From an uncultured Gemmatimonadales bacterium (GTDB lineage Bacteria > Gemmatimonadota > Gemmatimonadetes > Longimicrobiales > RSA9), in the NCBI GenBank assembly GCA_963798085.1, contig CAWCRS010000003.1:800001-864000 (forward strand): a stretch of 64,000 nucleotides of DNA. The letters are read 5' to 3'. Below are positions 1 through 64,000 of this stretch, in pieces. The notes under the pieces were generated by a model. That model had not been told where the DNA came from. It ran no database searches and worked only from the letters and a program-made list of their open reading frames with translations. Within the stretch, counting starts at the first letter, position 1, and each line of letters opens with the position of its first letter. The translations under genes and the position numbers were made by a program.

Positions 1-924
1 GTGAGCGGACTGGCCGGCGAGGGCGCTGCGGGCGCGGGCTCGCTGGCGGACATGGTTGCGAAGCTCGAACCGCCGCGCGCGCTCTGGATCATGGTGCCTG
101 CCGCGTTCGTGGACAGCACCATCGCGCAGCTGACAGGTCTGCTCGAGCCCGGCAATGTCATTATTGACGGCGGGAATTCCTACTACCGTGATGACATGGC
201 GAGAGCCGCGCGGCTGCGTGCGCGCGAGCTGCACTACGTGGATGTGGGCACGAGCGGCGGCGTCTGGGGCCTGGACAACGGCTTCTGTCTGATGGTCGGC
301 GGCGAGGCCGATATCGTGCAGCATCTCGAGCCCATCTTCGAGGCACTGGCGCCGGGGGTCGAGGGCGCACCGCGCACGCCGGGTCGCGCGGGCGAGACCA
401 CCCCGGCCGAGCGCGGCTGGCTGCACTGCGGCCCGAATGGCGCCGGCCATTTCGTGAAGATGGTGCACAACGGCGTCGAGTACGGTCTGATGGCGGCCTA
501 TGCGGAGGGGCTGAACCTGCTCGAGCACGCCAATGTCGGCCTGCGCGAGCGCAAGGCGGATGCGGAGACGGCGCCGCTGCAGCATCCCGAGCACTACCAG
601 TACCGCCTGGACATTGCGCAGATCACGGAAGTCTGGCGGCGGGGCAGTGTGATCCGCTCGTGGCTGCTGGATCTGACGGCGCAGGAGCTGCTGCGCGATC
701 CGTCGCTCGAAAGCTTTGGCGGTCGCGTCTCCGACTCCGGCGAGGGCCGCTGGACCGTGGAGGCGGCCATCGAGACCGGCTCACCCGCGCCCGTGCTGTC
801 TACAGCGCTGTTCTCGCGCTTCACCTCGCGCGGCGAAGAGGAGTACGCGCATCGTGTGCTGTCCGCGATGCGCCGGGCCTTCGGCGGGCATGCCGAAGTG
901 CCGGCGGGAGGTGCGCATGCCTAG
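1..924 (+). CDS. gnd: Decarboxylating 6-phosphogluconate dehydrogenase (short, GntZ/YqeC type), 5'-truncated by the window
   Basis: Motifs IDGGNS, DVGTSGGVWG, GAGHFVKMVHNGVEYG, WRRGSVIRSWLLDL, DSGEGRWT, FGGH; first gene of a gnd-zwf-pgl cluster. Confidence 0.95.
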   Translation: MSGLAGEGAAGAGSLADMVAKLEPPRALWIMVPAAFVDSTIAQLTGLLEPGNVIIDGGNSYYRDDMARAARLRARELHYVDVGTSGGVWGLDNGFCLMVGGEADIVQHLEPIFEALAPGVEGAPRTPGRAGETTPAERGWLHCGPNGAGHFVKMVHNGVEYGLMAAYAEGLNLLEHANVGLRERKADAETAPLQHPEHYQYRLDIAQITEVWRRGSVIRSWLLDLTAQELLRDPSLESFGGRVSDSGEGRWTVEAAIETGSPAPVLSTALFSRFTSRGEEEYAHRVLSAMRRAFGGHAEVPAGGAHA

Positions 925-939
925 ACGCGTTCTGATGCG

Positions 940-2310
940 GTGGTGCTTTTCGGCGCCTCCGGCGACCTGGCGCACAAGAAGATCTTCCCCGCGCTGCAGG
1001 GTCTGATCAGGCACGGCATCCTGGATGTGCCGGTAATCGGCGTGGCGAGGAGTCCGTGGACCATCGAGCAGTTCCGGGACAAGGTCGCCGCGAGTCTGAG
1101 AGAGCACGGCATTTCGCCGGACGACGCCGCGTCACGGAAGCTCCTGCAGCTGCTGTGTTATGTGAGCGGTGATTATCGTGAGCCGGCATCGTTCATCCGC
1201 CTGCGCGATGCCCTCGGCAAGGCCCGCAGCCCCCTCTTCTACCTCGCCATTCCGCCGAGCATGTTCCCGTCGGTAATCGAAGGTTTGGGCAAGGCCGGCT
1301 GCGCGAGCAGTGCGCGCGTCGTCGTCGAAAAACCGTTCGGCCGCGATCTCGCGTCAGCGCAGGAGCTGAATCGCGTGCTGCACGATGTGTTCAGGGAACC
1401 CACGATCTTCCGCATCGACCATTACCTGGGTAAGGAGGCGGTGCAGAATCTGCTTTATTTCCGTTTCGCGAATTCGTTCCTCGAGCCCATCTGGAATCGC
1501 AACTACGTGCACACGGTCGAGATCACGATGGCGGAGAGCTTCGGTGTGGAAGGCCGCGGCGCTTTCTACGAGGAAGTGGGCGCCATACGCAATGTCGTGC
1601 AGAATCACCTGCTCCAGGTGGTTGCCAACCTCGCCATGGAACCTCCTGTTGGTGAAGGTGCCGAAGCCAGCCGCGACGAGAAGGTCAAGGTGTTCCGCAG
1701 CATCCGTCCACTGACGGGCGAGTCGCTGGTGCGCGGCCAGTACAACGGCTACAGGAACGAGAAGGGCGTCGCGCCGGAGTCGACCGTGGAGACGTACGCG
1801 GCCATGCAGCTGCACCTCGATTCCTGGCGCTGGGAAGGTGTGCCCTTCTTCATTCGCGCGGGCAAGAGTCTCCCCGTCACGGCCACGGAGGTCGTCGTCG
1901 AGTTGAAGCACCCGCCGCAGCGTGTGTTTCGCGAACCCATACCACGCGAGACCAATTATTTCCGCTTCCGTCTCGGTCCCAACAACGTGGCCATTGCGGT
2001 GGGCGCGCGCGCCAAGCGTGCCGGCCCCGCCATGGTGGGGCAGCAGCTCGAGCTGTATGTCAGCAACGAGCAGGATGACGAAGCCGATGCCTACGAGCGA
2101 TTGATCGGTGATGCCATGAAAGGCGATCAGTCGTTGTTCGCGCGCCAGGACGCGGTCGAGGAAGCGTGGCGCATTGTGGACCCGATCCTGTCGATGGACA
2201 CACCGGTGTGCTCATACCAGGCCGGCACGTGGGGACCACGCGAAGCCGAAGAGATCATCGAGCGCTTCGGTGGCTGGAACGAACCCAAACCAGCCTCTCC
2301 CGCATCGTGA
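940..2310 (+). CDS. zwf: Glucose-6-phosphate 1-dehydrogenase (true start probably ATG 917 with a 1-nt indel)
   Basis: FGASGDLA Rossmann motif, [34 protein letters not shown]. Confidence 0.96.
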
Positions 2311-3014
2311 AGCTCGAAATCCTGCCCGACGCGGCGAGCGCCGCACGCAGCGCTGCGCTGCACATTGCGCAGGACGCCCGCGCTGTGGTCACGGCGCGCG
2401 GCCGCTTCTCCCTCGCATTGAGTGGCGGCACGACACCGGGTCTGATGTTCGACGTGCTCGTCGAGACGCCTGTGCCATGGCCGGCGGTTCACATCTTCCA
2501 GGTCGACGAGCGGGTCGCACCGCGTGGCGGCGAGGATCGTAATCTGACGCAGCTGCGCAAGCGCCTGCTCGAGCGGCTGCCGGTACCGCCCGCCGGCGTG
2601 CACGCCATGCCCGTCGAGGAAGGCAATGACGCGCTCGCACTCGCGCGCTACGCGCAGGCGCTGGAGAGCGTGGCCGGCGAGCCGCCCCTCCTCGATCTCG
2701 TGCACCTGGGTCTGGGCGATGACGGCCACACTGCGTCGCTCGTCCCCGGTGATGCGGCCGTGGAAATACGCGAAAACGATGTTGCCATGACCGCGGTTTA
2801 TCGGGGCAGGCGACGCATGACCCTCACGTTGCCGGCGTTGAATCGTGCGCGCGGCATCGTCTGGCTGGTAACGGGCGAATCCAAGGCGGAGGCACTGTTG
2901 CGTCTGGTGCGCGGTGATGAGAGCATACCGGCGGCCAGAGTGCAGCGCGACCTTGCCATAGCCTTCGTCGATGCCGCAGCGGCTCGACTCCTCCCAATGG
3001 ACAGCGGGGAATGA
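2307..3014 (+). CDS. pgl: 6-phosphogluconolactonase
   Basis: [36 protein letters not shown] at 2307 overlaps the zwf stop. Confidence 0.93.
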
Positions 3015-3727
3015 TGAACGTGCTCGTCGTGGATGTCGGTGGCACGCACATCAAGATTCTGGCGAGCGGGCAGGCGGAATCGCGCATGTTCGATTCCGGC
3101 ACCGAGCTGACGCCTGCGCAGATGGTGGCGGGTGTACTCGAGCTGGCCGCCGACTGGACCTGGGACGTCGTATCCATCGGCTACCCCGGCCCGGTCGTCG
3201 ACGGCCGGCCGACCCGCGATCCCCACAACCTCGCGCCCGGCTGGGTGGGCTTCGACTTCGCCGCCGCCTTCGGCAAGCCCGTGCGCCTGCTCAACGACGC
3301 CGCCATGCAGGCACTGGGCAGCTATCACGGCGGCCGCATGCTGTTCCTCGGCCTGGGCACGGGCCTGGGCTCGGCCATGGTGCTGGATGGCGTCGTGCAG
3401 CCGCTCGAGCTGGCGCACATGCCGTATCGCAAGCACCGCACGTACGAGGACTGGGTAGGCGAGCGCGGCCTCGACCGCCTGGGCAAGCGTCGCTGGCGAG
3501 GCGTCGTGGCCGAAGTGCTCGAGCTGTTCCATAACGCCCTGTTACCAGATTACATCGTGGTGGGCGGCGGCAACGCCAAGAAGCTGCAGGAGCTGCCCGA
3601 ATGGGCCGTGCGCGGTCAGAACGCCAACGCCTTCCGCGGCGGCTTCCTGCTCTGGGAACACCCGTCAGCCGGTGGTCCCGCCGAGCCCCGGCTCACGGCC
3701 GAAACGCCGGCCCCGGCAACCGCCTGA
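3011..3727 (+). CDS. ROK-family sugar kinase, polyphosphate glucokinase-like
   Basis: DVGGTHIK, NDAAMQALG, LGLGTGLGS, ELAH, VVGGGN; ATGA overlap with pgl. Confidence 0.85.
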   Translation: MMNVLVVDVGGTHIKILASGQAESRMFDSGTELTPAQMVAGVLELAADWTWDVVSIGYPGPVVDGRPTRDPHNLAPGWVGFDFAAAFGKPVRLLNDAAMQALGSYHGGRMLFLGLGTGLGSAMVLDGVVQPLELAHMPYRKHRTYEDWVGERGLDRLGKRRWRGVVAEVLELFHNALLPDYIVVGGGNAKKLQELPEWAVRGQNANAFRGGFLLWEHPSAGGPAEPRLTAETPAPATA

Positions 3728-3731
3728 ATGC

Positions 3732-3764
3732 GGAAGCCCGGACCGCCGAGCGGCCCGGGCTTCC
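3732..3764. terminator. GC-rich hairpin between convergent genes, probable intrinsic terminator
   Basis: GGAAGCCCGG-ACCGC-CGA-GCGGC-CCGGGCTTCC immediately after the ROK kinase stop. Confidence 0.55.
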
Positions 3765-3802
3765 CGTTTCCTGCAGCCTGACGCGTGTGCGTCAGGCCCT
3801 GC

Positions 3803-5095
3803 TCAACTGATGTTAGGGTTGTTGTCCCGCTCCGACTTGGGAGTCGGGAAGCACAGGTCCTGCCTGACCAGGTGCGATCCCACCTTCACATCGCCGCTGG
3901 GTGTTTCGAGCGGATCCAGATCGCCGGGCGTGTTGGCAGCCTTCCAGCGCCGCATGTCGCCCATGCGCCTGGCTTCCAGCCACAGCACGATGCCGCGCTC
4001 CCGCTTGAGCCGCGTCCATGCCTCGTTCAGGTTGGCGGGGGTCGGCCAGGCCGCTACGCCTGCCGTCTGGCGCAGCCCGTTGATCAGGTTCATGGCCGCA
4101 GTGATGTTGCCCGCCCCGCCGCGCAGCAGTGCCTCCGCCTCGATGAGCCGCATTTCCGGCCCGCTCGAGAGATTCACCGGTGACGCCGACGTCGGATACT
4201 TGTCTTCCGGATAGAAGGGCACGCGGCCGCAGCAGTCGATGGCCGCATCGCCCTGCAGCGTCGTGGTGCGCCACTTCACGCGCGGATCGTTGTAGGTCTT
4301 GAAGTACTCCTCGTAGACCGTGTTCCATTCCGTGTGCGCGCGGTACGGCGTGTTGTTGATGGACCACTCGATGCGGTTGCGCTGGTCTTCCGAGCCCACT
4401 TCGTAGAACGGCAGCTGGTACACGAACGACGTCGGCACCTGACCCGCATCGGCCACCGCTTCCGTCCACTTGTCGAGGGGTACGCGCACCGACGCGCGAC
4501 CGGCCAGTGCCGCCGTCTTCACGGTGCCGGTTCCCAGCGTGGATGCCGTGCTGAAGTAGCCCTCCGCGCGCTGGAAGTAGATCTTGTAGTCCTGGATGGC
4601 GCCGCCATCGATCACGCCATCACACATGTTCTCGCCCAGCAGCCTGTTAGCATAGCCCGCCCACAGATTGGCCTGCGCCAGCAGCCGTGTGCTGTCGGGC
4701 ACCACCGACTGCATGCGCGTCAATCCGTTCTCGGCGTACCAGCGCGCCCGCTGCGCGTTGTTCCAGTGCGTGTTCTCCTTGTCGTCATTGGGCAGGATGC
4801 CGTTCTGCCATTCCACGAGAATGCCGAAGCTGCCCGTGGAACCCGCGGGATGGATCTCGCGGGTGACGGCCGCGCCCGTATAGGCGATCCAGTTGAAGCC
4901 GTCGGCCAGTGCGCGACCCATTCCGGTCACGACTGCGGCCTGCGCTTCGGGCCTGTCCAGGAAAGGATCCTGAACCGGTCCTGGATTCGTCACCTTCGTG
5001 TCGCAACCCGCCAGCAGCACGCCCACCGCCAGCAGCTGGCCCGCACGTGCCCGCAGGCCGCGCCGGCCACTTCCCATCCGCATGTGCTCTTTCAT
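3803..5095 (-). CDS. RagB/SusD-family outer-membrane lipoprotein
   Basis: Lipobox LLAGC, EMRLIEAEA, INGLR, ERGIVLWLEARRMGDMRR, C-terminal P-x-P-x-SE-x-DNNPN; directly downstream of a SusC gene. Confidence 0.9.
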   Translation of the reverse strand: MKEHMRMGSGRRGLRARAGQLLAVGVLLAGCDTKVTNPGPVQDPFLDRPEAQAAVVTGMGRALADGFNWIAYTGAAVTREIHPAGSTGSFGILVEWQNGILPNDDKENTHWNNAQRARWYAENGLTRMQSVVPDSTRLLAQANLWAGYANRLLGENMCDGVIDGGAIQDYKIYFQRAEGYFSTASTLGTGTVKTAALAGRASVRVPLDKWTEAVADAGQVPTSFVYQLPFYEVGSEDQRNRIEWSINNTPYRAHTEWNTVYEEYFKTYNDPRVKWRTTTLQGDAAIDCCGRVPFYPEDKYPTSASPVNLSSGPEMRLIEAEALLRGGAGNITAAMNLINGLRQTAGVAAWPTPANLNEAWTRLKRERGIVLWLEARRMGDMRRWKAANTPGDLDPLETPSGDVKVGSHLVRQDLCFPTPKSERDNNPNIS

Positions 5096-5108
5096 GGTTG
5101 CCTCCGCC

Positions 5109-8096
5109 TCAGAAGGTCACGCGCAGCGCCAGCGTGTACGTAGCGGGCGGCGGTATCTGTTCCAGCAGTGAACGCTCGGTTGTGTTGAATCCGTTGTTAT
5201 TGCCCATCTCGGGCTCGAACACCGGGAAGTCGCTGTTCACCCACTTCCAGAAGTTGCGGGCAGTCAGCGAAAGTGCGGCGTGCGTGGCGCCCGGCATCAG
5301 CTTCGACGGTATGGGCGCCTGCACGGTCAGTTCGCGGATCTTGAAGAAATCGGCCTTGTAGATCTCGAAGTCCGACTGTGCGAACTGCACCACGCAGCGC
5401 GAGCGCTGCTTCGCAGTCAGCGCGTCGGGTCCCTGCTCTTCACTCAGCTTGTAATCCGCGAAGCAGCCCGGCCACTTCACGGAGCGCGTGATCGCGTTCC
5501 AGGCAGCGCCATCATACATGTAGTTGCCGCCCTGGTACTCGCCGCGCGCGGTGAGCAGGATGCCCTTCGGCAGTGTGATCGTGGTGTTGATGCCGAAGAC
5601 CTTGGTCGGCTGGTTGGGCCCGATGTTGCACAGCTTCGCCGAGCCGTCGGGGTTGGTCTGCACGATCGGATTCGCCTTCTCGTCCGGATTCGCCAGGCAG
5701 TGCGCGTGGATCACCGGTACCGGCTGGCCTTCGACCACCCAGCCGAAATCGCCGCCGCCGATCAGGAACTCCGGCGCGCCGCCCAGGCTCAGCACCTTGC
5801 TCTTGTTCGTGTAGATGCTGCCGCCCACGTCCCAGCCGAAATTGGCCTTGCGGATCACCGAAAGGTTGGCGCTCAGCTCCACGCCCTTGCCCTCCAGTTC
5901 ACCAATGTTCTTGAGCTGCGAATTCAGGAATCCGAGTGAAGGCGCTTCGCGCACATTGAACAGCGCGTCCGACGTGCGCCGGTAGTAGTAGGTGAAGTCG
6001 AGTGCCAGCCGGTCGCTCAGCGTGGAGTTCTCGAAGCCCAGTTCCACCTCTGACGTACGCTCCGGGCCAAGGTCCGGGTTGCCCACGCGCAGCGGCAGGA
6101 ATGCCGGCTGTGTGCCCCAGCCGGACGGGTCGTACACGCGCAGCGCGTCGAACGCGCCCGGCGCACGACCTGACTGGCCCCACGCGGCGCGCAGTTTTGT
6201 GGTACCCAGCGCCTTCGGCCAGAAGGTCTCGTCCGAGATGATGTAGGAGCCGCTGATCTTGGGATACGCCTGCAGCCCCAGGTTCTTGCCGAACGCGCTG
6301 TTACCATCGACGCGAATGCCGCCGGTCAGGAAATAGCGGTTGTGGAAGTCGACCACGTCCTGGAAGAAGAAACCGGCGTTGATCACGCGCTCGCGTGTCT
6401 CGAAGCCCAGTGTGAGGCCGGCATTGTTCACCACCGGGTCGCCGGGGCCGGGGAAGTTCTGCCCGAACGCCAATGTCGACTGCGTCTCACTGGTCACGCT
6501 CTGCCCGCCCCAGGAGAAGCTGGAGCGCAGGTTGTCGCCCAGGTGCAGCTCGTACGTGCCCACGTAATCGACTGTCAGGTTCGTGTACTGATAACGCCGA
6601 TCCGACAGCACGCCCGTGGGCTCGAGCACGAACCCGAACGGACGGTTGCTGCGGTTGTCCTGCTGCGCCAGGTCGTAGCCCAGGCTCAGCCGGTTCGTCC
6701 ACTTCGCCAGCGGGCTCCACGTCGCCGAAACACCCGTGATCAGGTGGTCAATGTTGGTGGTGAGATCCCACGTGAGCAGCGGGTCCACCGCGGCGCGCGT
6801 CTCCGAGCTGAGATAGTTGCGGTTGCGCCGGAATGTGTTCAGCGTGATGCCCTGCGCGTTGTTGCCGGCGGGCGTGTTGGTGAAGTCCTCATTGGTGAAC
6901 GAGGTGTTCCACTGCAGCTTCAGCGTGGACAGCGGCGAGAACGTGAAGTTGCCGCGCACCGTCGTCTTCTTTTCCCTGTCCAGCGGGAGCACGCCCTCGT
7001 TGTTGCTGTACGCTCCGGACACGAAATACTGCAGCGATTCGGCGCCACCGCCCACGGAAAGCGAGTACTGCTGGCGCGAGGCGTCACGCAGCCACGGGTT
7101 GATGTACAGATAGGCAGGGTCGCCGCAACTGCCGCCATTGGCATCGCAGAACGCTTTCGTGTTCTGCTCCGATGGTGGCAGGTCGGTCGACTTCGGTCCG
7201 AATTTAAGTTCGTGATCGAAGCCGGTCTCGATCTGCGCCGTCCAGGTCGCCCTCCCGGTCGAGCCACGCTTGGTGAAGATCTGGATCACGCCCGCCGCCG
7301 CTTCCGTGCCGTACAGTGTGGTGGCCGCGGCGCCCTTGATGACCTCGATGCGCTCAATGTCGGCCGGGCTGATATCGTTGAGCGGGCTGGCAATGTCGTT
7401 GTTGCTGCGCAGTGTCGAGCCGGTGGGGGGCACATTGCGCGCGTAGCCTTCACTGCGCACGCGCACGCCGTCCACGTACAGAATGGGCTGATTGCTCATG
7501 GCCACGCTGACGTTGCCGCGCAGCCGGATCATCGAGCCGCTGCCCACCTGACCGCTGCTCTGGATCACGGTCATGCCCGGTACGCGAGCCTGCAGCAGCG
7601 CATCCACGCTGACCGGCGGCTCGGCAATGTTGGCCAGGTTGACCTGCGCGATGCTGTTGCCCACCTCGCGCCGTCTGGCCGCGCCCGCCGTGCCAGTGAC
7701 GACGATCTCGTCGAGGCCCAGCACTTCGGTGGACAGCTCGAAGTCCGCCACCGTGGTCTGCCGCGCGGTAACGCTGACATCGCGCGTCAGCACCTTGTAG
7801 CCGATGCGCAGCACGCGCAGCGTGTAGGAACCGGGCGGCACGTTGAGAATGCTGTAGCGGCCGTCCGGCTCACTGATCGCGCCGAGTCCGCTGCTGCCCA
7901 CACTGATCTGCACGCCCACGACGGGCCGCTGCGTGCCACTCTCTGTAATGCGGCCGTTGATGGTGCCGTTCTGTGCCGCCACGGGTGCAGCGAACAGCGC
8001 TGCAAACATGGCGGCCCGACCTGCGGTTCGCAGTGTGAAACCGGACCCGCGCCCGGCTCCCCACCACGCACGACGGGAAGGTGAAGCCTGTTTCAT
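5109..8096 (-). CDS. SusC/RagA-family TonB-dependent receptor
   Basis: Signal peptide, carboxypeptidase-regulatory-like N domain, LDEIVVTG TonB box, DIERIEVIKGAAATTLYG..AAAGVIQIFTKRG plug motif, GNPDLGPE, C-terminal Phe. Confidence 0.95.
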   Translation of the reverse strand: MKQASPSRRAWWGAGRGSGFTLRTAGRAAMFAALFAAPVAAQNGTINGRITESGTQRPVVGVQISVGSSGLGAISEPDGRYSILNVPPGSYTLRVLRIGYKVLTRDVSVTARQTTVADFELSTEVLGLDEIVVTGTAGAARRREVGNSIAQVNLANIAEPPVSVDALLQARVPGMTVIQSSGQVGSGSMIRLRGNVSVAMSNQPILYVDGVRVRSEGYARNVPPTGSTLRSNNDIASPLNDISPADIERIEVIKGAAATTLYGTEAAAGVIQIFTKRGSTGRATWTAQIETGFDHELKFGPKSTDLPPSEQNTKAFCDANGGSCGDPAYLYINPWLRDASRQQYSLSVGGGAESLQYFVSGAYSNNEGVLPLDREKKTTVRGNFTFSPLSTLKLQWNTSFTNEDFTNTPAGNNAQGITLNTFRRNRNYLSSETRAAVDPLLTWDLTTNIDHLITGVSATWSPLAKWTNRLSLGYDLAQQDNRSNRPFGFVLEPTGVLSDRRYQYTNLTVDYVGTYELHLGDNLRSSFSWGGQSVTSETQSTLAFGQNFPGPGDPVVNNAGLTLGFETRERVINAGFFFQDVVDFHNRYFLTGGIRVDGNSAFGKNLGLQAYPKISGSYIISDETFWPKALGTTKLRAAWGQSGRAPGAFDALRVYDPSGWGTQPAFLPLRVGNPDLGPERTSEVELGFENSTLSDRLALDFTYYYRRTSDALFNVREAPSLGFLNSQLKNIGELEGKGVELSANLSVIRKANFGWDVGGSIYTNKSKVLSLGGAPEFLIGGGDFGWVVEGQPVPVIHAHCLANPDEKANPIVQTNPDGSAKLCNIGPNQPTKVFGINTTITLPKGILLTARGEYQGGNYMYDGAAWNAITRSVKWPGCFADYKLSEEQGPDALTAKQRSRCVVQFAQSDFEIYKADFFKIRELTVQAPIPSKLMPGATHAALSLTARNFWKWVNSDFPVFEPEMGNNNGFNTTERSLLEQIPPPATYTLALRVTF

Positions 8097-8268
8097 AACG
8101 AGGCTCCTGAGGTTCTGGTGGTTACTGCTGTGGATCAGATCCTGGCAGACCGGCCACGGCGACGTGGCCCTGAAAACGGGCCGCCGCGCAGCGCAACGCC
8201 CGTGTCATCTTCAGAACGTGTGAGGCAGTTCCCGTCGGACGGATTTCACCTCTGGTGCCGAGCTTCTC

Positions 8269-8297
8269 ACATAACCGGGCGCAAGGCAACCTGTCAA
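8269..8297 (-). promoter_or_regulatory. Candidate sigma-70 promoter for susC-susD
   Basis: Minus strand TTGACA, 17 nt, TTATGT about 170 nt upstream of the susC start; weak -10. Confidence 0.3.
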
Positions 8298-8363
8298 CAT
8301 TGTGTTCGGCCAGACGCCGGCCCCTTCAGCCCGTCAGTCGCATTCCGGCCCGGGTACCGCGAG

Positions 8364-8756
8364 TCAGCGCGCCGGCCTGCTCGTGGGCGTCACCGATACC
8401 GACACGCTGTCCGCGGCGCTTGTGCCATCGCTGTCGAGCACGGTCGCGCGCGCCAGATACGTTCCTGCGTCGACGTACGCGTGCGTGCGCGTCGCGCCAG
8501 CGGATCGCGCCAGGAACGTGGCAAGGGAATCGACAGCGCCATCGCCGTACGCCACGGCCAGCCCGGCCAGTGAATTGCCCTTTGCCTCGACGTGAAACGT
8601 GATGCTCGTGCCCGCGGGTGCGCTCACCGGTGTTGCCGTCAGTGTAATGGATACAGGCTGCGGATCGGGTCCTTCCACGCCGTTGCACGCCGCCAGCTGC
8701 ACGGCCAGCAGCAGCGCCAGTGCGGCCTCACCCGCCCGCCCGCTGCGTGTCGACAT
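8364..8756 (-). CDS. PKD/Ig-like domain lipoprotein
   Basis: Lipobox LAAC; PKD-like YGDG...THAY..AGTY.ARATV.D..G. Confidence 0.7.
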   Translation of the reverse strand: MSTRSGRAGEAALALLLAVQLAACNGVEGPDPQPVSITLTATPVSAPAGTSITFHVEAKGNSLAGLAVAYGDGAVDSLATFLARSAGATRTHAYVDAGTYLARATVLDSDGTSAADSVSVSVTPTSRPAR

Positions 8757-8758
8757 GC

Positions 8759-9241
8759 TCAGAAACGAATGCGCAGGAACACGGGCACGATCGTGTCTCT
8801 GCCGCCGTCGCCCGGCTGCTGTGCGTTCGAGTTGAATGCGCCGGTCAGCGTGCTGACCAGCAGCGCTGTGCCCACGCCGGCGGCCCCGCCAATCAGGAGT
8901 CCCGTCTTCCACTTGTCCAGGCGACGAAGCTCGACGTTGGTAATGTCGTGCTGCGCCAGATCAATGCGCTGACTCAGCGTTTCCACGCGCGTCCCCACCA
9001 GATTGGACGACACCGCCACCTGCAGCAGGAGCGAATCCGTGCCCCGCTGCACCACCCGGCCCTCGAGGAGTCGCCTGTCGCCACCCGGCAGGATGGTGGC
9101 AAAGCGACTGGCCTCGGACTCGGTGATGCGCACGCGCGTATCCGTGCCCGGGCCCAGGTCCGACAATTCGCCCGGTACGTAGTGGTAGCAGCCGGCCAGC
9201 ACAATGGCGGCCAGCATCAGTGTGGAGGCAGCAGGTCGCAT
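8759..9241 (-). CDS. Hypothetical lipoprotein with C-terminal hydrophobic segment
   Basis: LAGCYHYVP lipobox, small beta domain, KTGLLIGGAAGVG hydrophobic segment. Confidence 0.7.
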   Translation of the reverse strand: MRPAASTLMLAAIVLAGCYHYVPGELSDLGPGTDTRVRITESEASRFATILPGGDRRLLEGRVVQRGTDSLLLQVAVSSNLVGTRVETLSQRIDLAQHDITNVELRRLDKWKTGLLIGGAAGVGTALLVSTLTGAFNSNAQQPGDGGRDTIVPVFLRIRF

Positions 9242-9603
9242 GACTTCGCGTTGCAGAGGAACGGCCGCTCGACCGGGCCTTTGCCTGCGCTGCCGGCTCG
9301 ACGTCGGTCAGGATTTCCGCGAGCCGCGCAGTCCGGGCGCCGTGCGTGTGCACAATCGACGCTGTTAACGTAGAATGCGCGACGGGTCACCTTCGCGACA
9401 GGGGTCCGCGCACCGGCCCGCTCAGCGCCGGTTCGTGGCCCGGCGAAGCGCGCCTCCTCCTGATACGTAATGAGGCCCGTGTACGGGCGCAGTGCCAGTC
9501 CCCTGCTGGAGGCGGCTGGCGAACCGGTGCGAAGCGCGCGCACGGCCATGTGGCGCTCCGCACCGAACGTGGGTGGGAGAGTTCACCAGCAACCGAGGAC
9601 AGA

Positions 9604-10560
9604 ATGGAAAACGCGTTGTTGCTCGATACCATTACCAAACGCTACTCCGGACACACCGCGGTGGACGGCCTCTCGCTCAGCGTGCCCACCGGCACCATCT
9701 ACGGCATCCTCGGACCCAATGGAGCCGGCAAATCCACCACGCTGCGCATGGTCATGAACATCATCATGCCGGACAGCGGCACCATCTCGCTGCTGGGTGG
9801 TGATCCCACGACCGATCGCTCCGTACTGCGCCGTGTCGGCTATCTGCCCGAAGAGCGCGGGTTGTACAAGAAGATGAAGGTGCTGGACGTGATCGTGTTC
9901 TTCGCGCAGCTCAAGGGCGTGAACGCGAAGGACGCGGCCACGCAGGGCATGGCCTGGCTGGAGCGCATGGAGCTGGGCAACTGGGCGAACGCGCGCGTCG
10001 AAACCCTGTCCAAGGGCATGCAGCAGAAGGTGCAGTTCATAGCCACGGTGCTGCACCACCCGGACATGCTGATCCTGGACGAGCCGCATTCCGGTCTCGA
10101 CCCCGTCAACCAGGAAGTGCTGGCCGACACCATCCTGAAGGCCCGCGATGAAGGCCGCACCGTTCTCCTCAGCACGCACAACATGGCGCAGGCCGAAGCC
10201 ATGTGCGAATACGTCTGCATCATTGCCGGCGGCCGCAAGGTGCTGGACGGCCGCGTGCGCGACATCCGCCGCTCGAATCGCGCGCTGCGCTACGAATTCG
10301 AGTTCGATGGCCCGTCCACGCAGGTCGATCGCTTCATGGAGACGTCACCCGCGTTCCTCCAGCGCACACGCAACGGCCTCCGCTGGCAGGTCGAAGTGCG
10401 GCCGGGCACGGACACGGGGCGCCTGCTCACTGAGCTGAGCCAGCTGGATGTGCACCTGGCGCGCTTCGAGCACGTCGAGCCCACACTGCACGAGATCTTC
10501 GTCGAACGCGTAGGCGACGCGCAGCGCGCGGCCCGCAATGGTGAGGTGGTCCATGCATGA
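9604..10560 (+). CDS. ABC-2 exporter ATP-binding subunit (NatA/YhaQ-like)
   Basis: GPNGAGKS, GYLPEERGLY, LSKGMQQK, ILDEPHSGLDPVN, C-terminal EPTLHEIF. Confidence 0.92.
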   Translation: MENALLLDTITKRYSGHTAVDGLSLSVPTGTIYGILGPNGAGKSTTLRMVMNIIMPDSGTISLLGGDPTTDRSVLRRVGYLPEERGLYKKMKVLDVIVFFAQLKGVNAKDAATQGMAWLERMELGNWANARVETLSKGMQQKVQFIATVLHHPDMLILDEPHSGLDPVNQEVLADTILKARDEGRTVLLSTHNMAQAEAMCEYVCIIAGGRKVLDGRVRDIRRSNRALRYEFEFDGPSTQVDRFMETSPAFLQRTRNGLRWQVEVRPGTDTGRLLTELSQLDVHLARFEHVEPTLHEIFVERVGDAQRAARNGEVVHA

Positions 10561-11824
10561 AGTCCTGATCGTCATCAAGCGCGAATTCCTCGAGCGCGTG
10601 CGCAGCCGCGCCTTCATGATCGGCACCATCGTTTTCCCGCTCTTCATGATCGGCATCTTCGCACTGCCGCAGCTGGTGGGCCGCGGCTCCGTGCACCGCA
10701 CGCTGGTACTGGTCGACGAAGCACCCGCACCGATCGGTGAGCGCTTCGCCGCACTGCTCGCCTCGCCCACCGACAGCAGCGCCACCAATCGCTACACGAT
10801 CCAGCCTGTGCAGGGTGCGTACGCGGCGCTCAAGGATCAGCTGAATGCGCGTGTCCTCAACCACGAAGTCGACGGCTACGTCGTCCTGCCCGCCGACATC
10901 CTGGACAGCAACAACGTGATCTATCGCGCGCAGAATATCGGCAACCAGTCGGTACTGCGTGACATCCGCAATGTCGCATCCGAAGTCGTGCAGGCGGAGC
11001 GCCTCCGCTCGGCCGGATTGCAGTTCAGCGACGTCGCCAAACTCACGCGTCGCATCGATGTCGAGGATGCCGCCATCACCGAGACCGGCGGCGAGGGCCG
11101 CGGCGCGGAGGCCACGTTCTTCTTCGCCTACATCCTCGCCTTCATGATCTACTTCATCACCGCGTTCTACGGCATGAACGTGCTGCGCAGCGTGCTCGAA
11201 GAGAAGACCAGCCGCATTGCCGAAGTCATGATCAGCTCCATGAAGGCGAGCCACCTCATGCTCGGCAAGATCGTAGGCGTGGGCTCCGCCGCCATGCTGC
11301 AGGTGGGTATCTGGGCCGGCTTCATCGTCTTCATCACCGTGCGCTCGGATCTCATTGCCAGCCGCTTCGGCGTACCGAAGGAGATGTTTGCCGCACTCTC
11401 GATTCCGACAGGCGACGGCATCCTCTTCCTGCTCTATTTCATACTCGGCTTCCTCCTCTTCGCCGCCGTGTTCGCCGCCGTGGGCGCGGCCATGACCAGC
11501 GAACAGGAAGCGCAGGCCGTGCAGATGCCGATCATGGTGCCGCTCTTCGTGCCGCTGCTCTTCTCACCCGCCATCACCGGTGAGCCGCTTTCCACACTGG
11601 CCACCGCGCTCGGCCTGTTCCCGCTCACCGCACCACTGGTCATGCCCATGCGCATCGCCACCGCACCCATCCCCACGATCCAGATCATCGCGTCCCTCGT
11701 GCTGCTCGTGCTCGGCCTGCTCGTCGTCGCCTGGCTCGCCGGCAAGATCTACCGCATCGGCATCCTTTCCACCGGAAAGCGGCCGTCACTGGCTGAGCTC
11801 GCACGCTGGCTCAAGGAGGCCTAG
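10553..11824 (+). CDS. ABC-2 exporter permease (NatB/YhaP-like)
   Basis: IKREFLERVR N-terminus, extracytoplasmic loop, EEKTSRIAEV, GKI.G, several C-terminal TM helices. Confidence 0.9.
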   Translation: MHEVLIVIKREFLERVRSRAFMIGTIVFPLFMIGIFALPQLVGRGSVHRTLVLVDEAPAPIGERFAALLASPTDSSATNRYTIQPVQGAYAALKDQLNARVLNHEVDGYVVLPADILDSNNVIYRAQNIGNQSVLRDIRNVASEVVQAERLRSAGLQFSDVAKLTRRIDVEDAAITETGGEGRGAEATFFFAYILAFMIYFITAFYGMNVLRSVLEEKTSRIAEVMISSMKASHLMLGKIVGVGSAAMLQVGIWAGFIVFITVRSDLIASRFGVPKEMFAALSIPTGDGILFLLYFILGFLLFAAVFAAVGAAMTSEQEAQAVQMPIMVPLFVPLLFSPAITGEPLSTLATALGLFPLTAPLVMPMRIATAPIPTIQIIASLVLLVLGLLVVAWLAGKIYRIGILSTGKRPSLAELARWLKEA

Positions 11825-11868
11825 CCGACCGGCGTTGCCGGGGCTTGCCCGGGAACCGATAAGACACC

Positions 11869-12078
11869 GTTGCTGGGGCTGGTTGCTGGGGCTGGTTGCT
11901 GCGGCTGGTCGGGTCGGGAACGGTTGGTACGGATTGCGAATGCGGGGCCGGGGCCGGTTGGTCACGACCGGTTTGCACGGATTGCGAATGCGGGCTCGGG
12001 CTGGGGCTGGTTGGTCGGGAACGGTTTGCACGGATTGCGAATGCGGGCTGGGGCTCGGGCTGGGCCGGGGCTGGGAAC
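11869..12078. repeat. Composite intergenic repeat: GTTGCTGGGGCTG units followed by three ~50-bp units with core CGGATTGCGAATGCGGG
   Basis: Core at 11930, 11978 and 12031; the 13-mer family also occurs at ~17915, ~18157 and ~58438. Confidence 0.8.
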
Positions 12079-12214
12079 TCACGACTGGTAATGAATGCGC
12101 AACCGCGCATCGCGCACTGCGCGGTGGCAACCGGGTCCACGACGTTGCGCTACGGAGGGCCGGCCGGCATCGGGCCGGCCTTGCGGTGTTCTAACCACCT
12201 GTTATCGCCCGCGT

Positions 12215-12357
12215 TCGGACCAGCATGGCATTCTTTCCTTCTGGCCGCCTTCGCCAGCCACGCGACCCACCCGAGCATGAAAACCGTCAGTCGATATTCG
12301 ACTGGGTCCCTGCCATGCGTATGCGGCGCACAACCCAAGAATGCCAAGACGGTCCGA
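12215..12357. repeat. ~143-bp interspersed element with terminal inverted repeats (MITE/REP-like), copy 1
   Basis: Ends TCGGACCAGCATGGCATTCTT and AAGAATGCCAAGACGGTCCGA; alignable to the copies at 30212, 40874 and 41054. Confidence 0.85.
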
Positions 12358-12424
12358 TACGGATGCCCGGGCAACCAGCTGCGGCAGCCAGCACCCGCAC
12401 TGCGGCGGGTCCGTCAGTCCCCGC

Positions 12425-13447
12425 TCACGAGCCGGCCGCCAATCCGCCGCGCAACCCCACCATCGACTCGATCAGTTCGTAATCCTGCGCCAACCGTGCG
12501 GGATCTTCGCCGCGCTGTTCGATGACCGCATCGTCGGAGTTGCCCAGGAAGCGGTTGGCCTGGACCAGGTACCACAGGCGGTCGGGGTCCACGCCCATCA
12601 GGCGGGCGGCGGTCGCATCCACCGCAACAGGATCCTCGCCGAAGAGCAGCACATTGCTGTTGCGCGCGCGACCCTGGATCGGGCCATTGCCTTCCATGCC
12701 CACAATGCCGTCCACGATGTTGAGGCGAGGCACATCGAGGGAGGCGTTGATGTCGAGTATGCTCTGCTCGATGCCGGCCCAGTGCAGCACGTTCTTGGGC
12801 CAGCCGTAGACGCCGCCGGGCAGGACCCCGAACATGTTCTTGAGGGAGAGCGTGACACCGGCCCAGTGGTGCGTCTTCATCTTGGGCATGGACACCAGCA
12901 GATCCGCGCCGGCCACGGTTTCTGCGATGTACAGCTTCTGCAGCGTTGTGTAGCGGCTGAGCGCAGTGACGCGTCGCGCGCTGTCCAGATTGAGGTCGAC
13001 GTAGCGCGCGCCCGTGTCGCGCAGCACATCGCGCAGCCCTGAAGCGGTCAGCAGATACTCCGTGTCACGCCGGTGTCCCGGCCCTTCCGCGACGATCACT
13101 TCGCCCGCGTCGAGGCGACGGAACGCCTGCACCGCCGCGGCCACCAGCACGGGATTCGTGTTGATCACGCCACCCGGATCGAACTCCACGAAGTTGGGCT
13201 TCAGCACAACCCGCCGGCCGCGCACAGCCGTGCCGCACAGACTGACACCGCGTTGCACGATGTCGATGAGGCTGTCGTCGTAGCGGCTGGCATTGAGCAC
13301 GGCGACCGCCGAGCGGTCTGTCTTGCGATACGCGTCCGGCAGCCAGAGCGGCCCGGGTGGCAGCGGCGCCTGCTGCGCACATCCCGACAATGCCGGTGCC
13401 GCCGCGGCCGCGGCGGCGAGCTGCAGGAAGCGCCTGCGGTCAGCCAT
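12425..13447 (-). CDS. DUF362 domain protein with Tat signal and lipobox
   Basis: MADRRRFLQL...ALSGC; LKPNFV, AEG, PKMKTHH..VTLSLKNMFG, IVDG..GMEGNGP, DPVAVD. Confidence 0.85.
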   Translation of the reverse strand: MADRRRFLQLAAAAAAAPALSGCAQQAPLPPGPLWLPDAYRKTDRSAVAVLNASRYDDSLIDIVQRGVSLCGTAVRGRRVVLKPNFVEFDPGGVINTNPVLVAAAVQAFRRLDAGEVIVAEGPGHRRDTEYLLTASGLRDVLRDTGARYVDLNLDSARRVTALSRYTTLQKLYIAETVAGADLLVSMPKMKTHHWAGVTLSLKNMFGVLPGGVYGWPKNVLHWAGIEQSILDINASLDVPRLNIVDGIVGMEGNGPIQGRARNSNVLLFGEDPVAVDATAARLMGVDPDRLWYLVQANRFLGNSDDAVIEQRGEDPARLAQDYELIESMVGLRGGLAAGS

Positions 13448-14333
13448 GACGCTCGAGCAGGAACGGGTTGGGCAGTGTGCTGCTCGCCATGGCGGCCAGG
13501 GCCAGGGTGCGCGTCTGTCCCAGGAAATCCGTGTCCGCCCGGGCAGCAGCGAGCCCCGCGGGCAGTCCGCCTGCATCCCGCCGCCATGCGCGCATGGCTA
13601 ACAGTGCCAGAGCCAGTGTCAGACCGGAGTGATTGCCCTGCAGCATGCGTTGCAGCGCATCGAAACCCTGCGTGATGGTCGCGTCCGCGGGCAGGTCCTG
13701 CAGCGAGAGCAGGGCGATTGCGGTAATGTCGGGATAGGGTTCGAGGTCCTGGCCCAGCACTCGCCGGTTGCCGTAGTTCCAGCCGCCACCGGTGCACGCC
13801 CGGTCGCGCAACATGCGCTCCGCTTCATGCACGCGCGCCTGCAGCCGGTGCGACGGCTGCTTGCCGCGGCGCCGCTTCAGGGCGAGCAGTGCGTACGCGG
13901 TGGGCTCGACCCAGCTGAACGTGCCCACCGCCCAGGGCCAGCCGCGCAGGTCCCAATCCAGCTCGACCTCCTGTCCGTGCCACAGCTCGTGCCAGCGCGT
14001 GCGCCAGTCGATGGTCTCGGCCTCGTCCTGGAGAATCCAATCGGTTGCCCGCCGCAATGCGGGTTCCGCCGCGGCCACGCCATCGAGCGCCAGCACGCAG
14101 AGCATCGTGACCCAGCTGGGCCCTTCGACGAGGGCATCGAGCGGCCAGCTGCCCCCCGCGTGCTGGCTTCCCAGCAGCCATTCCGTGGCCCGCTGCCTGG
14201 CCGGCGCGTCCGCCGGCAGCGCCATCAGCGCCAGCGCGGTCGGCTCGGTGCAGGACGGCGCATCCGCGTGCGCGCCCCAGCCGCCGTCCGCGTTCTGCTC
14301 GCGCAGCAGGCGCTCGAGCAGCGATTCCGTCAT
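13440..14333 (-). CDS. Prenyltransferase/squalene-cyclase (QW-like) repeat alpha-barrel protein
   Basis: QNADGGWG, QHAGGSWP, GWPW, GGWNYGN repeats alternating with TAxALLAL helices. Confidence 0.8.
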   Translation of the reverse strand: MTESLLERLLREQNADGGWGAHADAPSCTEPTALALMALPADAPARQRATEWLLGSQHAGGSWPLDALVEGPSWVTMLCVLALDGVAAAEPALRRATDWILQDEAETIDWRTRWHELWHGQEVELDWDLRGWPWAVGTFSWVEPTAYALLALKRRRGKQPSHRLQARVHEAERMLRDRACTGGGWNYGNRRVLGQDLEPYPDITAIALLSLQDLPADATITQGFDALQRMLQGNHSGLTLALALLAMRAWRRDAGGLPAGLAAARADTDFLGQTRTLALAAMASSTLPNPFLLERHG

Positions 14334-15925
14334 GGCCGCGCCGCCCGCGCGAGCAGGCCATCCGGGCGCGCCAGCCGCGAAGCCGCAGGTGCGCCGGCGG
14401 CGGACGACGTGTCGTCGCCTGATAATGTGTTGTTATAGGACCGACGACGCAGCAGCACGGCCGTGGCATCCTCGTACCAGACCTGCCAGTCGGGCGTCTG
14501 GCGCAGCGCTTCGGCAAGACGGCTGTGCGGCGGCACCAGCACCAGCGCAATGTCCCAGCGGCGCAGCTGCTCGCGCCAGCCGGGCTCGAGCCGCTCGACG
14601 GTCATGTACGAAGCCAGCACATCGTTGCCGAAGAAATCGGTCATGCCATCGATGAAGATCTTCTGCTGCGGCCATGCGTGCAGGATGTAGCCGCCCCAGA
14701 CGAACCAGTTGTACAGGTGTCCCTGGAGAGCGGCCGCCCTGGCGGCGCGCACCGCCTGCACGGGGAAGCTGCGGCGGTCGAAGTCGTCAGGCAGCACGCG
14801 CGTCCCGGCCACGGCGCCGCGACTCAGCGCCAGCAGCACGAGCGCCGCCGTGGCCCACGGTATCCAGCGGCCCCGTCTCGCCACCCGTTCACCGTCCTCG
14901 AACACAACGCGCATGCGCCGCAGCCAGCGCGCGCGCAGCGCCCGAAACGCAGGATCGATCTCCACCGCGAGCAGCGGCAGTCCCACCACGCCGAAGAGCG
15001 GCGCATTGCGGGTCGCGTACAATGCCGCCGCCAGCATGAGCAGCAGCACGAACAGCCGCGGGAACGGGGGACGCCTGCGCTGCAATACCAGCGTGGCCAC
15101 CATGCTCAGCAGCACCGCCAGGAACAGCAGGCCGTAGAGCGTCCGGAAATCGAGCGGCGCGAACTCCGCGGTGTTGCGCAGCAGCCAGCGGTTGGAGAGG
15201 ATGCCCGTTACCCGCGCCAGCAGCGCCGGTCCCTGCGGGTTGAGGCACGCCGCTAACACACCGGTTAGTGCGCCCAGGGCGTGACTGGCGGCCTGGTGCT
15301 GCCACGCTCGCCGGTGCACCGCGTCCGGGCTGAGCAGCGCCTCGCAGGTATCGCCCAGCGCCCAGGCGGCGAGCAGTGCGAGCCCCAGCACGAACCCCGC
15401 GTGGAAATTGGCCCATGTCGCGAACAACAGTGCATAGCACCACGGCGCGTGCCGCCGCGCGTGTACCGCAATGTGCAGCAGCAGCGCCAGTCCGAGGAAC
15501 GTGAACAGGTGCGGGCGCGCCACCCAGTGCGGCGCGCCCAGCACGGCCGCCACGACACCGGTGACGTACGCGAGCAGCGGATCCACCCCGGCGCGGCGCA
15601 GGAACAGCACGATGAGGGCGTAGGTAGCGCCGATCAGGAGCCCCGCCAGCACGGCGACGGCGGCCAGGCCACCCGCACGGTACGCCAGCGCGTATGCGAC
15701 CTGGCTCAGCCACTCCGTCGTCAGGAACGGCCCCGTGTGGGTGAATGCGAAGCGATCGAGCTGGAACGGTCCACCGTGCAGGATGAACTCGCCCATGGTC
15801 AGGTGGCGGGGGAAATCGCCGTCGGCATTGAGCAGCCGGGTGTGCAGCACGAGCGGCACGGCCACCGCCCAGAGGATGAACGTCAGGTCGACGATCGAGG
15901 CGCGCAGTCGATTGGGCGATTGCAT
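14330..15925 (-). CDS. Polytopic membrane protein, GT-C-fold glycosyltransferase-like
   Basis: Many TM helices; first-loop DGD..RH...GE, D.FAFT, EWLSQV, RPHLFT, WANFHAGF, NP.G, EF.P; soluble C-terminal GGY...IFIDG..D domain. Confidence 0.7.
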   Translation of the reverse strand: MQSPNRLRASIVDLTFILWAVAVPLVLHTRLLNADGDFPRHLTMGEFILHGGPFQLDRFAFTHTGPFLTTEWLSQVAYALAYRAGGLAAVAVLAGLLIGATYALIVLFLRRAGVDPLLAYVTGVVAAVLGAPHWVARPHLFTFLGLALLLHIAVHARRHAPWCYALLFATWANFHAGFVLGLALLAAWALGDTCEALLSPDAVHRRAWQHQAASHALGALTGVLAACLNPQGPALLARVTGILSNRWLLRNTAEFAPLDFRTLYGLLFLAVLLSMVATLVLQRRRPPFPRLFVLLLMLAAALYATRNAPLFGVVGLPLLAVEIDPAFRALRARWLRRMRVVFEDGERVARRGRWIPWATAALVLLALSRGAVAGTRVLPDDFDRRSFPVQAVRAARAAALQGHLYNWFVWGGYILHAWPQQKIFIDGMTDFFGNDVLASYMTVERLEPGWREQLRRWDIALVLVPPHSRLAEALRQTPDWQVWYEDATAVLLRRRSYNNTLSGDDTSSAAGAPAASRLARPDGLLARAARP

Positions 15926-15955
15926 CCTGCTCGCCGTGACATCCGGCGTTGTGAG

Positions 15956-16576
15956 TTACCGCGCGGGCTCCTGGCGAGACGTGTCGCGTGGCATGGACCG
16001 CGCCGAATCCTGAATCACCGCGAAGGAAGGCGTGCCATCCGGCTCGATGCCCAGGCTGGCGCGCGTCGCGCCATTGGCGTCTGCGAACACCAGTGTAGAC
16101 GAACCATCGGCCGCCATGCCCAGCACCGTGCGCGTGCGCCCGTCGCGGTCGGCAAACGCCACCGAACCCGTGAGATCGGTGAGCAGACTCACCACCACCC
16201 TGGACCTGCCGTTGCTGTCCGTGAAGGCAATGCCGGGCGCGCCGTCGCTCAGCACAGAAAGGCGAACACGGCTGATCCCGTTGCCATCGTTCAGCGCAAT
16301 GGCGGTCGAGCCATCCGGCTGCACCCGCCATGTACCACGCGCCGCACCGCGCGCATCGCGCAGCACGAACTCGGTGGCGCGCACGGTCGCGGTGCCCCTG
16401 CGCGCTGTCAGGAACGCCGACACCACCAGGATCACCGCGCTGACAACGGCCAGGCTCAGCAGCAGCAGGAGTTGTCGCAACCGCCTGTTGGAGCGCTCCA
16501 CGGCCGTCAGCCGTGCGACGACGTTTTCCTGGAATGACCGCGACTCGCTCGCCGCTGCCGGTGTCGGCTCGCTCAT
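15956..16576 (-). CDS. Single-pass membrane protein with tandem beta-hairpin repeats
   Basis: Coiled segment, one TM helix, then about five D-x-x-G-x-x-R...DG repeats of ~23 aa. Confidence 0.75.
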   Translation of the reverse strand: MSEPTPAAASESRSFQENVVARLTAVERSNRRLRQLLLLLSLAVVSAVILVVSAFLTARRGTATVRATEFVLRDARGAARGTWRVQPDGSTAIALNDGNGISRVRLSVLSDGAPGIAFTDSNGRSRVVVSLLTDLTGSVAFADRDGRTRTVLGMAADGSSTLVFADANGATRASLGIEPDGTPSFAVIQDSARSMPRDTSRQEPAR

Positions 16577-16983
16577 GCGCTCTTCTCCGCTGCCCCGATT
16601 TCCCGTGCGCCCTCGTCCTGCGGCAATGCCGCCGGCATCCAGGCCAGGTGATCGCCTTCCGCAGTGGCGGTGGCGGCAATCGTGCCGCTGGGTACTTCCA
16701 GTGCGTACTTGGCGCGCGCGTGCCAGCCCGTGACCCGGCGAGGCGCCAGACGCTGATAGAGGGCGACGACGCGGCCCTGTCGATCCAGGAAGATAATGTC
16801 GAGCGGGTATTTCATGCCGAACGTGTGCACGGCGCGGCAGGGATTGAGCAGCAGCCCCTCGCCGTGATCGGGACGCGGCCGCCCCAGGAATCCGCGCGCA
16901 CGCGACCACATCTGGTCCGCCAGACCCACGCGCGAACCCACCACGCTGTCGCGCGTCCGGTTCACGATGCGCAGCTGCTTCAT
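16573..16983 (-). CDS. DUF192 domain protein
   Basis: AD..WSR.RGFLGR, EGLL..PC..VHTFGM.YPLD.IFLD, ALEVPSG; overlaps the tadC stop. Confidence 0.88.
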   Translation of the reverse strand: MKQLRIVNRTRDSVVGSRVGLADQMWSRARGFLGRPRPDHGEGLLLNPCRAVHTFGMKYPLDIIFLDRQGRVVALYQRLAPRRVTGWHARAKYALEVPSGTIAATATAEGDHLAWMPAALPQDEGAREIGAAEKSA

Positions 16984-17897
16984 CCCAGCCCGCGCAGCGC
17001 GCGGATCACTCCGATCAGCGCCGGCCCCAGAATGACGACGAACATGGCCGGGAAGATACAAAGCACGAGCGGGAACATCATCTTGATCGCCGTCTTCGCG
17101 GCCATTTCCTCCGCGCGCTGGCGACGCTTCTGTCGCATGGTGTCGGAGTGCACGCGCAGCGAGCGCGCAATGGAAGTGCCGAAACGGTCCGTCTGGATCA
17201 GCATGGTGACCAGCGAACCGACATCAGGCACGGCATTGCGCTCCGCCAGCTGGCGCAGCGCCTGGTCTCGCGGCGTGCCCGCGCGGATCTCCGCGTTCGT
17301 CTGCAACAGCTCGATGCTCATATTGGCGCTGACAATGCGCACCTCCTCCGCCACGCGCACCAGCGCCTGGTTCAGACCCAACCCCGCCTCCACGCACACC
17401 ACCAGCATGTCGAGCGCATCCGGAAGCGCGCGCTCCAGTTCCTTCTGCCTCGCCCGCCGCCGGGCTCGCACGTACAGGAACGGCGCAATGTAGCCGACCG
17501 TCGCGAAGTAGAACGCCGCGAACAGCCCGATGCGCGGCGGGACACCCAGGGGCGGAAGCAGCGACATCACCGCAATGCCGAGTCCCAGTCCCACCGACAG
17601 TCGCGCGCCCCAGTAGATGGCCAGCGCACCCGGCCGGCGATAACCCGCGTGCACCAGCATTTCCGCATCGCTCGAGGCGCCATCGCGACCCGGCTGCAGG
17701 CGGCCGCCCACACGCTCGAGCAGCGCCAGCACACGCTCCGCCGCCGAGCGCCGCTCCGCTCCCGTCACACCGCCCAGCGCTGCGATGTCACCCAGCCGCT
17801 CCCGCAGCGCCCGCTGCCGCCCCGCCAGCAGATCCGCCACGAGGAAGACCGCAGTGCTTACGGCAATGCCAAGACTCACCGCGAATAGCGTCAGCAT
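16980..17897 (-). CDS. tadC: Tad pilus inner-membrane platform protein TadC (T2SS F family)
   Basis: LPDALDMLVVCVEAGLGL..AL.RV, LIQTDRFGT, AEE.AAK..IKM.FPLVLCIFPA. Confidence 0.93.
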   Translation of the reverse strand: MLTLFAVSLGIAVSTAVFLVADLLAGRQRALRERLGDIAALGGVTGAERRSAAERVLALLERVGGRLQPGRDGASSDAEMLVHAGYRRPGALAIYWGARLSVGLGLGIAVMSLLPPLGVPPRIGLFAAFYFATVGYIAPFLYVRARRRARQKELERALPDALDMLVVCVEAGLGLNQALVRVAEEVRIVSANMSIELLQTNAEIRAGTPRDQALRQLAERNAVPDVGSLVTMLIQTDRFGTSIARSLRVHSDTMRQKRRQRAEEMAAKTAIKMMFPLVLCIFPAMFVVILGPALIGVIRALRGLG

Positions 17898-17913
17898 TGG
17901 ACGGAACCAACTG

Positions 17914-18193
17914 CGTTGCTGGGGCCGGTTGCTGGGGCTCGTTGCCGGGGAACAGACACGACCCTGGCGCGCGCACCGGGGCGCAGACGCACAGGCGTTG
18001 CCCACGCCGCTGCGCCCAACGGCTCCCGATCAGCCACCCACCTCATCCGTTCATACTCCGCAATCGTAAGTGCGTGTTAGCATCGCCATCCGTATGCAGT
18101 TCCCGTTCAACCAGGCCCAGCAACGCAACACGGCTGAAACTGTTTCTGTTGCTGTTCCCCAGCAACCAGCCCGAGCAACCAGCCCCAGCAACG
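17914..18193. repeat. Inverted pair of GTTGCTGGGGCTG-type arrays in the tadB-tadC spacer
   Basis: 17914-17955 CGTTGCTGGGGCCGGTTGCTGGGGCTCGTTGCCGGGGAACAG versus 18152-18193 CTGTTCCCCAGCAACCAGCCCGAGCAACCAGCCCCAGCAACG. Confidence 0.8.
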
Positions 18194-18208
18194 CCGTTGC
18201 AGTCCCAG

Positions 18209-19161
18209 CTATATCTCGATCCCCACAATGCGCCGTATCCAGATGAAGCCGATGATCTGCAGGAGCAGGGCGCCGCCGACCATGGCGCGGCCCACCGGCT
18301 CGGTCCACAGCATGGATGCGTACTGCCGATCGGCCAGAAACAGGCCGGCGGCCATCACGAGCGGCATCACGGCGAGCACGGTGCCGCTAAGGCGACCTTG
18401 CGCGGTGTGCACGCGCAGCTGCCGCTGCACGGCGAACCGCGCGCGCACGGTCTGTCCGATCTTGTCCAGGATCTCCGCCAGGTTGCCTCCCACTTCGCGC
18501 TGGATCAGGATGGCGGTCACGAAGATGCGTACATCGACCAGGTCGTTGCGGTAGGCAAGACCCAGCAGCGCGTCCTCGAAGGGCAGACCGAAGCGATTCT
18601 GTTCGAACACCTTCGCGAACTCGCCGGCAATCGGCATGGAGGCTTCTTCCGCGACCATGCGCACGCCGGCGGACAGTGGATGCCCGGCGCGGATGGCGCG
18701 GCTCAGCAGGTCCACCGCATCCGGGAACTGCTCCTCGAACGCGCGCAGCCGGCGCCGCTTGCGCTGGCGCACGAATACGCCCGGCAGCAGTGCCGCCAGC
18801 GCTGTGATCACCAGGGCCAGCACCAGCGAGTGACCGAACAGCCATGTCAGCAGACCGAAGAACGCGGCCGAACCGATGATGAGCCCGGCATAGAAGCGTG
18901 TGCTCCAGTCGAGGCCCGCCTGGCGCAGCAGCCTCGCCGCTTCGCGCAGGCCGGGCATTCCCGCCAGCAGTGCCGGCAGTGGCGCCTCCTGACGCTCTTC
19001 CGCGCGGAACAGCTCGGCCAGCCCATCATCGCGGCGGACAGTCGGCGGTGTGAGTCGCTGCAGCACGACGCGGCGGCGCTCGGCGGATTGCATGAGTTCG
19101 ATGATCAGCCCGATGGAAAGCGCGCCGAACGCAACGGCCACGAGCAGCCACGCGGTCTGGC

Positions 19162-19168
<7 letters not shown>
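18209..19168 (-). CDS. tadB: Tad pilus inner-membrane platform protein TadB
   Basis: [44 protein letters not shown]. Confidence 0.94.
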
Positions 19169-20628
<1,460 letters not shown>

Positions 20629-21825
20629 CCTCGGCCGGCGCCGACTTGCCGTTGCGCGAACGCACGCGCAGCAGCTGCTCGCTCAGCTGACGCACCGAGC
20701 GCGCGTACTTCGACTTGCTGCGCAGCACCGCGGGGCGGCCGGTGTTGACGCTGTCGGTGACGACGTCGCTCTCCTCCGCCAGGGTGGAGAACACGTCGTG
20801 GCCCAGCGTCTTCTTCACATCACCGCTCGTGATCACATCCGTCGAGCGCCGGCGGTTGATAACAACGTGTATGCGGCGCGCGTCGTGAGCCACGGCCTGC
20901 AGCGTGGCCAGTGCCCGCTTCGTGTTGTTGAGCGAGGCCACGTCGGGCGTGGTCAGCACCAGGATTGTGTCCGCCGATTCCAGCGCCGCCAGCGTCACGG
21001 CGGAAAGCGCGTGGTCCAGGTCCACTACCACGCAGTCGTAGTGACGGCGCAGCGTCTGCAGCAGCGAGCGCGTGTTCTCGCGCGACAATGCATTGGCCGG
21101 CGACATCTGCGCGGGCGCGGCCAGCACGTGCACGCCACTCGCGTGATGCTCCGCGTAGGAAGCGAGCAGATCGCGGTCCAGCCGGTGCAGATTCTTCACC
21201 ACGTCGAGCACGCTGTAGCGCGGCCGCAGCCCGAGCAGGACCGCGGTGCTGCCCATGTCCAGATCGAGGTCGACGAGCGCGGTCGGTTTCTGCGTTTCCT
21301 CGCTGATGGCGATCGCCAGATTCGTCGCCGCCGTGGTCACACCCACGCCACCCTTGGCGCCGTAGACGGCCAGGATGTGCCCGGGCTGCGCCGTATCCCG
21401 GCCCTCGGCGCCCGCCAGCCGGCGGGTGGCGCGGGTCAGCGCGGCGGCCAGATCGGCATCCTCGATGGGTCGCGTGAGATACTCGGACGCACCCACGCGC
21501 ATCGCTTCCAGCAGCACTTCCGGCGCCACGATGGGTCCGGTCACGACGAAGGTGCGCGCCGGATGATCCTCCGCGAGGAAACGCGCCAGGCGCAGGCCGG
21601 CGGCTGGATCATCGCCCAGATCCAGCAGGATCACCTGCGCCGCGGAATCGCGGATCTGCTGCGCCCCCGCCTTGTCGATGTCCGCAATGGGTGTGGTGTA
21701 CTGCGCAACCAGGCCGACGCCGCGCTGCCGGTCGCTCATCAGCCGGGCGGCCTTCGCGACCAGCAGCCGGTCCGAAGAAATCACCGCGCAGTCCAGCAGT
21801 CTGTCCGCCATTTGCGCAGACGTCC

Positions 21826-23007
21826 CTACTGCACCAGCTGCAGTACGCGCACCAGTGAGCCCGGCGCACCGCTGGCGCCGGCGGCGGAAACACCCGACGC
21901 GTAGTAGAGGAAACGGCCGGCCACGTACACGTCGGACCCCTGCGTGACCGTGCCTTCAATGAAGAGCAGACCGAAATTGTTGAGCTGCACCGTGTACACG
22001 CCATCCTGCACGTGCGCCGTCTGCCGCGGATCGTAGAGCGCAATGATGCGCACGCGCGGGCTGGACAGCCAGCCGGAACCGAACGTCGAATTCACAACAG
22101 TGTTAGTGGACGCATCCCAGCGGGCATTGGGATCCGCCTGCAGCAGCGACCGGACACCCTCCCGCGTCGCCGTGGCCAGATTGCCCAGCTCGATGGGCAC
22201 GTCGCGGTACATGGTCACCGGATCCGGATCACAGCCGGCCACGGCGTTCATGTAATCCGTGGCGCCCCGATTGCCGCCAATGCGCAGCGGAAAGAAGAAG
22301 TCGTCGGTGATCGGTGTCGTCACATCCTGCACCTTGAGCAGCAGCGGCATGCCGTAGTCGTTGACGTAGCCCTGCCCGTTGCCGTTGCGGAAGCTGCTGC
22401 CCAGCCCTGTCTGCGGCGCGATGCTGCCACCGCCATTGAAACGGCCGTAGAAGTCATTGGGATCGTCGCCCATCACCCAGCGCTCGCTCGGATCCCAGTA
22501 GTGATTCGTGTTGTTGTCGCTGTTGGCATCGTTCCACAAGTCCGGAACGGCGAACGGCAGCACGCAGCGCGCCGCCCACGCCGGCATGGCTGCCGCCGAA
22601 GCCAGCGCATTCACCTTCGCCGTGCTGCGGCCGAACAGACGCGCGAACCACAAGCCGATTTCGCCTCGCTCGATGCGCACCGACACCCGCTCCGCCGCCG
22701 GGTCGACATACACCTGCACTTCCGACGAGTCGATCATGCGGTTGCGGATGGCGTTGCGCGTGGCGAAATCGATGGCCGCGTCGTAGGCCAGCTCGCCGTG
22801 CGCCGTGCCCGGCGGCCCGTGCAGGAATTCCTGCGCACCCGCCAGCGCCGCGGCGTCCGCCGCACGCTGCGTTTCCGTCCTTGCCGTGCGCAGCATGCCC
22901 AGGTCGATGGCCAGTGCCAGCACGGACATGAGACTGGCCGCGGCTATCGCCATGATGGCCAGCGCCTGGCCCCGCTCATCCCGGCAAAGCGCGCGCGCGA
23001 ATCTCAC
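21826..23007 (-). CDS. tadG: TadG-family pilus assembly protein
   Basis: DERGQ pilin-like cleavage site, [17 protein letters not shown]-terminal LV. Confidence 0.85.
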
Positions 23008-24323
23008 CCGCCGCCGCCCCGGCCCGCGCGCGTCGTGTCAATGCGCAGCGATCGATTCCACTTCCACGTGCCCGGCTCGCCCGTCGGCAGCGGTATCGGC
23101 GAGTCCGACGGCTGCACCAGCTGCGGCGTCACGATCACCAGCAGCTCCGTCCTCGCCTGCGTATTCGATTTGTTCCGGAATAGCGCGCCGACGATCGGGA
23201 TATCACCCAGAATCGGTATCTTGTCGACATTGCTCGTGATCGCATTGTCCAGCAGGCCCGCAATCGCCAGGTGCTGCCCCGGCCGCAGCTCCACTTCACT
23301 CTTCGCGCGACGCGTCAGCAGACTCGGGATCTGGAAGCCCGACAGGGTCAGCCCGTTCGCAAAGTCCAGCGACGAAACTTCCGGCTCGACCGAAAGCCGG
23401 ATCGTGCCGTTCGTGTTCACGACGGGTGTGAACTTGAGACGCACGCCGAATTCCTTGAACTGGATGCTCACGGCGCCCACGTTCGAGCCCTGTTGCACAA
23501 TGGGGTACGGGAACTCGCCGCCCGCGAGGAACGAGGCTTCCTTGCCGTCCACCGTGAGCAGGTTGGGCTCGGCCAGGCTGCGGAACTCGCCTTTCGACTT
23601 GAGCGCCGTGATGATGGCGTCCAGCTCCGCATCCCTGCCGATCAGGAAGAGGCGGACAATGCCATCGGACAGCGTCTCGATGTTGGCGGTGGAGCCGTTG
23701 CCGAACACCTGATCCAGCTGCTGCGCGTTGTTGGCGAACAGGTCGGCGGCCAGTTTGCTGCCCACGGTGCGACGCACTTCCGCGAAGCGTACCTGCAGCA
23801 GCACCTGCTGCGGCGAGGGCGCCTGCAGGTTGTCGATGACCTTCGCCCCCGTCTGCGTGGCAAGGTCCACCGCCCGCCTGGCAATTGCCGGATCGCGCAC
23901 TGTGCCTGACAGAATCACCGCTTCACCACTCGTCGTGACCGTGATCTCCACGCCGGGAAAGACCGTCCTCAGTTCACGCTGCAGGGCCGTTGCATCCGCC
24001 GTCACCTCCACGTTGTAAAGGTGTGGCGAATTTGCAGGGTCCCAGATTATCAGCGTAGTCGATCCGACTTTCAGGCCATTGATCAGCCACTCACGCGGCG
24101 TGTCCGTGTTGGTGATGCTGATCACGGTCGTGTCTCCCGCCGACATCTTGGGCGGTGTGTAGTCGAGCAGTAGCACCGACGTCTTGCCGCGCTCGACCTG
24201 GATCGTTTGCTCCGCCTGGCTCACCACGCGCTGCGCGAGCGCCAGGCGAGGCACAGCCAGCGCCAGCGCCGCCACCAGGACACCGTACCCGGCGCCGTGC
24301 CATGTCCGCTGCGCGCCAGCCAC
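23004..24323 (-). CDS. cpaC: Tad secretin CpaC/RcpA
   Basis: N-terminal Ig domain, BON-like domain, QVLLQVRFAEV, LAEPNL, ASFLAGGEFP, KIPILGDIPI.GALFR, TELL.IVTP. Confidence 0.95.
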   Translation of the reverse strand: MAGAQRTWHGAGYGVLVAALALAVPRLALAQRVVSQAEQTIQVERGKTSVLLLDYTPPKMSAGDTTVISITNTDTPREWLINGLKVGSTTLIIWDPANSPHLYNVEVTADATALQRELRTVFPGVEITVTTSGEAVILSGTVRDPAIARRAVDLATQTGAKVIDNLQAPSPQQVLLQVRFAEVRRTVGSKLAADLFANNAQQLDQVFGNGSTANIETLSDGIVRLFLIGRDAELDAIITALKSKGEFRSLAEPNLLTVDGKEASFLAGGEFPYPIVQQGSNVGAVSIQFKEFGVRLKFTPVVNTNGTIRLSVEPEVSSLDFANGLTLSGFQIPSLLTRRAKSEVELRPGQHLAIAGLLDNAITSNVDKIPILGDIPIVGALFRNKSNTQARTELLVIVTPQLVQPSDSPIPLPTGEPGTWKWNRSLRIDTTRAGRGGGG

Positions 24324-24324
24324 G

Positions 24325-25161
24325 CTAGAAGACGATCACGGCGCGCGACGCGCCCTTGTACAGTTCCACCGAGGTCTTGCTCTGCTCTGTCTTCGGCACC
24401 GGCAGCGGCCGGCGGGTACGCGCCGCGCTCGGTGTGCTCGCCGCTTCCGTTTCGAACAGTCGACTCATGCGTGCACCCGAAGTCGGGACCTCCTGCACAT
24501 CGATCATGTTGCGCAGCGCCAGCTGGATCGTACCGCGCGTCATGGCCAGAGTAAGCCGCTCGGCGTCCTCGGGCGAGACCAGCAGCGTGGCCAGCGTGAC
24601 ATTGGCAGGCCGGCCCTGCGGATCGCGCTCGGGCTGCTGATTGCGCGCGGCCACTTCGACGTTCTGCAGCAGGATGCGACTCACCGGATCCGCCTGCGTG
24701 CCCGTCGGCGTCATGGTCAGGATGACATCGACGCGTGTGCCCCGGTCGATGAAACCGCCCACACCCACCACATCATCAACGCGTACGGTCACCGCGCGCA
24801 TGCCCGGCGTAATGGCGATGGGCAGTCCGCCCTGTCCAGTGCGATCCGAAAGGCGGCTGTCGAGCAGCGGCTCGTTCAGACGCACAGACTGCGTGACGCC
24901 GCGACCCACCACTTCGTTGACCGTGCGTGCGTAGCCTTCCGGCGCGGCACTGCCCGGCCATGGCAGCGCTTTCACATCGCCCGGTCCCAGGATCGTGCCC
25001 ACCGGCAGATCCCTCGCCGCCACCACCACCTCGAGCACGGACCCGGGATCCGATGCCTCCAGTATGGGCGTCTGATGCCGCAGCGCCTGCACTCCCGCCC
25101 ACGCCGCGGTACCGCCCGCTGCAGAAGCCAGCGCGATGAGGATGAACGTGCGTGTGCGCAT
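24325..25161 (-). CDS. cpaB: Flp pilus assembly protein CpaB/RcpC
   Basis: SAF domain VVVAARDLP.G, PGMRAVTVRVDDV.GVGGFI..G.RVDVI, G.IQLALRN. Confidence 0.95.
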   Translation of the reverse strand: MRTRTFILIALASAAGGTAAWAGVQALRHQTPILEASDPGSVLEVVVAARDLPVGTILGPGDVKALPWPGSAAPEGYARTVNEVVGRGVTQSVRLNEPLLDSRLSDRTGQGGLPIAITPGMRAVTVRVDDVVGVGGFIDRGTRVDVILTMTPTGTQADPVSRILLQNVEVAARNQQPERDPQGRPANVTLATLLVSPEDAERLTLAMTRGTIQLALRNMIDVQEVPTSGARMSRLFETEAASTPSAARTRRPLPVPKTEQSKTSVELYKGASRAVIVF

Positions 25162-25175
25162 CGCTCGCGTCCTCG

Positions 25176-25598
25176 CTATTCGTTGCGAAAGACCACGCTC
25201 GTGGTCATCTGGAACAATGCCTGTGCGCCGGTCCAGCCCACGAGCCCCTGGATCCAGCGCAGCTGATAAGGATATGCGATCGACACCGTGGCCGGCGTTC
25301 CCGTGCCTGCGTGAAAACCGCTGATCGTCTTGACCGCCTTTGCCGTGTCGATGCCGGCGCGGTTGAGATTGTCATTGATGCGGGCGACGACGCTGTCCAC
25401 CGTGATCGAGCTGTTGGCCACCACTGCGGTGCGTCCGCCCTCCCGCACGGCATCGGACAGCGTCTGGTACACGTTCCACGCGCGGCCGAACTCGTAGACG
25501 CCCAGCAGCAGCAGCAGCAACAACGGCGTGATGAGCGCGAACTCGACCAGCGCCTGTCCGCCATCGGCGTGCGCGCGCAGCCGCAGCACGCTCACCAT
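25176..25598 (-). CDS. tadE: TadE-family pseudopilin
   Basis: GQALVEFALI.PLLLLLLLG..EFGR, AVREGGR. Confidence 0.92.
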   Translation of the reverse strand: MVSVLRLRAHADGGQALVEFALITPLLLLLLLGVYEFGRAWNVYQTLSDAVREGGRTAVVANSSITVDSVVARINDNLNRAGIDTAKAVKTISGFHAGTGTPATVSIAYPYQLRWIQGLVGWTGAQALFQMTTSVVFRNE

Positions 25599-26107
25599 GG
25601 CATCCTGCCCAGCACGAAGAACCACGTGTAGATCGAGCCCGCGGCGATGGCGGCACCATACGGCACCGTCACGGCCCCCGGTGTGTTCACCGTTACCCGC
25701 CCGGCAGCGCGCGCGTTGCGTGTTTTCTCACCGCGCAGGCGACGACGCACCAGCACCAGAACACCGAGTACGCCTCCCGCGATCGCGGACGCCGCCAGCG
25801 CGTAGAGCAGTCCCTTCGGGCCGGTGAAACCGCCCACCGCAGCCAGCAGCTTCGCATCGCCGCCACCCAGCGCGCCCAGTGCGAAGAGTGGCACCGTCGC
25901 AGCCAGCGCGATACCGGCGCCCGCCAAGCCGCCCAGCAGCGGCGACACGCCCGCGATACCGCGCAGGATCAGGGCTGCAACGAGACCTGCCAGCACGAGT
26001 GCGTTCGGGATGCGACGTCGTGTCACATCCCAGAACAGAGCCGTTAGCAGCAGTGCAACGAAGAGGAGGGTAGCAAATTCTGTCACGACTACTCCGACCG
26101 ACCGCAC
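25592..26107 (-). CDS. cpaA: A24 prepilin peptidase CpaA/TadV
   Basis: D...RRIPN, LGGGDAKL.AA.G, VPYG.AI. Confidence 0.92.
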   Translation of the reverse strand: MRSVGVVVTEFATLLFVALLLTALFWDVTRRRIPNALVLAGLVAALILRGIAGVSPLLGGLAGAGIALAATVPLFALGALGGGDAKLLAAVGGFTGPKGLLYALAASAIAGGVLGVLVLVRRRLRGEKTRNARAAGRVTVNTPGAVTVPYGAAIAAGSIYTWFFVLGRMPW

Positions 26108-26162
26108 TACGTTCGGTGGCGGCGATGCAGCGTGCTCACCGCCCAGCGCCCCGACTGGCGCC

Positions 26163-26381
26163 TCAGCTGCCGGATCCCGAACCTGGCTGATACTGTGGGC
26201 TCGGCGCGTTCTGCAGCTGCGAATTGATGTTGTCGAAAGTCTGCCCGATCTGATTCCGGAACACGGTCAGCGCCAGCACCAGCCCGATGGCGACCAGTGC
26301 GATGATGAGAACGTATTCGACCAGGCCCTGGCCGCTTTCGTCCTTCAGCAGACGCTGCAACACTGAGTACAGCCTGGACAT
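26163..26381 (-). CDS. flp: Flp/Fap pilin, 72 aa, with Pro/Ser/Gly-rich C-terminal tail
   Basis: DESG|QGLVEYVLIIALVAI Flp motif; GGAGG RBS upstream of ATG 26381. Confidence 0.95.
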   Translation of the reverse strand: MSRLYSVLQRLLKDESGQGLVEYVLIIALVAIGLVLALTVFRNQIGQTFDNINSQLQNAPSPQYQPGSGSGS

Positions 26382-26515
26382 TCTTACCTCCAGCGCACCG
26401 GACTCGCCGGCGCATTCGCGTGGTTTCGGCGGAGTGCTTCCTGTCAGTCCGCCTACCTGCCGCAACAGGCTACTGCCACGAACGGCTTGCCCCCGCAGGC
26501 AACCTCCCTTTCAGC

Positions 26516-26530
26516 ACAAGCCCCGTACCA
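26516..26530 (-). promoter_or_regulatory. Candidate sigma-54 -24/-12 promoter for flp
   Basis: Minus strand TGGTACG-GGGC-TTGT (consensus TGGCACG-N4-TTGC); a second similar site TGGTACG-AAGTG-TTGCA at 26614-26630 is 1 nt too long; bEBP gene immediately upstream. Confidence 0.5.
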
Positions 26531-26715
26531 GAACCACGTCCTCCATCACGTTACCGTAACAAACTAACTGACAACGATTTGCCGCGACAGCCCCGGTCCC
26601 CTCCCTTGCATTCTGCAACACTTCGTACCAGTCCCTCCCGTCAGGACATTACAGCCAAGGCCGCTTTACCGCACAAACGCGGCAGCCTCGCGGGACCTCT
26701 CCCCCACCCCGGCAC

Positions 26716-28041
<1,326 letters not shown>

Positions 28042-28069
28042 CTTCCCTGATTCTGTCTCGCGTTTCCCA

Positions 28070-29863
28070 TCATGCGCGGGGCGCGACCGGTCCCGGTGCA
28101 CTGCTGCCCGGGGACCCGCCGGCACCCGAGGCGGTGTCGTCGCCTGCACCCGGATTCCCTGTTTCCGGCGCAGCCGCCAGCGGCAGCGCCACGACGAATT
28201 CGGCGCCCACATCCATTTCCGAGCGCCGCTCGAGGTACAGCCGGCCGCCGTGCGCCTTCACCACCTGCAGCGCCGTGGGCAGCCCAATGCCCGAGCCGCT
28301 CGGCTTGGTTGTGAAGAACGGCTGGAAGATGGAGTCCCGGACGTCGGGCCGAATGCCCGGCCCGCTGTCCACGACATGCACCCGCACCTCACCAGCCTCG
28401 CCTTCTTCGCTCCGTTCCGTCCATACACGCAACGTGCCGCCATCCGGCATTACGTCCGCCGCATTCAGGAACAGGTTCACGAATACCCCGCGCAGCTGTT
28501 CCTCGTCCCCCAGGATGGGAGCGCGCAAACCGTTCTGGTGCTGGATGCGGATCCCGCTCTTCTCCAGGCGAGGGCGCATCAGGTCGAGCGAGTCGTCGAG
28601 CACGTCTTCCATCTGGCAGGGCCGCCGGCTGATGGGTTTCGGACGACCCGCTTCGAGCACGCTCTTCACCGCGTCGTCCAGCCTGCTGATCTCGCGCAGG
28701 CACAGATGCAGCACCTGCTCGAGGTCGGCGGGCACTTCACCCCGCCGCGTTTCCCGCTCCACGCTCTGCAGGTTGAGGCGGATGGAGGAGAGTGGATTCC
28801 GGATCTCGTGCGACAGCTGCGCCGCGACTTCACCCACCACGGACATCTGGCGCGCGATCTCGTTCTGCCGGATCGTGGTCTTGAGCCGGGCCAGCATGAC
28901 GGCGAGCGCCTCGGACAGCTTGCCGACCTCGTCCTGGCCGGGCGGCGGCAGCCACGGCATCAGCTCACCCTCGCCAATGCGATCCGCCGCGAGCGCCAGG
29001 TCCTCGAGCGAGCTCATGTAGTACCTCGCCAGCAGCAGAAACGCGCCACCCACCAGCGCCACGACGGCGAACATCATGAGCAGGTTGAGCAGCTGCATGC
29101 GGGCGTACGGGCTGGTGAACTCGTCGATATCGGCCGCGGACACCACGGTCCAGGGCAGTACGCTCAGACTGGCGAAGCCACCGGTCCGCTGGTCGCCACC
29201 ATCGAATACCGGGAGCAGCCCGTGCTCCGAGTCCAGCGTCTTCCAGTCCAGCACCATCGGCCCCGACGGACTGGCATCGGGTGTACCTGCTTCGGCACGG
29301 CAGCGCGCGTCGTAAAGCACCGCACGACGCTGCCGGTCGAGCACGACGGTCTGCCCGCCATGCCCGAAGCGCACGTTCAGGGTCTGCTCCGGCAACAGTG
29401 AGCGTGCCGGCACCCAGCCCACGATCTCGCCACCACCGCTCCGTCCCTCGCGCAGACGCACGTGAATCTCCACGAGGCTGTCGGCGCCCGGCTCGCATGG
29501 ATGGCTGTCGACTTCCGGGGGATTCGTCGCGACGAACAGCGGTATGCTGTGGCCCGTGCCGCTCCGGTACTCGACCCGTGCGAAGTCGCTGCCCAGCACA
29601 CGCCACGATTCCGCACCCGGCACCGGCTCGCCCGAGCCGGAAGCACCGGGCGTGGCCGGCGTCAGGGGTCGCAGCAGCGAGGACTGCAGCGTACCGTAGC
29701 GATTGAGAATGGCGCTGGCGGCATTCTGGCTCGCCGCCTCCAGCTTCGCCTGCACCAGCGTGCCCAGCGAATGAAGCGACTGCGCGTAGTTGCCCGCACC
29801 CACGACCATGGTGATGAGCGCGAGGAACACGTACAGCGCGAGGATCTTGAAGCGCAGCGACAT
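28070..29863 (-). CDS. Membrane sensor histidine kinase (periplasmic sensor, HAMP, HisKA, HATPase)
   Basis: Two TM helices, DEVG.L HAMP motif, SHEIRNPL, NLFLNA, DSGPGI, FQPFFTTK..GSGIGL. Confidence 0.94.
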   Translation of the reverse strand: MSLRFKILALYVFLALITMVVGAGNYAQSLHSLGTLVQAKLEAASQNAASAILNRYGTLQSSLLRPLTPATPGASGSGEPVPGAESWRVLGSDFARVEYRSGTGHSIPLFVATNPPEVDSHPCEPGADSLVEIHVRLREGRSGGGEIVGWVPARSLLPEQTLNVRFGHGGQTVVLDRQRRAVLYDARCRAEAGTPDASPSGPMVLDWKTLDSEHGLLPVFDGGDQRTGGFASLSVLPWTVVSAADIDEFTSPYARMQLLNLLMMFAVVALVGGAFLLLARYYMSSLEDLALAADRIGEGELMPWLPPPGQDEVGKLSEALAVMLARLKTTIRQNEIARQMSVVGEVAAQLSHEIRNPLSSIRLNLQSVERETRRGEVPADLEQVLHLCLREISRLDDAVKSVLEAGRPKPISRRPCQMEDVLDDSLDLMRPRLEKSGIRIQHQNGLRAPILGDEEQLRGVFVNLFLNAADVMPDGGTLRVWTERSEEGEAGEVRVHVVDSGPGIRPDVRDSIFQPFFTTKPSGSGIGLPTALQVVKAHGGRLYLERRSEMDVGAEFVVALPLAAAPETGNPGAGDDTASGAGGSPGSSAPGPVAPRA

Positions 29864-30211
29864 CGGACCTCGGCCGGGCCGCATTCATCGCGACCCGGAT
29901 CCCGGCTGACGCAGGCACCCCGTGCCCTGCCGCCGTTGCTCTGGTTGCCCGGATGCTCCCCCCAGGAGCGGCGGATCGCTACGTCGCGACCCGTTCGGCA
30001 GAGCGAGGAAGGCGGCTACGCGGGGATCGATCGTTCACGCGATCGCCCGCTCCGGTATCGACAGATCGCCGCGCGCATGACGATTCCGTCGAAGGCGGAG
30101 GCGCCGCTCCCAGGACTCGCTCTTCCTCGCCCCGGTGACGCCCCGGAAAGGTAGTCTGGATTACGTTGCGTGCCAACTGCGGCCGGGACGGCTTTGCGGG
30201 CATATGGCGGG

Positions 30212-30356
30212 TCGGACCGTCTTGGCATTCTTGGGTTGTGGCGCCATCGCGCATTGACGCGGCTGGCGCAGCTATCGAGTGACCGCGTTTCCATGCGCGA
30301 ATGCATCGCGTCGATAGCAGGGGCGGCCGGAAGGAAAGAACGCCAAGACGGTCCGA
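30212..30356. repeat. ~143-bp inverted-repeat element, copy 2 (opposite orientation to copy 1)
   Basis: TCGGACCGTCTTGGCATTCTTGGGTTGTG...GGAAGGAAAGAACGCCAAGACGGTCCGA. Confidence 0.88.
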
Positions 30357-30366
30357 TTCCCCGCCA

Positions 30367-32664
30367 TCATGCTTCGTCCTTCTTCACCTCCGTCCCGAAG
30401 CCGATGCGGCGCGGGCCGCGCGGACTTTCGCGCTTGAGGGTGCGGGCCAGCTCGCTGTACTCCTTCTCCATCTCGGGCGTGACCGAAGCATGGGTCTCGT
30501 CCATCGACGACTCGAAGTAGCGCATGCTGACCTGCTCGATGTCGGGATTGTCGCGCAGGGCGTGGAGGCCGGCGCGTCGCACGAGGTCTTCGAGATCGGC
30601 GCCGGTGTAGCCGTGCGTGCGCCCGGCCAGCACGTGCAGGTCCACATCATCGGCCATGGGCATGCGCGCGGTGTGGATGTGGAGTATGCGCAGGCGACCT
30701 TCGAAATCGGGGACGGGCACGTAGATCAGCTCGTCGAAGCGGCCGGGTCGCAGGAGTGCCGGATCGATGAGGGCGGGGCGGTTGCTGGCCGCGATCACCA
30801 CCACGCCGCGCAGCTCTTCCAGCCCGTCCATTTCCGCTAACAGCGTGTTGACGACGCGCTCGGTCACCGCCGGCTCGCCCAGTCCGCCGCCGCGCTCGGG
30901 CGCGAGCGAATCGACTTCATCGAGGAAGATGACGGTGGGCGCCACCTGGCGGGCGCGCGCGAACAGGCGCGATACCTGCTTCTCGGATTCGCCGTACCAC
31001 TTGGAGAGCAGGTCGGACGACTTGGTGGCGATGAAGTTGGCCTCCGCCTCGTGCGCCACGGCGCGGGCCAGCAGCGTCTTGCCCGTGCCGGGGGGCCCGA
31101 ACAGCAGGAAACCGCGCGCGGGCCGGATACCCAGACGTTCGAATGCCTGGGGCTGGCGCATGGGCAGCTCGACGCCCTCGCGCAGCCGGAGCTTCGCATC
31201 GTCGAGTCCACCAATGTCCTCCCACGTGACGCGCGGTGCTTCGATCATGATCTCGCGCAGCGCGGAAGGCTGGACGCGACGCAGCGCATTGGCGAAGTCG
31301 TCGCGTGTCACCCGCAGGGAGGACAGCACATCGGGCGGGATCTCGCCGCCGGCATCGAGGTCGGGAAGGTTGCGCCGCAGCGTCTCCATGGCCGCCTCGC
31401 GCACGAGCGCGCCCAGGTCCGCGCCCACGAAGCCGTACGTGGTGCTGGCCATGTCATCGAGGTCGACATCGTTGTCCAGCGGCATGCCGCGCGTGTGGAT
31501 GCCGATGATCTCGCGCCGACCCGCGCCATCGGGCACGCCGGCGACGATCTCGCGGTCGAAGCGGCCCGGCCGGCGGAGCGCCTCATCCAGTGCGTCGAGC
31601 CGATTGGTGGCGCCGATCACGACGACGTTCTGGCGCGGCTCGAGGCCGTCCATGAGCGTGAGCATCTGCGCCACCACCCGCCGCTCCACTTCGCCCACCA
31701 CCGTCTCGCGCTTGGGTGCGATCGAGTCGATCTCGTCGATGAACACGATGGACGGCGCGCGCTGCTGCGCCTGCTGGAAGATCTCGCGCAGCCGCTGCTC
31801 CGATTCGCCGTAGAAGCGCCCCATGATCTCGGGACCGGCAATGTGGAAGAAGGCGGCATCGGCCTCGTTGGCGACGGCGCGTGCCAGCAGCGTCTTCCCC
31901 GTGCCGGGCGGCCCGTACAGCAGCACGCCTTTCGGCGGGTCGATGCCCAGCTGCTGAAAAAGCTCGGGGTGTTTGAGCGGCAGCTCGATCAGTTCACGCA
32001 CCTGGTGCAGCGTGGCGCCCAGCCCGCCCACGTCGTCGTATGTGACGTCGACGCGGCGCTGCTCTTCCAGCTCGACGTACTCCGCGTGCAGCTCGATCTC
32101 GGTGTCTTCCGCGATCTTCACAATGCCGCGTGGCGAGGTGGACACGACTGTGAGCCGGATCTCCTGCAGGCCGAACGCGGGCTGCTCGAAGAACATGCGG
32201 AAGATGTCGTCGGGGATGCTGCCGCTTTCCTCGGGCGAGCCGCGGCGGTAGATCGACGTCGAGATCACGTCGCCGGAAACGAGCGGCCGCTGCAGCAGAG
32301 TCTTGCGCAGCGTGTCGCCCGACCCGACCAGGCGCAGGTTGCGCTGCGCCGGGGCCAGCTGTACTCGCCGTGCCGGACGCGGGATGGCGCGGCGCGCCTC
32401 GAGATGGTCGCCAATGCTGACACCCGCGTTCGCACGCTGCAGTCCATCGAGCCGGACCACATCGAGGCCTTCGTCTTCCGCGTACGACGCCAGCGCCATG
32501 GCGGCGGTGAGCCGCTTGCCGCGGATCTCGACGACATCGCCTTCGTGCGCACCCACTGCGCCCAGCGCTTTCCGGCTCAGCCTCGCCGTGCCCGTGCCTA
32601 CGTCCTGCGGCTTGGCCCCGGCTACCTGCAGGCGAATCGCGTTCTGCCTCGACTCCGGCATCAT
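30367..32664 (-). CDS. CDC48/p97/VAT-family double-AAA ATPase
   Basis: Double-psi N domain, D1 [33 protein letters not shown]2 [32 protein letters not shown] linker. Confidence 0.96.
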
Positions 32665-33008
32665 GTGCACAGCCTCGTTCCTCTGCCCTGCCGTCAGACC
32701 GGCGACCGTTACTCAACCCCTACGGCGGCCGTGGTGCCTGGTGTCGGAATCGTACGTCGACAGGCGAGGTGAGGCTATGCCGGCGAGCCTGCGACGCAGC
32801 GTCGGATGAGGAAGTCGAATGCGCAGGGCGAGTGTGATGGGCGGGCAGTTTGGCGGGGCTGGGCCGCGCTGCCCGAATGCGCGGCGTCCGAGCATTGCGC
32901 TGGCTATCTCATGCGGTGCTCCGATGCCGACGTTGACACCCGCGCACCCGTACGCCGACGTGGCCGTCGCCCAGGCCGCCGCACACGCGGCGCGTGGCGT
33001 TGGTAACG

Positions 33009-34106
33009 CTACGGCCGGCGCGCGTCGTTCAAGCGCGTGGCGAGGTCGTACCGCTCGATCCACTGCAGTCCGTCGTCGTCAATACGCATGGCGTACAACC
33101 CGCGCGCACCGATGCCGATGAGCTGCCGGTGCTCGGGCAGACGCAGCTTGCCGACGAGCACACCGCGATCGTCGAACACATCGAGCAGCTGCCGCGTCTC
33201 CGCCAGATGATCGTAGCGCACCACGATCGCGTGATGATCGCTGGTGATCCAGATGCCGTGGTACTTCACGGCGGGGAAGTGGTCGGGAAAGTTGACGCCG
33301 GGCGGCGGTCCCTTGGCGCGCCCCTCCATGTTGACCTGGCCGCCCCCCGTACCGCTCCCCGGCGTGCCCCAGGCCGCCTTGTCCGCATCCGACACGCGCA
33401 CCGCTTCGAACGGCGCATCCGGGCCCTTCTGCAGTGTGCCGTCCGGCTTCACCCAGTCCAGCCGGTATTTCTCGACGTTGCGGGCAATCGCGATCCAGCC
33501 ATCGCCCGAAACACCCCAGTAATCGTAGAACGGAAAAGCGCCCGGGTTCACACCCGGCGCCATCTTCGCGAAGCCAACCGTGTCGATCTTGCCCGCCCTG
33601 CTGAAGCGGATGATCTCCGCGTGGTCCAGTTCGGGGTGTGTGCGACGCTCGAGCCGAACCTGCGTGACCAGGTCCCAGTCAATGTTGCCCTTCAGGTCTG
33701 CCGCGGCCGGGAAACTGAAGCCCGGCTTGTCCGCGATGGGTCGCGTGTCCGCGATGTGACCATCGGGCGCGAAAATGGCCAGCCTGCCGTTGCCAATGTC
33801 GAGCAGCGCCGTGCTGTCGGCGGCCATGGCGAAGAGCTCGAGCGGCGTCCGGTACTCCTCGGGCCCTGCTCCCACGCCACCCAGCTTCGTGCGTGTCTGT
33901 TTCGCGAAGTCTGCCAGGTAGACGGCGACCTCGGTCTGATCCGAGACCAGCAGACGGCCATCGCTCAGCTCGCGCACGCCGCGGATGTGGCTGTATGGCT
34001 CACGCAGTGAATCCACCGGCTGGATCTGCGTTTCCTTCGGCCGCTGGCCGGCGGCGCCCGCCGCATTGAGAATTCCGACGGCAAGGACGACGACGTGACG
34101 TCGCAT
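33009..34106 (-). CDS. Secreted 6-bladed beta-propeller protein
   Basis: Signal peptide, ELSDGRLLVSD, G..G.GP.EY..P, DVFD..G...G, C-terminal D.DG...IERY. Confidence 0.75.
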   Translation of the reverse strand: MRRHVVVLAVGILNAAGAAGQRPKETQIQPVDSLREPYSHIRGVRELSDGRLLVSDQTEVAVYLADFAKQTRTKLGGVGAGPEEYRTPLELFAMAADSTALLDIGNGRLAIFAPDGHIADTRPIADKPGFSFPAAADLKGNIDWDLVTQVRLERRTHPELDHAEIIRFSRAGKIDTVGFAKMAPGVNPGAFPFYDYWGVSGDGWIAIARNVEKYRLDWVKPDGTLQKGPDAPFEAVRVSDADKAAWGTPGSGTGGGQVNMEGRAKGPPPGVNFPDHFPAVKYHGIWITSDHHAIVVRYDHLAETRQLLDVFDDRGVLVGKLRLPEHRQLIGIGARGLYAMRIDDDGLQWIERYDLATRLNDARRP

Positions 34107-34683
34107 ACAATGATCTCCCGCTGCGATGGCGTTTCGACGGGGTCTGCTGGCGCGCAGGACAGGCGCGGCACATACCACGCACGCCGGTGCGCGACACACG
34201 CAGCCCCGTGCGCGCTGCTGTTGGACCGCGGAACGAGGGTGGCAGTTGCCGCCTTTCGCCACTCGGCTCGTCCTGTCGCGGGCGGCGCCGCAAACCTCCG
34301 CCAGAGCGTCGCGGGGCCCTCCGATTCTGCGCGTGACGTACGTGGTTCCGTCCGTCGAACAGCTTGCCGTCACTCGCCTGTAACTGCCTGCCTGCGGTTG
34401 CCTGCCTGCATGTCCGCTCCCCGGCAAGTTGCCGCTTGCACGCCGCACGGCGGCAGTTACCTGCCTGTTGTTGCTCGCCTGCACGTCCCCCCGGTCACTC
34501 CCCGGCAGGTCGCCGCCGGCACGCCACTCGCCGGCAGTTGCATGGCTGCCGCAGCCGCTTGCGTTTGCCCCGGCTCGACTGCTGACGCCTGTCGTTGCTC
34601 GCTGCTGTTGCGCGTGCCACTGCTCGCTTGCCGTTGCTCGCCTGCTGGTGCGCTCAAGTCGTGGCAGGGTGTTGCTTATCCCT

Positions 34684-34820
34684 GCCCGCCTGACGCAGTT
34701 CGCCTGCTGGTGCGCTTCAGTCGTGGCCGGACTGGGTGGCTGGCTTGTCGCGGCCCGCCTGACGCAGTCCGCCTGCTCGTGCGCTTCGGTAGTGGCCCGC
34801 CTGAGGTGGCTGGCTTGTCG
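34684..34820. repeat. Two imperfect ~68-bp direct repeats
   Basis: GCCCGCCTGACGCAGT.CGCCTGCT.GTGCGCTTC.GT.GTGGCC...GGTGGCTGGCTTGTCG at 34684 and 34753. Confidence 0.75.
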
Positions 34821-34974
34821 TTGCGCGCCTGACGCGGCTCGACCGGCGTTGCCCGTCCTGCCGAAACCTGGCGTTCCGCGCGTACATTCCGAGCGCGCCG
34901 TTGCTCGCGCAGCGTCGCGGCCGGCCTGTCGTAACCGCGCGTGCCTTTGCGGGCCCACTGTTGCGTACGTTGCG

Positions 34975-35340
34975 GGCCTGCCCTTGCGCGTCGTGGTGGG
35001 CGTGCCGTTGCCTGTCGTGGTGGGCGTGTCGTTGCCTGTCGTGGTGGGCCTGTCGTTGCCTGTCGTGGTGGCCTGTCGTTGCCTGTCGTGGTGGCCTGTC
35101 GTTGCCTGTCGTGGTGGCCTGTCGTTGCCTGTCGTGGTGGCCTGTCGTTGCCTGTCGTGGTGGCCTGTCGTTGCCTGTCGTGGTGGCCTGTCGTTGCCTG
35201 TCGCGGTGGCCTGCCCTTGCGCGTCGTGGCGGGCCTGCCCTTGCGCGTCGGGGCGGGCCTGCCCTTGCGCGTCGTGGCGGGCCTGCCCCCGCGCGTCGTG
35301 GTGGGCCTGTCGTTGCGCGTCGTGGTGGGCCTGTCGTGGG
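34975..35340. repeat. Tandem repeat (VNTR), 23-24-bp unit, about 15 copies
   Basis: Unit GCCTGTCGTTGCCTGTCGTGGTG at 35071, 35094, 35117, 35140, 35163 (one mismatch at 35186); variants GCCTGCCCTTGCGCGTCGTGGCGG on the flanks. Confidence 0.93.
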
Positions 35341-35442
35341 GTGTACCTGACGTTGCTGTGCCTGCCGTTGCTCGCCTGCTGCGGCTTCGCCTACATTCCC
35401 GCACGTCCACAGCGACAACAGGTTCCCAACGGAGAATTGGCG

Positions 35443-36378
35443 ATGGCGGTGATGCGCAGCGCACTGCTCTGGGCCTCGCGCAACCGGTGGCTCGCGCAGC
35501 GCTTTCCGCGTTATCGCTTCGCGCAGGTGGCTGTGCGCCGCTTCATGCCCGGCACCACGGTGGATGCGGCGCTGGACGCGGCGCAGAAGTTTGTGCCCGA
35601 GAAGATCGGCACGATCTTTACGCGATTGGGCGAAAACATACGTGAGATGGACGCGGCGGGGCGCGTTGTCGAACACTACATCAATGTCCTGGGCCGAATT
35701 GCCGAGCGCCGCGTGCCCGCGCAGATCTCCGTCAAACTCACGCAGCTGGGACTCGATATCAGCGAGGATGGCGCCACCGCCAATCTCTCGACTCTGGCCG
35801 CGCGTGCCGCGGAGTCCGGCAATGTCGTGTGGGTGGACATGGAGGACAGCAGCTACGTCGACCGCACGCTCGCCGTCTTCCGCGCCGTCCTCGTGCAGCA
35901 CCGGAATCTCGGCCTCTGTGTGCAGGCGTATCTGCACCGCACGCGGAAGGATCTCGAATCACTGCTGCGCGATACGGTGGCCATCCGTCTGGTGAAGGGC
36001 GCCTACAAGGAACCCGCCACGGTCGCGTTCCCGCGCAAAAGCAATGTGGACGAGAACTACTTCAGCCTCGGCCGTATGATGCTGGAAGCGTCGAAGAGTG
36101 TAGGCGACACGCCGCGTCCCGTCTTCGGCACGCACGACATTGCTCTGCTGGGCCGACTCACGAACGCCGCCTCGAGCGCGGGCCTGAGTCCCGGCGCGTG
36201 GGAGGTCCACATGCTCTACGGCATCCGCGCCGCGGAGCAGCAGCGCATGGCGCGCGCCGGCCACAAGGTGCGTGTGCTGGTGAGCTACGGCGAGGAGTGG
36301 TTTCCGTGGTATGTGCGGCGGCTGGCGGAGCGGCCGGCGAATGTGTGGTTCGTGGTTAAGAGCAGCTTCGCGCGTTAA
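35443..36378 (+). CDS. Monofunctional proline dehydrogenase
   Basis: RRFMPG, SVKLTQLGLD, WVDMEDS, VQAYL.RT..D, IRLVKGAYKEP, GTHD, MLYGIR, YG..WFPWYVRRLAERPAN. Confidence 0.95.
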   Translation: MAVMRSALLWASRNRWLAQRFPRYRFAQVAVRRFMPGTTVDAALDAAQKFVPEKIGTIFTRLGENIREMDAAGRVVEHYINVLGRIAERRVPAQISVKLTQLGLDISEDGATANLSTLAARAAESGNVVWVDMEDSSYVDRTLAVFRAVLVQHRNLGLCVQAYLHRTRKDLESLLRDTVAIRLVKGAYKEPATVAFPRKSNVDENYFSLGRMMLEASKSVGDTPRPVFGTHDIALLGRLTNAASSAGLSPGAWEVHMLYGIRAAEQQRMARAGHKVRVLVSYGEEWFPWYVRRLAERPANVWFVVKSSFAR

Positions 36379-36395
36379 GGCGAGGTTAGGGCGGA

Positions 36396-36657
36396 CGGAC
36401 CGTCTTGGCGTTCTTGGCTTTGGCCCCATTTCCCATACACGGCGGACCGATTGCCCCAGCGCCGCATGCGCGCTGCCCGGACCGCCATGGTTCCTGGCAA
36501 ATCGGGGGTTAGACTGTGACTTGCGCGGCTGTCCAGGGACAGGTGTGCGCCCGGCGGGCGCATCCTTTCCGGTCATTTGGCCAGGCCGCGCCCACGCGCA
36601 CCTGGCAGCTTCCGATTTCTGGATGGCGCACAACCCAAGAACGCCAAGACGGTCCGA
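36396..36657. repeat. Longer (~260-bp) variant of the inverted-repeat element, copy 3
   Basis: CGGACCGTCTTGGCGTTCTT ... GGCGCACAACCCAAGAACGCCAAGACGGTCCGA with a different interior. Confidence 0.8.
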
Positions 36658-36659
36658 CG

Positions 36660-37391
36660 CTACCGCCCCCGCAGCACCGGCCCCAGCACCGACCAGACTG
36701 TAGCCGCCACCAGTCGGTGACCCTCCTCCGACGGATGGATGCCGTCGCCCTGGTTCAGCTCGGCGTGACCTCCCACACCCTCCAGCAGAAACGGGATCAG
36801 CGCGGCATGGCGTTCGCTCGCGAGATCGCGGAACGCGCGCGCGAATGCGCGTGTGTAGCGCGCGCCCAGATTCGGCGGCGCCTCCATGCCGGCGATCACG
36901 ATGGCGGCCCCGGGATACTTCGCGCGGGTTCGCGCGATGATGGAATCGAGGTTGGCCCGCATTTCGGGCACGCTCAGCCCGCGCAGCCCGTCGTTCGCGC
37001 CCAGCTCGAGCACCAGCACATCGATCGGTTCCTGCAGCGACCAGTCGAGGCGGCGCAGTCCGCCTGCCGACGTTTCCCCCGAAAGTCCCGCATTCACCAC
37101 GCGGAACGGCAGCCCCGCGGAGTCGATCTTCTGCTGGATGAGCGCGGGAAACGCGTGCTCGGCGCCCACACCGAATCCCGCGGTCAGGCTCGTGCCCAGG
37201 AACAGCACGACGCGCCGCGTGTCTTTCGAGGGTGCGTGATCCGCGGCGTCTCGTACTGAAGGCGACGCTGTGTCGGTCTGCGGTGCCGTCGTGACCGCCG
37301 CGCTGTCGACCCCGCCACCCGCGTTGCGGGTATGAGCGCCGTCGCAAGCCACGAGCAGCAGACACAGAAAGAGCATCGTCGCCCGCGCCAT
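36660..37391 (-). CDS. tesA: Arylesterase/acyl-CoA thioesterase I (SGNH hydrolase), lipoprotein
   Basis: LLVAC lipobox, FLGTSLTAG, NAGLSGETSAGGL.R, ELGANDGLRG, DGIHP. Confidence 0.9.
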   Translation of the reverse strand: MARATMLFLCLLLVACDGAHTRNAGGGVDSAAVTTAPQTDTASPSVRDAADHAPSKDTRRVVLFLGTSLTAGFGVGAEHAFPALIQQKIDSAGLPFRVVNAGLSGETSAGGLRRLDWSLQEPIDVLVLELGANDGLRGLSVPEMRANLDSIIARTRAKYPGAAIVIAGMEAPPNLGARYTRAFARAFRDLASERHAALIPFLLEGVGGHAELNQGDGIHPSEEGHRLVAATVWSVLGPVLRGR

Positions 37392-38127
37392 GGCCATTGT
37401 CGTTCGAGGACTCGAGAAGACGTACTGGAGCGCCGGCCGGCCGCTCCGCGTTTTGCAGCGCATTGATCTGGACATTGCCTCGGGCGAATTCGTCGCCATC
37501 ATCGGTCCATCGGGCAGCGGCAAGACGACGCTGCTCGGTCTGCTGGCCGGACTCGACCTGCCCAGTGCCGGCAGCATCACGATCAATGGCCAGGACCTGG
37601 GCGCTCTTACCGAAGACCAGCGCGCGTTGTTTCGGGCCGCGCACATCGGTTTCGTCTTCCAGACGTTCCAGCTGCTGCCCACACTCACCGCCCTCGAGAA
37701 TGTGCTCGTGCCGCTCGAGCTGGTGGGGAAGAGCGACGGCCGCGCCGCGCGCCGCGCGGAGGAGCTGCTCACGCGCGTCGGCCTGAGCGAGCGCACGGAT
37801 CATTACCCCGTGCAGCTTTCCGGCGGCGAACAGCAGCGCGTGGCACTCGCGCGAGCATTCGCCAACCAGCCGGCCATCCTGTTCGCCGACGAGCCCACCG
37901 GCAATCTCAATGCCGACACGGGCGCACGCGTGATCGATCTGCTGGTCGGCCTCAACGCCAGTGAAAACGCGACGCTGGTGCTGGTCACGCATGATCCAGC
38001 GCTGGCGCGACGCGCCGGTCGCGTGATCACGCTGCGCGGCGGCGCCGTGCTCTCCGATGAGCGCACGGCCGACACCCTCGCCGCGGAGCGAGCTCCGGCG
38101 GAAACCGCGGCGCGACAGCGCACATGA
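37390..38127 (+). CDS. ybbA: ABC ATP-binding protein, YbbA/LolD-like
   Basis: GPSGSGKTT, GFVFQTFQL, LSGGEQQRVA, FADEPTGNL; divergent from tesA as in the tesA-ybbA-ybbP arrangement. Confidence 0.88.
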   Translation: MAIVVRGLEKTYWSAGRPLRVLQRIDLDIASGEFVAIIGPSGSGKTTLLGLLAGLDLPSAGSITINGQDLGALTEDQRALFRAAHIGFVFQTFQLLPTLTALENVLVPLELVGKSDGRAARRAEELLTRVGLSERTDHYPVQLSGGEQQRVALARAFANQPAILFADEPTGNLNADTGARVIDLLVGLNASENATLVLVTHDPALARRAGRVITLRGGAVLSDERTADTLAAERAPAETAARQRT

Positions 38128-40667
38128 AGACCCCCTTCGCGTTGCGCCTGGCTTTGCGGGAGGGCCGCTCCAGCGCGCGCCGCCTGGGCGTGTACATGAT
38201 CGCCATCATGCTGGGCGTGGCCGCGCTGGTCGCGATCAACTCCTTCCGCGCGGCCATCACCGAATCACTGCGCGCGCAGTCGCGCGCGCTGCTGGGCGGC
38301 GACCTGCAGTTGAGCAGCAGCCGGCCGTTTCCCGATTCCGTCAACGTGGTGATGGATTCGCTCGCGGCCGCGGGCGTGCCCGTCTCGCGCGTCACCGGCA
38401 CGCTTTCCGTCGCCCTCGCCGGCAACGGCAACACCAGGCTGGTGCAGGTGCGCGCGGTAACACCCGGTTATCCGTTCTACGGCAATGTCGAGACGGATCC
38501 GCCCGGCCTCTGGGGCACGCCGGATCGGGGACTGGACGCGCTGGTCGATCCCGGCCTGCTGATCGCGCTGAGCACGAAGGTGGGCGATTCCCTGCACATC
38601 GGCAATGCCGCGTTCCGCATTGCCGGCACGCTCACAAGACCGCCCGTCGAGATCGGCTTCCGTGGCGCCATCGCGCCTCGCGTCTACATCAGCCAGGCCT
38701 GGCTGCAGCAGGCCAACCTGATCCGCTTCGGCAGCATTGTCACGTACGAAGCGTACCTGCGTCTTCCCGATCGCACCGCGCTGACGCATTTCATCGAACA
38801 GCACGAGAAACCGTTTCGCAACGCGCTCGTTCGTTCCACCACAGCGGAGGAGCAGGCGAGGAGTGTCTCGCGCGGGCTCGATCGCGCGGCGAGATTTCTC
38901 GGGCTCGTCGGTCTGACTGCCCTGCTGCTGGGCGGGCTGGGCGTGGGCAGTGCCGTGCACACATTCGTGCGTGAGAAGCGCGAGCAGATCGCCGTGCTGC
39001 GCTGCATCGGCGCCACCCGCCGCACTGCTTTCCTGGCCTACCTTTTCCAGGCCGCGGCCCTCGGCCTGGGCGGCTCGCTGCTGGGTGCGGCGCTGGGCGT
39101 CGGTGTGCAGGCACTGCTGCCTCGCCTGCTGGGCAGCGCCATCCCCGTCACGGTGGCGTTCCACCTCTATCCCCGCGAGATCCTCATCGGTCTGCTAATG
39201 GGCGGTTGGGTGGCCTTCGTGTTCGCGTGGCTGCCACTGCTCGCCGTACGCACGGTCACGCCGTTGCAGGCATTGCGGCACGACGTGCAGCCCGAGTCGC
39301 GACGTCTGGATCCCTGGCGTGTGCTGGCGTGGACGGCACTGGCCGCGAGTCTCGTCGTGCTGGGTGTGCTCCAGGCGCCTCGCCGGATCGAGGGTGTAGC
39401 CTTTGCCGGTGGTCTCGTGCTCGCGACACTGGCGCTGCGCGTCGTCGCCTGGATCCTGATGCGCGCCTCGCGCCGGCTGCTGCCTCGCCGTGCCAGCTTT
39501 GCCGTGCGCCAGGGTGTCAGCAGTCTTTTCCGCCCCGCGAACCAGACGGCCGCGGTCACCGTCGCGCTCGGCTTCGGCGTGTTCCTGATTGCAACCATCT
39601 GGATCGTGCAGCTGAATCTGCTGGACCGCATCCAGCTGGACCGGCAGAATGGTGCGCCCGACCTCGTCGCGTTCGATATCCAGTCGGATCAACGCGACGA
39701 CGTCGCCTCCACCTTCGCGTCGCTTGGCGTGCATTCCGTCAAGCTCGTGCCCATCGTGCCCGCGCGCATCGCTGCCATCGACGGGCAGACGGTGCAGCAG
39801 CTGCTGGCGCGGAAGGATCGCCGTGCCGAGCCGTGGGCGCTGCGCCGCGACTATCGCAACACGTGGCGGGCTGCGCTCTCGCCATCCGAGACGATCGTCG
39901 AAGGCGAGTGGTGGGACAGCACGAGTGCGGGCCGCGATACGTTTGCCATTCCGCGCGTGTCCGTCGAAGAGGACGTCGCGCGCACGCTCGGCGTGCGCAC
40001 CGGCAGTCGCATCACCTGGGACCTGCAGGGCGTGCAGCTGGAAACGCGTGTGGCCAGCCTGCGTCGCGTCGACTGGGCGCGTTTTGACACGAACTTCTTC
40101 GTGGTATTCGAGCCCGGTGTCATCGAACGCGCTCCGCAGATGTGGGTCGCACTCGCCGATATACCAGACCTGGCTACACGCGCTGCCGTACAGCGCGAGC
40201 TGGTCCGCAAACACGCCAATGTCACCACGCTTGATCTCGCGCTGGTGCAGCAGACCGTGACCGGCGTGATCAATCGCGTCACCCTCGCCATCCGTTTCAT
40301 GGCATTGTTCGCCGTGATCGGCGGCATCATCGTGCTGGCCGGCGCCATCGCCGCCGGTGGCGCACAACGCGCGCGCGAAACCGTGCTGCTGCGTACACTG
40401 GGCGCCACCCGACCCGTCGTGCGGCGGGTGCTCTTCGCTGAATACGCCGCCCTCGGTTCCCTTGCCGGCCTCGCGGGAACGCTGCTCGCTGCGGCCGCCG
40501 GCTGGGCACTCATGCACTGGTTCTTCGACCTGCCGTTCCGCCTTCCCGTGCTCCCGCTCGTCGTCGGCTGGCTCGGCCTCGCCGCCCTCGCCACCGCCGT
40601 CGGCAGCGCGGGCCAGCGCAACCTCCTCCGTGGCCCACCGCTCGCCGCGTTGAGGCAGGCAGAGTAG
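38124..40667 (+). CDS. ybbP: FtsX/MacB-like ABC permease, YbbP family
   Basis: LLGGDL, YPFYG, IAVLRCIGA, FDIQ.DQ, R.VDW....NF.VVF, LRTLGA; two permease halves. Confidence 0.88.
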   Translation: MKTPFALRLALREGRSSARRLGVYMIAIMLGVAALVAINSFRAAITESLRAQSRALLGGDLQLSSSRPFPDSVNVVMDSLAAAGVPVSRVTGTLSVALAGNGNTRLVQVRAVTPGYPFYGNVETDPPGLWGTPDRGLDALVDPGLLIALSTKVGDSLHIGNAAFRIAGTLTRPPVEIGFRGAIAPRVYISQAWLQQANLIRFGSIVTYEAYLRLPDRTALTHFIEQHEKPFRNALVRSTTAEEQARSVSRGLDRAARFLGLVGLTALLLGGLGVGSAVHTFVREKREQIAVLRCIGATRRTAFLAYLFQAAALGLGGSLLGAALGVGVQALLPRLLGSAIPVTVAFHLYPREILIGLLMGGWVAFVFAWLPLLAVRTVTPLQALRHDVQPESRRLDPWRVLAWTALAASLVVLGVLQAPRRIEGVAFAGGLVLATLALRVVAWILMRASRRLLPRRASFAVRQGVSSLFRPANQTAAVTVALGFGVFLIATIWIVQLNLLDRIQLDRQNGAPDLVAFDIQSDQRDDVASTFASLGVHSVKLVPIVPARIAAIDGQTVQQLLARKDRRAEPWALRRDYRNTWRAALSPSETIVEGEWWDSTSAGRDTFAIPRVSVEEDVARTLGVRTGSRITWDLQGVQLETRVASLRRVDWARFDTNFFVVFEPGVIERAPQMWVALADIPDLATRAAVQRELVRKHANVTTLDLALVQQTVTGVINRVTLAIRFMALFAVIGGIIVLAGAIAAGGAQRARETVLLRTLGATRPVVRRVLFAEYAALGSLAGLAGTLLAAAAGWALMHWFFDLPFRLPVLPLVVGWLGLAALATAVGSAGQRNLLRGPPLAALRQAE

Positions 40668-40845
40668 CAACTGCGTGGCGACAGACGCCGGGTGGTGACT
40701 GCTCCGGGCGTAGACTCGAGCATTGTCGCCGGGTGGGCTTAACGGATCATTATCACACAGAGGTTGCAGGGGTGGGGCTGATCCGGTGGACGGACTGGGA
40801 TCTGTCGGGCGTCCCGGCCTTGCGCAACGTGCGCTGTACGGTGGC

Positions 40846-41202
40846 CGTCCTGGCGTTCTCCTGACATATCGGATCGGACCGTCCTGGCGTTCTTTCCTTC
40901 CGGCCGCTCCTGCTATCAACGCGACCCGGACCGAAATGCAAACCGGTCACTCGATAGCCCGCAAAGTCGCCACCATATGCCAACGGCGCACAACCCAAGA
41001 ATGCCAGGACGGTCCGCTGCCCTGGCGTCCTGGCGTTCTCCTGACATATCGGATCGGACCGTCCTGGCGTTCTTTCCTTCCGGCCGCTCCTGCTATCAAC
41101 GCGACCCGGACCGAAATGCAAACCGGTCACTCGATAGCCCGCAAAGTCGCCACCATATGCCAACGGCGCACAACCCAAGAATGCCAGGACGGTCCGCTGC
41201 CC
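40846..41202. repeat. Exact 177-bp direct repeat (period 180), each unit containing the 143-bp element (copies 4 and 5 at 40874-41016 and 41054-41196)
   Basis: 40846-41022 reads identical to 41026-41202; an extra partial terminal repeat GAATGCCAGGACGGTCCG lies at 41211-41228. Confidence 0.93.
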
Positions 41203-41235
41203 CCTCCCACGAATGCCAGGACGGTCCGGCAGCCC

Positions 41236-42282
41236 CTACTTCTTCCGCACCACCGAAACCACAATGCCCACCGCGGTGAGCGGCAGCGCGAACATGAGCA
41301 TGATCGTGCTGAACGCCGCGAGCGCATCGTGCTGTGCAGCCTCGAGCATGAGGTAGGTGATGTAGGCACCGTAGTAGAAGAGGAAGAGCAGGCCCTCGGC
41401 CCGGCTGATGCGGCCGCCGGTCGCGAAGATGGGGAGGCAGGCGGCGGCGACGGCCACCATTACGGGGATGTCGAAGCGGTTGGCGGAATGCGAGACGAGG
41501 ATGCCGTGCGGCGCCATCAGGCTGCTCACGCCCATGATGGCGAAGATGTTGAAGATGTTGCTGCCCACAATGTTCCCTACGGCAATGTCGCGCTCCCCCT
41601 CGAGCGCGGCTACGACCGAGGTCGCGAGTTCGGGCAGTGATGTGCCTGCGGCGACGATGGTGAGTGCGATGATCAGCTCGCTGACGCCCAGGCGGCGCGC
41701 CACGATCAGGGCTCCGGTCAGGAGTCGCCGCGAGCCGTAGATCAGCAGCGCCAGTCCCCCGACGACGAGGGCAAGGTCCACGATCAGGCGAGTCCACGTG
41801 AACCGCCGGTCCACATGCTTGGACTCCTGCGCCCGTACCGTGGGGTCGTTCCGGCCGTGCCGCACGAGCAGCGTGGTGTACGCGATCGCGGCCACCGCGA
41901 ACAGCAGGCCTTCCACCCGGCCAATCCGGCCATCCAGGCTCGCGAGCATCAGTGACAGCGACGCCAGCACCATGACCGGCACGTACAGCCGCACCAGCTG
42001 CGCCGACACCGTGAGCGGCACGATCAGCGCCGAGAGCCCGAGGATGAACAGCACGTTGAAGATGTTGCTGCCCACCACATTGCCTAACGCAATGTCAGGC
42101 TGCTGGTGCAGCGTGGCCAGTGTGCTGACCGCCAGCTCCGGCGCGCTCGTGCCGTAGGCCACAACCGTGAGGCCGATCACCAGCGCAGGCACGCCCGCGA
42201 CCACCGCCAGCCGCGAAGCCCCCCGCACCAGCAGGTCCGCCCCCACGACCAGCAGCACCAGCCCGAGGATTACGTCTGCCAC
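41236..42282 (-). CDS. Calcium/sodium antiporter (YrbG/CaCA family)
   Basis: Two alpha repeats GTSAPEL...GNVVGSNIFN and GTSLPEL...GNIVGSNIFN. Confidence 0.94.
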   Translation of the reverse strand: MADVILGLVLLVVGADLLVRGASRLAVVAGVPALVIGLTVVAYGTSAPELAVSTLATLHQQPDIALGNVVGSNIFNVLFILGLSALIVPLTVSAQLVRLYVPVMVLASLSLMLASLDGRIGRVEGLLFAVAAIAYTTLLVRHGRNDPTVRAQESKHVDRRFTWTRLIVDLALVVGGLALLIYGSRRLLTGALIVARRLGVSELIIALTIVAAGTSLPELATSVVAALEGERDIAVGNIVGSNIFNIFAIMGVSSLMAPHGILVSHSANRFDIPVMVAVAAACLPIFATGGRISRAEGLLFLFYYGAYITYLMLEAAQHDALAAFSTIMLMFALPLTAVGIVVSVVRKK

Positions 42283-42446
42283 AAGCTACGACCGCGCGCC
42301 CCCGCTCAGGAAAGCCGGATCCGTGCGCGGCACAGCCGCAACCCCGGCAGCATCGTGTCCGTTTCGACGACACTCATTTCGGCGTACCAGCGGCTCGTTC
42401 ATCCCGGGCCCCGCGCGAGGCGGCCCTGCCCGTTTTCCCGCCCGCC

Positions 42447-43947
42447 TCACGTCTCGTGCAGCCTGCTCCGCCAGTACCCGTAGAACGAGTAGATCAGCAG
42501 ACCTGCCAGCAGCCAGATCACGAAGCGCCACCACGTGATGGCCGGCAGCTGCGCCATCAGGAAGGCGCAGGACAGCACCGCCGCGGGCGCGGTCACCCAC
42601 ACCAGCGGTGCGCGGAATGGCCGCACCCGGCCCGGCTCCGCCACGCGCAGGATCATCACGCCGATGGCCACCAGCACGAACGCGAACAGCGTCCCGATGT
42701 TCGTCAGCTCGATGACTTCGTTGATGTTCGCGAACGCGGCGAAGAACGCGACGAAAACACCCGTCAGGATCGTAGTGACGTACGGCGTGCGGTATTTCGG
42801 ATGGATCTTCGCGGCCCATTGCGGCAGCAGTCCGTCCCGTGCCATGGAGAAGAAATGCGCGGCTGCCCCAGCTGGAACACGAGCAGCACGGACGCCATGG
42901 CGATCACGGCACCCAGCGAGATCACACCCGCTGCCCAGCTGTAGCCGCGCGACTGGAACGCGGCCGCCAGCGGATCCGCCGTGCCCTGCTGATTCCATGG
43001 CACGAGCCCGGTCATGACCAGCGTCACCACCATGTAGATGACCGACGTGATGATCAGCGAGAGGATCATCGCGCGTGGCAGATCGCGTTGCGGCTTGCGA
43101 GCTTCCTCCGCCGCGGTCGACACCGCATCGAAACCGATGTACGCGAAGAAGATCAGCGCCGCGCCGGTCGCAATCCCGTGCCAGCCGTTGGGCGCGAACG
43201 GGTGCCAGTACTCGGGCTTCGACCCAGAACGCGCCGATGGCAATGAAGAAGCCGAGGATGAAGAGCTTCAGGATCACCATCGCGGTATTCGCCCACGCGC
43301 TCTCGCGAATCCCGATCACCAGCACCCACGTGATGGCCGCAACAATCAGGACTGCGGGCAGGTTGAAGATGATCGGCACGCCGAAGATGTGGGGCGCGGC
43401 CGTCCACGCGTTCGCAATTCCCCCGAGGCTCGCCGTCGTCGCCGGGTCCGCCTGCACGGCCTTGTACGCGTCGTACACGGTGCGATAATCGTTGGCCAGC
43501 CATTCAGGCAACCCCAGCCCGAATCCCCGCATCAGCGTCTGGAAATACGCAGCCCATGACACCGCCACCGCAATGTTGCCCACCGCGTATTCAATGATCA
43601 GGTCCCAGCCCAATGATCCAGGCGACCAGCTCGCCGAAGGAAGCATACGCATACGTATAGGCACTGCCCGCCTGCGGAATGATGGACGCGAATTCCGCGT
43701 AGCACAGCGCGGCGAAACCGCACGCCACCGCGACGAGGATGTAGGAGATCAGCAGAGCCGGGCCCGCGCCCGGATGATTCGGTCCGCCGGCCACCGCGGT
43801 GCCCGCACCGGAGAAAATGCCCGCGCCAATGATCGCGCCAATGCCCAGCGCCGTCAGTTGCCAGACGCCCAGCGCGCGGCGCAGGCCGCCACCCGCGGCC
43901 TCCGACTCCATGGACGTGATCGTCTTGCGCCGGAAGAGTTGGCTCAT
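42447..43947 (-). pseudogene. APC-family amino acid permease, about 3 frameshifts as assembled (probably sequencing errors)
   Basis: GIGAIIGAGIF, CYAEFAS.IP.AGSAY, FFAYIGFDAVSTAAEE, MARDGLLP, NIGTLFAF spread over different frames; shifts near 43610, 43220 and 42855. Confidence 0.9.
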
Positions 43948-44132
43948 GCGTCGCCCCTCGATCATGTGGTGGACGCGCTCCGCGCGGTCGCGCGCAAACG
44001 GCCGCTAATATGCCGCTGCCTTCCGCCACGGTAAAGCGCGAGTTGACACCGGGCCGGACCCGCGGGAAGTTGCCGGACCGCGCAATCACGCGCCATCGCC
44101 ATGGACGCTCCGTGCCACCGCCGCCCGATCGA

Positions 44133-44897
44133 ATGCCCGATTCCACCGACATCAGCGGGGCCTCGACCGCTTTCCCCGATACGCGCTTCTCGGTCGTGCG
44201 GGCCACGGGCAGCGACGACTCGCAGATCCGCGACACGGCATGGAGCACGCTGATCCGGTCCTACTGGCGGCCCGTCTACAAGTACATCCGCATCCAGTGG
44301 CGCGCCGACGAAGAGGCCGCACGCGACCTCACACAGGAATTCTTCACGCGCGCGCTCAATGCCGGCTTCTTCCAGCGCTTCGACCCGCAGCGTGCCCGCT
44401 TCCGCACCTGGCTGCGCGTGTGCCTGCACGGCTTTGTCGCCAACGAATTCAAGGCGGCCGCGCGCAAGAAGCGCGGCGGCGAGTACCGCATGCTGTCGCT
44501 CGATTTCGAAGATGCCGAGCAGGAGCTCCGGCACACGAGCCCGCGCGCGGACGAGGATCCCAATGAGTTCTTTCGCCGTGAATCCATCCGCAGCCTGTTC
44601 ACGGAGGCCGTGAGCGAATTGCGTACGCGCCTGCCCGCCGCCGGCAAGGCGACGCACCTCGTCCTGTTCGAGCGCTACGATCTGGCCAGCGACGAGTCCG
44701 CACGCCCCACGTACCAGATGCTGGCTGACGAACACGGCCTGCCCGTCACCCAGGTCACCAACTTTCTTGCGGCGGCGCGGCGGGAGTTCCGCCGCATCGT
44801 GCTCGACCGCCTGCGCCAGATCAGCGGCAGCGAGAGCGAGTTCCGCATCGAAGCCATCGAACTGCTGGGAATCGATCCCGCCAATGTGGCTCTCTGA
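44133..44897 (+). CDS. ECF-type RNA polymerase sigma factor (kinase-associated type)
   Basis: FPDTRFSVV N-terminus, YWRPVY.YIR, ARDLTQEFF, RFRTWL, KRGG, region-4 helix-turn-helix. Confidence 0.85.
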   Translation: MPDSTDISGASTAFPDTRFSVVRATGSDDSQIRDTAWSTLIRSYWRPVYKYIRIQWRADEEAARDLTQEFFTRALNAGFFQRFDPQRARFRTWLRVCLHGFVANEFKAAARKKRGGEYRMLSLDFEDAEQELRHTSPRADEDPNEFFRRESIRSLFTEAVSELRTRLPAAGKATHLVLFERYDLASDESARPTYQMLADEHGLPVTQVTNFLAAARREFRRIVLDRLRQISGSESEFRIEAIELLGIDPANVAL

Positions 44898-45897
44898 TCA
44901 GACCGTCGCGCACCTGCGTGCCGTCGCTGATGAGCCCGACCTCAGCGCCACGAAGTACCGCATCCTCGAGTGCATTGGCCGTGGCGGCATGGCCATTGTC
45001 TATCGCGCGCGTGACGTCGAGCTGGAACGCAATGTCGCCATCAAGGTGCTGCGCGCACCGGAACTCGACCCGGCGCTCGCTGCGCGCGTGCGCACGGAAG
45101 CCCGCATCCTGGCCGGCCTCGAGCATCCCGGCATCGTCCCCGTTCATGATGTCGGCACGCTGCCTGATGGGCGCGTCTGGTACGCCATGAAGCTGGTGCG
45201 CGGCGAGGAACTGGGCCGGCTGGCCGCCGGGCTCGACCTGAATGAACGCCTTCGCATCTTCCACCGCACTGCCGAGGCCGTCGCTTTCGCCCACGCACAC
45301 GGCGTGCTGCATCGCGACCTCAAGCCGGGCAATGTCATGGTGGGCGCATTCGGCGAAGTCCTGGTCATGGACTGGGGCATTGCCCGGCGCACGGCGGGTC
45401 CGGAGCCGCAACGGATTGCAGGCGACAATGCCCGTCGGGATCCGTCCGTCACGCATGACACCACTGTTAGCACGGTTGCCGACGAGACGGCGCACGGCAC
45501 GCGACTGGGCACGCCCGGGTCGATGGCGCCGGAACAGGAACAGGGAGACGTCGCCCGCATCAATGGACGCACCGACGTCTACGGCCTCGGCGCACTCCTC
45601 GGCTTTCTCGCGGGTGAGCGCGCCGACTCGCCCCCGCCGCTGCCCGTGCGCGCGCCCTCACGGCTGCGCGCGATTGCGGCGCACGCCACCGCGGCTTCGC
45701 CCGCGGATCGCTACGCCTCGGTCGAGCAAATGGCGGAAGACGTGCGCCGCTTCCAGGCGGGACTTCCCGTCCTCGCCTATCGCGAACGCCCCCATGAACG
45801 CGCCGCCCGCGTGTTCGCGAAATACCGCACGCCGATCCTGCTCGTGCTCACCTACCTGCTGATGCGCATCCTGCTGATCGCGTTCGCGCGCCCGTAA
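44884..45897 (+). CDS. Hanks-type Ser/Thr protein kinase with C-terminal TM anchor
   Basis: GRGGMA.VY, VAIK, HPGIVPVHD, HRDLKP.N, DWG, GTPGSMAPEQ, TDVYGLG; overlaps the sigma stop. Confidence 0.93.
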   Translation: MWLSDQTVAHLRAVADEPDLSATKYRILECIGRGGMAIVYRARDVELERNVAIKVLRAPELDPALAARVRTEARILAGLEHPGIVPVHDVGTLPDGRVWYAMKLVRGEELGRLAAGLDLNERLRIFHRTAEAVAFAHAHGVLHRDLKPGNVMVGAFGEVLVMDWGIARRTAGPEPQRIAGDNARRDPSVTHDTTVSTVADETAHGTRLGTPGSMAPEQEQGDVARINGRTDVYGLGALLGFLAGERADSPPPLPVRAPSRLRAIAAHATAASPADRYASVEQMAEDVRRFQAGLPVLAYRERPHERAARVFAKYRTPILLVLTYLLMRILLIAFARP

Positions 45898-45994
45898 TGA
45901 CCGGCCGGGCGTATGTTGAATGGAGCAGTGCAGGCCGACGCGCGCCCTGTGGCGCGGCGTCGCCCCGCTAACTCAATGTGAGGAGATCCTTGCC

Positions 45995-46363
45995 ATGAAC
46001 AAGCCTGTACTCGGTCTTCTGGCGGGCGGACTGCTGGGTATCCTGGACGGCCTCTCCGCGCTCGTGTCCGCACCCGAAGTGCGCGCCGGCATCGTCGGCA
46101 TTGTCGTCGGCTCGATGTGCAAGGGGCTGATCGCGGGAATCCTCATCGGCTTCTTCGCGCGCAAGGTCAATTCGCTGCCGCTCGGCATCGTTTTCGGCCT
46201 GCTCGTCGGCCTCGCCCTCGCGCTGCCCATCGCCATCATGCAGTCGAACACCAGCGGCCATAACTACTACTGGCACATCATGCTGCCCGGCGGGATGGTC
46301 GGTCTCATCGTGGGCTATGCGACACAACGATACGGCCGCATGCCCCTGGCCCGCAGCGCCTGA
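45995..46363 (+). CDS. Small four-helix Gly-rich membrane protein
   Basis: GAGGAG RBS; four hydrophobic segments (GLLAGGLLGILDG...PGGMVGLIVGYATQRY). Confidence 0.8.
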   Translation: MNKPVLGLLAGGLLGILDGLSALVSAPEVRAGIVGIVVGSMCKGLIAGILIGFFARKVNSLPLGIVFGLLVGLALALPIAIMQSNTSGHNYYWHIMLPGGMVGLIVGYATQRYGRMPLARSA

Positions 46364-46554
46364 GCGAAGCTGCCGCACCAACCCCGTCGCATCGGCTGCC
46401 AGTCAGGGACGCTGCAGGTTCGGCGCTGTAGCTCGCAGCCGCACGCTTCCGCAGCATCTGGTTCATGTGGAAGGCGGCATGGTTGCCGCCGTCCAAACCG
46501 CAGTCGAGATTGATGCGCGCACCTGCACGCAGCCGGGGAGGATCGTTCGGGACA

Positions 46555-47193
46555 ATGGCTACGGCCGCACGGATCAGTCGCCGGGGCTGGACAGGCGGGG
46601 TGCTCGTTTCGGCGATCGCCGTTTCCTGGATTCTCGTACTGGCCGGGCCCGATGGGATGGGGGTCGGGCCTGTGCTCTTCGTTGCGGCGTGGACCATCAT
46701 GATGGCCGCGATGATGCTGCCCTCCGCCGCGCCGCTCGTGCTGCTCTACCGGCGAGGCGCGTCTGCCCGCGACACCGGTATCCTCGTGCTTGGCTATCTC
46801 GCAGTCTGGGCCGCCGCGGGTCTGCCCGCGTACTTCGCTCAGCAGCGGATGCCCATGTCACTGTCGCCACTGGTGCTCGTCGTGGCCGGGATCTATCAGC
46901 TCACGCCCGCCAAGCAGGCCTGCCTGCGCAGGTGTCGCACACCGGCCGACTTCATCATGCAGCACTGGGGCCGCGGTCCGTTGCGTCTCGGCCTCGAGCA
47001 CGGCATCTGGTGTCTCGGATGCTGCTGGGCGCTCATGGCCGTGCTCGTGCTGGTCGGCATGATGGGAGTTGCCTGGGTCGCCGGCCTGGCCGCGCTCGTG
47101 GCAGTGGAAAAACTCGCACCGCACGGCGTCCTGCTCGCTCGTCTCGCCGGCGCGGCCATGCTGGTAGCAGCCATCATCCAGGGGGTCAGGTGA
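46555..47193 (+). CDS. DUF2182 predicted metal-binding integral membrane protein
   Basis: W..MMAAMMLPS..P, GYL.VW, YQLTP.K.ACL..CR.P, G..CLGCCWALM, EK. Confidence 0.9.
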   Translation: MATAARISRRGWTGGVLVSAIAVSWILVLAGPDGMGVGPVLFVAAWTIMMAAMMLPSAAPLVLLYRRGASARDTGILVLGYLAVWAAAGLPAYFAQQRMPMSLSPLVLVVAGIYQLTPAKQACLRRCRTPADFIMQHWGRGPLRLGLEHGIWCLGCCWALMAVLVLVGMMGVAWVAGLAALVAVEKLAPHGVLLARLAGAAMLVAAIIQGVR

Positions 47194-47789
47194 GCGACTG
47201 GAATCTCGCGGGCAGAATCGTCATTGCCTGCAATTGCGACTGGGGCTGTCCCTGCAACTTCAACGCGCGGCCCAGCCGCGGCAAATGCGAGGGCGGCTGG
47301 ATCTGGGCCATCGAGAAGGGACACTTCGACACGGCCCGCCTCGATGGCCTCGGCATTGCCCTCTTCGCCGACTGGCCCGGCGCCATTCACGAAGGTGGCG
47401 GCCGCGCCATCGGCTACTTCAATGCGCGCGCCGACGTGGCGCAGCGCGCGGCCCTGACACAGCTGTTGAAGGGCGAGGCGGGCGGTCCCTGGGGCATTTT
47501 CAGGAACACCTACCAGCTGGCGACGCCAGAACCTGCGGACTTCCAGCTCGAGCTGGCCGAATACGACTCTCGCCTGCGTATCGGCGAGGCCGTCGACCTG
47601 CAGCTCCAGACCATGCGCAACCCGGTGACAAAGGCGGAGGTGCATCCCGAAATGGTCCTGCCGGAGGGGCTCGTCGTCAAGCGCGGCAAGCTCGCCGCGT
47701 CACGCGTCTTCCAGGTGCGCGGCGGTGTCCGGTACGACCACTCCGGACAGTACGCCGCGTTCGGACCGTTCGCGTACGCTTCGGCCTGA
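47190..47789 (+). CDS. DUF1326 domain protein
   Basis: W.L.G....ACNCD.GCPC.F...P..G.CEG, PG..HEGG; GTGA overlap with DUF2182. Confidence 0.9.
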   Translation: MSDWNLAGRIVIACNCDWGCPCNFNARPSRGKCEGGWIWAIEKGHFDTARLDGLGIALFADWPGAIHEGGGRAIGYFNARADVAQRAALTQLLKGEAGGPWGIFRNTYQLATPEPADFQLELAEYDSRLRIGEAVDLQLQTMRNPVTKAEVHPEMVLPEGLVVKRGKLAASRVFQVRGGVRYDHSGQYAAFGPFAYASA

Positions 47790-47821
47790 CAGCCAGGGGC
47801 GGGTTGGCGCCTGGCAGCGCG

Positions 47822-49147
47822 TCAGCGCTGCCGCCTGTACAACCCGCCCGCCACACCCAGATGCAGCGGCATGGCTAACGCGATGATAGGGCCGTTCACC
47901 TGGTTCATCCAGGGCAGCGCCTGCAGCGCCCAGCCCAGCACGGAGAGTACGGCGACGGCCAGCGCCGTCAGGTAGGCGCCGCGCAGACGCCGGCCGCGCG
48001 CGGCCAGGATCAGCATCACGAACAGGACCAGGGACAGCACGCTCACCTGGAACACATTCTCGTTCTGGTACGCCGCGACGTGGTCGGTGAAAACCCAGAG
48101 GAACACCAGGATCGCGCCGAACAACCCCGCCACCAGCGACCAGACCATGGTCAGCGCGTAGAACAGCACGTTAGCCAGGCGCCGGCGCGAAAGCGTGCCC
48201 GCCAGCAGCAGCAGTCCCCCCAGCGCCGCGCCCGCCAGGCCGTACCACACCGTCCACTGCGGCGGCTGTTCGCGCTCGGGCGGACGCTGTGCGCGGAACA
48301 CCTCCACCTTCATACGCACCAGCGGCTGCAGCTGCCCATCCGCCCCCGGCACCCGCACCGAATCCAGGCTCTCCATCAGCTGCACGGGCAGAAATCCCGT
48401 CTGCCACGCATCGATCGGCTGGTCCACGAACGGGCCCAGCCCCAGCATGAGTCCGGTGTACGCCGGCAGCACATCGGCGGACAGTCGCGACGTGTGGAAC
48501 CGGTACGTCGTGCCCGTCGCCCGCCCCGCCAGCGCGCGCCGGATGGCGCCGCCCAGCACCCGGTCCAGCGCATCCCGCACGCGCGTCGAGCAGTTGTCGC
48601 GGTAGTAGTCGTACGGATAGAACTTGTTCGCCTCGCGCGCGTTCCACACCAGAAAATCCGCCAGCTGCAGCTTCTGCTGCAGCGTGAGATTCAGTTCCTG
48701 CAGCCACACCGAGCGGTTGGCTTCCTTGTAGTAGTTGATCAGGCGCACGCCATCGAAGCCCTCCATCCAGTACAGCATGTGTCCCCGGATGAAACGTTTC
48801 AGGAAATCCTGCTGCTTGAAATCGAACATCCCGTAGTTGTATGCGATGTCGATCGGGCGCCCCGCCGCAATCTCCAGTCCTCCTGCTCCCTGCAGCGCGG
48901 CCAGCGTATCGCCCGCGGGCAGGGTGCCGCGCACCCAGATGGCGCTGTGTCCGAACTTCTCCCAGATCTCGTCGCCCTGACCGATCGTCATGAGAAACAC
49001 GCGCAGCCCGGTATCCGCCTGCGTCGCGGACGGTGACTGCGCCGGCGTTGCCTGCACGCGTGCAGACGACGCGGACCCGGGCAGCGTCCTCGCCTGCAAC
49101 AAGCCCAGACACAGGGTCGCGATCCTGGCTGCGTGCACGCGGCGCAT
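47822..49147 (-). CDS. DUF4105 membrane protein (Lnb lipoprotein N-acyltransferase-like)
   Basis: G.GDEIWE.FGHSAIWV, YNYG.FDF, Y.YDYY.DNCSTRVRD, FLP, FTDH...Y.NEN, C-terminal TM helices. Confidence 0.82.
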   Translation of the reverse strand: MRRVHAARIATLCLGLLQARTLPGSASSARVQATPAQSPSATQADTGLRVFLMTIGQGDEIWEKFGHSAIWVRGTLPAGDTLAALQGAGGLEIAAGRPIDIAYNYGMFDFKQQDFLKRFIRGHMLYWMEGFDGVRLINYYKEANRSVWLQELNLTLQQKLQLADFLVWNAREANKFYPYDYYRDNCSTRVRDALDRVLGGAIRRALAGRATGTTYRFHTSRLSADVLPAYTGLMLGLGPFVDQPIDAWQTGFLPVQLMESLDSVRVPGADGQLQPLVRMKVEVFRAQRPPEREQPPQWTVWYGLAGAALGGLLLLAGTLSRRRLANVLFYALTMVWSLVAGLFGAILVFLWVFTDHVAAYQNENVFQVSVLSLVLFVMLILAARGRRLRGAYLTALAVAVLSVLGWALQALPWMNQVNGPIIALAMPLHLGVAGGLYRRQR

Positions 49148-49154
49148 CAGGCGC

Positions 49155-50558
49155 TCACCGGCCCGCCATCTCGCGCGGCAGCGCGTCCGCCATGTCCGCC
49201 ACCACATAGGCCAGGATCGCCATGGCCGCGGTGCACTGCGCCATCTCGCGCGGGTCCAGCTTGTCGATCGTGTCCGCATTCGTGTGGTGGTACCAGAAAT
49301 ACCGCACATCATCCACCTGCAGACCCGCGCCCGGCACGCCCAGCGCCATCATGGGACCGATGTCGGCGCCGCCACCGCCGCGCGTGATCGCGCCCGCACC
49401 CACGCGCTCCAGCACCTTGCCCACCTGCTCCATTACCGCGAACGCCGCGTCACTTCCCGTGAAGCCGAAGCCCGTGGGCCGGAACACGCCGTCATCGGAT
49501 TCCACCGCAAGCACGTGTTTACCGAGCTCGGTCTGGTGCGCGTCACGGTACCCTTCACCGCCGCGTGTGCCGTTCTCCTCGTTGGTCCAGAGCACCGCGC
49601 GAATGGTGCGCCGCGGGTGCAGGCCCAGCACCTGGATCAGTCGCACGGCTTCCCACGCCGCCACCGCGCCACCGCCATCGTCCATCGCGCCCTGGCCCAC
49701 ATCCCAGGAATCGATGTGCCCGCTCAGAATCACCACCTCATCCGGCTTCTCCCGGCCCGTCACTTCCGCCATGACATTGCGCGAGTGCGCATCGGGCAGT
49801 GTGCGTGCGCTCATCTTCAGCTTCACCACCACGCGCTCGCCGCGGTCCTGCATACGGTGCAGCATCATGGCGTCTTCGACCGTGATCGCGGCCGTCGGGA
49901 TGCGCGCCACGCCCTCTTCGTAGTGCATCACGCCCGTGTGCGGGGTGCGCTGCGAGCTGGGCGTCACCGAACGCACCAGCGCGGCCACCGCCCCCAGCTT
50001 TGCCGCCGCTGACGCGCCGTTAGTGCGGTACTGCACGGTCTCGCCGTAACTCGTGAAGGGCGCGTCGTACAGCACGATGCGCCCCTTCGCCCGGGCCGCA
50101 TTCGCCGTGAGATCATCGAAGCTGCTCACCACCAGCACGTCCGCCGTGATGCCCTCCGCCGGCGTCGCGATGCTGCCGCCCAGACCCAGCATGGGCAGCG
50201 CCATGGGCCGCGGCGCCACCAGCTCGGCCGACTCATCGCCCCGCACCCAGTGCGGCACCATGACTGGCTCGGCGTGCACGTTCTGCAGCCCGTCGCCCTT
50301 CATCTGCTCGAGAACCCAGTCCAGCGTGCGCTCCAGGCTCTCCGAGCCGCTCAACCGGTTCCCGAACCGGTCCACCAGCAGCGTGAGCCGCTTGTACGCC
50401 GCACTGTCCGCCAGCGCGGCCTTGATCAGCTGGTCCGCTGCACCGCCGTACGTCGCCGTGAGGGCGCCGCCCTGCGCGACGCCAGCCAGCGGGAGCGCGG
50501 CCGTGAGCAGCACGGCCGTCAGGGTCGCGCGCAGCCGCGCGCCAGTCTCGAATGGCAT
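49155..50558 (-). CDS. M28 metallopeptidase (carboxypeptidase Q/PGCP-like) with PA domain
   Basis: G.RLSGS, PHW.RG, PHTG, GHIDSWDVGQGAMDDGGG, NEENG, ESD.G, YFWYHHT.ADT. Confidence 0.93.
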   Translation of the reverse strand: MPFETGARLRATLTAVLLTAALPLAGVAQGGALTATYGGAADQLIKAALADSAAYKRLTLLVDRFGNRLSGSESLERTLDWVLEQMKGDGLQNVHAEPVMVPHWVRGDESAELVAPRPMALPMLGLGGSIATPAEGITADVLVVSSFDDLTANAARAKGRIVLYDAPFTSYGETVQYRTNGASAAAKLGAVAALVRSVTPSSQRTPHTGVMHYEEGVARIPTAAITVEDAMMLHRMQDRGERVVVKLKMSARTLPDAHSRNVMAEVTGREKPDEVVILSGHIDSWDVGQGAMDDGGGAVAAWEAVRLIQVLGLHPRRTIRAVLWTNEENGTRGGEGYRDAHQTELGKHVLAVESDDGVFRPTGFGFTGSDAAFAVMEQVGKVLERVGAGAITRGGGGADIGPMMALGVPGAGLQVDDVRYFWYHHTNADTIDKLDPREMAQCTAAMAILAYVVADMADALPREMAGR

Positions 50559-50619
50559 GATTCCGGTTTCGTAAGGTTGAGTTAGAAGGCAGGCCGCGGC
50601 CAGACCCGCGACGCCCGCG

Positions 50620-51072
50620 CTACTTCGGGTGACTCAGCGAATACACGTAGCGCGCCACCGTCTGGATTTCCGCGTCCGTCAGCTGCGCCCCGCCCATGGC
50701 CGGCATGGGCGTGCTGTGCTCCTTCTGCTTCGGCCTGGCCACGCCCGTCCTGATCGTCTTCTCGATCGCCGCCAGCGAGCCATCGATGTTCAGCCACGTC
50801 GTGTCCGTCAGATCCGGCGCCAGCGGTGTCCCCTTCGCGTCCGGTCCGTGACACACATAGCAGTTACCCTTGCCCGTGAATATCGCCTTCCCCGGCGTGT
50901 CCTGCGCCGCACCGGAGGCGCAACCCGCGCTGAAGGCCGCCGCATTGGTCGCTGACGGATTGCAGGCGACGACAGCTCTTCCATCCGCCGGCCTGGCCGC
51001 CGGCGCTTTCGCTGCGACAGCCGGCAGACCCGCGGCCAGCACTGCGCCACACCATGTGATTCGCTTGAGCAT
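50620..51072 (-). CDS. Class I cytochrome c
   Basis: Signal peptide, CYVCH heme motif, APDLTD..W, MPA axial Met, LTD.EI..V..YV. Confidence 0.9.
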   Translation of the reverse strand: MLKRITWCGAVLAAGLPAVAAKAPAARPADGRAVVACNPSATNAAAFSAGCASGAAQDTPGKAIFTGKGNCYVCHGPDAKGTPLAPDLTDTTWLNIDGSLAAIEKTIRTGVARPKQKEHSTPMPAMGGAQLTDAEIQTVARYVYSLSHPK

Positions 51073-51459
51073 GCTGTTATCCACCATCCCTGAAGTTGTG
51101 TTGCGACCCGGTGCCCCCGCCAGAAGAGCGTCCATGAAACCACCCCCGTGCCCGGCCGGTTCCGCGGTCGGCCGCCGCGGAGGCGACGATTCTCAGTGCT
51201 GTCCTCATCCAGCGCGGCCTGCGGCTTCGCTCGCGGCGCTGCAACGTCCGCCGCACGTGACGAGGATCCGGCTGCGCATCTCGCATCAACGTTCAGCCTG
51301 CCTTGCCCGGGACCGTGCGACCGGCCACATTGGCCATAACAGTCTGCGTGATGCGGCGCGCCCGACCACCGCTGCCAGAACAGGGCCACCTCGCACACGT
51401 TTGCCCACCGCAGGCCGCCGGCGACGCACTCCATGTCGCGTGCGGCCGGGAGTTGTCCC

Positions 51460-53169
51460 TTGAATCGCCTCCTCCGCTCCGCCTGCGTTGCCCTGTGCCT
51501 CGCCAGCCTCGCCTGCGAGCCCGGCCGCCATTACAGCGTCGTGCTGCGCCACGCCACCATCTACGACGGCTCCGGTGGCACGCCCTTCAGCGGCGACCTC
51601 GCCATTGCCGGCGACACCATCGCCGCCATCGGCGACGTCGGCCGCGCAACCATTGACCAGGAAATCGACGCTACCGGCCTCGCCGTCGCGCCCGGTTTCG
51701 TGAACATGCTGAGCTGGGCGAATGAATCGCTCATCGCGGATGGCCGTTCCATGAGCGACATCCTCCAGGGCGTCACCCTCGAAGTCATGGGCGAGGGTGA
51801 TTCCGATGGGGCCGCTGGAACGACGAGATGAAGAAGATCCAGAAAGAACAGCAGTCCGACATCAAGTACGACATCGAGTGGACGACGCTGGGCGAGTACC
51901 TCGAACTGGATCACGAAACAAGGGCATTGCCACCAACATCGCTTCGTTCGTCGGCGCCACCACCGTGCGCGAGCCACGAGCTGGGCTATGCGGATCGCCC
52001 GCCCACGGCCGAGGAGCTGGAGCGCATGCAGGCGCTCGTGCGCCGGGCCATGGAGGAGGGCGCGCTGGGCGTCGGCTCCGCCCTCATCTACGCGCCCGCC
52101 TTCTACGCGAAGACCGACGAGCTGGTGGCGCTGTGCGCAGGAAGCCGGGCAGCTACGGCGGCATGTACATCTCGCACATGCGCAGCGAGGGCAACACGCT
52201 GTTCGAAGCCGTCGACGAGCTGATCGGCATCGCGCAGTGCCGCGCACGTGCCCGCCGAGATCTACCACCTCAAGGCGGCGGGCAAGGCGAACTGGCCGAA
52301 GCTCGAACGTGTGATCGCCAGGGTCGACTCCGCGCGCGAGCGCGGCCTGCACATCACGGCCGACATGTACACGTACACGGCCGGCGCGACCGGGCTGGAT
52401 GCGGCGATGCCGCCCTGGGTGCAGGAAGGCGGCCTGCAGCGAATGGATCCGTCGGATGAAGGACCCGGCAGTGCGCGCGCGCGTCGCTCGCGAGATGCGC
52501 ACCCCCACCGACGCATGGGAAAGCCTGCTGCTGCTGGCCGGCTCACCGGACAAGGTGCTGCTCGTCGCGTTCAAGCAGGACTCGCTCAAGCACGCTCACC
52601 GGCAAGACGCTCGCCGAGGTGGCCAGGCTGCGCGGCACAAGTCGTCGAGGAAACCGCCATGGATCTCGTGATCGCTGGACAACAGCCGCGTCGGCACGGT
52701 CTACTTCCTCATGTCGGAAGACAACGTGAAGAAGCAGATCGCGCTGCCCTGGGTCAGCTTCGCTTCGGATGAAGCGTCGCCTGCCACCGAGGGCGTGTTC
52801 CTCAAGTCCAACCCGCATCCGCGCGCCTACGGCAATGTGGCCAGGCTGCTCGGCAAATACGTCCGCGAAGAGAAGGTCATCCCGCTGGAGGAGGCCATCC
52901 GCCGGCTCACGTCGCTGCCCGCGGCCAATTTGAAGCTGCGCCGCCGCGGCACCCTGACACCCGGTTACTTCGCGGACATCGTCGCCTTTCGCGCCGATTC
53001 CATCATGGACCACGCCACGTACGACAAGCCGCACCAGTACGCCACCGGCGTCGTCGACGTGTTCGTCAACGGCGTGCAGGTCGTAAAGGATGGGCAGCAC
53101 ACCGGCGCCACTCCCGGCCGCGTCGTGCGCGGCCCCGGCTGGACCGGCTGGAAGCAGGGCGGACGCTGA
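51460..53169 (+). pseudogene. N-acyl-D-amino-acid deacylase (amidohydrolase), many frameshifts as assembled
   Basis: IYDGSG, DATGL.VAPGF, AMEEGALG, YISHMRSEG, EIYHLK, ADMYTYTA, HPRAYG, LEEAIR.LT..PA, V.VNG across frames. Confidence 0.88.
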
Positions 53170-53452
53170 TTCCTAACTGCGTGTCAGATGGATCGGGTGT
53201 GGCGGGAGCGCCCGCCTTGCGCGCGCGCAGCCGGCAGGAACAGATCGTTGCCGTGACGTTTCCTGATTGCGACCCGCAGGTGAGATTCGGCCGCGCCGTA
53301 GAAAACTCGGCCTGAAGCTGTTATCTTGTGTTATTGCAGCTGATGTCAAGCGGACCTGTCCCCGGGACAGTCTGAAATCGCGCAGGCCTGCCGTACTGCT
53401 TTTCGCGCTTCAGTCCGGCATTGGCGCCACTCGCGACTGTCAGGGGTGAACC

Positions 53453-53779
53453 ATGGCACAACGCAGATTGACGCGTGACCACACCAAGCCGATCGACGCC
53501 GCTGAACTCAGGATCGATCGCTCGGCACACCCCGACTGGCCCACCGGCGGCGAGCAGCCGCCCGCCAGGGGACAGCACGTCTATTGCCTCGGCGGCATGG
53601 CCGAAGTGATGCGCATCCTGGGCAAGACGGGCAACGGCAGCCGCCTCCTCGAGCTGCGCCTTCTCGATCAGGCCGCCCCTCCATTCCTCACCGCTGCCTC
53701 CAACGTGCTCGTTGCACCCGTCGCGACCCCCGAGCTGGCAAACATGGCGTTGCCCGTCGGCAAGGACTGGCTGAGCTGA
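53453..53779 (+). CDS. Hypothetical protein
   Basis: 108-aa ORF with GGGGTG RBS, high-GC3 codon usage, RILGKTGNGSRLLELR core. Confidence 0.65.
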   Translation: MAQRRLTRDHTKPIDAAELRIDRSAHPDWPTGGEQPPARGQHVYCLGGMAEVMRILGKTGNGSRLLELRLLDQAAPPFLTAASNVLVAPVATPELANMALPVGKDWLS

Positions 53780-53854
53780 CCACACGGACCGAATCCACGG
53801 TTGCACCTGCACGCCCGGTGTGCCGGCACGTGGCCATCCGCTGAACTGCAGAAT

Positions 53855-55091
53855 TCACTTGCGCCGGAAAGCCACCTCCGGATAATCGGACGATGGCCCC
53901 TGCAGCAGCCGGCTGTTGCGCCCTTTCAGGTATTGATCGAAGAACGCCAGCGTGTAGGCGTTGATGATGTCGTGGGCGCGACGCGCGGGCAGCCTGTCGG
54001 GACTGCGCTGTACGAACAGCGGCAGGTCGGAGAAGCTGCCGTGATCCGTCCGCGCGATCCTGAGTTCGTACCAGTCTCCCGCTGCCAGTGCCTCAGCCGT
54101 GCTGTCGTAGCCCATGATGATCGCGAACATGTCGCGCGTCGTGATGCCGCCCTTGTTGCCACCGGGCGGATCCACATCGGGGATGCCGTGCCGGAACATC
54201 ATGAACGGCCGCGACGTGGGCTGGGTCCAGACGCCGCCATAGAGTCCGCCATCGTGATTGACGGCGGCCTTCACGCGCGGGTCGATGCGGCTCATCTCAA
54301 TGGCGGCTGCCCCGCCGAATGACCAGCCCAGCATGCCAATGCGCTCCAGGTCGAGACGGCCGCGGAACGGACCCGGCGTGTCCGCGATCTGCTCAATGCG
54401 GTCGAGCACGAAACGCGAGTCGTCCAGCCACACCGCGAATACACTCCGGCTCATGTACTCCTGCATCGCAAGGAAACCGGCGCGCGGGTCGCGGCTCGCG
54501 CCAGGTTCTGGCGGCGAGCCCGGCATGGTATCCGCGCGGAACACTGTGCCATCCGGAAACTGCTTCGTCCTGTCCACGCCCGGATGGTCGATGCTGAACA
54601 CGACATAGCCGTGACTTGCCAGGAACTCCGTCACATACGTGCCGGTGAAGCGGCTCCATCCCGCACCATGATTGTAGATGAGCACGGGGAACGTGCCGCC
54701 GCCGCGCGCCAGCGGTGCATTCGTGTACGCGTTGGTTCGCACATGCTCCACCGCACGGTACACCGAGGAATCTCCGAATTCGGTGGGTGTGCGGATGTAG
54801 AGCGATGTCTCGCCCCCGGCCGCCGGCTCCGCCGGATACCACACCTGCACCAGCAGAATGCCGCTTGTCGGACGGATCCTTCGTGTACGGCTCGCCTCGG
54901 CTTTCGTCGATCCAGAGCGAGTCGTACGTGCCCACCGCATAGGGACCACCCGGCGAGGCAAACACGCGCACCGGCAGGTCAGAAATGAATCTCTGCGCCG
55001 CGAGCGGCAGTGCGGCAGCGAAGAGCATCGCGGCCGGCGCAGCGCAGGTGAGCAGCGTGGCTGCGACCTGGCGTGAACGGGTCCGTGTCAT
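53855..55091 (-). pseudogene. Secreted alpha/beta hydrolase (PAF-acetylhydrolase/carboxylesterase-like), one frameshift near 54860
   Basis: P.GPYAVGT, VQVWYPA, FPVLIYNHG, LASHGYVV.SIDH, GWSFGG nucleophile elbow, H.SFSD. Confidence 0.85.
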
Positions 55092-55364
55092 GGCGGAATC
55101 CAGTGGGCCACCGATGGTGTTTCGCTGTCCGGGGGCGTCGCGACAGCCCGCGCGGAAGCATTTCGCACGCGTGATGCCGTTGCGTGCAAGCTGTCGCCGG
55201 AGGCAGAACCCGGCAAGGCGCGCAGCTCGCCTGCCATCGCGCACCCATTGGGCGAATGCTTCGCCTTCTGGCTGGCCGGTTGCCGGCAATGTCTTAGAAT
55301 TGCGCAGGCGAGGCGGCTGCACCGACTCAGCGCCGCATCAGGCATTGATGCGCAACGGAACACG

Positions 55365-55961
55365 ATGATCGAACTTCATCCGGTGTCACTCGAGCGGCGA
55401 GGCGTGCGGCTGGAACCGCTGACACTCGATCACCAGGACGGACTCGCCGCCGCCGCGCGTGACGGGAAACTCTGGCAGCTCTGGTTCACGTCCGTGCCCG
55501 AGCCGGAGCAGACTCGCGCCTACATCGCGGACGCGCTCCGCGGCCAGCAGGATGGCCATATGCTGCCCTGGGCCGTGCGCGAGCTCGGAAGTGGCGACAT
55601 CGTCGGCACGACGCGCTATCACGACATCGTCGCCGGCATTGATCGCGTCGAGATCGGCTACACCTGGTACGCGCAGCGCTGGCAGCGCAGCCATGTGAAC
55701 ACGGTGTGCAAGCTGCTGCTCCTCGAGCACGCATTCGAGCGGGTGGGCTGCCGCATGGTAGGCTTCCGGACTGACAATTTCAACTTTGCATCACAGCGCG
55801 CCATTGCCGCACTGGGCGCGCGTCAGGACGGTGTGCTGCGCCACCACCAGGCCCGCCGCAATGGCACGGTCCGCGACACCGTCGCATTCAGCATCCTGGC
55901 CAGCGAATGGCGCGACGTGAAGCGCCATCTCCAGCTGCGCCTGGACCGCCATGCATCCTGA
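55365..55961 (+). CDS. GNAT N-acetyltransferase (RimJ/RimL-like)
   Basis: VRLEPL, VGTTRY, EIGYTW, K.LLL.HAFE, N..SQRAI..LGA..DGVLR.H, RDTV.FSI...EW. Confidence 0.92.
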   Translation: MIELHPVSLERRGVRLEPLTLDHQDGLAAAARDGKLWQLWFTSVPEPEQTRAYIADALRGQQDGHMLPWAVRELGSGDIVGTTRYHDIVAGIDRVEIGYTWYAQRWQRSHVNTVCKLLLLEHAFERVGCRMVGFRTDNFNFASQRAIAALGARQDGVLRHHQARRNGTVRDTVAFSILASEWRDVKRHLQLRLDRHAS

Positions 55962-56019
55962 AGTCAGCCGCCGCACCCGCTGCCTCGTTCTGACAGGCTG
56001 TTAGACCGCTGGGCGCGCG

Positions 56020-58191
56020 CTACTTCGCCAGCGGATCGGGCCGGATCTGGAAGTGCAGCACCTTGCTTGTCGTGCCCTTGCCCGTCTCCATGTGGAACGG
56101 CGCGCGCGTGCTCACGGTCGCCAACAGGCCGCTTGCCCTTCCAGCCCGCCTTCGGATCGTCGATGCGCCCGTCCATCCATTTCGCGAAGAAGCCCGATCG
56201 GATACGGCACGCGCAGGACCACCCACTTCCCGTCCTTCAGCGCCAGCAGCACCTTCCGATCCGTTGCCCGTGTCGATCGGCGTGTTCGCACCGAGCCCGA
56301 ATGTGTCGAACTGATCGACCCACGTGTAGTAGCTCGCCTCCGCGCTGCCCCGGATCGGTCACGCCCTTGAACTGCGGCAGCGGGTCCGGATAGAGCGTCC
56401 AGCCTTCCGGGCAGTGCTGACCCGTCGCGGTCGGACCGTTCAGCGGGCCCTTGCACTTGCGCCGGTCGAAGCTGGCGATGTGTCCGCTCGCCAGCGGCGT
56501 CCACACCACGCCGTTGCGATCGATGTCCATGCCGCGCGGCGAGAAGCCCTGCACCGGCGCTGCCGTCCGGATTGACGGCAGCTCGTACACCTCGGCCAGC
56601 GCCGTCTCGGACGGGTTCGCGCCCGGCACGAGTGCGCACCACTGCGCCCGGAAAGCCCAGCACGGAGCCCCACACCGATCCGTCCGCCGCCGGCGCCACG
56701 CCGTAGAAGCCCGCGTTGATGCGCTTGTCCTTCGTCGGATCCACCGGCTGGTTCGGCTCCACGTACGCGTCGCGCTTGCCATTGCCGTTCGTGTCGAGGA
56801 TCAGCGCCGTCCAGCCCTGCGACTTCTGCTTCATCGCCGGTCGCGTCGAACATCTTCGTATCGAGCCAGCCGACGACGCGGGCCTCCGCCGCTCGTCCAC
56901 AGCGTGCGGTTCGCGTCCTCCGCGAACATCAGGTGGTGCGTGCTGAAGCACGTGCTGATGTGCGTGAGCTTCTTCGTCTTCGGATCGTACATCGCCAGCT
57001 GCCGCCCCGACCGCGCAGCGGGAACACCTTCGCCGACGGATGCGTCGAGCCCGCCTTGCAGAACGCGGGATTGTCCGGCGGCCGCACGGTCGAGGTGATC
57101 CACACGCGGCCCTTTTCATCGAACATCGGGTTGTGCACGTTGTTCCTGCTGGTCCACAGGACCTCGGCGCCCCAGTACGGCGATGGCTGCAGCTCGGTCG
57201 GCCCCTGCGCCGGCTCGGTTGCGGATCGCGCACCGTCAGTGGCACGCGCGTGATCGTGTTGCGCACCGGATCCAGCACCGGCAGATAGTCCGTGCTCAGC
57301 TCCAGCGAGCCGTAGATCAGCCCGTTCGCGTTCACCGTCGGATTGCGCCGGTCCGTCGACACCTCGTCGTGCAGATACGCCTTCGGGTCGGCCCAGTCCC
57401 ATTCGGTAATCACGACGTTGCGCTCGATGCCCTGCGGCCGCGGCGGCGCCGGTGGCACTTCGCCCGCCGCGATGCGGTCGGTCCAGTCGGCGAACATCTC
57501 GACCGCGCGGCTGAGGCCGAACTGGTTGAGCGTGCCCAGCATCTGGCTGCCCGCCTGCCCGGACTGCACCCGCCGCTGCCACGCGTCCGTCGACTTGTCG
57601 AAGTGTCCGAGCGCCGCCGGAATCTCGCGCGTGGCCTTGCTGCCGAGCTGGTGGCAGGCCCAGCAGCTGCCGGACTTGAGTGTGCGCAGCCACTGCGCCT
57701 GGTCTGTGCATGTTCGGCGCGATGCCGTTGCCCTCCGGGCCCGTGCCCGGGAACTCGCTCTTCGCCGGCGGCCGCAGCAGCGAGAACCAGTAGCCGGCCG
57801 GATAGTACTGCGCCGCCGCGCGTGCATCCGGCGCCTTCACCGCCTTGAGGTCCAGATGCTTTCCGGGCGACGTGGTGGTGTGCGGCGAATCGACGAGACC
57901 GTAGCCCCGCACCCACACCTCGTAACTCGCTGCGGGAAGATCCGGCAGCAGATACCGACCGCGATCATCAGTCACGACAATGCGGACGAAACGCGTGGGG
58001 AGCGCCGTCGTTTCCGCGATCACCCACACGCCCGCTTCGGGCCCGTTCGGCCCCGTGACGACACCCGCAATGTCGTTGCTGTCAATGGGAATCGTCTGCG
58101 CAGAGAGAGGACTGCGCATCGCGACCCACTGCGTGGCGAGCAGCACGCCGATTCCCACGACAACGCCGCCGCCAAACCGTTTCGTCAGCAT
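56020..58191 (-). pseudogene. Secreted carboxypeptidase-regulatory-like domain + c-type heme + beta-propeller protein, many frameshifts as assembled
   Basis: GPEAGVWVIAET, TDD.GRY..PDLP, YEVWVRGYGLVDS, CWACHQLG, ERNVVIT.WDW, YLHDE, TCFSTHHL.F, C-terminal FQIRPDPLA. Confidence 0.8.
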
Positions 58192-58257
58192 GTCGCCCTC
58201 CGTTGCTCCACGGCCGCTAAACCGTTTCGTCAGCATGTCGCCTTCCTTTGCTCCACG
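58174..58257. repeat. 45-bp-period duplication of the RBS and first codons of the heme-propeller gene
   Basis: AAACCGTTTCGTCAGCATGTCGCC.TCC.TTGCTCCACG at 58174 and 58219; translates as EGDMLTKRF twice. Confidence 0.88.
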
Positions 58258-58402
58258 CCACACCCTGCCTCACCCGCCACGCACTGCGGCCCCGGACTCC
58301 GCATTGAACGACGCCATCCCGGCCGGCGCTGCTCCGTTGCTTCGATCCCGAGCATGCAACCCGGCAACGGTGCCAGGAACGCAACCACTCCGTTGAAACC
58401 AG

Positions 58403-58462
58403 GCCCCAGCCCCAGCCCGCAGTTTCAATTCATCCGTTCCCCAGCAACCAGCCCCAGCAACC
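58403..58462. repeat. Further copy of the CAGCCCCAGCAAC repeat family
   Basis: GCCCCAGCCCCAGCCCGC...GTTCCCCAGCAACCAGCCCCAGCAAC just past the dienelactone hydrolase stop. Confidence 0.7.
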
Positions 58463-58484
58463 CGCCCGGGAAACGGGGCGCCGT

Positions 58485-59485
58485 TCAGGCGCCCAGATAC
58501 TTCTTGAACCACGCGACCGTCATCGGCCACGCCTGCTTCGTCGCCTCGAGGTTCGCAGGCTGGTCCTGCGCACGCAGGAAACCGTGGCCCGCACCTTCGA
58601 ACGAATGCGGCTCGTACGTCTTGTGGATGGCCTTCATCACGGAATCGGTGCGTGCGATCGTCGCGCCCACGCGTGCGTCGCTGCCACCGTACAATCCCAG
58701 CACCGGCGCCTTCATGGTCTTGAAGCCCTCGCGCATGACCGCCGCCTGGTCCACCACCTTGCCGTCAGGCGAGGTGACGCCCGCCTGCGATCGCGTGTAC
58801 TCGCCTGCGCCATACATTTCTCCATCACCGGCCGCAGCGCCATGGCATCGGGCGCTGTTCCGTAGTAGACCACGCTCGCGCTCACGTCCGGCGCGAATAC
58901 CGCGTGCGAGAAGGAGGCGCTGCCGCCCCAGCAGAAGCCGACGATGCCGTACTTCGGCAATGCCGCGGGCAGGCTCATGCCATACTTCGCCACGTCGATC
59001 AGGTACTGGTTGAAGATCTCGGGCGTGATCGCGCGGATCGCCAGAGTCGCCGCCTGCCCGTCCACCTCGCCGTCGGCGGTCCAGGGCACGTTCTTCATGG
59101 TCAGCAGGTCCGGCGCAATCGCAATGTAGCCTTCCGCTGCCATTTGGTCCGCCACCGCACGGATCCAGTTGGACATGCCGAAGATCTCGTGCACCACCAG
59201 CACCACGGGCGCTTTCGTCGACCGCTCGGGATAGACCACCCACGCGCGGATGCTGTCCTGGCCGCTGCGGATCACCGCCCACTCGCCATGCCTCGGCGAC
59301 TTCGCCAGCCGCTCCTTCGCGTCCGCGGCGCCCGCGGGCAGTCCCTTCGCCTGGTCGCCGGCAGGCGTCCTCATTTCAGGCGACGATGCTCTTCCGGGTT
59401 CCGGTCCCGTGGCCCGCCCGATGGCGAACGCAGCCGTCGAGAGTCCCAGCAGCACACCGCCCACCAGCAGTCCCTTCATGCGCAT
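58485..59485 (-). pseudogene. Secreted dienelactone hydrolase family protein, one frameshift near 58800-58850
   Basis: SPRHGEW, VHEIFG, AVADQ.A.EGYIAIAPDL, GFCWGG, YYG, APVLGLYGG.DARV, GAGHGFLR. Confidence 0.88.
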
Positions 59486-59923
59486 GGCTACCATCCCGGT
59501 TGGAGTTGCTTGCGATCCGTATGAACACAGCGCGGTCGCCGCGCTGGAAAGCCAGCCGCGTCGCCGGCGACTCGAAGTCCCATCGTCGCCTGACATCCGT
59601 GAGCCGTGCTGCGACGCCACTGCCATTGGACGCGCCGTCCGGAAGCCGGATTCGGTCGGCCTCGCGTGGCCGGGCCCGACCCGCTCATCCTGGCGCACCG
59701 ACGCGCCGGTTCGACGGGCCCGTGCAGTACGGCCAGCCAGCACCGCATGCCCTACCCGCGGCGTGCCCGATCGAGTCGTCCCGCGAGCCGACTGCATCGT
59801 ACGACCGCCATCGCATTCGCCGCTCGAAGAATTCGCCGGGGAAGAGAGGCACCCTCTCCCGGCGGCCAGCGGCCGCAAGTCGAGCGCGAAGGGCGTGGCC
59901 GCGCCACGCGTCCGCACGACGTT

Positions 59924-60542
59924 TCAGCCCAGCAGTGGCAGCTGTGACCTCGCCAGCGCCGGCACTTCGTGGCAGCGCCGGCACCTCGCCTCGTACGACT
60001 CGCAGTCCGCCGACCTGGATCGTCGGCCCCTCAGCGGCGCCGGGCTGGCCATCGATCAGGCGCTGGTTGCGCGTGGCCAGCTGCCCCGCAGCGCACGCAG
60101 ATCGCGTGCAGCTTGTCCACCTGCTCGGCGATCGGCCAGCAGCGCGGGTATCGGGCCGAACGGCTCGCCCCGGAAGTCCATGTCGGTGCCGGCCACGATC
60201 ACGCGAACGCCGCGGTCGGCGAGGTCGTTGGCGACATCGACGATGCCCATCGTCCAGGAACTGCGCCTCGTCGATCGCGACCACGTGCCGTGCCGCGGGC
60301 GCACCCGCTCGCGATCTGCTCCGACGAGCTACGGGACCGGCTCCGACAGCTGGCGCGCGCCATCGTGCGTGGTGACGCGAGCAGACGCCCGCGTAGCGGT
60401 CGTCGAGGTGCGACTTGAAGACCTGCACCTGCCTGCGGGCGATCACCGCGCGCCGGACGCGGCGCAGCAGCTCCTCCGACTTGCCGCTGAACATCACGCC
60501 GCTGATGACCTCGATCCAGCCGCCGGCTCCAGCGTAGTCCAT
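59924..60542 (-). pseudogene. tdk: Thymidine kinase, frameshifted as assembled
   Basis: [52 protein letters not shown]. Confidence 0.93.
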
Positions 60543-60664
60543 AGCGGGTCCGAAGCTATGCCCGCCGCGGCGTCCTTGTCCATGCCGTGCGCCGCGTCGC
60601 AACAGGGGTTTGCACTGAGCCGCGCGTAGTCCTCTTCCTCACGAAATCGCGCTCATTTCCCGGC

Positions 60665-60693
60665 TTGACTTCCCCTGGCGCCGCGGGCAATGT
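60665..60693 (+). promoter_or_regulatory. Candidate sigma-70 promoter, followed by a 9-bp perfect hairpin (60779-60806) in the putative leader
   Basis: TTGACT-17 nt-CAATGT; AGGTCGTGG-N10-CCACGACCT. Confidence 0.3.
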
Positions 60694-60845
60694 TGTGTGC
60701 CGAAGGGCTGTTCTCACGAGAAAAACACGAGTTCGTTCTCGCCGACCTCCCTCCCCAGGGTCCAAACGAGAGCTGGTCAGGTCGTGGCCCCGTATCACCA
60801 CGACCTCAGCGGCACGAGTCGCTCCAATCCTGAGAGGGCAGGCAA

Positions 60846-61782
60846 ATGATCGAATGAAGCGAGTCGCGCGGGCACCGGTCCGAGTCTCCGGGATGCCGAA
60901 GCGTTGCTGCGCAGTCTGGTAGGCGTGGCCGGCGCGTTCATCGTAACCGATGCCGAAGGTGTGCTCCGCCGTATTCTCGTGCAGCCCGAGTCCGGCGCCA
61001 GCGAGCGTCGGATCGCACGCAATGTTCTGTCCGCACTCAAGGCGAGATACGGCGTCGATCTCGACGCGTCCGCCATCAGCATAAACGCGGCACCTGCCGA
61101 TAATTCAGGTGACCCGATCACTCTCGCCCGCATGCCGGGCCGGACAACGCCCGCGATCCGCGGTATGGTCCGCTCGGCCGAGTCGCCGAGAGTGATCGCA
61201 GTACGACCTCCCAGAACGGATGATGACGTGCCGACCCTCGTGCGCCAGGAAAACGCTCCGACGATTTCGCCATTGGCGCACGCGCGGCCGGCCCTCGTAC
61301 GCAGGGTAGCGGCGGCGTTGCCGTCGCGCGCCAGCAATGCGGTCCCCTTGGAGCGCATTGACGTGGATGCGGCGTCGGTGCCTGTCGTCCTCGACCAGGG
61401 CAGCGCCATGCGTCCACGTCTCGAACAGGCCGAGCTGCGTCGTGTCGCCGGCACACTTCGTTGCCGCGTCGTGATCGCAACGGGTAACGAGCGCTACGCG
61501 GGTGTGGCCGACGCACTCAATGGTCAGACAACGGAAACCGACCTGGCGGGTCGCGTGACGGTAGACGCGCTGCGTTCCGCGCGCACACCGCGTGATCCCA
61601 TCCAGTTCGAGGGCGCCGCCCTCGTGGATGTCGCCGGTCGTCCGCACGTGGTCATCAGTCTGGCTGTGTGGAGTGGACATGATTTCGAGGCGATCGCCAG
61701 CGCCGAACCCATGCGCGGCTCGCCCGTGGAAGCGACAGCCCGTGCCGTGATCGCCGCCATCAGTTCGCGGTGGCTCGGCTAG
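60846..61782 (+). CDS. Two-domain hypothetical protein (start ATG 60846 needs a 1-nt correction; intact ORF from 60904)
   Basis: AE.LL.SL.GV....IV......RI.V.........RNV.SAL.A.YG...D...ISI N domain, Pro/Arg linker, C domain ending EATARAVIAAI; GAGAGGG RBS before 60846. Confidence 0.75.
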
Positions 61783-61960
61783 GCAGTACGAGCATTGAAA
61801 GCGGTGGCATCAGCCGCCGCCTGGCATACACAACGGAGAAACAAAGGACAACGGAAAGGAGCCCCCGACCCACTGACAGCGAAGCCCCAGCACTAGCGAA
61901 GAAGCGGAGAGTCGCGACCCCCAAAAAAGGTCGACGTCACTCCGAAGGAGGTGAGGCTGG

Positions 61961-62033
61961 GTGCAAACAGTTCTGGACGTTCTGGGCGCAATTCTTAGCG
62001 CCCTCTCGGGTGGGTTTATTCAGCGTGAACTAA
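61961..62033 (+). CDS. Putative 23-aa hydrophobic peptide MQTVLDVLGAILSALSGGLFSVN (requires removal of one T at 62015-62017)
   Basis: Perfect SD AAGGAGGTGA at 61945-61954, GTG 61961, TAA 62031-62033 one base out of frame; the next gene has its own ATG at 62061. Confidence 0.6.
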
Positions 62034-62060
62034 GTGCGGTTGGGGGCTCCTCGACACAAC

Positions 62061-63408
62061 ATGACGCGGAAGTCCGCATTACGTTTTTATCGAACGTTGC
62101 CGTGGCTTGGCTGCTGACTGGCTTTGGGCGTTGCCATTCCCGAACCGCTGTTGCACCTCCAAGCTCAACACGTTGCTGGCTTATTTGCGTTTTCGGTGTG
62201 GCCATTCTCGCTGAGGGACTTGCAATAGACTTTGGCGTGGGAAAGCAGGCTCGGTCCTCGATGGCATTTCTGCCATTGCTGGCGTCGCACTGTTCTTCCC
62301 ACCGGCGTTTCAATGGTGGTCGGCTGCAAGTAGTCTGTATGCCATATCGAATTTGGTCTTTAGGCGGCAATGGAATTTCGAAGGTCATTTCAATATCTCC
62401 CAGGCTGCTCTCTCGGTTGGCCTTGCAGGTGCGTTATATATCACGTTCATGTCTCTCGATCAAGCAAAGTCTGCCACTTGCGTGCGCTCTCAGTAGCCTA
62501 TTGGGCGTTTGCCGGCTTGGCCATCAGTGTTTTTCACAGTCAACATCTGTTTTCCAGTTGTGCTATTGCGGTGATTCGAGAACAGACCGGTGATCGAGTA
62601 CGCTCGCAGGTAATCGGGCCTCAGTGGTGGCAATCTGTGGTACGACCTATTGGCAAGTCCAATTGCGATAGTCCCAGCAGTTCTCTACTTCCAGCACTAT
62701 GATCGGAGGGATTGCTCATTATCCTCCTGCCATGCTGCTGATTCGATATTCCTACCAATCGAAACTGCAGCTCGAAGAGGCGAACCGTGATCTGCTGAAG
62801 GTGCTTGTCAAAGCCATCGAGACCCGTGATCCATATACCTCCGGACATTCGGTGCGCGTCGCCACTATTTCACGCGCGATCGCTGAAAGACATCGGGTTG
62901 CCGCGCCGTCAATTGGACGAAATAGAACTGCCGCGCTCCTACATGACATTGGTAAGATCGATTCCGTCTACGAGCTAGTAATTCGAAAGCCACATGATCT
63001 CACGGACGTAGAGCGAACACTGATCAGACGCACGCAACCAAGGGGGCTGATCTACTGCAGTCGCTGAGCTCCGTCAGCAAGGAGGTCATCTTAGCGGTAC
63101 GCCACCATCATGAACGTTACGACGGCACGGGCTATCCGTCGGGGTTGAACGGCGAGGAGATTCCGATCGCAGCTCGCATCATAATGATGTCTGACTCAGT
63201 CGATGCGATGTTATCAGACCGGCCATATAGGCGAGCCCTGCCGTTGACGAAAGTTAGATCTGAACTCATCCGTTGCTCTGGCTCACAATTCGATCCAACG
63301 ATCATACAGACCGTGTTGCAGCATAACACGCTTGAGCGAGCAGCAGCGCTCGTGGGCCGCCCACAGTCTGCCGACCTCCAGCTCGTCACCGTGACTGGAT
63401 CGGCATAG
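62061..63408 (+). pseudogene. HD-GYP phosphodiesterase with N-terminal multi-TM sensor domain, several frameshifts as assembled
   Basis: Hydrophobic N-terminal fragments, then LVKAIETRDPYTSGHS.RVA, AALLHDIGKI, VRHHHERYDGTGYP.GL.GEEIP..ARII...D..DAM.SDRPYR. Confidence 0.9.
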
Positions 63409-63571
63409 GCGTTTCGACTCCTGCCCTTGCTGACGGCAGTTCAAAGCAATCTTGAAAGCGGAGTCGCTTGCATCTTGCTACGTCCCACCTAGCCATTGCA
63501 AGCGCGTGCAATCAGGGCAATATTGCCTTTGACTTGTTGTATCTCCGGCCACGACCGACCGGGTTAGCGCC

Positions 63572-64000
63572 GTGTCAGCCGTTCGAATACACACTCTCGG
63601 AGACTGCTTCGTAAGAGTTGATGGCGGCACGGTGAGGCGTCCGCCGCCACTCCAGTTCGCCGTGCTTGTGTATCTTGCCTGGCGGGGTGACTATGCAATT
63701 TCCGCCAATGAACTAGCGGCGCTTTTTTGGGGCGAACTGCCAGAAAGTCGTGCTAAACGTTGCCTCAGTCAGTGTCTCTATGCCCTGAGGCGCTCTTTGT
63801 TATTGCCGATAGACGTAGCGAGCGGTACCGTTGTGTTGAAACCTTCTTCCATTTTCGTTGACGCGAAAGCGTTCCTTGTGCTAGTCGCCGCTGGCAAACT
63901 TCGTGACGCCGCTGCTATGCACTCCGGTACGTTCTTGGCCCACCTACGACTGCGCGGGAAGCGTGACTTCAGATTTTGGCATGACAGGGTTGCAGCTGAT
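63572..64000 (+). CDS. AfsR/SARP-family (winged HTH + BTAD) transcriptional regulator, 3'-truncated by the window; absent from the ORF track
   Basis: Manual translation from GTG 63572: RIHTLG...AVLVYLA...ELAALFWGE....AKRCLSQCLYALRRSL...VDAKAF...GTFL...DFRFW; no stop before 64000. Confidence 0.85.
   Translation, partial: MSAVRIHTLGDCFVRVDGGTVRRPPPLQFAVLVYLAWRGDYAISANELAALFWGELPESRAKRCLSQCLYALRRSLLLPIDVASGTVVLKPSSIFVDAKAFLVLVAAGKLRDAAAMHSGTFLAHLRLRGKRDFRFWHDRVAAD

Follow-up and report, generated by a model that had tools for sequence, protein, structure and literature searches.

A conserved micropeptide ORF inside a folded RNA leader precedes MASE9-HD-GYP phosphodiesterase genes in several bacterial phyla

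A short hydrophobic ORF enclosed in a folded RNA, together with a two-domain upstream protein and a MASE9-HD-GYP phosphodiesterase, makes up a genetic module that is real, widespread and undescribed, and that is assembled from known kinds of parts. Among the relatives compared, the trio of genes is intact in Gemmatimonadota, Bacillota and Actinomycetota. Our best reading of the whole, to which we give about an even chance, is that of a four-part c-di-GMP control module in which a membrane peptide would be the partner of MASE9 and expression would be gated by the RNA.

The locus and its relatives

In the 64,000-nucleotide stretch of DNA analysed here (the window), the upstream gene, the micropeptide ORF and the HD-GYP gene all lie in the same orientation (60846..63408, + strand). 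A previous interpretation made from the letters alone (the sequence-only reading) had called three co-oriented genes there, with a Shine-Dalgarno (SD), a GTG start, a TAA stop and an ATG 27 nt further on, and each of these is in place. The gene for the upstream two-domain protein spans 60846..61782; the SD of the peptide ORF (AAGGAGGTGA, 61945..61954) is conserved in aligned relatives; the micropeptide ORF (61961..62033) starts with GTG at 61961 and stops with TAA at 62031-62033; and the MASE9-HD-GYP gene (62061..63408), intact in relatives, begins with ATG at 62061. What had been presented as a hydrophobic ORF of about 23 aa nevertheless stands only in its signals, as the frame is closed as written and requires a one-base indel that had not been declared: the frame from 61961 runs for 210 codons with no stop at codon 23. 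The closest relative found, L266 (one match in a metagenome collection), has all three genes intact and a peptide ORF of 23 codons, and its alignment with the window places one additional base in the latter near 62019-62021. When this base is discounted the ORF has 23 codons and its tail becomes F-I-S-V-N, in place of the L-F-S-V-N initially proposed. Among public runs, where one DNA run and no RNA run was listed, reads covered neither the peptide nor the leader. In the upstream gene, a stop follows ATG 60846 in its own frame and the long open frame begins at 60850 (60850-61782), so that this start also needs an indel. The HD-GYP gene likewise carries all the motifs announced for it (HD, HHE, GYP and DRPYR) but is split by 9, 9 and 10 frameshifts with respect to three intact homologues of 64-67% identity.

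We used the neighbouring thymidine kinase gene (59926-60542, - strand) as a control for assembly errors. Since it is also broken, by 6 frameshifts, those of the HD-GYP gene are most probably errors of the assembly and not signs of decay. That the locus is a decayed pseudogene in this genome, or the ORF a chance frame, would account for the peptide and HD-GYP ORFs both being closed as written, but with a thymidine kinase equally broken, and with catalytic motifs and relatives intact, we regard this as highly improbable. The thymidine kinase gene is divergent from the module in the window and likewise in L002, L003, L005 and L006, and G+C content drops from about 66% to 51-57% across the leader, enzyme and regulator genes (61800-64000).

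Five intact orthologues of the enzyme consist of MASE9 (PF20972, above cut-off in 4/5) and HD-GYP (HD_5); the broken copy of the window gives no PF20972 match and aligns end to end with its intact homologues. The HD, HHE and GYP motifs are present in 40/40 intact members and, across a frameshift, in the window. The specificity motif RxY[K/R], described in the main text of a preprint (bioRxiv 10.1101/2021.11.05.467447) as that of c-di-GMP, with Gln or Asn there shifting specificity to cGAMP, reads R-P-Y-R in the same 40 members and in the window copy. By motif, then, the enzyme is a c-di-GMP-type HD-GYP phosphodiesterase, with hydrolysis of c-di-GMP predicted, and cGAMP, which had been left open as a substrate, is disfavoured. 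The sensor domain expected on the enzyme turned out to be MASE9, an 8-TM sensor whose ligand is not known and, in the main text of the same preprint by Galperin (bioRxiv 10.1101/2021.11.05.467447), is predicted to bind within the membrane.

The small ORF before MASE9 is more than chance. In the host family, selection by Pfam alone gave 21 MASE9 loci (two of them near-identical) from 20 of 73 genomes; an SD and a hydrophobic ORF of 19-25 aa occur at 20/21, the contig of the 21st beginning inside the ORF, and the upstream protein stands directly before the ORF at 14/21. An RNA model built from the leaders matched 24 of 151 class genomes, with one match each, and each of the 23 new matches (23/23) is accompanied by the upstream protein and by an ORF with an SD, and 21/23 by MASE9-HD-GYP, the other two being at contig ends. 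The expectation of a small ORF and of trio synteny at orthologous loci is borne out by both sets. A first DNA pattern had given 21 matches in 401 genomes of the phylum, 2 of them real. When all GTDB species were scanned with a pattern, 74 matches came up, 58 adjoining one or both genes and 16 neither; the former comprise 51/53 matches titled Gemmatimonadota and 7/21 others (including two Acidimicrobiales and one Glassbacteria), some of the matches outside Gemmatimonadota being perhaps misbinned.

Similar trios had been suggested for other phyla, and they do exist. In Bacillota, the phylum of an Oscillospiraceae MAG, MASE9 was found in 41/121 genomes, and among the best 30 loci the upstream protein is present at 20 and the peptide at 19 of these, with one further locus having the peptide alone. 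In Actinomycetota (MASE9 in 53/121 genomes), 18 of the best 30 loci have the peptide, a count that includes one unpublished genome (G538), and at 9 the flank includes the upstream protein, frequently divergent. The peptide filter used in these two phyla made two false calls. As the flank read has no peptide at 12/30 Actinomycetota and 10/30 Bacillota loci, MASE9 can occur without a peptide directly upstream. Among cultured organisms, the Natranaerobius record holds the trio (upstream homologue 99.4% by hhalign, peptide unannotated), as does the Subdoligranulum record, and in that of Euzebya the peptide precedes a MASE-like cyclase gene. On a Euzebya plasmid (L104, 187-7328) the peptide ORF lies amid three MASE-like GGDEF/EAL genes, one MASE-like gene having a DUF5317-like sequence fused at its N-terminus. 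Loci of the unpublished genomes G016 and G019 are included in the alignments, the RNA model, the host-family and covariation counts and the query of the ESM Atlas, which returned unnamed clusters only; the analyses of P1 shuffles and geometry, peptide dN/dS and MASE9 co-variation described below leave out G016, G019 and G538.

Downstream of the module the window holds the start of a gene for a SARP/BTAD-STAND(AAA_16)-TPR regulator (63572..64000, + strand), which continues past the window and is followed by an AraC-type gene. Such a regulator was found in 8/10 Gemmatimonadota regions (62 of 118 ORFs scanned), with an AraC-type gene beside it in 6; in 3 regions a 4Fe-4S diguanylate cyclase lies upstream. 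Bacillota regions (63 of 121 ORFs scanned) have hpf (ribosome hibernation) upstream in 4/5, DUF5317 downstream in 5/5, flagellar genes near in 4 and secA after the module in 2.

The folded leader and the upstream protein

The peptide ORF is surrounded by a covarying folded RNA, which the sequence-only reading had overlooked and which is absent from Rfam: in a search of 9 loci with Rfam covariance models the best E was 2.5, with no gathering match and no known cyclic-dinucleotide riboswitch. Its outer helix P1, a long-range helix of about 13 bp (5' arm 61858..61870, 3' arm 62038..62050, + strand), encloses the peptide ORF plus 2-4 AGCG(G/A/U)A repeats, which average 3.2 copies per leader versus 0.05 in a coding control. 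P1 is 88% paired, with 6/12 pairs changed on both sides, and no purine run other than the one in its 3' arm precedes the start of the phosphodiesterase. The window has three AGCG(A/G)AG repeats on the + strand (61878..61909; 61878-84, 61895-901 and 61903-909), the last of which is invariant in 21/21 aligned sequences, and an irregular inner hairpin on the same strand (61886..61961; P2 61886-91/61956-61, P4 61911-19/61929-35) with the peptide SD in an internal loop. In P4 4/6 pairs covary, and the fold of the inner hairpin has a z of -3.65, with 0/200 shuffles as good. Over the 21 sequences 12/29 named pairs are changed on both sides, a number reached in 0/500 shuffles, for a structure derived from the same 21 sequences and with kin inflating the count; pairing is 82% in the aligned leaders versus 30-52% in slid controls. 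Pairing in helix 3 is only 56%, the register in which the invariant repeat pairs being variable, as would suit a site for a protein or a ligand. We also weighed by eye a kink-turn, a GNRA/boxB and an invertible-DNA reading and dropped them, because covariation of the inner helices indicates RNA and no recombinase is present among the scanned neighbours.

P1 was better than in shuffled spacers at 30/39 loci of the Gemmatimonadota group, 14/17 of Bacillota, 5/13 of Actinomycetota and 2/2 others (71 of 82 picks; 7 were dropped and 4 had no upstream DNA). In Gemmatimonadota the median distance from the peptide stop to the 3' arm is 5.5 nt, and from that arm to the start of the enzyme 10.5 nt; an SD for the enzyme lies outside P1 at just 1/30 loci of the group (29/30 without). 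This geometry is that of translational coupling, and we would predict that the enzyme depends on the upstream ORF. Occlusion of the ribosome-binding site is, on the other hand, not the universal role of P1, because in Bacillota the enzyme has a free SD outside P1 at 8/14 loci (6/14 without) and the distance from stop to arm is longer (median 11.5 nt), and because the 3' arm is pyrimidine in one Gemmatimonadota locus (L073). At those Bacillota loci with a free SD, P1 must therefore do something more or something else. U-rich tails follow P1 at 19/30 loci and, in Bacillota, at 9/14; these tails would permit attenuation, with processing as another option in Bacillota. The window showed no sigma-70-like promoter in a promoter scan and no terminator or U tail at P1.

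The protein encoded upstream matches no Pfam or NCBIfam family; its own family, whose range is based on genome searches, has 2859 representatives at E<=0.001. The predicted structure has two confident domains (pLDDT 94-98) joined by a low-confidence linker. The N-domain resembles CDF C-terminal domains (6vd9_A, Z 7.1, rmsd 2.5, 60 aligned). In the model the C-domain appears as two dsRBD-like repeats; the fold closest to it is a regulatory domain that binds amino acids and not RNA (LeuA/citramalate synthase, 3f6g_B, Z 9.2, rmsd 3.1, 109 aligned; Foldseek E 4e-4), with weaker matches to tandem dsRBD-RNA complexes (E about 1e-3), and fold matches overall are at 4-14% identity. In the Actinomycetota set, repeats were found at 13/14 loci with the upstream family in the genome and at 0/5 without it, these five genomes, which may be incomplete, probably representing <=2-3 independent losses and four of them being MAGs of 1.3-1.8 Mb. 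As the repeats track the upstream protein, we infer from this co-occurrence and from the fold that it is a candidate RNA-binding regulator that reads the AGCG(G/A/U)A repeats. The sequence-only reading had suggested an effector; the conserved RNA enclosing the ORF indicates translational control and makes an RNA-binding regulator upstream more likely than a downstream effector. One Phycisphaerales chromosome record (L160) has an element of the Gemmatimonadota type, peptide and enzyme, with the upstream gene nowhere in the genome; it may reflect either transfer or misassembly, and departs from the rule that the repeats go with the upstream protein. Paralogues of the family, 2-4 per genome, occur away from this RNA element. 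Those of L024, L025 and L027-L030, frequently tandem pairs, have response regulators, thioredoxin reductase or sugar-phosphate enzymes as neighbours; over the 520 nt read they have neither a peptide nor the RNA element.

CsrA was also considered as the protein that reads the repeats, which are GGA-like. It is present in 3/25 Gemmatimonadota genomes with the element, three single-contig genomes being among the misses, and is therefore not the reader; elsewhere it was found in 2/19 Actinomycetota and 18/20 Bacillota genomes. The genome of the window has two CsrA genes (G000:C3:740410 and C7:653433), unlike most carriers in this phylum.

The micropeptide and its possible roles

Peptide ORFs in intact relatives are SD-led and hydrophobic and encode 14-34 residues (merely 14-16 in some members); comparison of the sequences describes a selected hydrophobic helix of membrane length. 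By dN/dS, the amino-acid sequence is shown to be under purifying selection (0.15 for 21 disjoint pairs selected on peptide identity, 0.21 for 23 pairs selected on MASE9 identity), so that the product itself matters. Among 76 peptides (82 automatic picks less 7 dropped, plus L266), Gly occurs within the last nine residues in 75 and Trp within the last five in 53, Trp being terminal in 34. The rule of a GG five residues from the end did not survive the comparison: GG stands exactly there in 15/76 (3/45 in the Gemmatimonadota group) and anywhere in the last nine residues in 25/76. A double-glycine pheromone therefore finds no support. No C39 peptidase ABC exporter was found among 125 of 239 ORFs scanned in 18 regions of 14-18 kb. 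Three peptides searched in NCBIfam gave no family match. At L128 and L136, whose 27-aa peptides are nearly identical, an ORF directly after the enzyme gene resembles, by eye, a B12-binding radical SAM enzyme, which could modify the peptide.

The nearest target of such a peptide would be the membrane-embedded site of MASE9. The co-variation between peptide and sensor that had been proposed as a check is weak and confounded by kinship, with a partial rho of 0.34 for MASE9 and 0.22 for the HD domain. Complex prediction for a natural 34-residue homologue of the peptide with its own MASE9 domain scored 0.29 and 0.01 (mark 0.32), which weighs on neither side. In the reading that we prefer, the upstream protein, the folded leader holding the peptide ORF and the MASE9-HD-GYP enzyme would, by comparison of the loci, be read from one transcript. 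The peptide, selected as a product, would enter the membrane and bind MASE9 as a modulator, tuning hydrolysis of c-di-GMP. In Gemmatimonadota, the start region of the enzyme would be held in P1, and a ribosome that reaches the end of the peptide ORF, some 5 nt short of the 3' arm, would open it, so that synthesis of the enzyme would be coupled to that of the peptide. Finally, the upstream protein would bind the AGCG(G/A/U)A repeats around the peptide SD and set how often ribosomes start there, as the co-occurrence and the fold suggest. A more extensive version, in which the modules are a cross-phylum class, MASE9 has the micropeptide, or a tail of it ending in Trp, as the ligand that switches HD-GYP, the RNA-binding upstream family reads the repeats with feedback on c-di-GMP, DUF5317 is a processing or accessory subunit in Gram-positives and the STAND-TPR regulator is the output in Gemmatimonadota, we offer only tentatively.

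The peptide could instead be a precursor from which the C-terminal tail is cut, released and sensed by MASE9 as a signal between cells. Gram-positive peptides are indeed signal-peptide-like, with a net charge of +2.2 over the first 8 residues, a hydrophobic core, small residues and Trp in the last five (26/31), and one Actinomycetota homologue (L204) repeats its five C-terminal residues. In Bacillota, moreover, the enzyme is followed by DUF5317, whose presence accompanies the basic N-terminus of Gram-positive peptides. This protein (L221:288-902 and 11 homologues) has an invariant Asn, NGGxMP and two Asp, a confident membrane fold (pLDDT 91.5), and the occurrence pattern of MASE9 in 14 control genomes, Thermus and Thermotoga holding both. 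It is nevertheless unlike signal peptidase II (hhalign probability 1.9%, no fold match), so that a protease of this kind was rejected; its model has no match among solved folds, and a literature search on DUF5317 found nothing. In the class to which the window belongs it was found in 0 of 101 genomes, and the peptides of Gemmatimonadota also lack a basic N-region (net charge -0.2). Among the scanned neighbours no exporter or peptidase is constant beside the module, the peptides fall far below the cut-off of AgrD and NprX models, and GG+5 is kept in few of them, all of which makes a released signal rather unlikely in our judgement.

We hold no higher an opinion of a pure leader peptide, that is, an ORF that senses in cis how the membrane is targeted, how much Trp is supplied or whether ribosomes are available and only gates expression of the enzyme, its sequence being kept for contacts with the ribosome or SRP and not for binding MASE9. 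The position of the ORF inside P1 and near its 3' arm, the frequent terminal Trp, the hpf gene ahead of the module in Bacillota and the U-rich tails that permit an attenuator are all compatible with it. The peptides, however, contain no single-codon run, and P1 in the window has neither U tail nor terminator. Further, the peptide is kept where P1 and the repeats are undetected (L185, L191, L198, L205), and its ORF is duplicated in tandem at 2/30 Actinomycetota loci (L198, L209; identical copies, 113 and 147 nt apart); together with the selection on its sequence, this argues for a job of its own. Such a job could be exerted by the peptide alone in the membrane, P1 then being a stem for processing or protection from which a stable mini-mRNA is released. 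Type I toxin mRNAs have 5'-3' pairing, and the leader resembles them in that an end-to-end helix of 12-20 bp surrounds a hydrophobic ORF whose SD is buried; but the linkage to MASE9 genes is fixed across phyla, the RNA model gives a single match in each of the 24 matched genomes, and the three peptides searched have no family in NCBIfam, so we consider this quite improbable.

Relation to known systems

No description of the module was found in the literature searched, which included the main texts of two ncRNA surveys; their supplements (PMC11109978, PMC8632094) or that of the MASE9 preprint might list the motif. The proteins closest to the enzyme are the MASE9-HD-GYP proteins (PF20972; TM1467 and S. 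venezuelae HdgA; bioRxiv 10.1101/2021.11.05.467447), which share the domain pair, the RxY[K/R] motif and the predicted intramembrane ligand. The main text of that preprint does not contain 'small protein', 'peptide' or 'upstream', although its supplements may differ, and the module adds to it the peptide, the RNA and the upstream protein. Besides a concrete candidate ligand for MASE9, the module offers three undescribed parts: a micropeptide family missed by annotation pipelines, a covarying RNA outside Rfam and a family of thousands of proteins that are candidates for RNA binding. Since there are cultured carriers (Natranaerobius, Subdoligranulum, Euzebya), signalling from peptide to c-di-GMP is directly testable.

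Hydrophobic peptides of 20-50 residues that adjoin or act on membrane proteins include MgrB-PhoQ, SafA, KdpF and AcrZ. The micropeptide resembles MgrB-type modulators in being a selected hydrophobic helix of membrane length, with binding to the sensor predicted here, but its target would be an HD-GYP phosphodiesterase and its gene lies inside a structured leader. A short hydrophobic precursor gene beside its receptor is also the arrangement of SHP/Rgg, ComS, Phr and double-glycine pheromones; unlike these, the module has no RRNPP receptor or kinase and no constant exporter, and GG+5 is not kept.

As for the leader, the mgtQ ORF before mgtB in Salmonella is reported to be a small intergenic ORF that, when translated, releases from sequestration the initiation region of a gene for a membrane protein (PMC8092293). 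Both systems have a downstream initiation region in a helix beside the stop of an upstream ORF, but here the ORF lies within an end-to-end helix, its hydrophobic product is selected, motifs are repeated and the target is a second-messenger enzyme. Finally, phage peptides are reported to bind the diguanylate cyclase YfiN (PMC8085984), likewise pairing a small peptide with a membrane c-di-GMP enzyme, with the action of our peptide being putative. Those peptides are foreign and act on a cyclase, whereas the one described here is chromosomal, probably co-transcribed with its enzyme and conserved across phyla.

Follow-up and report, generated by a model that had tools for sequence, protein, structure and literature searches.

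What does a short hydrophobic reading frame lying between a structured RNA and the gene of a membrane enzyme encode, and on what would its product act? We addressed this question in the window, a stretch of 64,000 nucleotides from a genome of 12 contigs with 67% GC and with protein homologues assigned to Gemmatimonadota, in which an earlier note had read, from the letters alone, a micro-ORF masked by a one-base indel. The elements of that reading are visible in the sequence: the plus strand carries a ribosome-binding site, AAGGAGGTGA, at 61945..61954, with a GAG core that is invariant in 28 sequences, followed by a GTG at 61961, from which frame A continues into a mosaic 210-aa ORF (61961-62593), and the +1 frame reaches a TAA at 62031-62033. 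Joined, the frames give a micro-ORF of 23 codons (61961..62033, plus strand) that would encode an amphipathic helix, an S-G-G hinge, and the five-residue tail F-I-S-V-N.

Judging from its homologues and their coding signature, this micro-ORF is a real gene, well beyond chance. Intact homologues of 19-37 codons occupy the same place in relatives and amount to 84 distinct peptides of 19-37 residues, starting with GTG, TTG, or ATG, mostly 8-12 nt 3' of a GGAGG-type site. Across 18 disjoint homologue pairs, counted after exclusion of the frameshifted or doubtful copies L185, L192, L194, and L199, single changes comprise 84 synonymous and 42 non-synonymous ones, and codon positions 1, 2, and 3 differ at 16%, 8%, and 29%, respectively. 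At every intact locus, a short hydrophobic ORF lies 3' of an RNA leader and is followed by a separate long ORF, the distance from its stop to the next ATG being 22-57 nt in 69 of 70 loci; the case that would have spoken against the micro-ORF, in which the hydrophobic segment forms the first helix of an HD-GYP protein, was looked for and did not occur. The amphipathic character ascribed to the peptide is likewise borne out, the hydrophobic moment peaking at 100 degrees. Leader and peptide match no family in Rfam, Pfam, or NCBIfam; four of eight peptide genes looked up are on record, all with at least 32 residues and annotated as hypothetical. A peptide profile found no match in the window's genome, where the gene is broken. 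The micro-ORF itself stood; three things had escaped the earlier note, namely the RNA leader including its long-range helix, the fact that the downstream sensor is MASE9, and the spread of the locus to other phyla.

The indel that breaks the gene finds support in the homologues, but at another place than first proposed. Without one T of 62019-62020 (plus strand), the window is collinear codon for codon with the closest homologue, L089, with 16 nucleotide and five amino acid differences, compared with 17 and seven if a T of 62015-62017 is removed instead, and a MAFFT alignment set its gap at 62019 unprompted. The placement follows from the residue pattern, the nucleotide margin being one base only: the peptide of L089 ends in G-G-F-I-I-V-T-stop, and G-G-F-I-T-I occurs in L028 and L090 and C-G-F-I-T-I in L027, such that the tail previously read as LFSVN becomes F-I-S-V-N. 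No RNA run was listed for the sequence. A DNA run with 0.09 of the words has no read over this site; we therefore infer, rather than see, that the extra T is an assembly error. In L027, the usual GTG is out of frame by one base and an ATG 4 nt 3' of the ribosome site gives a 24-residue peptide, which reflects either a shifted start or another one-base error.

The gene that follows (62061..63408, plus strand) is broken as well, with nine frameshifts relative to L002 or L005 and 12 relative to L089. These are most likely assembly errors, to judge from the aligned path, which contains no stop and retains 60-65% identity with the motifs LLHDIGK and HHERYDGTGYP intact; nor was a stop codon found within the MASE9 match in 29 relatives. 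The frameshifts in both genes could instead be true mutations, making this genome's copy a decaying pseudogene of a genuine family. We keep a small share of belief for such decay because of the missing read coverage and the local excess of frameshifts, about 7-9 per kb in the enzyme gene against 1.0 per kb in ten other genes (12 in 11,857 nt; range 0 to 5). This nevertheless seems rather improbable, as error density is patchy, with four frameshifts in 792 nt of an ordinary gene 3 kb upstream, and broken copies of the cassette also occur in several other long-contig genomes. Ordinary genes at 56112-60600, which by their motifs we take to be dienelactone-hydrolase-like and thymidine-kinase-like, are also split into mosaic frames in an error-rich part of the contig.

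By the profile matches of its intact homologues, three of four of which exceed the cut-off for PF20972 (MASE9) and four of four that for PF13487 (HD-GYP), the product of this gene is predicted to be a MASE9-HD-GYP c-di-GMP phosphodiesterase; in the window's broken copy, the family profile matched in three pieces and PF20972 gave no direct match. A MASE9 model built from 68 sequences (pLDDT 93.9) predicts a six-helix core with an L1 lid and models as an ECF S-component fold. Its 14 best fold matches are all S-components, at Z 10.3-13.9 against about 6 or less for unrelated rows, the highest value lying near the level that helical bundles reach by arrangement alone. That match has an rmsd of 3.2 over 162 aligned residues (4hzu_S, FolT, RibU, and NikM/CbiM were compared), and NikM 4m5c gives Z 13.1 over 191 residues, its extra first helix included. 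Foldseek likewise ranks S-components first, at E 0.02 or worse, with nothing under E 0.001. Unlike ECF S-components, with which it shares 8-15% identity, MASE9 is fused to an enzyme and has no ECF ATPase or T module nearby. S-components keep small ligands in an outward pocket beneath a lid loop; the common fold does not show which ligand MASE9 would hold.

In the preprint of Galperin and Chou, leaving aside its supplements, no MASE9 ligand is named and binding is expected within the membrane (10.1101/2021.11.05.467447). The same domain pair occurs in membrane-bound TM1467 of Thermotoga maritima and HdgA of Streptomyces venezuelae, neither with a known ligand; the descriptions of these proteins, in the parts accessible to us, differ from the present locus in mentioning neither an upstream peptide gene nor an RNA leader (10.1101/2021.11.05.467447, PMC6205966), and the words “peptide,” “small protein,” and “upstream” occur zero times in the preprint outside its supplements. 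According to the accessible text of the respective papers, deletion of hdgA and hdgB in Streptomyces venezuelae gave no phenotype under standard growth (PMC6205966, PMC13232838), which in the case of HdgA, the one member studied, its authors ascribed to a lack of activating signals (PMC6205966). Among plasmid records, the MASE9 part found no match. One genome of the family carries a second, more distant MASE9 copy without a leader match (G068:C142).

What kind of peptide precedes this enzyme? In the window's group, the peptides have a mean hydropathy of 1.6 and fewer than 50 residues with one hydrophobic helix, as in small membrane modulators; the helix is amphipathic and spans 16-18 residues. 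A hinge follows, consisting of a small residue (24 of 27), a variable residue, and a glycine (26 of 27). In agreement with the short tail proposed before, 4-6 residues lie behind the conserved glycine in the homologues, running in this group from an aromatic or aliphatic residue through L/V/I and T/I/Q to V/I/L. The second group ends mostly in A/S-E-G-Q-x-W and has tryptophan among the last three residues in 54 of 57 members.

The earlier note had read the peptide as a possible double-glycine leader releasing a Phr-like pentapeptide, a scheme in which a C39 transporter would make the cut and the pentapeptide would be re-imported. This copy does show GG followed by five residues, hydrophobic residues at -4, -7, -12, and -15 from the GG, and a C39 domain in its genome. 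The double-glycine (C39/PCAT) motif has glycine at -2 of the cleavage site, as in GG, GA, or GS. Among the 27 family homologues, the residue before the conserved second glycine is A in 16, G in six, K in two, and S, L, or R in one each, and a GG in only six of 27 is not what a double-glycine precursor would show. Additionally, as the note had observed, no peptidase or exporter is linked to the peptide, either at its own locus or at eight long loci, which also lack a linked RRNPP-type receptor, and the single C39 match of the genome lies on another contig (C5). The gene adjoining the peptide gene is that of a membrane enzyme, and a large regulator gene further down is gone from behind it in L064 and L065. 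The peptide is outside the double-glycine family and probably outside the Phr family, and the variable residue at -2 largely refutes a processing scheme of this kind, which we regard as highly improbable.

A small-any-Gly pattern also fits the rule of signal peptidases. In a Sec-type test of the window's group, a small residue occupies -3 in 24 of 27 and glycine -1 in 26 of 27, and the N-terminal net charge is zero or below in 26 of 27; release of the tail is doubtful in this group because the positive N-terminus of Sec signal peptides is missing. Actinomycetotal members start with MK or MKR and often end in A-G-A plus 4-6 residues.

The peptide gene accompanies one type of sensor across phyla. 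Searched from the sensor side, with the leader left unused, it was found 5' of MASE9 at 23 of the 24 Gemmatimonadota-type loci that include upstream DNA. In an actinomycetotal sample (MASE9 matches in 86 of 201 genomes, 30 loci read, two unpublished genomes entering the tally only), it lies 5' of 14 of the 16 MASE9 loci with HD or HD-GYP motifs and of two of the six short ones without a recognised motif, and it was found in none of the eight long MASE9 loci, two of which have less than 400 nt upstream. These ORFs are hydrophobic and have their own ribosome site, and most end in a hinge with glycine followed by a tail with Trp or Phe. Nonomuraea gerenzanensis, for example, has a 34-codon peptide gene with a W-T end, five bases 5' of the GGAGG that leads the enzyme gene. 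In a probable Chloroflexota sample taken around a Dehalococcoidales-titled genome, with 10 of 121 genomes matched, a peptide gene lies 5' of seven of nine short MASE9 loci and before neither of two long ones.

This distribution bears on the possibility that the peptide is membrane-active but has another target, as a type I toxin-like peptide or an accessory subunit, and merely shares a transcript with the enzyme. Type I toxin mRNAs have 5' and 3' ends that pair, and the present mRNA, whose ends also pair (see below), likewise encodes a short hydrophobic helix; besides, one of 84 members matches TisB at E 0.024, below any cut-off. The gene is, however, single-copy and strictly linked to one sensor family in three phyla, it does not precede the long MASE9 proteins, and no antisense promoter-like site was found. 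We therefore consider a separate target very unlikely.

A closer relation between tail and sensor was sought in their divergence, for which 48 of 62 loci served; the other 14 had mis-called starts or another gene upstream and were set aside. The more similar two tails are, the more similar are their MASE9 domains, at rho 0.60-0.77 in three pairings of 24 disjoint pairs, the partial correlation between the two being taken with the HD-GYP domain, the upstream gene, the leader, and the spacer removed. Other parts follow MASE9 at 0.15-0.50 (helix), 0.30-0.46 (leader), and 0.13-0.34 (the spacer, which lies between tail and MASE9 and tracks it only weakly), and the tail still tracks the lid region after removal of the nearer first helix (rho 0.40-0.72). 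These correlations are hints: the segments are short and noisy, the tests many, and the genomes related, and some of the tail-MASE9 gradient would be expected from linkage by itself. Within one 90% cluster, all ten of ten members agree in residues 1-19, and their tails take four forms.

Twelve of 44 minus-strand leader matches lie on metagenome contigs that end within 80 nt 3' of the leader, inside the peptide gene, against zero of 47 plus-strand matches on contigs ending equally close on the 5' side (Fisher p 7e-5, kin not being independent), and three contigs start at MASE9 profile position 170-174. The breaks suggest that strains vary in a stretch running from the peptide into the sensor, and they may also have other causes. 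In one genome, the contigs L123 and L128 share an exact overlap, which spans the leader's 3' half and codons 1-20 and resembles a branch of an assembly graph.

Among five close genomes, the flanks are mostly 80-97% identical and MASE9 56-86%, with synonymous divergences of 0.25 in the upstream gene, 0.28 in the peptide, 0.73 (saturated) in MASE9, and 0.51 in the HD-GYP part. A strict allele block of peptide and sensor finds no support in these values: with 0.73 in MASE9, where synonymous divergence is saturated, and 0.28 in the peptide, where it is not, they argue against a single old block being exchanged. In L149 and L158, peptides two residues apart precede sensors of different type.

The gene is embedded in an RNA element. 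The best-kept DNA of the locus is the 110 nt before the GTG, with 75-83% identity, above that of coding genes, in a DNA search that matched 25 of 61 genomes. This structured, single-copy leader (61855..61963, plus strand), marked by three AGCG(G/A)AG repeats at 61878, 61895, and 61903, was found by a covariance model, R1, in 35 of the 73 genomes that represent the window's family, one copy each (13 of these sequences had also built the model), and by a model R2 in 57 of 151 genomes of a second family. Outside Gemmatimonadota, where R2 reaches E 0.011 at best, the shared motif was counted by pattern. A separate pattern scan, of species genomes, gave at least 119 stretches, and among the 80 matches listed, 72 are the element and eight chance matches. 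The titles of the listed matches are Gemmatimonadota except for four, one of them Bacillota-titled; such titles are unsafe, since a Bacillota-titled genome taken as centre led to Gemmatimonadota-type loci. No Rfam family reached its gathering threshold, the best match in the window having E 1.3 and L089, L129, and L163 giving none. The leader is an uncatalogued, covarying RNA common to two phyla.

Three helices, all on the plus strand, organise the region, whose fold from 61855 to 62065 has a z of -4.04. The hairpin P3 (61913..61936), with a bulged A and in homologues often a UAGCG(G/A) loop, is 98% paired with compensatory changes in five of seven pairs, and P2, which joins 61886..61891 to 61956-61961 between ribosome site and start codon, is 87% paired with such changes in three of six pairs (38 sequences). 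A further helix, in which the third AGCGGA would pair with bases preceding the ribosome site, was only 38% paired and was dropped. AGCG(G/A) recurs three to five times, often once in the P3 loop; as it complements the (C)GCT lying between the ribosome site and the start codon, alternative pairings exist.

The third helix, P1, is long-range and connects 61857..61874, with the core GGAGCCCCC, to 62033..62051, with the core GGGGGCTCC at 62042-62050, its 3' strand reaching from the peptide stop to 9 nt before the next ATG. In 28 sequences, 83.5% of its cells are paired around a near-invariant core, where pairs changed on both sides do not exceed shuffles (191/500) and the other four covariation measures do. 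Because the core hardly varies in the window's family, support for P1 comes from its flanks and from L056, L060, whose arms are wholly different yet complementary, and the actinomycetotal L250, which has a version of 22 pairs. Over 65 loci, P1 has a median of 13 pairs, begins within 12 nt of the peptide stop in 57, ends at a median of 14 nt 5' of the ATG that follows, and in 40 loci scores better than each of 20 shuffles. An ordinary ribosome site is missing from the enzyme gene; instead, a GGGGG lies 11-16 nt from its ATG, within P1, and a ribosome terminating at the peptide stop should open this helix.

The position and covariation of P1, together with the GGGGG inside it, form the case for the main rival explanation, in which the ORF is a leader peptide acting only in cis: its translation, or stalling at its tail, would open P1 and gate synthesis of the phosphodiesterase, and the peptide would have no target. 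A conserved Trp or Gly motif at the C terminus would be compatible with an arrest peptide as well. Such a role explains less well why P1 exceeds all shuffles in only those 40 loci, why the amphipathic helix is kept, and why the tail tracks the sensor. Moreover, the AGCGGAGCG core is present at seven of 16 actinomycetotal and none of six chloroflexotal peptide loci; being absent at many peptide-MASE9 loci, it indicates that the peptide is tied to the sensor more closely than the RNA is, and the peptide stays with MASE9-HD-GYP where neither leader core nor P1 is found. At two loci from low-GC members of the actinomycetotal sample (L244:1160-1350 and L253), the peptide gene is present as two identical copies in tandem, both preceded by a separate ribosome site. 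Since the peptide is often kept without the RNA and sometimes tandemly duplicated, its product appears to matter, and we consider a purely cis-acting leader peptide unlikely.

In three probable Chloroflexota loci (L271, L273, and L275), a c-di-GMP-II riboswitch lies 5' of the peptide gene. Between the two, the final codons of the peptide gene recur in a short stretch (K-G-W-stop), which may be the relic of a second peptide copy.

As for proteins acting on the leader, CsrA was discarded as a required binder of its GGA-rich repeats, csrA being present in 13 of 35 leader-bearing genomes and not found in five of them with at most eight contigs and 95-97% completeness. The window's genome has two copies of CsrA and one ANTAR domain. 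Just 5' of P1, the A/C-rich stretch 61830-61860 holds four A-N-G-G-A motifs and is GGA-rich in several relatives as well. A sigma-70 scan found no promoter.

Taken together, the linkage and the correlated divergence lead us to lean modestly toward a peptide that acts on the adjoining MASE9-HD-GYP protein through its tail, either tethered or released. If expressed, its helix would enter or cross the membrane and place the C-terminal tail, behind the conserved glycine, on the outer face, where it would remain attached or be cut off. The tail could then dock into the outward-facing pocket of MASE9, with its S-component-like fold, and alter c-di-GMP hydrolysis by the HD-GYP domain, in one direction or the other. 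The RNA leader would set the amounts of peptide and enzyme, P2 covering the stretch from ribosome site to start codon and a ribosome halted at the peptide stop opening P1, which would otherwise abut the region where the enzyme gene starts.

By analogy, the peptide most likely works like a small modulator of a sensor or a pheromone precursor. Peptide pheromone systems comparable with the cassette include ComC-ComD, as described in the accessible part of the source (PMC10630487), as well as AgrD-AgrC, Phr, and SHP. The cassette resembles such systems in combining a precursor gene adjoining the receptor gene with a short variable C-terminal tail and a fast-diverging sensor between conserved flanks, and differs from them in having no dedicated peptidase or exporter, kinase, or RRNPP regulator and in its output, c-di-GMP. 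In the partial text available for SafA, UgtL, and MgrB, these partners of PhoQ also consist of one helix and a short segment on the outside with which they act on a sensor, the C-terminal region of SafA contacting the sensor cavity (PMC8534201). In contrast to them, the present peptide is half the size, its gene lies directly before that of its putative target and inside a structured RNA, and this target, instead of being a histidine kinase, is a c-di-GMP phosphodiesterase that carries an S-component-like domain (PMC8534201). Riboswitch-controlled small membrane proteins of Clostridioides difficile are similarly tied to c-di-GMP through an RNA leader; according to the portion of the report at hand, they are outputs of c-di-GMP for sporulation, whereas here the peptide is linked to a degrading enzyme, and the Gemmatimonadota leader matches no Rfam family (PMC13724677).

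A bolder version, which we put forward tentatively and with some doubt, is a cross-phylum system in which a precursor is cut behind the glycine and a peptide of 3-6 residues is sensed by a receptor-phosphodiesterase derived from an S-component, with strain-specific, pherotype-like tails and sensors and with the AGCG-repeat RNA as an undescribed switch in the place of the c-di-GMP-II riboswitch. MASE9 is a widespread sensor without a known ligand, for which the tail is a candidate, and the co-encoded peptide, mostly missed by gene callers, makes the ligand question testable in culturable actinomycetes. Should the tail be released, a c-di-GMP enzyme would itself read a peptide signal; signals of this type are absent from a 2022 census, which in the sections accessible to us gives only BDSF, a fatty acid, and AI-2 among quorum molecules with direct binding in c-di-GMP networks (PMC8846402). 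No description of the cassette of peptide and MASE9-HD-GYP turned up in the literature searched, which did not extend to subscription journals or the supplements of the MASE9 preprint.

The surroundings of the cassette are partly conserved. Upstream, on the plus strand, lies a conserved gene without a Pfam match (60904..61782), a usual but not obligatory neighbour, in whose place eight loci have what by eye is a response-regulator-like gene. The C-terminal 130 residues of its product are predicted to adopt the regulatory fold of LeuA/citramalate synthase (pLDDT 92.9; 3f6g, Z 9.5, rmsd 3.1, 109 aligned), and the halves of this domain each resemble dsRBD/S5 RNA-binding modules at Z of about 6.5 (also in L163:1303-1692); on these models, branched-chain amino acids and the leader RNA are candidate ligands of the protein. 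Its stop is followed by a GC-rich stem-loop without a U tract (61801..61820, plus strand), read from the sequence and not scored as a terminator.

At about 62000, GC falls from 0.65-0.7 to 0.50-0.58. Downstream of the enzyme gene, a large low-GC regulator gene with an N-terminal winged helix begins (63572..64000, plus strand; Trans_reg_C at E 0.015, below cut-off) and leaves the window; its motifs are those of what is presumably a SARP/AfsR-like protein, and homologues of 1050-1125 residues stand 3' of the HD-GYP gene in several relatives. Where it is missing, mobile or restriction-modification-like genes lie directly behind the HD-GYP gene (L064:5908-12301 and L065:6720-9423). The block from the peptide to the large regulator is low in GC and conserved in place in every relative (window 62000-64000, L061-L068), with a third-position GC of about 0.63 and genes at 0.50-0.61 GC against about 0.7 in the flanks, and its synonymous sites saturate early. 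It could stem from lost recombination among diverged alleles or from a local mutational hot zone. At contig position ~866800-867800, and likewise in L062, L063, and L067, the block is closed by a GC-rich gene of what looks like an HTH regulator on the opposite strand, which its motifs lead us to assume is AraC-like.
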